A stretch of 64,000 nucleotides of DNA from Cetorhinus maximus. Its lineage: Eukaryota. The notes below the pieces were generated by a model. The model saw only the letters and a list, made by a program, of their open reading frames with translations. It did not search any database and had not been told where the DNA came from. The first letter of the stretch is position 1. Each line of letters begins with the position of its first letter. The DNA lies in contig NC_135884.1 of the NCBI RefSeq assembly GCF_964194155.1, positions 37,820,001 through 37,884,000 of the forward strand. The letters run 5' to 3'. Positions 1 through 64,000 of the stretch are shown in pieces. The translations under genes and the position numbers were made by a program.

Positions 1-49
1 CCTGGAAATGATGAAAAAAGGACTGAATGAACGGGCAGAACTTGAAAAA

Positions 50-240
50 TGGTGCATCAGGCCAGAAAGTGTGCCCCAAGATTCCCTAATGCAGGAGGGG
101 CACAGGAGGAGAGAGGTCCTCTTGTCTCAAGACAGATACTAAGAAGTCAGTGAGAGCAAGGAGCCATTGCAGCCAATGTCAACAGTTCAGTTCCCAGGAC
201 CTGGATGCAGCATTGCAGAAGCTTAATGATCTTACGTGAT
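50..240 (+). mobile_element. Degenerate Harbinger Myb/SANT-like gene fragment
   Basis: Broken translation ARKCAPRFPNA...VNSSVPRTWMQ-C...NDL resembles the Myb/SANT-like domain also seen at 14704 and 53647. Confidence 0.4.
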
Positions 241-372
241 TGACTAGGCAATGGTGCAGCAGGCTGTAGTCCAAGAAGGAAAAGAGAGCAATGAAGAAGA
301 AACACTGTCACTCCATCTCACATTGCAACCATCAGCTCAGATAGCGGCATGTATGAAATTTAGAAAGCAACA

Positions 373-1494
373 TTTTTTTAAAAATTCTTCCACGGGACGT
401 GGCGCGTCACTGGCTAGGCCAGCAATTTTATTGCCCATTCCTAATTGCCCTTGAGAAGGTGGCGGTAAGCTGCCTTCTTGGACGACTGCAGTCCATGTGG
501 TGTAGGTACACCCACAGTGCTGTTTGAGGGGGAGTTCCAGGACTTAGACTCAGCGACAGTAAAGGAGCTATGATAAAGTTCCAAGTCAAGATGATGTGTG
601 GCTTGGAGGGGATCTTGTAGGTGGTGGTGTTCCATGCATCTGCTGCCCTTGTCCTTCTAGTTGGTAGAGGTCCCGGGTTTAGAAGGTTCTGTTGAAAGAG
701 CTTTAGTGAGTTGCTGCAGGGCATCTTGCAGATGGTACGCACACTGCTGTCACTGTGCATTGGTGGTGGAGGGAGTAGATGTTGAAGGTGGTGGATGGTG
801 TGCCAATAAAGCAGGCTGCTTTGTCTTGGATGGAGTTGAGCTTCTTGAGTATTGTTGGAGAGTATTCCATCACACTCCTGGGTTATGCCTTGTAGATGGT
901 GGACAGACCTCGGGAGTCAGGAGGTGAGTTACCCACCACAGAAATCCCAGCCTCTGAACTTCTCCTATAGCCACAGTATTTATATGGCTGGTCCAGTTCG
1001 GTTTCTGGTCAATGGTAATCCCCAGGATGTTGATAGTGGGACATTCAATGATGGTAATGCCATTGAATGGCAAGGGGAGATGGTTGGCTTCTCTCTTATT
1101 GGAGATGGTTATTGGCTGGCACTTGTGTAGCGCAAATGTTACATGTCGCTTATCAGCCCAAGCCTGAATGTTGTCCAAGTTTTGCTGCACATAGGCTGCT
1201 TCAGTATCTGAGGAGTCACAAATGACGCTGAACATTATGCAGTCACCAGCATACATCCCCTCTTCTGACCTTATGATGGAGAGAAGGTCATTGATGAAGC
1301 ATCTGAAAATGGCTGGGCCTAGGGCACGACCCTGGGGAACTCCTACAACGATGTCCCAGGACTGAGATGATTGACCTCCAAAAACCACAATCATCATCAT
1401 TTGTGCTAGGTATGACTCCAACCAGTGGAGAGTTTTCCCACTGATTCCCATTGACTTCAGTTTTGCTAGGGCTCCTTGATGCCACACTTGGTCA
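373..1494 (-). mobile_element. CR1-group LINE (family A), 3' part of outer copy: RT core and 3' tail
   Basis: ORF 870-1487 WHQGAL..GVPQGRALGP..YAGD (RT motifs); A-rich tail at ~373 shared with the family-A SINE. Confidence 0.9.
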
Positions 1495-2125
1495 TTTTTT
1501 TAAAAATTGTTCGTCCATAGGATATGAGTGTCGCTAGCTAGGCAGAGCATTTATTGTCCATCACTAATTGCACTTGAGAAGGTGGTGGCAAGCTGCCTCC
1601 TTGAACTGTTCAGCCCATGTGGCATAGGTACACCCTCAATGCTGTTAGGGAGGGAATTCCAGGATTTTGACTCAGTGACAGTGAAGAAACGACGATATAT
1701 TTCCAAGCCAGGATGATGAGTAGCTTGGATGGGAACTTCCAGGTGATGGTTTTCCCATGTGTCTGCTACCCTTGTCCTTCTAGACAGTAGTGGTCTTGGG
1801 TTGGAAGGTGCTGCTAAGGAGCCTTGGTGAGTTCCTACAGTGCATCTTGTAGATGGTACACACTGCTGCCACTGTGTGTCGGTGGTGGAGAGAGTGAATG
1901 TGTGTGGATGGGGTGCCAGTCAAGAGGGCTGCTTTGTCCTGGATGGTGTCAAGCTTCTTGTGTGTTGTTGGAGCTGCACTCATCCAGGCACGTGGAGGGT
2001 ACTGCATCACACTCCTGACTTGTGCCTTGTAGATGGTTGCTAGGCTTTGGGGAGGAGAGTTACTCACGGCAGGATTCCTAGTCTCTGGCCTGCTCTCATA
2101 GCCACAGTGTTAATATGGTATTTAT
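1495..2125 (-). mobile_element. 5'-truncated family-A LINE nested in the previous copy
   Basis: Has its own poly(A) at 1495; ORF 1780-2067 (IYKAQVRSVM..) repeats the region at 373-985. Confidence 0.85.
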
Positions 2126-2490
2126 ATGCTGCCTTGATGTCAAGGGTAGTCACTCTCACCTCTTGGTCCATGTTTGGAGCAAAGCTGTAATGAGGCCAGG
2201 AGCTGAGTGGCCTTGGTGGAAGTCAATCTGAGAGTCAGTGAGCAGGATTTTGATGAGTAAGTGCCATTTGATAGCACTGTCAGTGACCCCTTCCGTCACT
2301 TTGTACATGATCACGAGTAGGCTGATGGGGCGGTAATTGGCTGGCATTGATTTATCCTGCTTTTAGTGGACAGGACATACCTGGGCAATTTTCCACATTG
2401 CCAGGTAGATGCCAGTGTTGTAGCTTTACTGGAACAGCTTGGCTAGGGGCATGGCTAGATCTGGAGCACAAGTCTTCAGTGCTATTGACA
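2126..2490 (-). mobile_element. Family-A LINE, 5' part of outer copy
   Basis: ORF 2156-2347 PANYRPISLL..; ends at LDIKAA, which continues as (F)DQVWHQG at 1494. Confidence 0.85.
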
Positions 2491-2864
2491 GATTTTTTTG
2501 GCTGCATGAGTGTCTGTTTCAGATCATTGGAGTTTCTACATTTTATACTTTTAGATGAAATAACCAGGTTAGCAGCTCTATTTAAAGCAAAGAGAGGAAT
2601 GTCAGACAAATGTCCAAGTACACCAGAATCCCTGGTGTAATTTTAACACTCAAATAGTTATTCTTTTGGGTAATTGTGTACTTGGATGAATTTACAAATG
2701 GTAATACAAAATGACTATTGAATACCAACCAGTGTAAAAACTGGCAAGATGGTTATTTGAAATCTTGACTGTTACTTACCTAAGTTCATAACACACTTCC
2801 AATTTTATAATCAGTGAGTCCTCCACACCAGAAACTGTTTCAATGATTAGATTTCCTTGCAAAC

Positions 2865-2998
2865 AAGGGGAACAAAAGATTATGGGAATGTGGTGAGAAA
2901 TAGAAATTGAGGTGGAATATCAGCCATGATATTGAATGGTGGAGCAGGCTCAGGAGCCCTTTGGACTTCTACTGCTCCGATTTCTTATGTTTTTATGA
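2865..2998 (+). mobile_element. CR1 3' tail fragment
   Basis: tcagccatgat..gaatggtggagcaggctc..ctgctcc..tttcttatg tail, same as the tails at 8508 and 34908. Confidence 0.7.
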
Positions 2999-4499
2999 AA
3001 CACATTTATAACACAAACTGACATTTTGAAAAAATAACAGCAGAAGAGCAGTGGAAGGATCCACGTGCTAAAATGATCTAGTTCCAGTTATTTCTTGGCA
3101 GGACAACTGGCCTGTACACTCCTGCAAATCCTAACAATGCTGTTCATAGGCTAAATGATCCGCGTATATTTTAAACTTCTAGTGAGTGATTGTGTGAACT
3201 TTCAGCATTAAATGAAGCATTTTGTATTTGTTTATGAGAATGAGCAATCCTATTTCGGTCACTTTGGCGACTGTGGCTGCCTCAATATGAATCTCATTTA
3301 TACTTTCTGTTGCACAATTGTATCACAATTGCAATAGCTACAGTAATACGTAGCTTACTTAAATATTCAGATCATATTTTGGAATAAAAGTGTGACCTCT
3401 TTCATATCATTCTTCTAGATCTACAATGTGGAAGATTCGCATCAGATTATTGTAAACACTTAATGCAAATCTCCTGAGGATTTAAACTAGATTTTAGGAA
3501 TCATTTCATGAGTTAGGCAGGTAACTTAGTACCACTTGGCATATAAATTGATTCCACATTTGAAACTTTAAATCAAGAGAGCAGGGAGAAGGAAAATTAT
3601 AACTTAGTTTTCATCATTAAGTATATAACTGATTCCCATTTTAAGAGGCTCAATGTACATAAAGGATTTTTGATAATTATGTATTCACAACCTCAGATGT
3701 TTGAGCAATGCAATCTTCCTAAAATACACATGATCAGGCAGTAATCTCATAAATGAAACTGTATTAAATTGGGAATTAAATTTTTTAATGAAATGGTATT
3801 GATTTAAAATGTAAAGCCAAGCAGAAGTCATGTATCTCTGTCCATGTGGATGAGCGCACTGAATGCATTGAGTAACGAGTTAACTGATCACAATGCCAGG
3901 TATAAATAGGCAACATTCTTCCTTGATTAAGATCAAGCTTAATTGAAAATGCATTACATAAATGACTTTAAGCCTGCTCTAATCAACTTCTTTTGAGATA
4001 AAATCAGAATATTAAATACATAATTGGGTATTCACATTTGTATTTTTTTATTTTGGATTTACACAGATAAAGATCTCTATATTAAAATCAGTATGTACAT
4101 TCTATGTTCCATTTTAGAAATAGATAAACATCACCTTCAGCAGTTTTCCAATATAAAAATGTCAGTGGTTGGCTGTCACCATTCTGTCATGCCCGTCGGT
4201 GTCCTCTCAATCAGATTTCCCAGTCACACATCAAGTGGAACTGTACTGCCTCAGCATCGTCAACCACTGTTACTTCAACCTCACCAGCTAAGTTATAAAG
4301 CCTTTTTTTTCCCTTTTTTTGCTGATCAGGCCAAATTCAAGAAATCAAGTAATGTTAATAAAAATACTATATCTTTAGTTTTAATAAACCACTTACCCTA
4401 CAGCCTCCCTCTGTCATCTGACAAATTTCAGTACAGAGCTCCTGGCAACATAATGTCTCCCTGCTAGCATCCAGAATGATCCAAATTAAGCCCAAGAGC

Positions 4500-4925
4500 C
4501 TACCTTTTCTCTTGAAAAAGGATAGCTGAGGGGTGATCTAATATAGGTATTTAAATTATTAAAGATTTTGAGAGAGGGAACAGAGAATGCTTCCTCTTGT
4601 GAGGAAGATTACAACAAGATCACACGACATCAATATAAGATAGTCATCAAGAAATCCAATAGGGAATTCAGTGGAGACTTCTTTACCTAAAGAGTGGTGA
4701 GAATATGGAACTCGCTACCACAGGAAATGTTTGAAGCAAATAGTATAGACACACTTAAGAGGAAACTAGACAAGCAGATGAGGGAAAAGGGAATATTGGG
4801 TTACAAATATTAGATTTAGATGAGGAAAGACGGAAGGGAGCTTGAGTGGAGCATAAACACCGACATGGGCTGTTTGGGCCAAATTCCTGTTTTTGTGCCA
4901 TATATCCTACATAATCCAATGTATC
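4500..4925 (+). mobile_element. CR1 3' fragment
   Basis: FSLEK..LRGDL..; RVVRIWNSLP-like relics followed by a CR1-type tail. Confidence 0.8.
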
Positions 4926-5331
4926 ATGGCTCGAAGCTGTACATTCCATGCACTTCCAGAGACAGTTTCCTAAAGTTGAGTTTCACCACTCATCACAATG
5001 CCCCGATAGGTCATTTCTGTCCCGCCTCAAAAAAATCTTATAAATTTGGGCATCTGCTTCCATCCTTCCGAAGTCAGGCTTTTGACCCCATCAGCTGTGT
5101 CTCTCCCATATTTTCCAAATCTGGCCTTAGGCCTTGTCGCAGCTTCCCATTACACACCTGGTAAAGCCTCAAAACATCATTCTCTGACACCACTGCAACT
5201 TATGTTGTTTACAATTCAATGAGTCTTCATAGTTGAAAGACTGAGCTATCTCTTTACTCATCAGGTTACATGTAATTTCTTCTGCAGTTGTTTCAAGTGG
5301 ACTACAGACTTCATTGAAAATATTTTACATA

Positions 5332-5975
5332 GGCCAGGGTATTACATTTGGCATGCAGGGGCAGGCCCGACACACTGGAACATAAAATGACACACAATGA
5401 CGTCGGGCGTGCGTCCCGACATCATCGCGCTGTCTCACTATATTTCGTTCGGCGGGCAGGCGCCAGAGTCGGCTGCGCACCCGCCGATAATTAATAGGCC
5501 TATTAAGGCCATTAACCAGGTAATTAACCTGAATTTCCAACCTTACAGTTGGTGGGCAGGCAAAAAGGTTTAGGAAACCTCATCCACAAGCGGAATGAGG
5601 CTTCCTAAAGCTTTTATGAATTAAATAAAAACTTTTTCTGAAAAATAAAAACATGTCCCATCTCATGTGATACAGTGACATGAGGGGCCATGTTTCATTA
5701 AATTTTTATTGAATTTATTTATTTTTTTAAAAGCGTTTAAATCTCCCTGAGGCAGCTCTGTGCATCAGGGAGATTGAAGCGCTCTTTCGTGCGCTTGCAC
5801 AAAAGAGCGTTGGACCTGACTCTCCCTCCTCCTTCAGCGCTACCGCTCACATATTACGCTGGACGGGCCTCAGTTGGTCCGCCCACGTAAAATTGCGGTG
5901 CGGAGCCGATCGCGGGCAGCCAATCACCCCCACCCACTCCCACCGAGCCTGCCCAATGCGGGAAAAATTCAGGCC
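5332..5975. mobile_element. Harbinger-type MITE (644 bp, hairpin-rich)
   Basis: Ends GGCC..GGCC with weak TIR; ATA TSD at 5329-31 and 5976-78; homologous to 18547-19140. Confidence 0.75.
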
Positions 5976-6623
5976 ATAGTTCAATACAAATGGCCTCCGC
6001 AACGAAGCTGCAGGAATTAAAACTTATCATTTCGTACTCTTTTATTACAGTTTACAATTCTTTTTTAAAAGTCATGATTTTGATTTATCTATTCTACATA
6101 TTAAGTTGTACTTTTAGCATATTATGCATTATTTAAATATCTAAAAACTGTTTTTAATATATTACCAATTCCATTATACTTAGTACCTTAAAGATTTAAT
6201 ATATACTTTAGGGCCTAAAATTTGATAGTGACAAAAGCCCCTAAAATCATCCAGCTGCAATGTCCAACATCAGCTCCACCAAAGTATCCAGGGTCAGCAA
6301 GCAGATCCCTAAATTGAATGTGGTTGATGGATCCCTGTAGCACTGGGAGAATCTTGGCGCCCACCAATTCACAACGTCCACAAAATAAGATTAAAGCTGG
6401 CACTCCATAGCGAGTGGAAGAATTGCCAACCCACCCCAAAAAGAAAACATTACTGGTGCCCTGAGGGCATTAAATTAAAAAAGAACTACCCTTGGCTTCA
6501 GTGACAAGCCCACTTTCCAGGACAGGATTCCTAAGTTTCCCCCAGATTCCTATGTAAAAATAAATTCAAAATCCCTCCCTTTGTTTTAAATGGTATGGTG
6601 ACATAGCGCACTGGAGCTTTGTG

Positions 6624-7375
6624 CAACAACTTGTGTATTTGTATAACACCTTCAATGCAATAAAATGTCCCAAGTCGCTTCACAGCGGCATTATAAAACA
6701 AAATATGATGCCTCGCCACATAAGGAAATATTAGGACAAATGACCAAAGGCTTGGTCAAAGAGCTAGATTTTAAGCGGCGACTTAAAGGAGGAAAGTGAG
6801 ATAGAGGTGGAGAGGTTTAAGGAGGGAATTGCAGCTTGGGATCTAGAAAATTGAAGGCACAGCCACTACTGGTTGCAAGATTAAAATCAGGGGTGTTCAA
6901 GAAGCCCGAGTAATAGGAGCTCAGAAATCTTGGAGGGTTGTCGGGCTGGACGAGATTTCAGAAATAGGGAGAGCCAGGTCATGGAGGGAATTGAAAACAA
7001 GCTTGAGAATTTTAAAATCAAGCCATTGCTTAACCAGGAACCAGTCGAGGTCAGTGACCACAGGAGTGATTGGTGAATGGGATTTGGTGCGAGTTAGGAA
7101 CGGGGCAGCAGAGTTTTGGATGGCCTCAAGTTTATGTAGGTCAGTCAGGAGTGTTAGAATAGTCAAGTCTGGAGGTAACAAAGGCATGGATGAAGTTTTT
7201 AGCAGCAGATGAGCTGAGGCAAGGGTGCAGTTGGGCTATGTTACAGTGGTGGAAGTAAGTGATCTTAGTGGTTGAAAGATCATCTTGGGTTCAAATATGA
7301 CATGAAGGTTATGAAATGTTTGGTTCATCCTCAGAAAGTTGCCAGAGCAAAGGATGGAATCAGTGTAGAGGGAAC
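6624..7375 (-). mobile_element. L2 LINE 3' segment
   Basis: ORF 6921-7187 IQNSAA..TRTK..PITPV..W..FKIL is the L2 ORF2 C-terminus; (gtt)n tail at 6624. Confidence 0.9.
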
Positions 7376-7380
7376 AGATC

Positions 7381-8298
7381 AAACTTTCTTGAAGGCACCT
7401 CCTGCCCTAGCCTTGATCTTGCATCTTTCTCTAGTTTCTCTTCTATCTACTCTCATGATCTCTCCGAGCTCATTTTATCCATGAGATCTACCTCCTGCTC
7501 CCTTGTCCCTATTTCCACTAAACTACCAGCCACCCAACTTCACTTTCTGGCTCCCATACTAGCTGACATTGTTAACAGTTTTCTCTCCTCAGGTTCTGTC
7601 CCTCTGTCCTGCAAATTTTCCATCATCACCCCTCTCCTCAAGAAAACAATCTTTGATCCCTCCCTCTATGAAAATTATAACCCCATCTCCAACCTCTTCT
7701 TCGTCTCCAAAGTCTTTGAATGTGTGTCGCCTTCCAAATCTGTTCCCATCTTTCCTGGAACTCGATATTTGACTTCCTTCAACCAGATTTCCACCCCTGC
7801 CATGGTACCAAAATGGCTTGTCTCAAAGTCACAAATGACATTCAATGCGACTGTGACAAAAGTAAACTACCTCTCCTCATCCTTCTCGACATGACTGCAG
7901 CCTTTGACACAGTTGATCACGCCTTCCTCCTCCAGTGCCTCTCCATTGTTGTCCTGCAGGGGACTACATTCATCTGGTTCCATTCTTATCTATCTAATCA
8001 TAGCCAGAGATTGTCATCAACAGTTTCTCTTTCTGCTCCTGCACAGTCACCTCTGGTGTTTTCCAAGGATCTATCCTTCACACCCTTCTATTTCTCATCT
8101 ACATGCTGCCCCTCTGCAACATCATCCAAAAGTATCAGTTTCACATGTATGGTGATGACACCCAGCGTTAACTCAATGTCACGTCTCTGGAGGCCTCCAC
8201 TGTATCTAAATTGTCAGACTGCTTGTCTGACATCCCATACTGAATGAGCAGAAATTTCCTCCAATTAAATATAAGGAAGGCTGAAGAATTTGTTTTTG
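7381..8298 (+). mobile_element. L2 LINE RT segment, inverted relative to 6624-7375
   Basis: ORFs 7316-7894 and 7720-8247: PLLKK..NYNPISNL, LLDMTAAFDTVDH; ends at NFLQLN..K.E..VF. Confidence 0.9.
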
Positions 8299-8507
8299 AT
8301 AAGTGTAATTAAGCCAGCCCGCTGAACAAATTCCACTTTGACCTTTGTAGAGATCCTTGGCAAAAACATTTAAATTTGCAATTTAATGTTGTAGACAAGT
8401 CATTTTTGGTATCAAAAGAATTCAATAGTGAAACTAAATCCTATGAATTTTAGGGATTAGCCTCACTCTTCCCTGCTGCTCTCAGAATAAATTTCTCCTC
8501 AATAAAC

Positions 8508-11500
8508 CATAATAGCATAAGAAATAGGAAGAGGAATAGACTGCTTGGCCCCTCAACCCTGCTCTGCCATTCAGTGAGATCATGGCTGATCTTCTTGTGT
8601 TTCGATTTCCACATTCCCATCTAACCCCAATAACCTTTGATTCCCTTGCCTAACAAGAATCTATCTACCTCTGCCTTAAAAATATTCAATGTCCCCGCCT
8701 CCACTGCCTTCTGAGGCAGAGAGTTCCAAAGTCGCACAACCCTCTGAAAGAAAAAAATTCTCATCTCTGTCCTAAAAGGGTGACCCCTAATTTTAAAACA
8801 GTGCCCCCTAGTTCTGGCTTACCCACAAGAGGAAACATCCTTTCAACGTCCACCTTGTCAAGGCCGCTGAGGATCAAATCGCCCCTCACTTTTCTAAATT
8901 CCAGTGGAAACAAGCTCAGTCTGTCCAACCTTTCCTCATAAGACAACCCACTCATTCCAGGTATCAATCTAGTACACCTCCTTTGAACTGCCTCCAATGT
9001 ATTTACATCCTTCCTTAAATAAGGAGACCAAAACTGCACACAGTATTTGAAGTGCGGTCTCAGCAATGCCCTGTATAATTGAAGCATAACATCCTTACTG
9101 TTATTTTCAATCCCCCTCGTAATAAAGGATAGCATTCCATTCCCCTTCTTAATTACTTGCTGTACCTGCATACTAACTTTTTGTGACTCATGCACTAGAA
9201 CACCTAGATCCCTCTGCACCTCAGAATTATGCAGCTGTTCTCCATTTAAGTAATACGCTGTTTTTTTTGTTCTTCCTGCCAAAGTGAACAACTTCACATT
9301 TTTCCACATTAAGCTCCATTTGCCAGATCTTTGCCCACTCACTCAACCTATCTATATCCATCTGCAACCTCTTCACAACATACTTTCCTACCTATCTTTG
9401 TGTCATCTGCAAACTTAGCTACCATGTCTTCACTCCCCTCATCTAAGTCAATGATGTAAATCATAAAAAGTTGAGGCCCCAGTACAGATCCCTGTGGGAC
9501 TCCACTCGTCACATCCTGCCAATCAGAAAAAGACCCATTTATGCATACTCTCTGCTTTCTGCCAGCCAGCCAATCTTCTATCCATGCTAAAATGTTACCC
9601 CCTACATCATGTGCTTTTATTTTCCATAATAATCTTTGATGTGGCACCTTATCAAATGCCTTCTGGAAATCCAAGTACAGTATTGTCTACAGGCTCCCCT
9701 TTATCTACTATGCACGTTATTACCTCAAAAAACTCCAATAAATTGGTTAAATATGATTTTCCTTTCACAAAACCATGCTGGCTCTTCACAATTGCCTTGA
9801 GCTCTTCTAAGTGCCCAGCTATAATCTCCTTAATGATCAATTCTAATAACTTCCTCACGACAGACGTCAAGCTAACTGACCTATTGTTTCCTGTTTTCTG
9901 CCTCCCTCCCTTCTTGAATAGAGGGTTTATATTTGCTACTTTCCAAACTGATGGAACCTTTCCAGATTCTAGCGAATTTTGAAAAATTAACACCAGTGCA
10001 TCGACTACCTCATTAGCCACCTCTTTTAAGACCCTAAGATGTAGTCCTTCGGGACCCGGAGACTTGCCAGCCTGCAGCTCCATCAATTTGCTCAATACCA
10101 TTTCTCCAGTGATTTTAATTTCACCAAGTTCATTTCTCCTGTTCACCTCCTGATTTGCAGCTACTACTGGAATGTTTTTTGTATCCTCTACAGTGAACAC
10201 AGAAGCAAAATATTTTTTCATCTCTTCTGCCATTTCTTTATTATCTACTATTAACTCTCCTCTGACACTCTCTAGAGGACCAACACTCACTTAACTTTTC
10301 CTTTTTATATATCCGTAGAAACTCTTGCTATCCGTTTTTACATTTCTAGCTAGCTTCCTCTCATACTCTAATTTCTTTCTCCTGATTAACCTTTTAGTCA
10401 TTCTCTGCCATTCTTTATATTCTGTCCAATCATCTGTCCTGCCACTCATCTTCGTGGAGTTGTATGCTTTTTCCTTAAGTTTGAAGCTTTCCTTAATTTA
10501 TTTAGTAAACCACGGATGTTGGATTTTTTCTTTATAGAATTTAAATAATAATAAAAAATAATTGTTCTTTATAGTAGGAATGCACGTATTCTGAATACTC
10601 TGAAATATCCCCTTAAATGTCTTATTGATCTATTCTCTAGCCTAGTTTCCCAGTTCACTTCAGCTAGCTCAACTTTCATCCCCACATTGTTGCCCGTATT
10701 TAAATTTAAGTTACTAGTCTTAGACCCACTCTTCTCCCCTTCAAACTGAATGTGAAATTAAATCATTTTGTGGTTCTTGCTATCTAGGGGTGCCTTTACT
10801 CTAAGGTCATTAATTAATCCTGTCACATTACACAATACCAAGGCTAATATAACCTGCTCTCTGGTTGGCTCCAGAACATGCTGCTCTAAGAAACTATCTC
10901 GAGAGCATTCTAAGAACTCCTCATCCAGGCTACTTCTGCCAATCTGATTTTTCCAGTTTATGTGTAGATTAAAAACGCCCATGATTATCACCATCCCTTT
11001 ATGACAAGCACACAATAGTTTCTCTTCAATACTTTGTTCTACACTGTGGCTACTGTTAAGGGGCCTGTAGACCACTCCCAGTAATGACTTTTTTCCTCTA
11101 CTATTCCTCATCTGCACCCAAACCGATTGTACCTCCTGATCTCCTGAACCAAGGTCATATCTAATTGTTGCATCAATGCACTCTTTGATTAACAGTGCTA
11201 CCCCTCCACCTTTACCCAGCTTCATTTCTTTTTGAATGTCATGTACTCCTCAATATTAAGGACCCAATCTTTGTCATCCTGTAGCCACATCTCCGTAACT
11301 GTTATCAGATCACATTTGTTTACTTCAATGTGGGCATCAATTCATTTACTTTGTTATGAATGCTATGTGCATTCAGATAGAGAGCCTTCAGTTTTTTGTT
11401 ACCTTTGTAACATTTAGTCTTGACTATTAATGTATTCTTAGGCTTTTTCTCTCTGTCCCTTCCTGCCATTCGCTAACACTCATTTCTCTTATTGCTATTT

Positions 11501-12363
11501 TGCTCTCCTGTCTTGACTCTACACCTTGAATTGCTACCTCTACCCAAGCTTGATCCCTCACCCCTCTTGTTTAGTTTAAAGCCCTCTCTTCTTCCCTAGT
11601 TATGCGATTTGCGAGGACACTCGTCCTAGCACGGTTCAGATGTAAACCATCCCAATAGTACAGCCCCCACTTTCCCCAGTACTGATGCCAGTGCCCCACA
11701 AACAGGAACCCATTTCTCCCACACCAGTCTTTGTACCATGCATTTGTCTCTCTAATCTTATTTGTCCTATGCCAATTTGCATGTGATTTAGGTAATAATC
11801 CAAAGATTATTAAATCTCAAAGAACCTTTGAGGCTCTGCTTCTTAATTTGGTACCTAGCTCCTCATACTTACTTTGCTAGCTCTTTCCTAGTTCTACCTA
11901 TGTCATTGGTACCTACATGGACCATGACAACTGGATCCTCCCCGTCCCACTGCAGTTCCTCTCCAGCCCTGAGCAGATGTCCCAAACTCTGGCCCTGGGC
12001 AAGCAACATAGCTGTCTGGACTCTCACTCTTTGCTGCAATGAATAGTGTCAATCTCCCTCACTATACTATCCCCTATTACCACTACATTCCTTTTTGCTC
12101 CCCCCACTTGAACGGCTTCCTGTACCACAGTGCCATGGCCAGCCAGCTCATCCACCTTGCAAATTTCCCTTTCATCCACATAGGGTGCGAGCACCTCAAA
12201 CCTGTTTGACAATTGCAAAGTCTGAGGCTCCTCCACTATTGTCTGCTCTGTCCCATTACCTGCCTCACTGACAGTCACATTCTCCTGTCCCTCACTGCTG
12301 ACCAAAACAGGTGACCCTCTTCTAAGAGGTGTGACTGTCTTCTGGAACAAAGTATCCAGAAGA
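8508..12363 (-). mobile_element. Long CR1 LINE with ORF1 (GDSL/SGNH esterase) and ORF2 (APE + RT), disrupted
   Basis: 12024-12350 VVVIGDSIVR; 10758-11225 GGGVALL..GVVYRP (endonuclease); 9348-9674 [26 protein letters not shown]; 8761-9342 C-terminus; tail at 8508. Confidence 0.95.
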
Positions 12364-12375
12364 CTTCATACCTAT

Positions 12376-12530
12376 AATTAAAATTAGGTCCTAAATAGTT
12401 AGGGTCAGGTTATAAAAACATCCTTAGTTCAAGCTGAGCATTTTCATTTTCATGTAAAACCCAAAAGATAAGCATGAGGTGGAGAAAACATCCATACCAC
12501 AGATTATTTACGTAGGACCTAATTTTAATT
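12376..12530. repeat. Perfect 18-bp inverted repeat, probable MITE relic
   Basis: aattaaaattaggtccta (12376-93) and taggacctaattttaatt (12513-30). Confidence 0.6.
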
Positions 12531-13747
12531 TCAACCCCTTCTGCCTGATGTCAAACTCTACTTTCTCTTTTGCCCCAGTACTTAGTTTGGAATGATTTCT
12601 ACTCCATCTCTTAGATAGTTAGTGGTATGAGAAATTGTGAGAAAAGTGGTATGAGCACTTGAAACTAGTTAGAATTTTTCAGCAAAGTAGAATGTGTTCT
12701 ATCAGACCTGTGCTCAGAGCTTTAAACTTGGTTCCATTCCAATGCCCTTTTCCAACCTTTTAAAAATGTTTTCTTCAAAGTTATTCTTTAAATTTTAGCC
12801 CTTATAGGTTGAACAGGTGCAATTAGTCGTTGTTCTGATTTAAATCTGCAACCATAATTAGTCTTGGACTACAACCTGAGCTGCGTATAAACAAAGATTG
12901 TTTCATACTATGGATGTTCAATGAGTATGAAAAATTAATTTAATTATATTTTGACTTCCATCAGAAAAGCCCAAAGGAGAAGGCCAACTATAATTAAGCA
13001 CTTATGCCACAGGAGAGTTAACTCGAGCAATAGGAAACTAATCTCCAAATGAGAACAAGATTTCAACCACACCCTAAGGGAAGAAATTACAGTTGAGTTT
13101 GTAATGATTGGATGATGTTTCCTTAAGTGGATTAACAAAGGGGAGAAAACAAAGTGGAATGGATTTACCATATTTCTATTTCAGCTGCATCCAAGCTGAA
13201 ACAGACTTCCAAAACTGATCCAACAGCTCCACAAATTAAAGTGGCATTTTGTTGGTTACATTCCAAATTCCATCTTTTCGCGGAATGGATATTTTGAAAT
13301 TGACTCATTTTGACTAAAATTCTACTGCAATCTAGACCATATTTTCCCTCAGAAAATGTTATAAGTTACTACTTAGTCTTATTGTTGTAGAGATATCCTA
13401 GTGTTTTTAGAGCCTTGATTTGTGCTCTGCAGCAATACAATAAAAAAAACAAGGTGTTTCATTTCATTACTCATAACTTTATTTGACAAGCTTACACAAT
13501 GCTTCTGAGCTAACATTTGTTTGCAGCTGAAGACTATATTGACTAGGCTTTCACCTCCAAAATAAAACGCCCATTTTTATTTTCAGTGTTCAATCTCTTC
13601 AATTTCAAAGTCTGTTTTTTATTTTTGTTTTTCGTGCAGCCTCGTTTTTAATAAAATGTCATTTTCTCCCAATTGAACTGTGCTTCTTCTGCTATAACAT
13701 CAAAACATTAAATAAACCATTTCCAAAATGTGCTCATCAAAGATATT

Positions 13748-13874
13748 GGCCAGGATTTTACGGCCCTGCCATGGCATGTCTCTCCCTCGCGGATGTGGCG
13801 AGCATTTAAATCTCCATTCAGTTTCGCGGGACCGTAATATCCCACCGGGCAAGAGGGGCCGTAAAATCCTGGCC
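13748..13874. mobile_element. 127-bp Harbinger-type MITE
   Basis: Perfect 19-bp TIR ggccaggattttacggccc; ATT TSD on both sides. Confidence 0.9.
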
Positions 13875-15102
13875 ATTGATTCACAAAGAGAATTGAATGT
13901 GGTTTTGCAATGAGACAATGAAACAGCAACTCCAGAGAAACAATATACTTCAAAGAGCTATGGATATGTTTAATGTATATTCTTATTTCTTGAAACTTCA
14001 TGTATTTATGCTACGCAATGTATGACTAAGCATTAAAAAATGAGGAATAACAGTATTTTACCCAGATTTAGAAACTGTTAAGCAAAAGAAAAAATGCAGA
14101 GTTAATTCAATTGATGGGGTGAAAAATGATCATAAGTGCAGCGAGATAAAACAAATACCTGTTAAGTATTTGGATCTGTGACTGATATGTTAATTTGTTG
14201 AGAGATTTGTCCAACAAAGAATGAAAGTATAACCATGGTTGATGTTCCTTCTCCTTTATTGCTGCTTGGAGGGTGACCCAGTTAATGCAAACCTAATCAT
14301 GTTAGTTTTTACTCTCACTCAGACACTGGGGAAAAGGTTTGAATTTGAACCCTGTAATTGGAAGTCTCCTTTCAGTGCTACCACATGGGACTGCATGAAA
14401 AAGCTGGTAAAGATACACGATTGAACTGAATTTTGACTGAAAAATTTTTAGAAAATCAGAAATGTGTTCAGAAACTTGAATTATTTAGAGGGCAAATCCA
14501 CATTTTTTTCCCAATAACCCTTTTCAGCCTCTCCATTCAATGCATATTTGCCTGATCTGTTCAAAGGCTTTCAATAAACTTGTTTGAAAACAGCAAAATG
14601 AAATGTGCAAGGCAATTAAGTGAGAACTGACTCATGCCTATTCACTCTGCAAAAAAAAGGAGGTAATCTGGTCTCCATTTGACAAATATCCACTTTTCAA
14701 GTAGACAAGAAGACTGCAGCCTCCCCAGTTTAATGAGGCATCCCTCAAGCGCCTGTTGGATGCAGTGGAGGCCTGCCGCCATGTCCTCTACACCCGCTCT
14801 GGCCGCAGGAGGGGCAGCAGCATCACCAATCCAGCATGGGAGGCAGTGGCAGCAGTGGTCAGCGCCAATGCCCTACAAAAGAGGACAGCCACAAAATGCC
14901 GAAAAAGGGTGAATGATCTCCAGGGTAAATCACTCTTATCATCACTCTCAACTCACACACTCACAAGCCCATCACACATCCACAGGGATCTCACTCACTG
15001 CCAGTTCAAGGGACATCACCATTCACTTTCTCTCACACACACTTTCACTGTCCTCATCCCGTCCATGGAATCACTCACCACCCACACATGCCAGTCATAC
15101 TT

Positions 15103-15629
15103 ATCACAGAATCACAGTGCAGAAGAGGCCCTTCGGCCCATCGAGTCTGCACCGACACGTGAGAAACGCCTGACCTACCTACCTAATCCCATTTACCAGC
15201 ACTTGGCCCATAGCCTTGAATGTTATGACATGCCAAGTGCTCATCCAGGTACTTTTTAAAGGATGTGAGACAACCCACCTCCACCACCCTCCCAGGCGGT
15301 GCATTCCAGACCGTCACCACCCTCTGGGTAAAAATGTTTTTCCTCACATCCCCCCTAAACCTCCTGCCCCTCATCTTGAACTTATGCCCCCTTGTGACTG
15401 ACCCTTCAACTAAGGGGAACAGCTGCTCCCTATCCACCCTGTCCATGCCCCTCATAATCTTGTACACCTCAATCAGGTCGCCCCTCAGTCTTCTCTGCTC
15501 CAACGAAAACAACCCAAGTCTATCCAACCTCTCTTCATAACTTAACTGTTTCATCCTAGGCAACATCCTGGTGAATCTCCTCTGCACCCCCTCCAGTGCA
15601 ATCACATCCTTCCTATAATGTGGCGACCA
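15103..15629 (-). mobile_element. Young CR1 3' fragment inside Myb intron 1
   Basis: Open frame WSPHYRKDV..QRRFTRM..LRGDLIEVYK..; tail gggcctcttctgcactgtgattctgtg. Confidence 0.92.
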
Positions 15630-16365
15630 TCTGGCCTGACAGGCATCCTGCTTACACTCTCTCACTCTCTATTCATGCAGGGCATGCTGGCACACAACAA
15701 GAGGGAGAGGTTGCAGCCTGGTGGAGGAATGCCTGAAATCAAGGGCCACACGGGCTTTGAAAATAGAGCCATCCAGCTGGCCGGTGAGGATCTGGATCGT
15801 TCCTGTGCTGACAGTGAGGTCGGCGCTGCTCTACCAAGTGAGGATCCAGCAGTCCAACATTTATCAGACAAACATGCTGTGAGTGATGTGTCCTGTTTCA
15901 CATTCCCCTGCCATTCAGTAATTATCTCTCCTTGCTTTTGCAGGCATATCTGGGAAACAGCTGACGGGGTCCACAACCCAGTCCTCGACGCACGCCCCAA
16001 AGAAACCTCTAAAGAGGAATCTGAAAGCACCTTCATTGAAGACCAGCCACATGCCCCACCAGCGCAGAGACACACAACTCAGTAGGACCGAGCTTTAGAG
16101 TAGCCTCAGGATCACAATCTGGTGAGCACATCACACTGTCTGATCCACTGCAGCTAGTGGCAGGGACTTCCCAGGTCTTTGGCACTTGAATGACTGCTGG
16201 AGGCCAGGAATCTGCTGAGTCAGAGTTAGATGACGAGCCTCTGGACTTTCTCATACCTCTGTTGCTGGAGCTGCAAAGCAAGTTCGGGAACATCAGGAAG
16301 GGATGTCCGTTGCACTCCTCACGCTGCAAGGCACAATGCAGTCCATTCACCTTCAGGCTGAGGTG

Positions 16366-16620
16366 CATCAACCTAGGCACCGGAAACGACAATGACAAAG
16401 GCAAACTCAGCCCAGTCGACCCTACGACGTCCTTCTTACTAGCTAGTACCAAAATTGGAAGGGCTGTCTCCCAGACTAATCAAACAACAGCCTGACATTG
16501 TCCTCCTCACGGAATCATATCTTACAGAAAAAGTCCCAGACATCACCATCCTGTCCCACCAGCAGGACAGACCCAGCAAAGGTGGCGGCAACAGTGGTAG
16601 CCCTCAAAATCGACTCCGGC
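16366..16620 (+). mobile_element. Internal APE-endonuclease fragment of a CR1-group LINE
   Basis: RLIKQQPDIVLLTESYL..QDRPSKGGG; no 3' tail; splits Myb exon 3. Confidence 0.7.
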
Positions 16621-17007
16621 AATCGGCAGGCCAACACACTGAGGTCAACACTCATAGGGTGGCAACAGCATGGAGACCTTGGTCCAGGACATCGATCCTG
16701 CACTGCTGCGTTGGCCTCCAACAGTGTCAATGCAAGAGGAATGTGGGGCAGCTCGATCTCACTCCACTACCCTTCTCCTCAAGGAGTCAGCCAGGGGCCC
16801 TCGGGCACCCATAGGGAGGAGGGTCAGCAGGTGCGCACCCCAGGGCCATCCACTCAAGTGACTCTGGGAGTGTCTGGCCCATCCAAATCCCCTCTTTCTG
16901 TGGCCCCATTAGCTCCAGCTTCATGGACCGAGGAGGATGCCACTGCCACAGAACAGGACACTGAAAGCAGGCCAGGGCCCTCCAGGTCTCGGAGCTCCAG
17001 AGGATGC

Positions 17008-17314
17008 CCTCCAGCCCCGATTGCGGGCGGCAATCGGCTTCCCGACCGCCCCCACCCACTCCCGACGAGCCCGCCCGACAAGGGCTAAATTCTGCCCCAT
17101 GGTTCCTTGTTCTGATGAACAGGGTTCTTGTCACTCCGATGTGAAATCTTGGTTCCTGCATCTCAATGTTGCTTGTCATTGCTGCCAGAATGTCATGGGC
17201 AGGCATCACAGAGTTCTGTCATTTTCTCTGAATGTTCTCAGCATCTTTAAGGTGGGGCTGGCACCCATCTCGTCAGTATCTGTGACCAATGAAGCTGTGT
17301 TCCTGAAGGGGTCA
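17008..17314 (+). repeat. 307-bp direct copy of 19051-19357
   Basis: Ungapped alignment with about 17 mismatches (hand count). Confidence 0.95.
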
Positions 17315-17399
17315 TCACAGACAGGGCGTAGAAGCTAGATGTGGATGTCAGGGGAGCACCAAGTCGTAGCATCAGGGTTAGGGAAGTTAAGAATATGTA

Positions 17400-18444
17400 A
17401 CTCTTTTGAGTCAAAACAATAAACTAAATGAGCAAAAAGGAACAAGGGAGAAAACAAGCACAGCCCCTAATTCAGGTCAGCTGTAAAATCAAGGAAAAAC
17501 TTTAAAGGAACCTTACAAACATCAAACTAAGATGTGATTAAAGGGGTCAACAAAACACCCCAGACCCCGCGGTGCCCACCGAGCACGGAAGGCCTCGATG
17601 GTGCCGGCAGACACCGCGTGCTCCCTTTCCAGGGACATCCGGCCGCGAACGTAGCCGCGGAAGAGGGACAAACAATCGGGCGGGACTCCCCCGTCGATCG
17701 CCCGCTGCCTGGACCTGTTGATGGCCAACTTGGCCAGGCCCAGGAGCAGGTTCACGAGGAGGTCCTCCTCCTTCCCGACCCCCTTCCGCACCGGGTGCCC
17801 GTAGATCAGGAGCGTGGGACTGAAGTGCAACCAAAACAGTAACAAAAGATTTTTTAAATAACTAAAAAGGGAGTGCAGCCTAAGACACCCTATATACACG
17901 TGGTCCACGGACTCCACAAGACCGCAAAAAGGGCAGGTGTCTCGGGAGTCCGTGAACCTACACATTTTACGATTATAGGGGACTGCTGCATGCAACACCC
18001 TCCAACCCAGGTCCCCGATAGAAAGAGGGAGAACACCTCCGTAGAGGGCCTCCCATCGGGGGCCTCCGCCGCCGGACGGCAACAAGGCACGCCAGGGCGT
18101 GTCCGGGCGGCGGACCAGGGCGAGAAAATGGAAGGTGTGCAGCAGCAGTCCGTACAGAAAACCCCTCCGCGCCGTGCCAAATGGCACGGAGGGCATGTCC
18201 CCGAGGCGGCTCATATTATTGCGGGGCACCGGCACCCGAGGGAGGGTTCGGGGCTTGGGGACAATGTGGAATTCCGTCCGAACAGGGGAACGTTCAGCCG
18301 GAAGATCACCGCGCACCTGAGCCACCTCCAGACCTAAAATGACTTCGGGTCCGAGCACGACCGTTTTTAGGTCTTGGATGGCATCGGCTGCGACCTGGAC
18401 ACTCACTGACGCGCGACGCGCCAACTCCTGCGGGAGCATCCAGC
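17400..18444 (-). mobile_element. Tx1-clade LINE, 5'-truncated, young
   Basis: Open ORF ending at 17522 with zf-RVT motif WRVLH..CPFC..ESVDHVY..C; CpG-rich; 16-bp TSD aagttaagaatatgta (17384-99, 18445-60). Confidence 0.93.
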
Positions 18445-18546
18445 AAGTTAAGAATATGTAGTTGCACAGCCTGGGCACGGGTGTTAATTACTTGTACATG
18501 ATGTTCACTATTGTAAATAAACTCCCAAGAATGTCCCCCTGCCTAT

Positions 18547-19140
18547 GGGCAAAATTTTTAGCTGGGTGGGCGGGTGAGTGTGTGCCTGACCCGCTCGAGC
18601 GTAAAATGACGTACGTTGACGTCGGGCGAGCATCCCGACATCAACGCGTAGTCACGCAATATTTCATTCAGCGGGCATGCGCCAGAGTCAGCAGTGCGCC
18701 CGCCAACAATTAAAAGACTTGTTAAGCCCATTAACAAGGTTATTAAATTAAATTTTTTGCTGCCTTTCCAGCCTTACGGTTGGCGGGCAGCGCAAAGGCC
18801 AAGCGGCCTTTTTATAAAACCTCAACCATGGGTGGGATGACGTTTCCTGAAGCAAATAAAAATAAAAAATTTAAAACTCAATTAATAACATGTCCCTGCT
18901 CATGTAACAGAGTCACATGAGAGGACACGTTTTATTGCCTTGCTTAATTCGTTTTTTTTTGAAAATGCTTCATCTCCCTGAGGCAGCGTTGAGCGTTGCA
19001 CTTGTGTTTCACACTGGGCGGGCCTTAATTGACCCACTGACGTGAAATCGCCTCCAGCCCCGACTGCGGGTGGCAATCGGCTTCCCGACCGCCCCCACCC
19101 GCCCCTGCCGAGCCCGCCCGACAAGCACTAAATTCTGCCC
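18547..19140. mobile_element. Harbinger-type hairpin-rich MITE, second copy
   Basis: TIR gggcaaaattt / aaattctgccc; flanks TAT/CAT; colinear with 5332-5975. Confidence 0.8.
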
Positions 19141-19661
19141 CATGGCTCCTTGTTCTGATGAACAGTGTTCGTGTCACTCCGATGTGAAATCTTGGTTCCT
19201 GCATCTCAATGTTGCTTGTCATTGCTGCCAGAATGTCATGGGCTGGCGTCACAGAGTTCTGTCATTTTCTCTGAATGCTCTCAGCATCTTTAAAGTGGGG
19301 CTGGCACCCATCTCGTCAGCATCTGTGACCAATGAAGCTGTGCTCCTGAAGGGGTCAGGTGCTGAAGGCTGACAAAGGATCAGGTGCATTTAAAGTTTCA
19401 CGGCTGCGTCTCCATGATATGACACTGATCACAAAGCGCAAGTGCTTGGCCAGACAGGAGTCAACCATTTTCAGGGGCTATGTAAAGATCTATGGAGCGT
19501 TCTCACTGCATGTCGTCATCATCCTCCTGGATTCGAGCGACTATTAGGGCCTCCGCTGCGTCTCCGTGACAGGAGCCTTTTCACAGAAGGTATGTGCGTT
19601 GCCATCAGCCAGACAGGAATCAAACCTTCACAGATGCAATGTGAGGATCTATGGCATCTCC

Positions 19662-19908
19662 TCACTGCAAGTCGTCATCATCCTCCACAAATCTAGCAGC
19701 TATGAGGGCCTCCGGAGCACGCCTGCCTCATCTGGCCAGTGCGATGGTCTCATCGCCTTCAAGGACCTCCTCACTCTTATCCCAGTCGACGTCCACCTCA
19801 TTGGAGGAGACCTCCAACTCCTCCTTGGCCAGCTCCTCTCCCCGCTGCAGCACCAGGTTGTAAAGGCGTAGCAGACAACTGCGATACGTGATACCTTCTG
19901 TGTCATAA
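19662..19908 (-). pseudogene. Harbinger (HARBI1-like) transposase C-terminal fragment
   Basis: QKVSRIAVVC..LYNLVLQRGEE(acidic)..GRRAPEALIAARFVEDDDDLQ*; convergent with the Myb gene; last codons duplicated at ~19430-19575. Confidence 0.75.
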
Positions 19909-20049
19909 AGCCTCCTTCCCAATCATTTCATTCATAAAAGTTAAAAAATTATCTTCCCAACTGTTAGGCTATGTGGTTATTTGTTATAAATTGTCAGGAA
20001 CCTCTTTTCAGATAACCTAATCAGCAACACATTTTTCTGCAACAACCAG

Positions 20050-20667
20050 CTACTTCCATCTCTACCACATCACCCACCTCTGTCCATGCCTTTGTTACCT
20101 TCAGGCTCAACTGCACCAACGATCTCCTGGCAGGCCGCCCATTATGCATCCTCTGTAAACTTCAACTTATCCAAAACTCTGCTGCATCTATCCCATCCTG
20201 CACTAAGATTTGGCCACATATAATCTCTATACTTCCTTTACCTACATTGGCTTCTGACCCCTAATATCTTCAGTTTAAAGTTTGCATTCTCTCTGGTTTA
20301 CTTCCCTTTTCATCCTTTCCTATCTCAGGAATCTCCTCCAGCACTACAACCCCTTTTCCCCAACCCCTAATCTCCTTTCCTCTGACTGTTTTTTTTTTGA
20401 GCATCCCCTTTTCCTTTGCCCGCCATTGGCAGCTGTGCCTTCAGCCATCTAGGTTTCACCCTCTGAAATTCTCTCCCGAAACCCTTCCATCCCACCTTTG
20501 TTTTTTAAGACCCACCTTAAAAACCACAGATTAAGCTCTTGGCCATCCCTTCTAATGTCTCCTTCTTTAGCTTGGCACCTATTTTTGTTCTATTACAGCT
20601 CTGTGAAATGCCTTGGGACATTTATCTAAGTTGAAGGTATGATGTAAATGAAAGTTTTCATTGTTCT
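20050..20667 (+). mobile_element. L2 3' fragment
   Basis: HAFVT.RL..; LQLIQNSAA; L2-type tail ending gtaaatgaaagtt. Confidence 0.8.
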
Positions 20668-23204
20668 GACATGGACTGCATGTCCATGAATGACAGTCAG
20701 GCATCCTTCCACGATTCGTTTACCAATTCTCTGCTCCAAGGTATTTTTAAAAAATCAATATCTACTAAGCTAGGAAATATGAAAACAGACAGTAGTTCAA
20801 AAGCTTCATGCAGGTCAGAAAAGCTTCAACTTTGGACTGTCGAATGAAAAAGACACATAAATATTGGAAGCTGGAACCTATTTTACCAAATAGAAAAGAT
20901 AATATTCCACTGAGGGTGATGATTCAAAATAAAGACTGTTATCTTCATGGACAATTCAATTGTATATTGAGTGCCCTCCAAGTTTCATCACAGCTATTTT
21001 GCATAACACTTGTCATGTATTTTTAACTAGGAGGACCACCATGACTCCTTCTGCACCCTCACTGAAAGGTCACAGTGCAGTCTTCTCACCCGACTGTGAA
21101 CAATATGATTTCAGAATTTGTGACACAAATCAACAAAGTATGAAGCTAAAAAACTAAATGGTGCTAAACCATAAACCTTGTACAGCATTTACTGAAGGAC
21201 TGGAAAATTGAGAAATTGAAGAGAAGAATAAAACTGTTTATTATATTACTGAAAAAGAGGAAAAGTTACTCAGATCCTGTATTCCGCAAACAAGTGATAT
21301 TTTCCTGAAAAGTAGTCGTAGAAAATAAGAGAACAGACAAGTGCTCTGCCTTAAACTGCAATTACTATGGGATAAATAATGTATGATCAAGCAATGTCAA
21401 CTATCTACACATTTAATCAAGTGGACTGTATCAATTATAAAAGAGCAAGGTGGTACCTAATTCATCCCTTACAGATTTTACTAAAATGATATAATGCTCA
21501 TACTGACTTTTTACTAAAGGTTTCAACAGGAAGAATTTTACACTTCAAGACATCGCGTGTCAATGACAGAATCCAGAAATATTCAGTTATGAGCACAGTT
21601 CATTTTGTGAAATCACTTGCTGACTTATGGAAGGAGGCCTTGTGACCATGGAAAAACAAAAGTGTGGTTACTTGGTGCGTACTGCAGCCAGGCACATTTA
21701 CTTCTCAATTATGTGTGCTCTTGCACTGTAATATGCATTAAAAGATAATCTATTGATCTTTTATTACTATTCAATCAATTTAGCATTGTTTTTAGGAGAA
21801 AACTTCAGCAATCTAACATGTAAATATTAACAGTGGGATGAAGGATCTCATCGTTACAAGATAATAATAAGTTACAATAACTAGAAAAAGCACAAAATCT
21901 ATTCTCGTATTTCTTTGAATCCAGCATGGTGTTTTTTTCCCAATCAACTTTATTTAAAAATGTCCCAAATTGGTAGTTTTCTGACTGAATATGGTAATCA
22001 TTGTTATGCATATGATACTTTCCATTATTTCCCTCTCCCATTATCCTCATTGGGCTTTGAAAAACTGAGGATCAGCCAAGGTTGCAGCCAACAGACTAAC
22101 ACCAAGTTTGTGGTAGTTTTGCAGCCCAATGTTACTGCAGGCCTGACTTGGCAGTTTTAAAATAACATTACTTTCTTTTGAGGCGTGCAATTACATAGGA
22201 TATACTACACAAAAACAGGTCATTTAGCCCAACTAGTCAGTGCTGGCATTTATGCTCCACCCTCATCTGGTTCGTTCTTTGAAGAATTTTTGAATGGAAG
22301 TAAGATTGAAATAATTTGAACAAAATGTTTGACAAAAGGATGCCAGATGCTATATTTATGACATTATCTTTGGTGGCCGTTTTGCCTTTTTAAGTTTACA
22401 ACAACAAAAAAGTACAATTTATCTTATAACAAGTGCTTTTTCCCCACCCTTTTCTGACAAGTGCTGAATGAACAAGGTGTTTATTATCAAACTTTTACAT
22501 GCATTCATTTGAAAGAACCTACATTCTAGAATGACTGGTGGCGTGGCTGGTATTCTACTACGTCACAAATGACCCTACAGTTATGTGGTTATTGGATAAA
22601 TTTATCACTTGTTCTCAACTGTTTTCTTGTACAGCCAGCTGTGATAACAATTGTAGTATGTAACTTGCCTTATTGCTTTATAACTGTGCTTAAGTTTACA
22701 ATATTCTGAAATTGGTAGATCACAATATGACCACTTTGTCAATTGTTGAGTGCCATTGTTGGAATACAAATATATGTGTAAATGAAAAAAAGGTGGATGT
22801 GCTTCCTTCAACATTCCTTTTTAGTGACACAAAATTCCTTCATAAAATACAATAAAAACCATGACAATCAGCTCCTTAAAAATATTGCATGGTCACTAAT
22901 TAACTACCATGAAACTGTCAGAAAAAATGATTCTGAAAAGTTCAATAGTATTCAACTGTGATATTACCATTGGAATAAAAGGGGAATTTTTAGTTTTTAC
23001 TGCTCTGTAAAGTAATAAGGTTGCTTTAAAAGGTATTATGATCTGGAATTCCCATGAATTAAATTCTACATAGTGTAGACTCCGATTCAATGACAATTTA
23101 TTAGGAATACTGTGTTTTAAAACCATATCAATGTAGAAGTTTTACAGTGTAATGCTTTTTAAGTGCTTTAAAAAGACACTTCTTCTGACAAATCATTTGG
23201 AATT

Positions 23205-23672
23205 TAATGATGTCACAGCATTAAGGAAGGCCATTCAGCCCATGATGCCTCTGCCAGCTCTTTGGTAAAGTCCCACTCCTCCATATCCCCATAATTTTCT
23301 CCTTCGAGTACTTACCTAATTCTCTTTTGAATGTTACTATTGAATATGTTTCCACCATCCATCTATGCAGTGCATTGCAGATCATAACAATTTGCTAAGT
23401 AACAAATTGTTTCCTTGTATTGCCTCTGAGGCCTTGACATCCTTCCTGAGTTGTGGTGCCCAGAATTGAATACAATATTCCAGCTAAGGCCTAACCAGTG
23501 TTATATAACGGTTGAACATAACTTCTTCACGTTTATACTCTATGCCTGTATTAATAAAGTCAAAAATTCCACATGCTTTTTTGAAAAGCAGCCTTCTCAA
23601 ATTTGTCCTACCACCTTCAAAGATATGTGTACATACACTCCAAGGTCACTTTGTCCCAGCATCCCCTTTAAA
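23205..23672 (-). mobile_element. Old CR1 3' fragment
   Basis: Reverse strand VRP.LEYCIQFWAP relic and CR1 tail. Confidence 0.7.
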
Positions 23673-25085
23673 GAGAGTCTCTGTTAAACAGGTGGAAGGG
23701 GTTATAGCATCTCTTTGAACTGGGTTTGGAGCAGGTAGAAGACTTTTGTGAACTGGTGCACTAGCAATACTAGGAACAAGACAAAGGTTTTTTTTAAAAT
23801 TTGGTCATGGGATCTGGACATTGCTGGCAAGGCCAGCATTTTTTGCAGGTACTATGTTGAGAGGTGTACTGTCAAATATGCCACAGGGCACACTTCATTC
23901 ACACAGTGCCCAGTGGCTTCAAAGGCTTGTTCATTCATTGCCTACTGAGTTAAATTTTAAATAAATGGAGCAAATGTGGCCAAAATCTTGCACCAATTAT
24001 GTATAACTAACATAGCTAAGTACATGTCTGAAAATTAGCCAAAATATTGCTGAATGAGGCAATAATGTACAAGCCAGAGTTGATGGGTAAATTAGCAGTA
24101 GGACATTCCTAAATATAATCATCTATTGCAAAGTGCTTTCAAGATGTTGGTAGTGTGACCAGGATACTAGTAAGGAATTGGGCAAAAAAATCATAAAGCT
24201 GGGGAGAATACAGTGTTTTTGCGTTTCCAGGGTCTGTATTTGCATCCAGCCTAGATTGATGAGCTTAAGTTTCTTTGCCAAGCATAAGAATCTTAAATGA
24301 ATTACATTTGAACAATCTCAATCCATTTCGTCATGCACTCAAATCCACAACCATATGTTGACATTAATTAGTACTAAGTTAGCAGTCTTGCTCAAAGACA
24401 CTATTACAATCGCTTGAGAGAAAATGAATAATTCATAAGCCAGGGTTAATGTGTACTGGTGAGGAAGACCTGCATTATACTTGTCATGGAAATGTGTGGA
24501 AAAGGAACACTTAAAACGCAGCTATACAGTGCGCAATAAGGAAAACAGTTACCAAAAATGCAATCCACCTGCATGAAACAGCAATTAGTGGAGAGGGACT
24601 AAGGAAGCTTGAGCCACAAGAGAAACTGCTCTACACAGATTCGAATAAAACTGGTATATTTATTTGTTGGATTCATAAAAACAAATCGAGAATCATAAAA
24701 ATTGTTGCTACACCATAAAACAATTCTGATAATAGTTAAACACAAACAATCCAGCTATTTATCTGCTTTAGATGCTGATTTCCAGTATTTTTTGTTTTAG
24801 CTAACACTTTCAGTATTGTCAGCGTTCCTACAGTCTGACACTTCTGAATAGAGTTTGCATAAGTTTAAAACTGAAATGTTAATTCAATATCAATACTGGT
24901 TTGAGCTGGTTGCCAGGAGATAAGAATGGCTCAGCACCAAGAGCATCTTTGCAACAAAACATGTGCGACTGAAAACTCATCTAAGTGTCTAAGTTGAGGG
25001 GGTAAGGAATCAAACCTGTTCTCCATCACTCTGTGATATCACAAGTAACTGACCACACCAATACACTTGTGAATACTAATTTTTA

Positions 25086-27205
25086 TTGGCAACCATCCAT
25101 CTAAGGAGACGATGGTTTGCGCCCAGGGTGTATGTCACTTCTGTATTGAAAATAATCTGTTGTAGCTGTAGAGGCTGATTCGTGAGTGGTAATCCCTTCC
25201 ACAGTTGGCACAGATGAAAAGCGTTGGCCCAAGTTTGACTGATGTTTTTTCCTTCCAGCAGGCTCTCTTTTCTGCCATCTGGTCATTTCTTTTTGCCTCT
25301 GCTTTTTCCACACCTTTACTGACTGCTTGTCTCAGGCACTCCGGTCAGCAGCGAGAACTTCCCATGTATTGATTCCAATCCCAATCAACTTGAAGTCTGG
25401 CTTGCAGACATCCTCGTATCGCAGACTTGGGCAAATTGTCAGTCTCGTGCCAAAAGCAAGCTCGCCGCCTTTGTGATACGGTCATCATGAATCCACTCAC
25501 GTGACCCAGCCAATGGAGTCGCTGCTACTCAAGAGGATAAACATACTGGAGGTCCCTATCACTGGTGTACTTCCATGTTCGGCACTCTGTCTTGCCAGGG
25601 GATGGCCAATATTCATCTGAGACAGCAGAGGTAGAAGCTGTTCAGCCACTTTTGTTGGTTTGCATAAGTTGTCCAAGCCTTGCTACTGTAAAGGAGGGTG
25701 CTGAGAACATAAGCCTGGTATACAGAGAACTTTGTATTTTCGATTAGGTTGCCTTTGGGCCATAGTCAAATTCTCAACTTTGACATGACAACTGAGGTCT
25801 TGGCAATCCTGGTGTTGATTTCGGCATCAAGGGACAGGCTGCTGGTAATTGTTGATCCAAGGTATGTGAAGTTGTTGACGACCTCCAGAGTGAGGTTGTC
25901 AATGTTGATAGAAAGTGGACTTTCTACGTCCTGGCCCATAACTTTGGTCTTCCTGATGCTAATTGTCAGTCCAAGCTCCTTGCAGGCCCGGGAGACCTGA
26001 TCTACAAGCTGTTGCAAATGAACTTCAGTATGGGATGCCAGCACATCAGCAAACAGCAACTCACAAACTAGGACATTATGCACTTTGGTCTTGGCGTGCT
26101 GTCTTGACAAGTTGAACAGTTTGCCGTTGGCTCTGGCATGCTGCCAGACAGCCTCATTCAAATCGCTGAAAGTATACAGTAGCAGCATGGAGAACAATAT
26201 GCCGAAGAGTTGGCGCCAGGATGCAGCCTGCTTTAGCCCACTGCTGATCTTGAAAGCCTCCAGTGATGCTCCATTGTAACTGATGAAACTGCGTGTTCTC
26301 GTGGTAAGAAGAAATGTCACCCAGTAAAACAGGTGGGCAACCTATTTTCCACAGCAGTTTAAAGAGTCCACCTCTGCTGACAAGGTCGAAGGCCTTGGTA
26401 AGGTCTATGGGAGCAATGTAGAGAGGTCTGTGCTGTTCATGGCACTTCTCGTGTCTGCCGAAATGAGAAAATCATGCCAACTGTCGATCTGCCAGCTGTG
26501 AGGATACACCGAGACTCAAGGTAGATGCATGATGCCAGGGTCTGCAATCAGGTCGGAGCAATGCCCCACAATACTTAACAAGGAGATGCCTCGGAAATTG
26601 TTGCAGTCACTGTGTACCCCTTTGTTTTTGTAGAAGGTAACTATTTTTGCATCACACATGTCTTGAGGAACAAATCTTTCCTTCCAGCAAAGACAAAAAA
26701 ATTCACGTAGATGCTGGAGCAGTGCTGGTTTTCCACTTTTGATGATTTCAGGTGGAATGCCATCATTTCTTGGGACTTTACCTCTGGCAAGACAGTCAAT
26801 GGCCTTGATGAGCTCTACTTTAGTGGGCTTGCTATCCAGCTCCTCCATGATAGGAAAGTCTGGAATGGCGCTCAGTGACAATGTTCCCCATTGCCTGGAG
26901 TTCAAGATAGTGCTCCACCCACCTTTCACTCTGTTTACTAGGTTCAGTGATGATCATTCATGTTTTTGTCTTCAAGGGGAGGGGGTAATTTGGTTGCAGC
27001 TGTGCCTGATGCTTTCTTGATTCCTTCATAAATCCCTCCAGCATCCCTGGTTCGGCAGCAGATGTATGCTGTTGCAGAGTTTCAACCAGTACTGTTTGGC
27101 AAGTACCAAGCAGTCTGCTGTGGCTTAATTCTGACAGCTCTGAGAGCATCTAGACTTCATTTGCTGGGAACTTGCTTGTAGTTTATGAGAACTCTTCTCA
27201 TGGTT
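25086..27205 (-). mobile_element. RTE-clade LINE, disrupted
   Basis: KNKG..SDCNNFRGISLLSI.G; GKLFNL.R..AKTKV..ELLFAD; FTYLGS..EINTRIAK; tail catcgtctc..gatggatgg. Confidence 0.9.
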
Positions 27206-27520
27206 GAATACTTTTAAACCTTTAATAACTTCAAGAACATAATCATTCATTGATACAGAATTGTGTATTAATTCATTGCTTACAGTCATCCATCCCCCTG
27301 TAAAAACATTTTTTTAAGGCTCTGCATAGTAGGCACCACTACCATAGAGAACACTTTAAACATTTCAAGAATGTAACTGTCAACTACAAGTGGACAATAT
27401 GAACCTGCATCATCTACCTTCCCCTCCCTCAATCAGCTAAACATTTGTTTACATACAGCCTCAAACTAAAAGGTCTTCTTATCTATGATTAGCGCTCTGT
27501 CTATAATAATTATTCACCAT

Positions 27521-27970
27521 CAGCCAAAAAGACAATTTTTGTAATGAATTATATCTCTACCACGTGCACATACATTAACTGCTAAGTACGTGGGTGGGTC
27601 AGCTTCCGTTTTAGTTACACCACACATGGGTCACTCGGTACCTGTGTCAGAAAGTAGTTATATTGTTCACTATGATAAATTATGGATCACACCAAGGTCA
27701 GATATATTTAGCATGGCACAGCCATGTTTGGATGCAATTGTTGACCAGCCAAAAAGACAAATTTTGTAATGAATTATATCTCTACCGCATGCACATACAC
27801 TAACTGCTAAGGATGTGGGTAGGTTAGCTTCGGTTTTAGTTACACCAGATGTGGGTCACTCGGTACCTGTGTCAGAACATAGTTATATTGTTCACTATGA
27901 TAAATTATTGATCACACCAAGGTCAGATATAGTTAGCATGGCACAGCCATGTTTGGATGCAGTTGTTGAC
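27521..27970. repeat. Tandem duplication, 2 x 225 bp
   Basis: 27521-27745 and 27746-27970 align without gaps, about 17 mismatches. Confidence 0.95.
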
Positions 27971-28340
27971 CCCTGCTCACTTATTAGCTATATTTTAACA
28001 TCAGGAGAGCACAGATTGGAGCAACTGGTTTCTACAAAGATTAATAACACTGAAAAATACAAACTGGTCACACGTAAGAAAACATGAGCTGTCACACTGT
28101 ACAGCACAGTGTATCAGGTTACTTAGTTATCCTATCAGGTTACTTGGTTATCCCTCATGCAATATGAAACGCTGCTGGCTTTATTTGGTTTCTTTTACTA
28201 ATTTTGAGCCCATCTAGGTTGCAGGCGGTTTCTCTTCAAAGATTAGGCAGTTTTGTTTGAATGGAGGTAGATCTTATATTTCAGAAGAATCTAATTCTAA
28301 ATGTCGAATTAATTATTGCTGCATAATTAAATTCAGAAAT

Positions 28341-29633
28341 GGTCGGTAGCATTGATGATGACATCTGGGGTCAGTGGCAAAGTAATTGCGCTTGCCACTG
28401 GCTTGAAGAAGGCTGCCTACAATGATTTAGCAATCTTTATGGCATGGAATTCACTTTTCCTAGCATTAATTTGAAGATGGAGTAATTTGACAATTCACAA
28501 ATTTAAAATTAGTTTTTCAGGACCAGAGGTTGCTTAGCAGTAATAATGAACTTAGCACGCCATTAAAAATCTAGTTACACATAATTCAACAAGATTTAAC
28601 TTTTCCAAGGCTTTTTACAGCAAGACTAAAAACGCAAGGAAGTGTGGAGCGATTAATTTTGCTAGAAAGAATGCAGGAAGACAATATTACAAAGGGTACA
28701 ATTCTAAAGGGTGTGCAGGAGCAGGTGTTTATGTGTATAAATCATTGAAGGCAGCAGGACAGGTTGAGAGAATGGTTAATAAAGTGCACGGCATCCTGGG
28801 CTTAAACAACAGGGGCATAGGTTACAAAAGCAAGGAAGTTACATCAAACAAGGATAAAACATGGATTTAACTTCAGCTGGAGCATTATGCCCTGTTCTTG
28901 GCACCACACTTAAGGATGGATGTGAAGGCATTAGAGATGGTGCAGAAAAGAATCATGAGAATGGTTCCAGGAAACATTCAGTTCCAGGAACTTCAGTTAC
29001 ATAGAAATATTGGAGAAGTAGGGGCTGTTCTCCTTGAAGAACAAGAAAAGGTTGAGAGGAGATTTGATAGAGGTACTCAAAATCATGAGGGGTGTGGACA
29101 GAGTATAAAGGGAGGATCTGCCCCCACTGGTAGAAGGATCAAGAACCAGAGGGCACAGATTTAAGGTAATTGGAAAAAGAAGCAATGACGACATGAGGAA
29201 AAGATTTTTCATGCAGGGAGTAGTTAGGATCTGGAATCCACCTCCTGAGAGTGTGGTGGGTCAACTGAGGCTTTCAAAAGGGATTTGGATCATTATCTGA
29301 AAAGGAAAATTGCAGGGTTATGTGGAAAAGGCAGGGGCGTAGCACTAGGTGAATTGCTCCTTCAGAGGGCAAGCACAGACACAACAGGCCTAATGGCCTC
29401 TTTTTGTGCTGTAACTAATATATGATTCAAAGTGGGAGCTCTTGCCAGTTCAGTGATTTATAATTGATTGCAGTCAGCACAGATTTCAACAGCACACCAT
29501 CTGAGAAAGCACAGAATCACTGACAGGAACTTCTGGACCTTCGCATTTAACTGAACATACGTGACTTCAAGTTTCACAGGAGTAATAACAGCAAAAACTG
29601 TTTCTCCATCATTAGTACCGCAAAGTCCAGGTC
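28341..29633. mobile_element. Old Harbinger-type non-autonomous element split by a CR1
   Basis: AAT on both flanks; internal similarity to 31231-31989 (aaaatta.tttttcagg.ccag..cattaaaaa.ctag). Confidence 0.45.
28650..29430 (+). mobile_element. CR1 3' fragment
   Basis: APHLRMDVKALEMVQKR..; LRGDLIEV; CR1 tail. Confidence 0.85.
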
Positions 29634-29832
29634 AATAATATTCATCTAACTCTACAGCTTTCAGATATTTCTGCAAATACTGATATTCCCAGAGAATCTG
29701 TCCCAACTTCCAATAGTCAGTGCCAGATATAAAATGGAATACAATGCAGGAAACATATTTATTCTTTACATGGAAATAGCAATAGCATGCTAATAAGTCA
29801 AAAAATTCAGACATCTAAGAATTGACACAAAT

Positions 29833-30170
29833 GGGGAGGCAATGGTGTAGTGGTATTGTCGCTGGGCTAATAATCCAGAGACCCAGAGAAATACCCTAAG
29901 GACCTGGGTTCAAATCCTGCCATGGTACATGGTGGATTTTGAATTCAATAAAAATCTGGAATTACAAGTCCAATGATGACCATGAAACCATTGTTGATTG
30001 TTATAAAAAACCCACCTGGTTCACTAATATCCTTTAGGGATATTAGTCCTTACCTGGTCTGGCCTACATGTGACTCCAAACCCACAGCAATGTTGTTGAC
30101 TCTTAAATGCTCTCTAAACAAGGGCAATTAAGGAAGGGCAATAATGCAGGCCTAGCCAGTGATGCCCAAA
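29833..30170 (+). mobile_element. tRNA-derived SINE (family A)
   Basis: A-box tggtgtagtgg and B-box ggttcaaatcc; body matches 34969-35338; LINE-A tail. Confidence 0.88.
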
Positions 30171-31230
30171 AGTCCTGGCAGACAGAAATCTAATCATTTT
30201 GGGGATTCCCTGAAATGCACTTGCCACCATTTGATTCAGTCATTCTAGTTTAAATGTCTGATTTAGCTTACAATGTTTTGAAGCATTTACAAACATGAGG
30301 GAATGAGGAATGAGAGCGCTTTCGCCCCTTACAATATAGCCATAAAATTCAATCACCTGTATCGTTCTACCAACAGTCCCAACTCCTGGTGCGACTATCA
30401 CTTAACTCTCTGAACTTCAACACATTCAGCCATGTTTTCCTGTTCCTCCTACGTCAAATGCAAGCTAGAGCAGTTAAATGGCTACTCGTGTTCCTAGGTT
30501 CCTTTGTCCAGTCTTGGTCCTTACAACAGAATTCACAGTCTTCTTCCTAGGGAGCTCCAAATGCTTCAAACTAGAATGTCACATAGAAGCTGCTTAAATC
30601 CATTGCTATGATGAAAATGGCCATAACTTCAGATTGCCTATCTAGATTTGTCCCTTCTGCATCTTCGAGGCTTGCTCTCACCCTCCTGAGATGCAATCTG
30701 GATTAATAATGGGGGTGATCTACAAATCCATCATTTGGCTGAGCAATGTCAACAAGGAGATCACACAGAAACAGCAAAAAAGGGATACAAAGCAGAAGGG
30801 AGACTAAATGGAAGACATCAGAGTGATTGTAAAATATATGAGAGAGAGAGGAGGCATGAAGAAAATGTAGATTTAGAAACAGTTGGTGGCAAACATTAAA
30901 ATACAGATATAATGACAGGAAGTGTATGAGAGCCATTAAGAGAGAAAACATATGGACAGAAAACTTGGAAACAAAAATGAAAAATGGAAAGAAAATACAG
31001 AATTAGAGAATGGATGGTTGATAGAGACAGTATCACAAAAGAACTTTCACAAACTTGATTTTTATTTTTGTCTGAGCAACACCACAGAAGATATTCTGGT
31101 AAAAACATTTAAAAACTGTGTTGTTGTCATGGTTAATGGGGTGCTCTGTACCGCTTGATTGGATTGTTGTTTTGTAACTAGTTCCAGATATCCATTATTC
31201 TTTGTTTATGATCAAGTAATCTAATTCAAT

Positions 31231-31989
31231 GGCCAGGAGTCGGCAGTTAGCGGCAAAACAAGGGCACTTGCTATTGACCTTGAAGGAAGTCTCACTGAGA
31301 GATCTGGTGGTCTTTCTTGCAATAACTTCACCTCTATTGCTGTGCAGTGGTACTGCAATTGATTGCAGCATTCTTTACTGGAAAATTCCTAGCATGGAGC
31401 TGGAATGATGACATCAAGCTGCCCTAGCAGAAAATCACATTAAAGGATTTTCACAGAAACACAAACAGGAAACAAAAAGCAGTAAAATAAAATCATTTTT
31501 CAATGTTTTTATAGATCTAATTAAAGATCAGGGTGTACACATGGGGGTGAAGGTAGAAACCAAAATATTTCTTAAGATAGTTTTTAAAAATTAGTTTTAA
31601 AATCTACTAATTAATCATTTCACATCACAACAAATATAAAATTAATTTTTCAGGGCCAGTTCTGTTGTTCATCAAATTCTATAAATCACATCATTAAAAA
31701 CCTAGCTGCGCCTGATTGAACAAGGTGTAACTTTTTTATGGGATGTCTAACCATGATGTGACAGCAGGAAAGTTGAAATTCTCACTGATTTCAATAATTG
31801 CTGGCTCTGGGGTGCAGGGTGAGGCTCATAATGCAGCCTACGGTGGAGCACTGAGTGATGGACAACTTCAGCATGATTAATATGCACATGCGGAACGACT
31901 TGAAGTTACGGTCAGTTTCAAAGGTAATAATAGGGATGCTGGCCATTTGTCATCATCACTTCCCATTCCACCCACACAAATTTCAGGCC
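31231..31989. mobile_element. Old Harbinger-type non-autonomous element
   Basis: Ends ggccagga.. / ..aaatttcaggcc; flanks AAT/ATT. Confidence 0.5.
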
Positions 31990-32718
31990 ATTACACTTAC
32001 TATAGTATATTCTTATACTAAACTACATGCACAATTATTGAAAGTTGAGCAACTTTAATTTCCTTTTTTCTTCTTCAAACTCAACTTACAAAAATGTTTT
32101 CAGTACCAGTGCATTTTTAAATTGCATGCACTATGTGACCATACATACTGGAGTTACCTCAGGTTAACTGGCAGAAATAGTTCTAGTTGAGCTAAGCGGT
32201 TCATATTCACATTATCATCCCAAAGAGGTAAAGTTTTGTTTTGCCAGTGGCTGAACAGGATCAAACCCTCAGATAATGAATATGGAGATGTACTGCATAA
32301 ATGTTCAATTGTATTAATTATTTGAGTAGTGGGTGTGATTAATTTCATTGTCAAAACCCCGGAGTTGAATCACAAATTGAAGTTAATGTTAGCTGGGGGT
32401 GTAAAACAGGCCACTCATCTGATCCCATTATTTCCCCACTGGCTGAGTTAGGTTAACATTTCCCAAATATTTTCCCTCTATTTCACACACAGCTCAAATC
32501 CTGTTAGTACCTCTCACTTATGAACATACTTAATTCTCTATTTGTGTAAATCTTATGAAGTGTCCAGTAAGGTGAATTTCAAGGGAAGAAGTTCCTTTCA
32601 AATTGGAATGCTAAAGCTCTACATGTTTAATGTAGTGGAAACCTAAAAGGGGGCTATGCTAATTGAAGAGGCTGGGGTAGATATTTTGTAGCTGATACTT
32701 TTTTTCAAACAGCAATTT

Positions 32719-33532
32719 GTCATTTGGTAGTACAGAACTTGAGTATTGCTGAAAAAAGAGACATGTCTAAGCTTTTCGTCTTGCACTCATCAGGACACTC
32801 GCAAGAATATCAAAATAAGAGGAAGAGAGCAATTTATACTGTATGTGAAGAGAATGCTTGGTTGGCAAGTGGTGTTGCCATGGTGAATGCACCACTGATG
32901 GTGACTGACAGTTAACTGCCAAGCATTGTTTGAAATTTAAAATTTAAACCAAGCAGCTTGACCCTGATTGATCAAGTTATTGTCCTGAGGCAGTGAATGG
33001 CTGTCACTTATTTTGTTTAGCTGAAAAAGGTGCAATGTGTGTACATGCTCTTTCTGTCTGCAAAGAACAAGGCCCTGTGTATAATATATGTAGCTTTCAG
33101 TACATGCAAATGCACCACATTGCAGGCCTGACTGACAATCTTAAATTGATTGTCAGCATAATTCTTAGCTCACTCAGGATTACTCAGCAAATGTTGTCCA
33201 ATCGTGGAATCACACCAAATTGGACACTGTGTTTTGAGATTTGCAAGCATGGGCCGGTTGGGTATGGTCTGTATCCTGTCTGTTGCGAACAGTGGCTAGG
33301 ACACTTGAGTGTCCTAGTGGCTGCTTGATATGATCCGACAGTCTTTGGGACAGACCTAGCTTCACACTGGCACTGAGATTCACATACCACATTACTCATT
33401 TGTGTCATAGGCAGACCGTCTTTTTGGCCTGACATAGCATCCTGTATTCACCACTAACAGGATGTTGTATTCTTGCGAGTGTTCTAATGAGTGCAAGACG
33501 AAAAGCATAGATGTGTCTCTTTTTTCAGCAAT
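32719..33532 (-). mobile_element. ORF-less Penelope-like retroelement with inverted hammerhead-bearing ends
   Basis: 66-bp inverted repeats 32744-809 and 33468-533 (5 mismatches); 25-nt extension on one side; 12-bp TSD aaacagcaattt (32707-18, 33533-44). Confidence 0.7.
32763..32798 (-). ncRNA. Minimal type I hammerhead ribozyme motif
   Basis: GUGUC-CUGAUGA-GU(gcaag)AC-GAA-AAGCUU-A-GACAU: intact core, 5-bp stem I, palindromic stem III, UUA triplet. Confidence 0.7.
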
Positions 33533-34907
33533 AAACAGCAATTTCTTTCGACAAATGCAAATTTGCTCGTTACTCGGCATGCCACCAGTTTGTAATGTTA
33601 CGTTACGTGGATAAAATAAAATGTATTGGGACTTTTTGAAAAAAGGAGATCAAATTAGGTGGACTTGGTTATTTTATGTAAAAACATAACAAACCTCCAG
33701 TTATGAGAACAATGGTGGCAACAAACAGCCAAGTTAATTTTGCTTCATTAAAAGTAGGATGCAGTTATCATAAATACATTTAAATCAATTCACTATATCA
33801 GCCTAACATAGTTCTACCGCCATTAAAATGGATGAGATACGCTTAATATTAAATAGAATGAAAATGAATAATGCAGCAGAGAAAATACATAATTAATTTC
33901 CAACAGCTTTTGTTCTATGCCATTGTTGGCAAATAAACATCAAAAATTCAGAAGGACAGCCAAACCATTTACAATCCAAAAAAAATCTGCCAATATGCTT
34001 CCCAATGTGTGTACCTGAATTATAATATATTATTTGTATTACAGACTTAAGCACATTTCCTTCTTTCCCTTCAAACTACAATCAATCATTTGCAACTTTC
34101 TTTTTTACAATTCTTCTCTACAAAAGCCAGTGTTGATCAAGGAAGCAAAGATCTCCCAATTCCAAACAAGTGGATTTTGGTAAAAATCAACTTTACTTTC
34201 CACTGTTCCAAATAAATTCCCTTTTTGAAGATTTGTTTCTATTCCTAAAAGGAGAGATTACAATCAGAAACCCAGGCTTGCAATTCTGGTATGTTAATTG
34301 ACTATCTTTTTTCTCCAAACTGATCAACGGGCTGTTTATACGAGTGATTATGTTGCAAATTTCAACCAGTTTTTTAGAATAAATGAAGAAATACAAGAAT
34401 AGTAAGCTCTAAACGGGAGGTAAATGAATATGGCTAGATAGATGATGCATCAATTCAGCCCCGTATATGAGTCTGAAAGCTATCACACATTTCACTGGAG
34501 ATCTAGGTGAGCAGGACTCAAGTAAAGACCCATGACCTCCAGGCATCATTCTCTGGTTTTTCCTTTCTTGATAAGCTATTAGTGGCTTCAATAGAAGAAG
34601 TCCCAAATTTTGTGCTGCTTCAAATAACTGCTCTCAGAATCTCAAAAATAGCAATTCCTGGATAGAACAGGGTACTTTCTAAATGTTGAAAAGCTAGAAC
34701 AGTGGAGGTCTACAGAGACTTGGGGGTCAAAGTACAGGTCATTAAAATATCTTAAGCTGGTACAGAAAATAATGAAAAAGGCTAATGGAATGCTGATCTT
34801 TACATCTAGAGGCCGAGAATGCAAGGGATTAGAAGCTATGCTTCAGCTAAACAAAGCCCTGGCTAGACAACATTTGGAGTACTGTGAGTTCTGGGCATCA
34901 CGAAATA

Positions 34908-36348
34908 ACATAAGAACATAAGAAATAGGAGCAGGAGTAGGCCATTTGGCCCCTCAAGCCTGCCCTGCAGGGAGGCAGTGGCATGGTGGTATTGTCACTG
35001 GACTGGTAATCCAGAGACCCAGGGACCTGGGGACCCCGGTTTGAATCCCACCATGGCAGATGGTGGAATTTGAATTCGATAAAAAAAGTCTGGAATTAAA
35101 AGTCCAATGATGACCATGAAACCATTGCCAATTGTCATAAAAACCCATCTAGTTCACTAATGCCCTTTATGAAAGGAAATCTGCTGTCCTTACCTGGTCT
35201 GGCCTACATGTGACTCCAAACTCACAACAATGTGGTTGACTCTAAAAAAAATGCCCTCTGAACAAGGGCAATTAGGGATGGGTAATAAATGTTGGCCTAG
35301 CCAGCGATGCCCACATCCCATGAACGAATAAAAAAAAAGATCATGGCTGATCTGCCCCAGGCCTCAACTCCTCTGTTGTGCCAGCTCCTCATAGCCCTCA
35401 ACTCCCCGATATTTCAAAAATCTATCTACCTTTTCTTTAAATGCTTTCAGTGATCTAGCCTCCACAACTCTCTGGGGGAGAGAATTCCAGACATTCACTA
35501 CCCTCTGAGAGAAGAAATTCCTTCACAACTCAGTTTTAAATGAGTGTCCCCTTATTCTGTAGCTATGTCCCCTAGTTCGAGATTCCCCCACTAGTGGAAA
35601 CATCTTCTCAATATCTACCCTGTCAAGCCCTCTCAGATTCCTGTACGTTTCAATAAGATCACCCCTCATTTTTATAAACTCAAATGAATAAAGGCCTAAC
35701 CTGTTTAGCCATTCTTGATAAGTCAATCTCTTCATCCCAGGAATCAGCCTAGTGAATCTCTTTTTAACTGCCTCCAATGCCAGTATATCCTTTCTTAAAT
35801 ACGGAGACCAAAACTGCACACAGTACTCCAGGTGCGGCCTCACTGACACTCTATACAGTTGTAGCAAGACTTCCCTATTTTTAAACTCCAACTCCAACCT
35901 CCTAGCAATACAGGCCAAAATTCCATTTGCCTTCTTAATTACTTGCGGCAGCTGCATGTGTTTCATGCACAAGAACACCCAGATCCCTTTGTGCTGCACT
36001 TTTTTCAAGGCTCTCTCCATTTAAATAATAGTCTGCCTCTTGATTCTTCCTATCAAAGTGCGTGACCTCACATTTTCCTACATTAAATTCCATCTGCCAA
36101 GTTTTTGCCCACTCACTCAACCTGTCTATATCCCTTTGCAGATTCCATATGTCCTCAACACAACATGCCCTCCCAACTATTTTTGTATCATCAGCAAATT
36201 TGGATACGTTACACTCTGCTCCCTCCTCCAAGTCATTAATATAGATAGTAAATAATTGAGGCTGTAGGACTATTCCTTGTGGCACTCCACTAGTTACGTC
36301 TTTCCAACCTGAAAAAGACCCATTAATCCCGACTTTCTGTCTTCTGTG
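34908..36348 (-). mobile_element. CR1 nested in the outer CR1
   Basis: ORFs 35935-36285 (PQG..KFADD) and 35523-36020; (acataaga)n tail at 34908. Confidence 0.92.
34969..35338 (+). mobile_element. Full-length family-A SINE nested in the CR1 tail
   Basis: tRNA-like head, body, LINE-A tail, poly(A). Confidence 0.9.
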
Positions 36349-36764
36349 TTAGAAAAAACAAGGCCTTAGAAGGACTGAAGGATAGATTTACTAGAATGAT
36401 ACCTGGACTTCAAGGGTCAGATTACAAGGAGTGATTAAACAAACTACGGTTGTATTCCCTGGAATTTAGAAGGTTAAGGTGGTGATTTGATCGAAATTTT
36501 CAAAACATATGGGAAACAGATAGGGTGGATTGGAAGAAACAATTTCCACTGATAGGGAAGTCTAAGACTAGGTGGAATAGTTTAAAAATTAGAGCCAATC
36601 TTTTCAGGAATGAAATTAGGAAACACTTCTTCACGCCAAGGGTGGTACAAGTTTGGAACTGTCTTTTACGAAGGACAATTGTTGCTAGATCAATTGTCAA
36701 TTTGAAAACCGAAGAAAGATATATTTATATAGCACCTTTCGCAACCATTCAAATCTCAAGGGTC

Positions 36765-37072
36765 TTTACAGACAAACTTGGATTTACTTGTACTTCTTTC
36801 AATTTAGTATACTGTATTCACTGCTTAGGAAGTGATCTCCTCAAGGGGTGACTAATTGCAGATTGGGTGACCACTTTGTGAAACAATTCTGTTCGGTTTG
36901 CAAGCATGAACCTGAGCTGTCATTTCAATTCTGTGCTTCACTTGCACTCTGACCTCTCTGTCCTAGGCCTCCTATTCTGTTCCAAAGAAGTTCAACCAAA
37001 GCTTAAGGAACAACATCTTTCGAGTAATACTTCATAGCCTTCCAGGCACAGTGAATTCAACAATTTCAAATT
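36765..37072 (+). mobile_element. Penelope GIY-YIG fragment
   Basis: FTCTSFNLVYCIHC..RLGDHF; homologous to 43711-44040. Confidence 0.75.
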
Positions 37073-37080
37073 ATAATCTT

Positions 37081-37356
37081 TGTTATAGGGTGTTAGGTAC
37101 TGTTCAGCAGGTCTCAATGAAGTCTTCATTGTCTTAAGTAGGTAACTGTATATTTTTATTAACCACAAGAGCTATGCACATATATATACAGTAAAGGCTT
37201 CAAACTAGAAGCTATCTCCATGCTTGCTTGTGCACATGGCTCTGTCCAACACTAGAATGATCTCTAGGTGCAGGTCATGTGTTCTCTTCCATCAGTGTGA
37301 GTGGTACTGTACTCAGTCCCACTTTAACCCAAGATGTGCCAGGCCCTTATACTACA
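37081..37356 (-). mobile_element. Gypsy 3' LTR (276 bp)
   Basis: TGT...ACA ends; polypurine tract (reverse complement of cctcccccc) abuts at 37357. Confidence 0.8.
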
Positions 37357-40305
37357 CCTCCCCCCAAGTCTTTATCCAGCATATTTCAAGTTATTCTAGT
37401 TTACCCCTTGTACTTACATTATTATTACTACCCCATTTCCTCCCTTCAAATCTCTGAGTTCATAAGTTCAAGCGGTCTGGAGACCTTAAAACCCTTACCT
37501 ATCTGGTTCGCACTACTGTCGGAGGAGTGGTAGGCTCTGTTATTGCAGGTAAATTCTGTTGATTTGGAGATTATTCTGTCATCTGGGTATCTTCCTCCAT
37601 GTCTCTCCACTGAACTGTGGGAATGGGTGATCTAGGGATGAGGAGGAGACCCCTCTTGTTTTTCCTGACAGTACAGTTTGGGGTTCCAACCTCCCTGAGG
37701 TTGATTATCGTCCTTCCTGATTATAGTACCCTCTCTCTCTCTCGAGGTCTTTAATCCAGACCTTATCATCCTTTCATCATTCTGGCAAGTGTCTGGTGCG
37801 GTGCCTTTTGTTGTAGGCAGAAGCCTGCTTCTGCCGGTAGGACTGCTCTCTTGCTTGGATGTTCTGGTAATCTTTGGTTACCACCCTGGTATTAGTTTTT
37901 TTGTCAGGATTGGAAGTCATGCGCGGAGTTCCCTGCCCATCAGAAGTATGGCCACATTGTAACGGGGTAGACCTCAGGTTAGCACTGCTGTGGGAAAGTC
38001 CTCATTCTATTTTAGGAGGGCTTTTACAGGGCGAACCACTCTTTCGGCCTTCCAATTTGTGGGTATCTTGGGGAGCTGGTATGGTGGTGGAAGCGAGATG
38101 TGGTGGTGAAGTTTGCGAAGTGCTTATTTAAAAATTGTGAGCCATTATCGGACACAATCTCGTCTGGGATGCCGTGGCTCACGAACATCCCTTTCAGTGC
38201 CTTAATGACTGCCTCTGTGGTAGTCATATATAGTTGCTTCACTGCAACACATCTGGAAAAGTAATCCACCACTATAAAGAATGATTTGCTGTTGAAGACT
38301 AATACATTGATGCCCAGTCTCTCCCATGACCTAGTAGGGAACTGTGTGCGGATGAGGGGCTCTCTTTGGTCCTGCCTGTGCAACACACACCAGATAGTTT
38401 GCTATGGTGCCCTCAATCGCCTTGGAAATGCCTGGTCACCAGATAGTGTATTGGGTCCATGCCCTGCACTTGGTGATGCCAGGTGGCCCTGGTGCATTTT
38501 TTGAAGGATCTCTGGCTGAAAGGAAACTGGAGTGACCAGCCGCTCATTGTAGACCAGGGGATCATCTATGACCATAAAGTGTTTTTGTTGTTCGAACCAA
38601 GCTTTCATGGTACCACCATTTGGTCACTATTGTGTCACCCTTGTTGGCAGTTTAACAGTGGAGGTGGCCACATCATGCATTTGTTCCTGGCAAATCTGTT
38701 GGAGTTTATTAAGGGTTGCAGGCAGGTATCTCCTTGTCAATTGGAGGTACGCTTCCAGCTCTTTGATGAGATTGATGTCCCATTTGATCGAAAGGCCTAC
38801 TATGGCCCTGGAGAGTGCATCTGCCATTGCTTGGCTTTTACCTTGGGTGTATACCGTCTTGTATGCAAACCCCATGCGGCATAGGTGGAAATTGTGGACT
38901 CTGGGCAATCTTTGCCAGCTTCTTCTCATCCAGTAATGAGACTAGTGGTTTATGGTCTGTTTCAATTGTGACCTTGAGGCCGATGATATAGTCTGAAAAC
39001 ATCTTGCATGCCTCATGACTGTAAGGGCTTCCTTTTCCATGACGACTTACCTCATCTCTGTGTCTGACAGCCCTCTGGAAGCGTGGTAAACCAGCCGGCA
39101 ACTTCCATCCTGTTGTTCCACCCCAAGGCCTACGAACGAAGCATCCGCTGCTATGGTGGTGGGCAGGGATGGGTCGTAGTGGGCCAGAATGTCAGTGAAG
39201 AGCTGCATCACCTTGATGTGAGTGAATGCTTGCTCTTGATGCTCCCAGCACCATGCCTGGTCTTTCTTTAGCAGATGTCTCAAGGATTCAGTGACCTGCG
39301 GAGAATTTGGTAAAAATTTTTCCAGCTGCTTCACCATCCCCAAATATCACTGGAGGTCTGGAATCGAGGATGAGGTTGGAAACTTGCTAATGGATTTAGT
39401 TTTCTGTGGGTCTTCTGTGATGCCTTTATTGCTGACGATGCGGCCCAGGGACCAAATTAATGTTTTGGAGAACTCACATTTCTCATTTAGCGTCAGCCCT
39501 GCTTCCTACAGGCACCTTAAGACTGCTTGAGTCTTTTGCCATGTTCATCCACCATTGTACTTTGAGCCAATATATCCACACAGCAAATGATCCCCTGTAG
39601 GCCCAGCAAAATGGTCGGCATCATACTCTGAAGTGTTTCTGGTGCCGAAGTGATTCCAATTGACAGGTGGTTAAAGCAGAATCTGCTGAAGTGGGCAATG
39701 AATGTGGTCGGCAGCCTGGACTCTTCATCAAGGGGAAATTGCCAAAAGGTGTTGTTGGCATATAGCTTTGAAAATACCATGGCTTTTGCTGGTCTTTAAA
39801 CGTGATTCTTCCGAATTAAGTAATTAATTAATTTTCCCTCTCGGAATGAGCTCAGATGCCATGTGTTCAGGGAGCAACTTGGGAATTTGGTTTTTCCAAC
39901 AGAGTCTTCAAACAGCAATTTCTGGCCACTGAACTATTTAAGTTTCTCAGGGCTTACTTTATCCGGGAATTTAAAAGCTTTAGCTCACCCCTGCTAGATC
40001 TACTGACTCTGTACTCTGGGAATTGAAGCTGGACTTCCAAGAGATCCTATGGAGTCTTCTGCTGCCGTGAGGAAATTTAAATTTCCGCCTGCAGCTTCTA
40101 AGCCTTTCTTTGGAGCTTTTCCCTGGTGATTTTCCTCTGTGTGTTTGCTTCTCGAGATTTTTTTCAGATCAGGATGTTTCTTTAAATTTTTCTTTAGTCT
40201 TTCAGGATTTCAGTTTTTCTCTGCATTTTTTGCAAGGTTTTGGGTTTTTCCATTCACAGCCACTGTGTTTTAGGGTGCTGGATACTGTCCAGTAGGTCTT
40301 AATGA
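37357..40305 (-). mobile_element. Gypsy/Ty3 internal region (RT, RNase H, integrase), deleted, with a 5' LTR stub
   Basis: FSKL..FWQ.PL..GITSAPE (RT); ADASFVGLG, ETDHKPL (RNase H); VVDYFSR..GIPDEIVSDNG (integrase); 40266-40303 matches the LTR at 37081. Confidence 0.9.
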
Positions 40306-40372
40306 AGTGGTGTGCAGAGAGACTTGCATTTGTGAACAGTGAGTGGCTAGGACTATTGAGAGGGAGGGAGGG

Positions 40373-40743
40373 AGGCGATTGAGGGAACCATAGCAAACTG
40401 TGGTGTGTGTGCTGCACAGGCAGGACCAAAGAGAGCCCCTCATCCCCACAAAGTTCCCTACCAGGTCATGGGAGAGACTTGGCATCAATGTATTTGCTTT
40501 CAACAGCAAATCATTCCTTATAGTGGTTATAGTGGATTCTTTTCCAGATGTGTTGCAGTGAAGCAACTATATATGACTACCACAGAGGCAGTCATTAAGG
40601 CACTGAAAGGGATGTTCGTGAGCCACGACATCCCGGATGAGATTGTGTCCGATAATGGCTCACAATTTTTAAATAAGCACTTCGCAAACTTCACCACCAC
40701 ATCTGGCTTTCACCACCATACCAGCTCCCCAAGATACCCACAA
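40373..40743 (+). repeat. Inverted copy of integrase core 38057-38422
   Basis: Nearly identical peptide FSRCVAVKQLYMTTTEAVIKALKGMFVSH.IPDEIVSDNG..SSPRYPQ on the opposite strand. Confidence 0.93.
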
Positions 40744-41070
40744 GTGGCATCACTTGGGCAACAGAGGTCAGAGGAGGAAGCCCTGGTAAATGAACGAGCA
40801 CCAGCTGAGGGAATTGAGATGGGAGCAGGAGGCTATTCTGACATTGGAAAGAAGAGCAAGGAGGAGCTTCAGCGATACATCCTCCTGGTTAGGAGGAGGC
40901 CGAAGGAGCACCTGGCAGCTGCAATGGAAAGAAGGGAGGGACCTGGATGGCATCTTGCAGCTGGCAGGTCATCACACCATCAGGCAGGTCACAGATGCCC
41001 TAATCCAAAGGGTCAGGAATATATCCATTTTGGGACTGATGGGCCAGTGCAGGCACAGACAGCTGCCATT

Positions 41071-41917
41071 CTTACAATCCCCATAGAGACTGATAACTTG
41101 AAAACAGATTTGAACTCCCAACGACCAACATAAAGGAATCACACAAGAAGATTTCAAGTTTTAAGACCTTAATTGTAACAAACAAACTAGAATCAACATC
41201 AACTGAACATTACTTAGTGGGCAACTAATAATCTAAACTACAGAAAAGATAACCCTTATTAATGCCTTAATGCGACCAATAACCCAACACAGCATATATA
41301 TACATTACAGCACGCTTTCTCTGAATTGCAGTCTTTTCAGCAAACAGTTTAAAGTCAATCTCATATTCCAACGAATTTACTTCTCCCCATTTCAGCGAAT
41401 CGTAACATCCAGCGACCATTGAATGTCCTTCCCCTCAGTGTCCTGAGAATTCCTGAACCGATCTTTAGCAGTAATGCCCACTCCAGTGATGCCTTCTCCT
41501 AGACTCGCCAGAGCAAACCTTCCACTGTCCTTAAATCACTGCAAGTTCCTTCTCTTCAACCAGTGGACAAGTTTCACCCAGAATTCTGCCTGCTAGCCAA
41601 AAGAGAAAACAGCTTTTTCACTCTATTGATTGCAACAACAGAACTGCTCTTTCTCAGACAAAACGTCTGCAATAACAAGAATCTCTGCAATAACAAGAAG
41701 ATCTGCTTCTGCCTTTGTTTTCAGGTGTTAGACCATGCACATACATTTCAATAACACACGACCTGGGGCCACAGTCTCCACGGTAGCTAAACCACACAGG
41801 CTTATCGTCAGGCAGAACTTTAGCAGATCACATGACTCTCTTCATTTCTCAATTTTACCTTGAATTAAAAAGACAATCCAAAACATAATCCTCTTATAAA
41901 ACTTTGCATTCATAACA
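41071..41917 (-). mobile_element. Possible solo LTR
   Basis: Ends ..ttacaa / cataaca (tgttatg on minus); LTR-like composition; no TSD confirmed. Confidence 0.35.
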
Positions 41918-43439
41918 CCATTGATGAATTCCCTATGGTCCAGGGGTCATCAATTGTACCCAAGTAGCCATGAAGGCACTGACAGACCAGCCAGCCAGAT
42001 TCCACAGCCACGGAAAGCACATCAAGCAGGTCTATGCTTGGTTCCCATGCAGCTGCCCTCTGAAGCATTCCCAATATTTTCAGTTTTTGTTTCACATTTC
42101 CTGTAGCTGGAGTATTTTGCTTTTATTGAAGCAGTTTGTTTACCTGAAACAACTTACACACTCTTCTTGAATTGATGCACCCCAATTAAGTAAGCCAAAT
42201 TAACTTGGGCACAAATTGTGAAGAAAGAAGGGTGGAGAATTTCCAAGCCCATACAGAGGTATTGTTAGTCTAAGCAGCTGAATCTGAACACCAAACAGCT
42301 TATATGTTGGACCTCTTGGGATCTTTTGGAAGTTTGATTAGAGCATTTTTAATTTTGGAACAAAGTGAATGTTCTCTCTGTGGCATTAGCTCAGGTCAGC
42401 ATGAACAAGAACAAGAACAAGGATCGTAGATTGCAGGCAATAGGAGACACTGGTGTCAGGGTATTAGTGGCAGTATGAGTACAGCCTAAAGCTTAGCAGC
42501 TACATGTCAGACAAACTGAAAGGCAAATTAGTCACATTCAATCTGCAATTTAGGTAACATGTCAAAGCTGTGGGTGATCAATTGTGATTCTAGCGTATAC
42601 TTCACCAAACCTACACCTCTGCCTTGGTCTCTTAATGCAGCCTTCTAACAGTTCTTTTATAATGCTCAATGGTCAATAGAGTCACTTAAACTGTGTAAAT
42701 TATTGCAACAAGGCTGCCTGACTACTTAGTCATTATTTTAGTTCTTTCTTTTAAATATCAGTACATTGAAGAGCAAAACTAAAGTGTTTATGTAGCAAAC
42801 TTGTTATTAACTCTCTGAACCTTGTTTATTGTTTGCAAAATACATTGATGTGACATTTGTAATCCTGCAGATTTTGCACGTTTTAACAAAGCACAAAAGA
42901 ATGTGAAATCATGACACCAGGTGAAAGTAATTATGCTTATTTTACTAACATCTATAAACATTGTGACTACATCAGTTTTGCAGTACTATAAATTGCACAA
43001 ACGTCTGTTTAAGATATTTGCAGTTTTGCCAACAAAATAATGAAAATAATGTCTGCCCACTGCTGTTACATGTAATAGTAGCAGTGTACTTAATGTTCAA
43101 GACACCAAATAAGTTGATCACCCATTATCATAAAAACTTTACCACATTATGCTGTGACGCTTTCTTCCATCAAATTTTTTCCAATTAAGCCCAGATTCTT
43201 GATAAAAGTCAGTTAACAGAATGTTTTATAATGGGTATTTGCTGCTAATTATGAGGTTATTAGTACACATAAGACAAAATCACAGATGCTTTCCCAGCTT
43301 AAAACATCAATCTTTACTTATCCTTTTTACAATTAACCATTTTATTAATTAAGACACATATGATGGACCAAATGGCCTCCCCTTAACTGGATGATACAAT
43401 TAGTGTACTGATCAGAACTAATCCAAGGTTTAAGTGATA

Positions 43440-44095
43440 GGTCCCCCTTGTCCTCACTTATCACCCCACCAGCCTCCACATTCAAAGGATCATCCTCCGC
43501 AGTTTCCGCCAACTCCAGCATGATGCCACCACCAAACACATCTTCCCTTCAACCCCCCTGTCGGCATTCCATTGGGACCGTTCCCTCTGGGACACCCTGG
43601 TCCACTCCTCCATCACCCTCTACACCTCAATCCCCTCCCACGGTACCTTCCCATGCAACCGCAGAAGGTGCAACACTTGCCCCTTTACTTCCCCCCTCCT
43701 CACCATCTAAGTGAAGCAGCACTCCACTTGCACTTCCCTCAATTTAGTCTACTGCATTCGCTGCTCCCAATGCGGTCTCCTCTACATTGGAGAGACCAAA
43801 CGCAGACTGGGTGACCGCTTTGCGGAACATCTTCAGTCTATCCGCAAGCATGACCCAGACCTCCCCGTCGCTTGCCATTTCAAACACCACCCTGCCCTCA
43901 TGCCCACATGTCCATCCTTGGCCTGTTGCAATGTTCCAGTGAAGCTCAACACAGACTGGAGGAACAGCACCTCATCTTCCAATTAGGCACTTTGCAGCCT
44001 TCCTGACTTAACATTGAGTTCAACAATTTCAGATCATGAACTCTCTCCTCCATCCCCACCCCCTTTCCGATCCCCCTTTTTCCAATAATTTATAA
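43440..44095 (+). mobile_element. Penelope-like element 3' part (GIY-YIG endonuclease)
   Basis: VPLVLTYHP; C..C..C zinc motif; LVYCIRCSQCGLLYIGETKRRLGDRFAEH. Confidence 0.92.
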
Positions 44096-44639
44096 TTTTA
44101 AAAATTATTTTTAACCTAAAAGTTTTATTTCAAATACATATGAATCATAAAATTAGATATTCATAACAGTATAAATATAGTCATTCCAGCAGTTCCTAAT
44201 GGATACCCTACAAACAAGATGAAAAGAAGTACATTGGCCAGTCCTTGTCCTTTATGTTGCTATGGATATGAGCTTGCTGATACCTAAGTGACAATCACAA
44301 GCCAACATTTTTACAGTTGGAAACAAATTCAAGAGGAAGTGGGAGATGCAGACCATGGCGCTAATATCCCTTTGATTTGCAGTGGTTTCTATGGTGACAT
44401 AGCAGCCTGCGTAATGCTACTTTATTGATGTAGTCCAATATTCCATTCAACAGCGACAATATGCTGAATAATGACAGCTGGGAGGAAGCAGAAAGCTAGA
44501 ATAGATAGGCCTCAAATCATGAGAGTATAGCTGAAATATTCTCCACCCTCATTTTTCCCCTTTCCTCCACTTCTGTCATGAACGTTAGGATACAGGTCTT
44601 TAAATACTTTTTTTATATATAATCTTTAGAATGATCGAC

Positions 44640-44991
44640 CTAAACGGAGTTGGTGTATTTGGTGACCACTTTGGTGCCTTCGGAGATGGCATGTTTGGCC
44701 AGTTCCCCTAGCAGCATGAGGCAGACGGCGCTCTGGACCTCCCTGGCCAAAATGTGGTGCTTGTTGTAATGAATGAGATGCGAAGCCTCGGAAGCAATGA
44801 AGGATTTCATAACACTCGTGACCTTGGAGAGATCCTGCTGGAAAGGTGGACCTGAGTCAGCACCCTGTACACGTAAGTGGAATAGCTCTGCCAGTGAGAT
44901 TTCCTCCACTTCTTGGGCACTTTAGTCAGCGACTGCTTCGACACCTTGCAGGACACCCACTGCCCTTTGCTGCAGCCACCACCTTAGGCAT
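44640..44991 (-). pseudogene. Histone H2B pseudogene (divergent variant type)
   Basis: ATG at 44991; [14 protein letters not shown]; [40 protein letters not shown]; frameshifts and a deletion of the DIFER segment; no 3' stem-loop. Confidence 0.9.
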
Positions 44992-45022
44992 TCCATTCAA
45001 CTTGGACCAACTCAAGTCAGCT

Positions 45023-45440
45023 GTTTTTCATTCATGGGATGTGGGATATTGTCAGGTGTCAGCTGTGGCTCAGTTCATAGCACCCTCGCCTTTGAATCAG
45101 AGGGTTGTGGGTTCATGTCCCACTCCCGGAAAACCAAGTACTGTGATTGTACTCGAAAGAAGTTGCAATCTGTGACTGTTGGTAACTCGAAAGAGTTTCA
45201 GAGAGGCAGTTAAGAGTCAATCACATGCTGTGCATGGAGTCACATGTAGGCCAGGCCAGGACAGCAGATTTCCAAATGGGTTTTTACAACAATCAACAAT
45301 GGTCTCATGGTCATTATTAGACTTTTATTTCCAGATTTTTATTGAATGCTGTGGTGTGATTTGAACCCAGGTCCCTGGGGCATTACCCTGGGTCTCTATT
45401 ATTAGTCGAGCAACAATACCACTAAGCTATCACATCCTCT
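45023..45440 (-). mobile_element. Family-A SINE interrupted by a + strand SINE head (45055-45130)
   Basis: Matches 58783-59180; insert tgtggctcagt..gggttcatgtccc has A and B boxes. Confidence 0.75.
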
Positions 45441-45464
45441 ATAAGCTTGGTCTTTAACTACTAA

Positions 45465-45786
45465 AAACCCGCTAATACCTCACCCAACTGGCCATTCTTC
45501 ATTTGTGAACCTAGACACTTGACAGATTAATTGTCTGGAGGGAGGGATCACACCCAAGCTTCATCCTGTCTTCACCCGCTGTTCCCATGCACACATCTTG
45601 CAGCAGTAACCCAGGATCAGGTGCCCTGTCACATTTTCTTTTTCGGATGCTCAAGCCAATATTAACAACCTTACTGCCGCTCCAGATGACATCAGTTAAC
45701 TTTGTTAGACCAGAAATTGAACCTGTGACTTTCCTGGGCTGTGTGGCTCAGTTCCACACTGGGCAATACAGTCAAATAGTGAGCCC
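45465..45786 (-). mobile_element. Ancient tRNA-SINE, AmnSINE2-like
   Basis: Minus strand gtgtggaactgagcc..caggttcaatt..gggtgaagacaggat..tgtctaggttcacaaatgaagaatggcc resembles the AmnSINE2 consensus as I recall it. Confidence 0.5.
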
Positions 45787-46797
45787 CAAAATGACTTTTA
45801 AATTCTCTCAAACCTGGGGTGAAGTTACAGACTTAAATATATTCTAGAACATATATTGTTTCACCTAAGAAAAATTGTTACATTTTCTTTAAGAAGAGGC
45901 ATAATTAAATATACATTTTCTCAAAGTTCCTAAACAGCTACTGCAAGCTAATGCTAAGTGGTCAGTTTTGTTGCGGTCACATTACCAACTTAAATGCTTT
46001 TTGTGCTATTAGCATTAAATGAATGTCACATGACCGACAGCATATTATTCAGGTGTTGCACAGTGCACTCTTTACAACCCAAGTTTAACCTCCATGGCCT
46101 GACCTCTGCTCTCAAATACCTAACAGCGTGCACCATGTTTATTATTTGCATTGAGCACATCAAAACACTCTTACACTTCTCTTTATGAAAGGGACCACAA
46201 TCCACAGCTAAAAGCTATTCCACAGAGAAACCAGACTTATTTATCCCTGTCTCTTTTGTGATCTGATCGAGCTTGTGCAAGGTAATGTGGATGGATGGTA
46301 CATGGCATAGCAGAATATTTGTCAAATATAAACCTAGGCTATGATGAGAAGGTTTGTACAGTGTTCAGGCTTACCAATAACTCCATATAAAAGGTCTAAA
46401 AGATATAAGATCCTTTTGGGCTTCCATGTTTCTCAGTCATAGATAATATTAATCTGATTTCTCAGTGACTAAAACTTAGCCACTTCTGGATATGCTCAGG
46501 CACATCCTGGTTGCGTTTAAACTGTCTAAGATGGTGTCATAAAAACTTCATGTTGGCATTAATACATGGACAGGAAAAACTGCATTGTTTAAAGAATTGC
46601 AAAGCAGGACCATCACTCTGTATGGAACATTTTGACCCACCCAGAAGAAAAACACTAAAAACTGGGAAATAAAAATACTGGACCAAACTGGTCTTGTATA
46701 CCTTAAAGTGAAACGCCAGTAAAAACTGGAAAATAAGAGTACTGGTCCGAACTGATTTTTCCTTCTGCACAGCCCCTGATAGGCAGGCTGAGTCCAT

Positions 46798-47243
46798 GGG
46801 CAGAATCTTGTGGAGGTGACCGGAGTCTTGGCCGCCAACTGGAGAGAATGGGAGCCCCATGTCAGCTCTTTTCAGGAATGCCCATCGCATCTTGTTCCAC
46901 TCAGGCACATGACAGAAAAGCTGCGGGCATTCTCCAGGGATCAAGGGCACCAGTGGTGGGGGGCAGAAGTCCTGTCCACCAAGAGCTGCTGGCTAATCAG
47001 AGGATAACAGCTCTGTAATGCCACTGGGGAGGCAAAGCAGTGGCTGCAGCCAGTACATCTCCCACTGAGGCCGAGGATCATCGGTGGATCCCAGGCCAGA
47101 GGTGAGTGATGGCGGGAGGGAGGTGGCAGGGTGGGGGTTTGCGGGGAGGGGGTTCAGCAGAAAGTTCAGGGAGTGGCTCTCAGCAGGCTCCCCTCTTCCC
47201 GATGCCGGGTCCCTTGATCAGGCACTGAGTGCCTTTGAATGGC
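46798..47243. mobile_element. Harbinger-type non-autonomous fragment
   Basis: Begins gggcagaatc like the other ends; GC-rich island; second end not found. Confidence 0.45.
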
Positions 47244-48944
47244 ATAGACTGAGTTAGAATCCAAGTTATATGGACAGCTTGGAAATGAAAAGGTGTACTT
47301 TGCAATACACATTCAAAAATGACAGAATACACTAAAAATGTCTCAGATTATCAGAGAAACAAAACAAAGATTACAACAGCAAACACTAGGGGCTAAACTG
47401 CAACTATGGTAGTGATTATGACAAGCTGAAATCACTTTCCTAGTATTACAAAATGCAAGTCAGTAACTTTTTGGGCTGGATGTCTGAAGGTCTATTGTGG
47501 CAGGATATCAGTTATTCCACATGATGACTTCTGCTTTGTTTGAGGTGTTTCAGTGGGGACAGTAAATTGAACAAGTCAATATAATATTGCATACCTCATA
47601 ACCAGTTTTGTGCTTCATTTACAGAGGAGTGGGAACTACTCATCTCTGATCATTAAGCTAGGAAAGGTAAGAAATGTTCAACTTATTCTACTTTTTAAAT
47701 TTTAAAATATACAGTTGATAGGAGAATTTTAATAATGTAAGTTTCTTACAATCCACTTCATCAGCAATAAAAGAAGCATTTGTGGGAACAGGCAGCACAT
47801 CAAAAAACAGCTATTTAAAATCAATAGAAAGGAAGGTTTTGTTCAACCCACTTTTATTTGGTTTGAATCATATTAATTTGCTCCCATTTGATACTTGAAA
47901 ATAAATTAGTTAGTGGGAGACAGAAAACATTTAAATTAGTAACAACATGTTCATTTAAGTCGTTGCCACTCAAGTGTTGAAGCTGTTTTTGCATGAAACA
48001 CTTCCTATTCACAAATGTCTTTTTATTTTTCATAATAATATAATTTGATGGTTATAATATACATTTACAATGTTAAATGCATACTATAGCACCCTATTGC
48101 TGTGAGCACAAAATAATTAAAGTTTTTCTGAAGCAAATTTAGTTGATTTGCATTTGACATGCAAGATGTAAAAGCACTATAATTTAGTTAAAGCTGCAAA
48201 AATCAAAGACTAGGGAATGGCATTTTGGCATGTTATTATTTGGTGCGATTATAAATTCACGGCTGTGAAAAGAACTACACATTAATTGCATTAGCCTTAC
48301 AGACCATAATGTGTACTCAACTACTTTGGAAGATTCTTATGCAGTACTGGTAATGGAATACTGTGTATAGTTCTGCTTACCAAAGGAAGGAAACACCTTC
48401 CTTAGAGGGGTTCACTTAATTGATTAACGGAAATCAGCGATCCCTCCAGAACACTTCAATATTACTAGGCTGTCAAATCATGACGCTCTAGTCTGTGTTG
48501 TAAAGCACTAGTCTCCCATTCTTGGCACTTGAGTTAGAAACTCAGTCTCACCAATATTAGCACTTGGACGTTCTTAATGGAAGTGCTTTGCAGAATCCCT
48601 GCTATTCCATAACAAATAGCATTATTACAAAGAACAATAATCTAAGGAGGAATGAGAGAACCTTCTGATCGCCAATATGAAGTTACATTAATGGTGTATA
48701 TGGAATCTATAGCCCAGATTACTGCACATCATTTTCAACTGAAGAAAAGCAATGTGGATGGTGGGGAGACAGCTATAATCTAAATGCTGGAAGCAGAACA
48801 AGGGAAAAAACACATTTTTACATAATTAATGAATACTAAGTTTCCGTTTTCTTTAAACCTCCCTACTGAATAAATAAGAACAACATCACCTCTATGTCCC
48901 ATAGCACAAGGAAATTTGAGAACATCCACAGCACAAAATAATTA

Positions 48945-49360
48945 GACTTGCTTATAAATAGCAAGTTGCATGATCTCAGGGCATCCCAAAATGCTTCACA
49001 GCCAATCAAATAATTTAAGTGCAGTCACTGTAGTAATATAGGAAAACACAGCAGCCAATTTGCACACAATAGGTTCCAAATACAGCAATGAGATAAAACA
49101 CCAGATATTATGTTTTGGCAACGTTGCCTGAAGGATAAATATTAACCAGGGCATCAAGATAACTTGCCTGCATTTCTTCGAATACTGCCAGGGTTGGAGA
49201 GGGGTTGGGGTAATTACGTCTACCTGTGGGAGCATAGAGGGCCTCAATTTAACATCTCATCTGAATGGCAGCAATTCCAATTGTGCAATCCACCCTCAAC
49301 TATTGCCTGAAGTATTTGCCGAATCCTGGAGTGGGATTTAAATATAGAACCACTGACTCA
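48945..49360 (-). mobile_element. DeuSINE (SacSINE1-like) with L2-type tail
   Basis: Deu-domain-like gatgagatgttaaattgaggccc..aatatttatcc; tail resembles the L2 3' end. Confidence 0.7.
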
Positions 49361-49714
49361 AAAATCTTGGATAGTTTATCAGCCATCAAGACCTTCTGAG
49401 TTTGATATTTGTATTTCAATCATTTAAGAAGTCATACGTACACTACCTAAATCTCCAGTAAGAATTCAAGTTTTAGCTCTGATTTACAAAGAATGGCAGG
49501 TTGTTATATATGTATATATATATATTATTATTGATTGGGGAACCATTGTTAGGATTATTTTGCTCCATCCAAATATATATAAAGCAGTCTAATTTTAACT
49601 GCAAGCTTTTCCAAGTAGAATTTAAAGAGTCCCAATTTATAAAGGAAAAAAATCATACATGACACGCAGTTTAGAATTATGTTTAATTACTTTTATTACT
49701 TTAATTACTAAAGA

Positions 49715-49926
49715 TTTTTTATGCAGTGAGTCATTAGCATTGCCAGAGAGTGTGTTGGAGACATATTCAATTGTAGAATTGGATAATTATCTGAAGAGGA
49801 AAAAATTTCAGGGCTATCGGGAAAACTTAGGGAATGGGACTAAGTAAGCTGCTCTTACAGAGAGCTGCATGTACACAATGGGCAGAATGACCCCCTTCTG
49901 TACTGTAACCATTCTATGATTCTATG
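49715..49926 (+). mobile_element. CR1 3' tail
   Basis: ..tgtactgtaaccattctatgattctatg tail. Confidence 0.7.
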
Positions 49927-49934
49927 AAAGGAGA

Positions 49935-50655
49935 AGAACTTGTATTAAAATAAAATATTTTATGTCCTTAAGATATCCCAAACAAGTCAATTGTTTACTT
50001 TCAAAAGTAGTCATCAGAGAATTTGCGCACATGGTCTCATTAATGACAATGAGATAAATGGTGGTTTTGGTCAAGGGAAAAATGTTGACCAGTTCATCAG
50101 GAAAAGTCTTCATCTTTAAACATTGCCATGGAATCTTGTATTTTCACCTGAGAAGATAGACAGGCCTTAGTTTAACACTTCAGCTGAAAGACAGTGGCCT
50201 ACAAATTTGATGGCATGGCGTTTAATGTAGCGTGCGCTTGCCCAGTCCACACCTGAAGTTGCATCAGAAGAGAGTAACTCCTCCTGGTTCCAAATTAAAA
50301 CTTGGAATGCTGCTGGCCAGCATGTCTTCCAACTGACTGCATCCACCCTTTTGGACTCAGGGCCCTCATCTAGGTTGGCCAATCTGGGTTTCCCCCTCAT
50401 TCCCCTGCCCCAGAGAGCTGCCTCTGGGCTTGACATAGTAATGAAGCCAGTAGCCCAATTTTTCGTGGTCCAGCCATCAGCCTCATTAGGTGCATGTGCT
50501 GGATCCAGATTTCCCACTTTGGTCAGAATCCAATTCCTAGGCTAGCATCTCCAACAATGCAGTACCACCTCTGTATTACATTGAAGTATCAAGCTAGATT
50601 ACTGGGGCTTGAACCCATGATCTCCTGACGAAGTGGCAATGAGCTAATCTGACAT
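49935..50655 (-). mobile_element. DeuSINE split by a MITE-like insert (50196-50543)
   Basis: Colinear with 48945-49360 on either side of the insert; insert ends ggcctacaaatt / aattcctaggct, flanks AGT/AGC. Confidence 0.55.
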
Positions 50656-51429
50656 TTGATTGCTTGTTGTTACATCATTAACGCTGCATCATTATAGTAG
50701 GAGGAAGTCTGACAGTGTGTCTTTTCTGCAGCCTGAGAGTACCTCTACATCATGTCCTCAACTTATTCAGGATCAATCCCAGCCAGCACAGCAGGCAAGA
50801 GGCAGCAGGTTCTTGGTTAAATAGAAGTGGTGGTTCGATGGGGAACAATAGTCCTGATGACTAAAGACACAGAATCTGAAATTAAAATGTGAACCTTGAG
50901 AAGACAGATGGCCTTTTTCTCAGTAATGCATCTGTTCAACCTAACTATCAATTGCAGTATGTAGCTCCAAGTCATCCATGCATTTTTTTTAAATATGTTG
51001 ATTGATTTTAGGGAAATCATACCCTGCCACAGTCCTAGACTGATTATTGCATGTTTCGGTACAATTTTAAACCTGTCCAAAACAAAGTAATAATATTTTA
51101 ATGAATTATCTGAATTAAAAACTGGATAAGCTGCCATGCAACATCTGATGACATCAAAACACATTAATATCATTTTCGTAAATATCATAGTTGCGCCTAC
51201 TCATCAGAGATAAAAAGACAAATTCCAAATACTCCAAAACTTTAATCTAATTTCAAGTTCAAATAACAATTACAAACCGCTCCAACAGTTCACATCATTC
51301 GAAGCAATTAATTACAACAATCTATCTGGTGCTCAATGTCAACGTCTGTCAGCACAGTAGACAATAGGAGGCAGGGACTTGGTTAACTAGTGCAGTCAAG
51401 AAACAGTGGCCATGATTTTTTTCTGTCTT

Positions 51430-51618
51430 TTCTCCCATTTCCCCTTATTCTGTTCCTTTTTAAATCCTGTTCATCTGTGGCATCTCCCAGTTCTGAGGAA
51501 AGGTTCAATGTCTGAAAGATCAACTTGTGTTCTTTTAACAGATGCTGCTTTACCTGTTGAGCCCAGCATTTTCTGTTTTTGTTTCAGATTTCCAGCATTT
51601 GCAGTGTTTTGCTTTTAA
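51430..51618 (+). mobile_element. Penelope pLTR/tail relic with degenerate hammerhead
   Basis: agtt-ctgagga-aagg..tct-gaaa-gatc-aact at 51489-51525 followed by gatgctgc..tttccagcatttgcag. Confidence 0.55.
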
Positions 51619-52760
51619 TTACACAACAGGCTTGAATTCACTGAGTTATATGTTACTTTGTTCTTAGAAACTGCAGGCGATAGCATTCACATTTATCTAA
51701 TTAAGTTTTGCAAGTTATTGTTCAGAAAATTGGGACTAAGTTTGCAATGAGGTCTAGAGGCATACAGAAGCGCAAACCTGTCAAGCACAGAGAGCAGGGA
51801 GTAAATAGTAGCAAGTAGTCCTTGGGCTGTGTAATGAATGTCATTGATAATGATACATTCACATGTGGAAAAATACACTATATTCCTGTTAAATTGGCCA
51901 CAGTCTCCAGAATTTCACGCTTTGAAAATATAACTTCTGGCTTTATGACCTGTTACCTCTTTAAACTCTAAGCAATAGCAAAAATACTCCCTACTTCAGT
52001 TCACCACTTGCTGTTTATTGGTAATATCTTTATCGTAATTATCATAACCACGTTTTAAAATTTCCAGTAATTCATATGTTTAGCAATTGTGACTAGCTTT
52101 GTGGTATTATAATTAAAGCTCCAACCCAACACTGTTGTTGAAAGATAAGGAAGCATAATTAAAAATGTTTTTAAAGAAACAAGTGACTTATTAACATAAG
52201 CATGAATATATCCATTAAGACATTAATTAGAACAGAGCTGTCCTGCTTTTAATTTGCTGATATGGGACCATATAAGTTTATCATGGTCATAGTCTGCCCA
52301 ATATTGAGTTAATTATATTGTCAAACCATTGATACGTGTTTGCACATTCTGTTTTAACTGTATGAGGAGTGTACTGGCAATAGTAAATAAATAGGTGTTT
52401 GCTTGGATTATTTAAGAAATGTAATTAAGCATTCTCCACATTGAAATTATTACATTCTGCTTTTCAGAAATAAAGCCCTTCAAAATCGTGTGATATCTCA
52501 TGATTTTAAATATTCTAGTCAAATAACAGGTAACATCTGAGATGTGTCATTCCAGAAGCAGCAGCCCCTTAGGTCTTCTTTTAACTACTATTGTGCAATA
52601 GACTAAGTTTTCTTGGGTCACATATGGTATGATATGAAAATATTGCCATAACAAACCCAGTCTTTGAAGTGTGAAACAATATGAAATGCATCAGTAGCAA
52701 GTAGAAATGCTACTTTGTGCACAACTTTTTAACCCCAGTGTTGCTTTTTGCCGTGATAAT

Positions 52761-53906
52761 GGCCGGGATTTTCTGTGCCCACTGGTGTTGGGCGTGTTCG
52801 GTGGCATGAGCGGACGATATGGTGAGAAGACCAAAAATTAGTTTCACGACATTGTGAAACCAGTTTGCGATCGTCCACACAGCTCGTCGATGGCAGGCTG
52901 CGTTTCTCGCCATTGGGCATCAGGAACCTCATCGTAATTCATCTAATTTTCATTATTAGGCCAGCCCACCGGACTCATCCCCCCACCACCACCACACTGG
53001 ATTGTCTGCCCACATTGGTGGGAGACACAATGATGTGTTTCACAACAGCACAGATAATGCGTGAACTTGGCGGGCTGCACTTCGATCAGGTCAACCATGT
53101 GTGGGTGGTTTTCGATGGCTGCAGGGCTGGGGCTTGCTTGGGGAAGGGGTAGAAGTGACCTCAGGCAAGGGAAGAGGCTGCATGATGAGGGTTGTACTGG
53201 GGAAGGAGGGTATCCCAGGCTGTGTGTGGCAGCACATGTTGATCTGTGCAAGTGGCCTCAAGATGATGAGGGCTGAGGGGGCAGTGTCCAGAGGAGATGA
53301 GGCCAGATGGACATGTGAGGATATGTGTGTGAGAATGTCCCTTGAACTGGCAGTGAGTGAGGTGTCAGTGAATGTGTGATGGGCTTGAGTGTGTGAGTTT
53401 AGAGTGACGAGATGACTGCCATACCCTGGCTGCATGGATGAGATCAGTCATCATTGATCTGCATTGGATGGCCAACCTCTTCTGTGCAGCAATGGCACTG
53501 ATCACCACTGCCAATACCTACCAAGCCAGAGTGGTAATGTTGCTGCCCCTCCTGTGGCCAGAGTGGAGGTAGAAGACATCATAGCGGGCCTCCACGGCGT
53601 CCAAAAGGCACTTGAGAGCTTCAGTCTTCTTGCCTTTCGGAGCCATGTCTTCTTTGCTGCAGTCTTGCGCTGGAAGCACTGAGCACAGCTGTACTTTAAA
53701 TGTGGTGCCTGGTGGCGTGATGAAGCGGCAAGGCGATGGCATGGCTGGCGAATCAGAGCCCGCCTGCCATGTTTCCTGGGAATGCATAATTAATGCAACA
53801 GGTTTGGGACGATACAGCGTGAAAAGCTGGCATTGCGGCCGGCGGGTAAAATGTGGTTTTTCCCACTCGCTACTGCACTTAATGTAAATCTGGGACAATT
53901 CTGCCC
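52761..53906 (-). mobile_element. Complete-ended Harbinger deletion derivative carrying Myb exon 1
   Basis: Ends ggccgggattttc / gacaattctgccc; AAT TSD on both sides; MAPKGKK..LLDAVEAR..HSGHRRGS..AW and intron homologous to 14704-15100. Confidence 0.85.
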
Positions 53907-55572
53907 AATGTTTGTGGGGCACTAAAAGGGGTCTGCAAGATATCATTTAAAGGTTAAACAGCTGTTAGGGTGGAGCATGCCTTTGGAAAAAAATATTTGA
54001 GTCAGTTTCCAAAGATGAATGAATTACTGTTCTCTTTCCCTTTAGACATTTACATAATTGGTACAAAAGGAACAAGGTGTAATGTCCAAGCATCTCAGTT
54101 GCCTTACGCTGCATTCCAATGGTACAGCAGTTTGGCACATTACTGAAAGTCACTACATATTTGTAACTCTTTCGAGTACATTCACAGTTCTTGGTTTCCG
54201 GGAGTGGGACATGAACCCACAACCTTCTGAACTACATATTTGTAGTAGTACCTTGTTTTGATATGTAATTCACACAGTGAGTTAATTTCAGCCAGTGTTA
54301 GGACAGGTGCCAAGTGAAGGTAGTCACTTCATGATAAGGATCAAAGGTATAATATAAACTAGCAAACAATTCAACTGCCAATTGAATGAGCACCTAGGTC
54401 TGGGAAGGAATGCTGCAAGGTACCAGGAGCTTAAAGACTTGTTTTAATTATTTAAAAGCAGGTATACAATATGTGGTATAGTGCACATTACAAACAAATA
54501 TGGTCTATTATGTATCATAATGTGAATGTGTTGATGTAAAGGTTATACTATATGATCCACATACAGTGCCATAGAATGGTAACTGGGTTTATACCCATGG
54601 TTTCCCACACAGTGAGCTCCAATCTCAGATGTGTAGCATTGTGGAAACAAACTATGGAAGCCAGGCACATCCCTATAAAGAGGAATAAAATGAACCTAAG
54701 TGAGAGCAATCCCATGGCTGCTCTCAGATCCCCCTTTATCAGTCATAAAGTTGTACAAAAGAGATCTGGAAGCAAACCATTATAATTAGAACAATTGTGC
54801 GGCAATAATGAGCTGAGATCCAAAAGACAAAATTGTGATAAAACAGAGCAATAAATCAACAATTCTATTTGAAATTAAATACTGACACATTTGATCAAAC
54901 CGTTGCAGGTTTTATGCAATCGCAGCACAAATATGACCTTTCGCACCTCAGCTATATGCAATGTTTTCAGTGTAAACTATCCACATTTTGTTTCCACAAA
55001 GAGTTAACTAGCTGCACATTATTGTTGAACTTTCTGCTCCTAGTATTTTCTATTTAAGAACTATCAAGAATAAATGGGCAACTGGCCAATATCTCCTTTG
55101 TTAACATTTAGGGAAAGATATTATCAGATCATGGACACCCGAAAGTGGGGTTAATTGGAAAGCTCTACTAAAGAGATCGCACAGGCATAATGAGTCAAGT
55201 AGCCTCCTTCTGTGCTGTATCATTCGAAGATTCTATGAACATCTTATTGGAAACAGGTGAAATATTTACTGTTGACATGTTGAACCACAATATTTAATAG
55301 AAAATGAACTGCTATAATCTGCAAAAGTGGTTTGAACACATGATTGGTAATTCAGAAATCAGCCATTAGAATCAGCCATTTTTTAAAAAAGAAGTTTTAT
55401 CTATTCTAATCACTTGTACTGTTGAACACTGCTCTTGTTGTGCAGAAACAGACAGGCATGTAGACGTTCCTGACTCACGTCTCTTTAATCAAAATACACA
55501 GAACCCAGAATGAGAGAAAATCAATACTGCAAAACAATGTTATTGTCAACCCAAAGCAATAAATATTCTTAC

Positions 55573-55620
55573 CTTAGGGATGACTCTCAATGGGCCCAAA
55601 CTGCTTTGAAAACTTGACAA
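55573..55620 (-). CDS. Candidate 48-nt exon of an unidentified host gene
   Basis: tttttcttttacttttag| ... AAG|gtaaga; only frame 0 is open (LSSFQSSLGPLRVIPK); no recognised homology. Confidence 0.3.
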
Positions 55621-55714
55621 CTAAAAGTAAAAGAAAAACAGACATTGTACTATACATATTATATATCAATAAAAACATGCATGTTCCATATGCTGATGGA
55701 GATTAATACAATGT

Positions 55715-56300
55715 ATTTACTGTGGCTACAAGAGCAGGTCCAAGGCTGGGTATTACGCAGAGAATAACTCACCACCTGACTTTCCAAAGTCTTTCCACCA
55801 TCTACAAGGTACAAGTCGGGAACGTGATGGAGTACTCTCCACTTACCTGGATGAGTGCAGTTCCAACAACACTCAAGCAGTTCAACATCATTGAGGACAA
55901 AGTAGTCCACTTGATCGACACTTTAAACATTCACTCCCTCCACCACTAGTGCATTGTGGCTGCAGAGTATGTACCATTTACAAGATGCACTGCAGCAACT
56001 TGCCTTTGACAGCATCTTTTAAACACACCTCTACTACCTAGAACAAGGGCAGCAAGCACATGGGAACACCGCCACTTGCAAGTTTCCCTCTAAGTCACAT
56101 ACCATCCTGTCTTGGAAATATATTGTTATTCCTTCATCAATGCTGATTCTGGATCCTGGAACTCCCTCCCTAGCAGCATTGTGGGTATACCTACACCACA
56201 CAGACTGCAGTGGTACAAGAAGGTGGCTCACTATCATTTTCTTGGGTGTAATTGGGATGGGCAATAAATTCTGGCAAGTTCAGCACTGCACACATGAAAT
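55715..56300 (+). mobile_element. Family-A LINE 3' fragment
   Basis: STIYKVQVGNVMEYSPLTWMSA; tail gggatgggcaataaat. Confidence 0.85.
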
Positions 56301-56394
56301 TAGTGAAATTGTAATACTGCATTTAAAGCAGACATGCATTATTATAAGGCATTGGGAACCATATCTAAACTGTACATCATAGGCATTTAAAATT

Positions 56395-57195
56395 CCAACC
56401 ACAGGATGCTTGGGGAAACATCCCAAGATGCTTCACAGGAACATAATTGGACAAAAATTGACAGGTCTTTAAGGTGGACAGAATGAAGGAGGAAAAAAGA
56501 GGTTTAGGGAGGGAATGACAGAGCTTAAGATCTTAAGATGGCTGAAGGCACAGTGACAAAGAGAAGTCGGGGTATGCCGCAAGAGACAAGAGTTAGAGAA
56601 ATGCACAGCTTTTGCAGTATTGTACAGCTAGAAAAGGCGACAGAGATAGTGACAGACAATTCTATTGAGAGATTTGAACACTAGAATGTAAATTTTAAAA
56701 ATTGAGGCAGTGGTACACTAGGAGCCAATGTACATCAGTGAGAACAGGGATAAGTGGTAAGCAGGACCTGGTGCAGGTTAGAATTTTGGATGAGCTCAAA
56801 TTTATGGGGGGTGGAAAGTGGAAAGGCAGTCAAATGCAGGAAAAAAGGTAAATCTGGAGCTAACAAAAGATGGTTGAGATTTTCAGATAGATAAACTGTG
56901 GCACGGGTGCACACATAAATGTTATTGGTGCAGTCTTTGTGATGAAGAGAATATTGGATCAGAAACTTAGCTCAGGACCAAGTGGGACGCTGAGGTTCAG
57001 CCAGAAATGGTGGCCAGGGAGAGCGATAGAACCAGTGGTGATTTGTTTGTTGCAGGGACTGAAGAAAATAACTTTGGTCTTTCCTGTGATTCACTAGAGG
57101 AAATTGCGGGTCATCCAGGCAAGCCATCTGACAACATAGAGATAGTGGTGAGGTAGAGCTAGGTGTTCTCAGCGTACATGTGGAGACTGAGCCCA
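56395..57195 (-). mobile_element. Old L2 fragment
   Basis: Colinear with 6624-7375 and 60564-62000. Confidence 0.7.
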
Positions 57196-57390
57196 ATTTA
57201 AACTTCCAGATATTCTACAGAATGTACGTAGTTTTTGACTTTATCAGAAGCAGTTTGATTTGAGAAAAAATATAGCTTTAATTATGTCATGTAGTTAACA
57301 TCACTGCCAGTGAAGCAATTAAGACGATAGATGTGCTCACTTTCCATGTAGGTTAGTGCATAGCAATGAGATGTAGCAAACAAAAATAAT

Positions 57391-57519
57391 GGGCGGGATT
57401 TTTCACACCCGCCCGCTGCCGGGATCTTCTGGTCCTGCTGCAAGTCAATGGACTTCTGGCTGGGGCGCCGCCTCGCCCGCGCTGGGTCCCACCCACAACG
57501 GGGCCAGAAAATCCCGGCC
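57391..57519. mobile_element. 129-bp Harbinger-type MITE
   Basis: TIR gggcgggatttt / aaaatcccggcc; AAT TSD. Confidence 0.85.
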
Positions 57520-58036
57520 AATATCTTGTTTTCCACAATTTAGGACTCATATTTTCCCCACTGCCACCATGGCAGCAATCAGCTAATTCATCACCAAGGA
57601 ATCATACAAGGTGGTGCTTAATATGAAAATTCTTGGGTGTTACACGTTTGTCTTTTTATTCTGTTATTTTCCTTGCGCTCAGTGCCAAAGACCATTGCCA
57701 TAAGCGAACATTCAATCCCTATGAACTTCATTGTGAATTTATATAGGCTTTATCTGGTTATGTAACATGTCTAGAAATTGAACAAAAGCCTTTGTTAAGA
57801 TCGTCAGTTTACTGGATTGATCCCAAGCCCTTTCATGATCTGCTAGCCTCCTGAAAATAAAGACACAGGCAGACCGTGGTGTGGGCTAAAACCTACAAAT
57901 TGATTTAAATCAGGAGGTAAACAATAACAAGGAAAATGCAGAAATTGGCATTGTTTTAACTGAAGGTATAATTCCTTTTTGAATATGTTATGTGAGCCTT
58001 CAGAAATACTTGTGGTAAAAATAAGAATTACATAAT

Positions 58037-58169
58037 GGCCGGGATTTTCCGGCCCCATTGTGGGCGGGACCCGCCGTGGGCGCAGTGCCGTCCCAGCCAG
58101 AAGTCCGTTGAGTTGAGTTGAGCGGGACCGGAAGATCCTCGCGGCGGGCGGGTATGGAAAATCCCACCC
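58037..58169. mobile_element. Same MITE family, opposite orientation
   Basis: Reverse complement of 57391-57519 over its full length; left flank AAT. Confidence 0.85.
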
Positions 58170-58782
58170 CCTGTGTCTCACAAAATTCTGATCAATTCTC
58201 CATGGAACTTTCCACTTTTCTTTTGATGATCTTAGACAGTCTAGCGGTCTGGGAGCACAGCAATTCGAATTGAATAGGTATTTCACATAACTCCTTGCGC
58301 AGAATCTTAACTACCAAGTGGTGGGGGAGTGTTAAAGCCCAAAAAGTGTCATTGAGTTGGAAATCCTGTTCAATTTTCAATATAAACCAAGAGGGTTCCA
58401 GACAAGCAGAAATTCCCCCTGGAGCTGTCAGGTCGGTTACGAAAATATTTGAATCCCCAGTTAACTCGAGAGTTAATCCAGAATTTACACAGCCAGGGTA
58501 CAGGTTTCCTCAAACTGTGTGGAATTTGCCAGGCTCAACCAGGCAAGAGCACAGAAGAAGGTGCTTGTTCAGGGAAATTGACTGGCTGAGGAGCCTTCAA
58601 AGAGAAACTGAATAGCTGCATCCCTGCCTAGACGAGAGGCTGGTGCTCACAACACTTCCTTTGAGTATGGGCTTTTACTGCTTAATAGGTGATTTTCAAC
58701 TCCTCGGAAGTCATTTCACCTACATTACACATCAAAGACTTTGATATGTACTTTCCTGCTGTCAGCCTTCACTGCAGCATTT

Positions 58783-59180
58783 TAAAAAATGTATTCTTTC
58801 ATGGGATGTGGATGTCGCTGACAAGGCCAGCATTTGTTGCCCATCCCTAATTGTCCTTGAACTGAGTGGCTTGCTAGGTCGTTTAAGAGGGCAGTTAAGA
58901 GTCAACTACATTGCTGTGGGTCTGGAGTCACATGTAGGCCAGACCAGGTAAGGACAGCAGATTTGCTTCCCTAAAGGACATTAGAGATGGGTTTTTACAA
59001 CAATCAGTGTTAGCTGTCATGGTCACCATTACTGAGACTAGCTTTCAATTCCAGATTTTATTAACTGAATTTAAATTCCACCAGCTGCTGTGGTGGAATT
59101 TTAATCTGTGACCCCTGAGAATTAAATTGGGCCTCTGGATTACTAGTCCAGCAACATTACCACTACATCACCATCTCCCC
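58783..59180 (-). mobile_element. Full-length family-A SINE
   Basis: Tail at 58783, tRNA-like head ending at 59180. Confidence 0.9.
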
Positions 59181-59730
59181 ATGGGAGCAGCTTATGCAGC
59201 TTTACCTTAGACCTTTCATGAGGAAGAAGAGGCACAAGCAACAGTACCAGGGTTACCAGCAACAACAGCACCAGTTACCTTCTCCTCGCCACATGCCACC
59301 AGATACATCAGAGGGGCTGGACAATCCAGCTCAGGAGAGGCAGGAACCCCCGCTCAGGGTTCACAAGCAGAAGATCTGCTCTCTCAACGTGTGAGCCTCA
59401 GGAGGCTCAGACTTTCATAGCAGGTCATTGCTGATATCTTCAGCATCCTGGAGCATGACCTCTTTCCCAGTGGACCATGGGCATGCATTGCCAGTGGCTG
59501 TCAAGGTGGTCCAGCCTCCAGTTGTCCACCCCTCTCTGGAGTTCTGCATTCTCTTCTGCCAGGAGAGAAAGCAGAGAGTTCAACGTAAGAAATGAATTGA
59601 GTGGAGAACAGGGAAGAACAACATTTGTTGGGGATGAGTGGGCAAGGTTGGGAAATAGCACAAAGATGAGGGTGAGTGTGAGTTGGCAGCGGAAGCATTC
59701 CCATGTCTCATTTCCATACCTGCAGTCACT
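59181..59730. mobile_element. Internally deleted Harbinger: transposase N-terminus (+) fused to a Myb exon-2 start (-)
   Basis: (+) RVHKQKICSLN..LRRLRLS.QVIADI..GHALPVAVKV; (-) gt..cag|..KRMQNSREGWTTGG. Confidence 0.6.
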
Positions 59731-60014
59731 GAAGCTTCAGGAAGCAATCAATATTTAACCATTCTGACCCCTTTAACTAGAAATCATTTCCTTGATAGAT
59801 GTTGTGCATAATTTTGCAGCCCTCTGTCATTGGTCAGAGAGCCTGGAAGTGGGATACTCATGCTGAGACTGAGTAAAAGAGCCATGGCAAAACCTGCTTC
59901 AATTACAAACATGTTCCCGATCCATACAGCCCCCACCCACTGCATGCATTTCTGTTATCCTAAAATTCCACCACATGTGTCATGCTGCTTGCCTGACGTT
60001 TCTTCTAATTAAAT

Positions 60015-60229
60015 AGTGGGAAGACTGAAGCCATTGCCAGTCAACAAAATTGTGGCTTTCAAAAGGGAATTGGGTAATTATCTTATATATAATTACATTT
60101 GTAAAGAAAACATTTGCAGGGCTACAGGGAAAGGGTGGGGGAGTGGGACTACCTCAGTTGCTCTTGCAGAGAGCTGGCATGGACACAATGGAGTGAATGG
60201 CCTCTTTCTGTGCTGTAACTATGATTCTT
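60015..60229 (+). mobile_element. CR1 3' tail
   Basis: gaatggcctctttctgtgctgtaactatgattc. Confidence 0.65.
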
Positions 60230-61314
60230 TGACTCCGTCCCTCTCCCTGGCCACTGTGTGAAATTTTCCCCACTGTTTGCAACTGCAGCATCCTTTTTGA
60301 CCATGAGCTGAGCTTCCGGCCCAATGTCCTCTACATCAAGACCATCTATTTCCACCTCCACAACACCACCCATCTACCCCTGTCTCAGTTCATCTGCTGC
60401 TGAAACCTTAATCCATGCCTTTATTATCTCCAGATTCAACTGTTCAAATGCTCTCCTGGCTGGCCTCCACCCCCCTAAAGCTGAATTCATCCAAATCTCT
60501 GCTGCTTGTATCCTATCTGGCACCAAATCCCATTCACCCATCAACATGTGGTCAGTGATCTACAACAACAACTTACATAGTTCCTTTAACCTGATAAAAT
60601 GCCGCAAGGCACTTCACAGGAGGCAAAAGCATAAAGAAACTTAGACGCCAAGCCACATAAGGCAAAATTAGGTCAGATGGTCAAAAGTTTGGTTAAAGAT
60701 GTGAGTTTTAATAAATGTCTGAAAGAAAGAAGAGATTTAGGGAAGTTTAAGGAGGGAATTCCAGAGCATAGGGTATAGGTAGCTGAAGGCACAGCAACCA
60801 ATGCTGGAGCAATTAAAATCGGGATACCCAGAATTAGAGGAGTGCTGATATCTTGGAGGCTTTTGGGGCTGGAGGAGATTACAGAGATACGGAGGGGTGG
60901 GGCCTTAGAGGGATTTGAAAACAAGGCTGAGAATTTTAAATTGAAAATGTTGCTTCACAGAAGCCAACGTAGGTCAGTGAACATAGGGGCGATAGTTGAA
61001 CCTAGACTTGGTGCAAGTAAGGACAGAGTCAGCAGAGTTTTGGATGAACTGAAGGTTAGAGGGTAGAATGTGGGAGACCTGCCAGGAGGACATTGGAATG
61101 GCTAAGTTTAGAGGTAACAAAGGCATGAATGAGAATTTTAGCAGCTGATGAGCTGAGATGGGGCAAAGTCAGATGATCTTACAGCTGTGGAAACAAGCTG
61201 TCTTAAAGGTGACACGTATATCTAGTCGGAAGTTCACTTTGGGATCAAATATGAAAACAAGGTTGTGAACAATCCAGATTAATCTCAGGCAGTTGCCACA
61301 GAGAGGGATGGAGT

Positions 61315-61787
61315 TGTTTTTTTTTTATTTATTGTTTCATGGGATCTGAATGTCATTGGCAAGGCCAGCATTTGTTGCCCATCCCTGAACTGAGTAACTT
61401 TCTAGGCCATTTTAGAGGGTAGTTAAAAGTCAACCACATTACTGTGGATCTGGAGTCACATGGAGGCTAAACCAGGTAAGGATGGCAGATTTTCTTCCTT
61501 CAAGGACATGAGTGAACCAGATGGGTTTTTACAACAATTGATGAGTTTCGTGACCACCATCATAGAAACTAGCTTTCCATTCCAGATTTTAATAACTTAA
61601 TTCAAATTTCACCAGCTGCCGTGGTGAAGTTAGAACCTGTGAACACGAGAGCATTAGCCTGGTTGTGCCACTTCCTTCCTTTCAAATAGCCCACTGGGCC
61701 AAACTTCCCCTAAAGCTCCCCTCGGCCTAGCCCTGAAATCGCAATTAGATTAGTAGTTCTGTGACATTACCACTACACACTGTCTCG
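61315..61787 (-). mobile_element. Family-A SINE inside the inner L2
   Basis: Poly(T), tail, body and head colinear with 58783-59180 apart from an 84-bp insert. Confidence 0.88.
61663..61746 (+). repeat. 84-bp inverted copy of 62617-62700
   Basis: 82 of 84 positions identical to the reverse complement. Confidence 0.95.
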
Positions 61788-64000
61788 AGGGAACAGAGTT
61801 TGCAGTAGGGATCCAAGACAATGGCTTCTATCTTCCGAATATTTGTCTGATAAGCAGTCTGATGATTTAGCAACAATGGAGGAGTTGAGTGAAGCGTCCT
61901 CTGCATATATGTGAAAACTAACACTGTACTTTTGGATAATGTGGCCGAGGGGCAGCACATATGAGAAATAGGAGGGGACCAATGATAAATACTTGGGGAG
62001 ACACCAGAGCTATAACTACAGGAGTAGAAGAGAAGCTACTGCAAGTAATAATCCAGCTACAATTAGATAGATAAGAATGGAATAAGGAGAGTGCAGTTCC
62101 ACCCAGCTGGATGGTAGCTGCATTGAAGGAGGATGGTGTGTTCAACCATTTCAAAGGCTGCAGACAGGCCAGGAGGGATGAGATTTTCACAGTTCACATA
62201 ACATGTCACTTATACCTTTATTAAGAGCCATTATGGTATTATGGCAGTAACAGAAATTCAATTAGACTGATTCAAACATGGAGTTCTGGGAAAGATTGCA
62301 TGGTTTTGGGAGGCAACAGCATATTCAAGGACTTTGGAGAGGAATGGGAGTTTGGATTTGTGCCTGTAGTTTGCAAGAATGGTGGAGTCAAGGGTTGACT
62401 TTTTTGAGGAGAGGGTTGATGACAGCAGATTTAAAGGATAGATGACATCACCTGAAGAAAGAGAACTGTTAACAATATCAGTTCACATCGTGACCTGGAG
62501 GAGAAATTGGGGGTTAGCAGATTAGTGGGAATAGGGTGAAGGGAATAGGCAGTGGTTCTCATGGACATGATGAGCTTGGAGAGGGCATGACGGGAGATAG
62601 GAGAGAAAGTAGAGAAAATTGCGATTTCAGGGCTAGGCCGGGGGGAGCTTTAGGGGAAGTTTGGCCCAGTAGGCTATTTGAAAGGAAGGAAGTGGCACAA
62701 GCAACTAATTGGATGATCTTGCCCTTCATCAGAAAGAAGTTCCGATCTGGTGATGGATGGCTAAACCAGTAATCCATCATATCCTTTCAAGTCTACATCC
62801 CTTGAACTTAAGTAACCAGAGATGACGAGTGTATTCGGGGAATGGTCAGGATCAGAAAGAGTAATGGTTTTATTGGCCATTTGGGCAAAGTTAAGTGAGG
62901 GTGTCCTTGAGCAAATCCATAGCTGCAGAAATGTTGTGGTGAATGGAGGACCAAAAGCTAAACAGTTGTTTGTGAATTAGGGAAACAGTTTCTTCCAGGA
63001 GTGGGTACAGGAGAAGATACATTTGGGGCAAGGAATGGGGATGTGGGTAGAGAGTGATACAAGGAAGTGATCAGAGATAGCTTTATCTACCTTGCTCACA
63101 CTCAGGCAACACATTGATTTTAAAATTCTCATCTTTGTTTCCCTCCATAGCGTCACCACCTCCTGATTTTTATAACTTCCACCAGTCTCACAGCCCTCCG
63201 AAATCTCTGGCTTGCAAGTTTTGGCCTCTTGCTCATCTCTGATTTTCATTACTCCAGCATTGGAGGCCATGCCTTCAGCAACCTAAGCCCCAAGCTCTGA
63301 AATTCACACCCTAAACCTCAGTAACTCTCTCTCCTCCTTTAAGATGCTTCTTAAAGCCTACCTCTTTGACCAAGCTTTTAGTGACCTGTCATAACATCTC
63401 CTTATGTGGTTTAGTGTCCAATTTTGTCTGGTAACACTTCTGGGAAGTGCCTGGGACATTTCACTATATTAAAGGTGTCATATAAATGCAAGTTGCTGTT
63501 GTAGTAGTTATAAGATCTCACATGAAACAAATGAGTATTTACCTCAGAGCCAGCACATGGATAAAGTTGTAAATACAGTATTAATATATTAGTACATTCC
63601 CACTCTGAGTTTTTAATTGTGTCCAGCCACTCTGACTAACTCCAACCTAAATACAGCAAACTCAAAACATACACAGAAATTAAAAATGCATAGGCTTTGC
63701 TCTGATATGAAATGTGAAATATTTTGTTACATCCAGATTAACATATTTTTCAAACCCATTACCTTTTTTTAATATCAAGATGCCGGTTAACCTTATATAA
63801 ATGTGAAACTCAAACACTCAGACTGGTGTGCAAATGAAATGGAACACAGAAAACAGCCTACATCTTAGCCAAAAAAAAGGAAAACAACTAACTGAAACAA
63901 AATTCCAGAAATTCTTTTCAACAAACTGCAAGTAAAAAAAAATTGAAATGAAACATTTGGAACCAGTTGCAAACATAGTGTGATAGTTTACTCCTTATTA

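Follow-up and report, generated by a model that had tools for sequence, protein, structure and literature searches.

The nearest described counterparts of the locus considered here, at 32707–33544 of the window (the whole 64,000-nucleotide stretch of Cetorhinus maximus DNA analysed), are Penelope-like elements (PLEs) of the green anole and of the rotifer Adineta vaga. Poseidon_Ac (PAc), as described for the green anole (PMC11167929), has one open reading frame (ORF) encoding an RT together with a GIY-YIG endonuclease at the C-terminus, forms partial tandems with pLTRs and carries a hammerhead at the pLTR–ORF junction, and two 3′ end sites downstream define an optional tail. All of this is also found in the family to which the window copy belongs, and the ends of PAc likewise do not lie at the ribozyme cut. 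According to the same account, the anole protein cuts and extends both strands in vitro, the RT starts at two internal sites bounding the tail, and the template is unprocessed RNA, the ribozyme cleaving only with protein (PMC11167929). The PAc start codon lies 26 nt before the cut, whereas the window family's ATG follows the predicted cut by 3 nt; PAc RT starts ~111–118 nt into the ORF, whereas window-family copies end ~24 and 45–55 nt past the cut (PMC11167929). The two are compared here by their descriptions. Every full-length window-family copy examined (16) is broken.

Pen2a_Av and its Penelope relatives in Adineta vaga are described with the same ~840-aa ORF and inverted 5′ pLTR, and with an 8–10-bp target-site duplication (TSD) enclosing the unit, comparable to that of the window family (PMC3846280). 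One inverted pLTR has a 31-bp tail, and pLTR and tail together encode the first residues of the ORF, as here; the Adineta vaga pLTR has a TATA box, and a TATA-like hexamer is found in the window pLTR (PMC3846280). The rotifer elements are described as having few copies, in contrast to the thousands of the window family, and the window copy is without the RT part (PMC3846280). The same layout as that of the window family is also described in PMC8557442. Minimal hammerheads of metazoan PLEs are, like the one studied here, of type I, with a 4–5-bp helix I, palindromic positions 15.2–16.2 and G10.1–C11.1, but helix II has 2 bp with a 5-nt loop in the window as against the 7–8 bp described for Schistosoma (PMC4209133). 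In that description, Schistosoma motif pairs on opposite strands, 100–700 bp apart, are ascribed to truncated PLEs (PMC4209133). Non-LTR retrozymes share a type I hammerhead and pLTR-related sequence with the window element; they are described as non-coding tandem arrays, whereas the window element is a lone fragment derived from coding sequence and bearing an inverted arm (bioRxiv 10.64898/2026.07.22.740005).

The window element is best read as an old, 5′-truncated insertion whose source was an autonomous Penelope-like retrotransposon, one that likely belongs to the Penelope/Poseidon clade. It consists of the endonuclease end, a pLTR with a predicted hammerhead, a tail, and an inverted second copy of 66 nt; we put the probability of this reading at about 0.93. 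Its features are as follows.

32707..32718, no strand: left copy of the target-site duplication; the family tail, whose match extends 52 nt past the predicted cut, overlaps its innermost few bases
32719..32743, minus strand: Penelope tail, in which the ORF N-terminus of the following tandem unit continues; homologous to the N-terminal end of the intact protein P0009
32744..32764, minus strand: codons 1–7 of the ORF, starting with the ATG at 32764–32762; 32744 is the short 3′ end site
32763..32798, minus strand: minimal type I hammerhead motif, predicted cut 32768/32767; matches the family majority at 36/36 positions
32799..32943, minus strand: pLTR / 3′ UTR with TATA-like TATAAA at 32838–32833, X-box-like site at 32874–32887 and decayed CCAAT boxes; putative promoter
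32944..33445, minus strand: decayed C-terminal part of the ORF, covering the GIY-YIG endonuclease region and interrupted by frameshifts and a stop; truncated on the 5′ side at ~33445
33447..33467, plus strand: short fold-back of ~21 nt, family sequence from across the truncation point, inverted, with an 8-bp stem at the junction
33468..33533, plus strand: inverted 5′-truncated second copy of 66 nt with a mutated hammerhead; ends at the short 3′ site, without a tail
33533..33544, no strand: target-site duplication, right copy

An earlier note, made from the letters of the window, had reported a 12-bp TSD, 66-bp inverted repeats and a 25-nt extension, and all three are present: the direct repeat (32707–32718 and 33533–33544) is exact, the arms (32744–32809 and 33468–33533) are complementary at 61 of 66 positions, and 25 nt separate the left direct repeat from the left arm. 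The fold-back with its 8-bp stem had been overlooked. The right flank (33534–33800) is single-copy in the genome. The interior, which the note had taken to hold no recognisable ORF, is a frameshifted GIY-YIG endonuclease C-terminus on the minus strand (33435–32944). It matches the endonuclease region of the intact RT and endonuclease protein P0009 (E 1.7e-12, in pieces over three frames with one stop) and the open frame of a sister copy (E 3e-26). The ORF's ATG follows the predicted cut by 3 nt. The 25-nt extension, homologous to the N-terminus of P0009, keeps the same frame and encodes first residues of the ORF, as is also described for Penelope tails. The window element is thus the 3′ ~730 nt of an autonomous RT and GIY-YIG element, the RT part being wholly absent. 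Within the endonuclease region, a copy-specific insertion of ~15 nt creates a 9-bp hairpin (33288–33325), adjoined by an 11-nt deletion at ~33352.

With the element as query against the 4.0-Gb genome, 12,480 first-look candidates were obtained and the best 40 scored, the best matches among these having 80–84% identity. In all 29 other top copies the shared sequence runs on past the window truncation point (~33445) towards the RT side, and each has one hammerhead end. RT motifs lie upstream in 16 of 30 loci. Full-length units of ~2.7 kb are present in the genome, and 16/16 examined are broken, with longest stop-free frames of 159–259 aa, but P0009 (840 residues) is covered over 783–839 residues in every one of them, giving a single ORF with RT followed by a C-terminal endonuclease. 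One locus, L040, is a full partial tandem (pLTR–ORF–pLTR, unit ~2.73 kb), and it and others have the partial tandems forming pLTRs and the heavy 5′ truncation of EN+ Penelope-like elements, with a hammerhead motif in the pLTR. The link to Penelope-like elements drawn in the earlier note stands. First-look candidates, which are not copy numbers, were 647 for the ORF start against 12,480 for the 3′ part; such a ratio (~1/20) is expected from 5′ truncation.

When a natural 262-aa frame was searched against proteins, 19 longer ones were retrieved, of which 18 have RT domains and are 33–48% identical; no named reference PLE protein was among them. The intact relative P0009 matches RVT_1 above the cut-off (E 2.7e-9) and the RT fragments of the family itself fall below it (E 3e-4 to 0.03); a PDB sequence search with an RT fragment gave nothing significant. 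The endonuclease alignment (A1) has CxC between the GIY- and YIG-like strands, two His and conserved R and E, with Y115, C119, C121, Y125, R128 and R132 invariant and H140, H178 and E210 nearly so, which is the GIY-YIG arrangement with a CCHH motif. Pfam GIY-YIG (PF01541) has no match in the family's own four endonuclease frames and matches 4 of 5 intact relatives below the cut-off (E 0.006–0.025), so the domain call rests on the motif alignment. A CX2-5CxxC Zn-finger linker between RT and endonuclease is absent from the linker region of A1, which is the Penelope/Poseidon pattern as given in PMC8557442, and on these sequence features the family likely belongs to that clade. It appears to be a further EN+ Penelope-like element of a known kind, new or uncatalogued, for which a Repbase or Dfam entry may exist. 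A literature search for Penelope/Poseidon in shark genomes found no paper.

Another PLE family, Neptune-like in having a Cys-rich linker ahead of its GIY-YIG, is represented by a fragment at 43741–43830 (plus strand) of the window and at L008:336–869 and L011:3217–3729 (Pfam GIY-YIG E 8e-4 for L008). The window also contains an inverted duplicate (38057–38422 and 40373–40743, 93% identical) with integrase-like open frames in both copies and a 307-bp direct duplicate (17008–17314 and 19051–19357, 94%) flanking a 321-aa frame (17522–18487) that resembles the C-terminus of Tx1/L1 ORF2, both labels being by eye, as well as a 226-bp unit duplicated head-to-tail (27521–27971, 92% identical). In Heterodontus francisci, a stretch of P0019, named 'prostaglandin E receptor 4c', is 66% identical to the Penelope family's frame, and may be a gene-model read-through or an exonisation.

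The earlier note had preferred a retrozyme-like, non-autonomous family whose inverted hammerhead ends would be fixed and whose mobility would depend on a Penelope RT acting in trans. A hammerhead at both ends and a TSD would fit such a family, vertebrate non-LTR retrozymes are reported as pLTR derivatives (bioRxiv 10.64898/2026.07.22.740005), and non-autonomous PLEs and trans-mobilisation are described (PMC3846280, PMC8557442). However, the interior is endonuclease coding sequence, and not one of the 40 copies scored has the 815-bp layout. No other copy among the best 40 of 12,480 candidates has the right arm that follows query base 746, and a same-layout copy is unlikely outside these because it would rank at the top. 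The length of the arm differs from insertion to insertion, and a tandem repeat search at the window element found neither a tandem array nor tandem monomers, so that the tandem non-coding hammerhead array of a retrozyme is missing here. We therefore consider this explanation very improbable.

The ends of comparable insertions were examined in 25 insertions hand-picked from the top BLAST hits, with a 3′ end at both outer borders (not a random sample), and 600 shuffled flank pairs served as control. Direct repeats of at least 9 matched nt flank 17/25 inverted insertions as against 14/600 controls, and those of at least 11 matched nt flank 12/25 as against 0/600. The duplication is thus real, as the earlier note had supposed, and its length varies among similar insertions from ~9 to 14, as in EN+ Penelope-like elements. 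Tails were counted in these 25 and in three insertions first left out (28 in all, other interrupted loci lying outside the count): a tail is present at one end in 24, at both in 0 and at neither in 4 (P ~8e-5 under random placement), and at a looser threshold 2/28 score as two-tailed. At the threshold of the count, the insertions have the inverted 5′-truncated copy and optional one-end tail of EN+ Penelope-like elements, the tail being on either the long or the inverted arm depending on the insertion. Among L001–L030 the inverted arm is anywhere between 66 and about 790 bp long, and because of this variation the 66-bp repeat of the window is a property of a single insertion and not a family terminus. 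Other arrangements seen are a tailed pLTR nested inside another Penelope copy (L093:2466–2634) and an inverted internal Penelope piece at the 5′ end of L040 (5228–5424).

With inverted and direct repeats at its ends, the element could also be taken for a MITE, a DNA transposon that is non-autonomous and bounded by terminal inverted repeats, a label against which the earlier note had already warned. Its warning was sound: the left repeat sits 25 nt inside the TSD, TSD length is variable (~9 to 14), the repeats are not shared termini abutting a duplication of fixed length, and the family encodes an RT. The probability of a MITE is accordingly negligible.

The left hammerhead, on the minus strand (32798–32763), combines CUGAUGA, GAAA and palindromic AAGCUU with a stem I of 5 bp and a stem II of 2 bp capped by a 5-nt loop; A17 lies at 32768, giving the predicted cut at 32768/32767. 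The motif is therefore intact on the left arm, as had been noted, and has the core CUGANGA, GAAA, NUH, stems I and II and palindromic stem III of a minimal type I hammerhead. The right copy is mutated, also as noted, with a CUAAUGA core, a palindrome that is broken as well, and 5 differences from the family majority. A covariance-model scan, of the kind that the earlier note had proposed, gave no hammerhead match for either arm in Rfam at E up to 10, only 7 chance-level hits. The note had also held that its reading would fall if the consensus lacked the catalytic core; the column majority of 96 hammerhead segments has the full core. The core is kept in 41/96 segments, core, stems and palindrome together in 22/96, and all 36 majority positions in 2/96. 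The catalytic G12, which lies in a CpG, has changed to A in 28/96 copies as against 31/96 at a non-catalytic CpG (P 0.75); the hammerheads of the family decay without sign of selection, and the catalytic G behaves like a non-catalytic CpG. Position 17 is A in 64, T in 20, C in 11 and G in 0 of the 96 copies, its variation being confined to cleavage-permissive bases, and copies with C or T at this position look to be a subfamily in which C17 sits in a decaying CpG and stem I often starts with T.

By computation the monomeric hammerhead is unfavourable (+3.2 kcal/mol with stem III closed) and does not form the ground state, which accords with the description of minimal hammerheads in PMC4209133. 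Self-cleavage of the window hammerhead is a prediction from its motif. The earlier note had further suggested that a panhandle could mask the ribozyme. A panhandle does form in the computed fold of a read-through RNA, as follows from the inverted repeat alone, but the arm is specific to this insertion and the idea does not hold as a mechanism of the family.

Selection for a host function might have kept the left hammerhead, since it retains 36/36 majority positions, a score reached in only 2/96 segments, against 5 differences in the right arm, and since the insertion is common to two further organisms, B and C. Yet the product of the per-position retention values is ~2%, equal to the observed rate, so that thousands of copies should include many intact motifs, and the window copy was picked for its intact look. 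Nor is the copy as a whole better kept. Non-CpG divergence from the column majority is 3.7–6.4% (mean 5.2%) for the top 29 copies, a figure biased low by the choice of top hits, and 6.6%, with several indels, for the window copy. A hammerhead fold that is not the computed ground state also argues against co-option, which we regard as a most improbable explanation. The window copy has likely decayed neutrally since its insertion. In B and C the flanks differ from the window by ~3%; contigs cross the right junction, 56 of their bases lying within the element, and reach 26–28 bases into it at the left junction, which is under the 31-base rule. The insertion thus likely predates the separation of these organisms from the source of the window. 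An empty site was also sought, and among the joints listed, of more than 320 from 4 runs, there was none that skipped the insertion.

The X-box-like 14-mer that had been noticed in the window does lie at 32874–32887. The family majority has one good X-box half site, 93 nt before the hammerhead core, and two CCAAT boxes, 174 and 71 nt before it; the X-box 10-mer is exact in 12/29 copies and present in a looser form in 20/29. The X-box-like and CCAAT motifs of the pLTR are candidate RFX and NF-Y sites, and the pLTR may carry an RFX and NF-Y germline promoter. A literature search on Penelope retrotransposons and the RFX X-box gave no relevant title among those listed.

How copies end relative to the predicted cut bears on the template. 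Of 102 hammerhead-bearing segments, 17 continue into the ORF and 85 terminate, with 36 of the 85 termini at 18–32 nt beyond the cut, 39 at 40–60 nt beyond and 2 within 5 nt. The ends cluster at these two places and not at the cut, so the templates were likely uncut. That 5′ ends might mark ribozyme cleavage, an idea raised by L094, was rejected: of 50 ORF-start copies, the start lies upstream of the cut in 35 and no more than 10 nt from it in 3, with no excess over the adjacent bins (8 and 4). On both counts the copied RNAs were likely uncut at both hammerheads. L108, with both ends near the cut, has no TSD and appears eroded.

Given the observed anatomy, full-length family, TSDs, two clusters of 3′ ends and one-sided tail, the insertion may have proceeded as follows. 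The RT-endonuclease would nick both target strands ~12 nt apart; the first strand would prime reverse transcription at the tail site of the ribozyme-uncut RNA, with ~730 nt being copied, and the other strand would prime at the short site ~25 nt upstream and copy 66 nt plus a 21-nt jump. The two truncated cDNAs would then join head-to-head via ~8 complementary bases, and repair fill-in would yield the 12-bp duplication.

Alternatively, the inverted arm of the same Penelope element could be the product of one template, possibly antisense, that primed itself or folded back, or of a second insertion into the first. Junction palindromes are read as self-priming on an antisense template in the account of PMC3846280, the window junction has an 8-bp stem and a 21-nt fold-back, and nested copies such as L093 exist. 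However, a stem of at least 7 bp is found at only 3/18 examined junctions, and a fold-back would give identical 3′ ends on both arms, whereas the observed arms differ by the tail. A single TSD encloses both arms in most insertions, which would be unexpected from an independent second insertion. For the junction step only, we hold these routes to be unlikely but serious alternatives to the joining of two cDNAs primed on opposite strands. Under that two-strand scheme, the two RT start sites could be used with an obligatory asymmetry, the tail site on one target strand and the short site on the other, as a dimeric RT-endonuclease with non-equivalent halves would give; this is possible, and is put forward tentatively.

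In itself the locus is a dead piece of transposon of an ordinary kind; it serves as a caution that decayed Penelope ends mimic non-coding elements with terminal inverted repeats. It points to a high-copy family with countable insertions, in which the one-sided tail, the 9–14-bp duplications and the lack of ends at the cut quantify, and agree with, the published in vitro model of an uncut template and extension of both strands. If asymmetric priming is true, the thousands of copies would be a large natural data set on the second-strand step of PLE integration.
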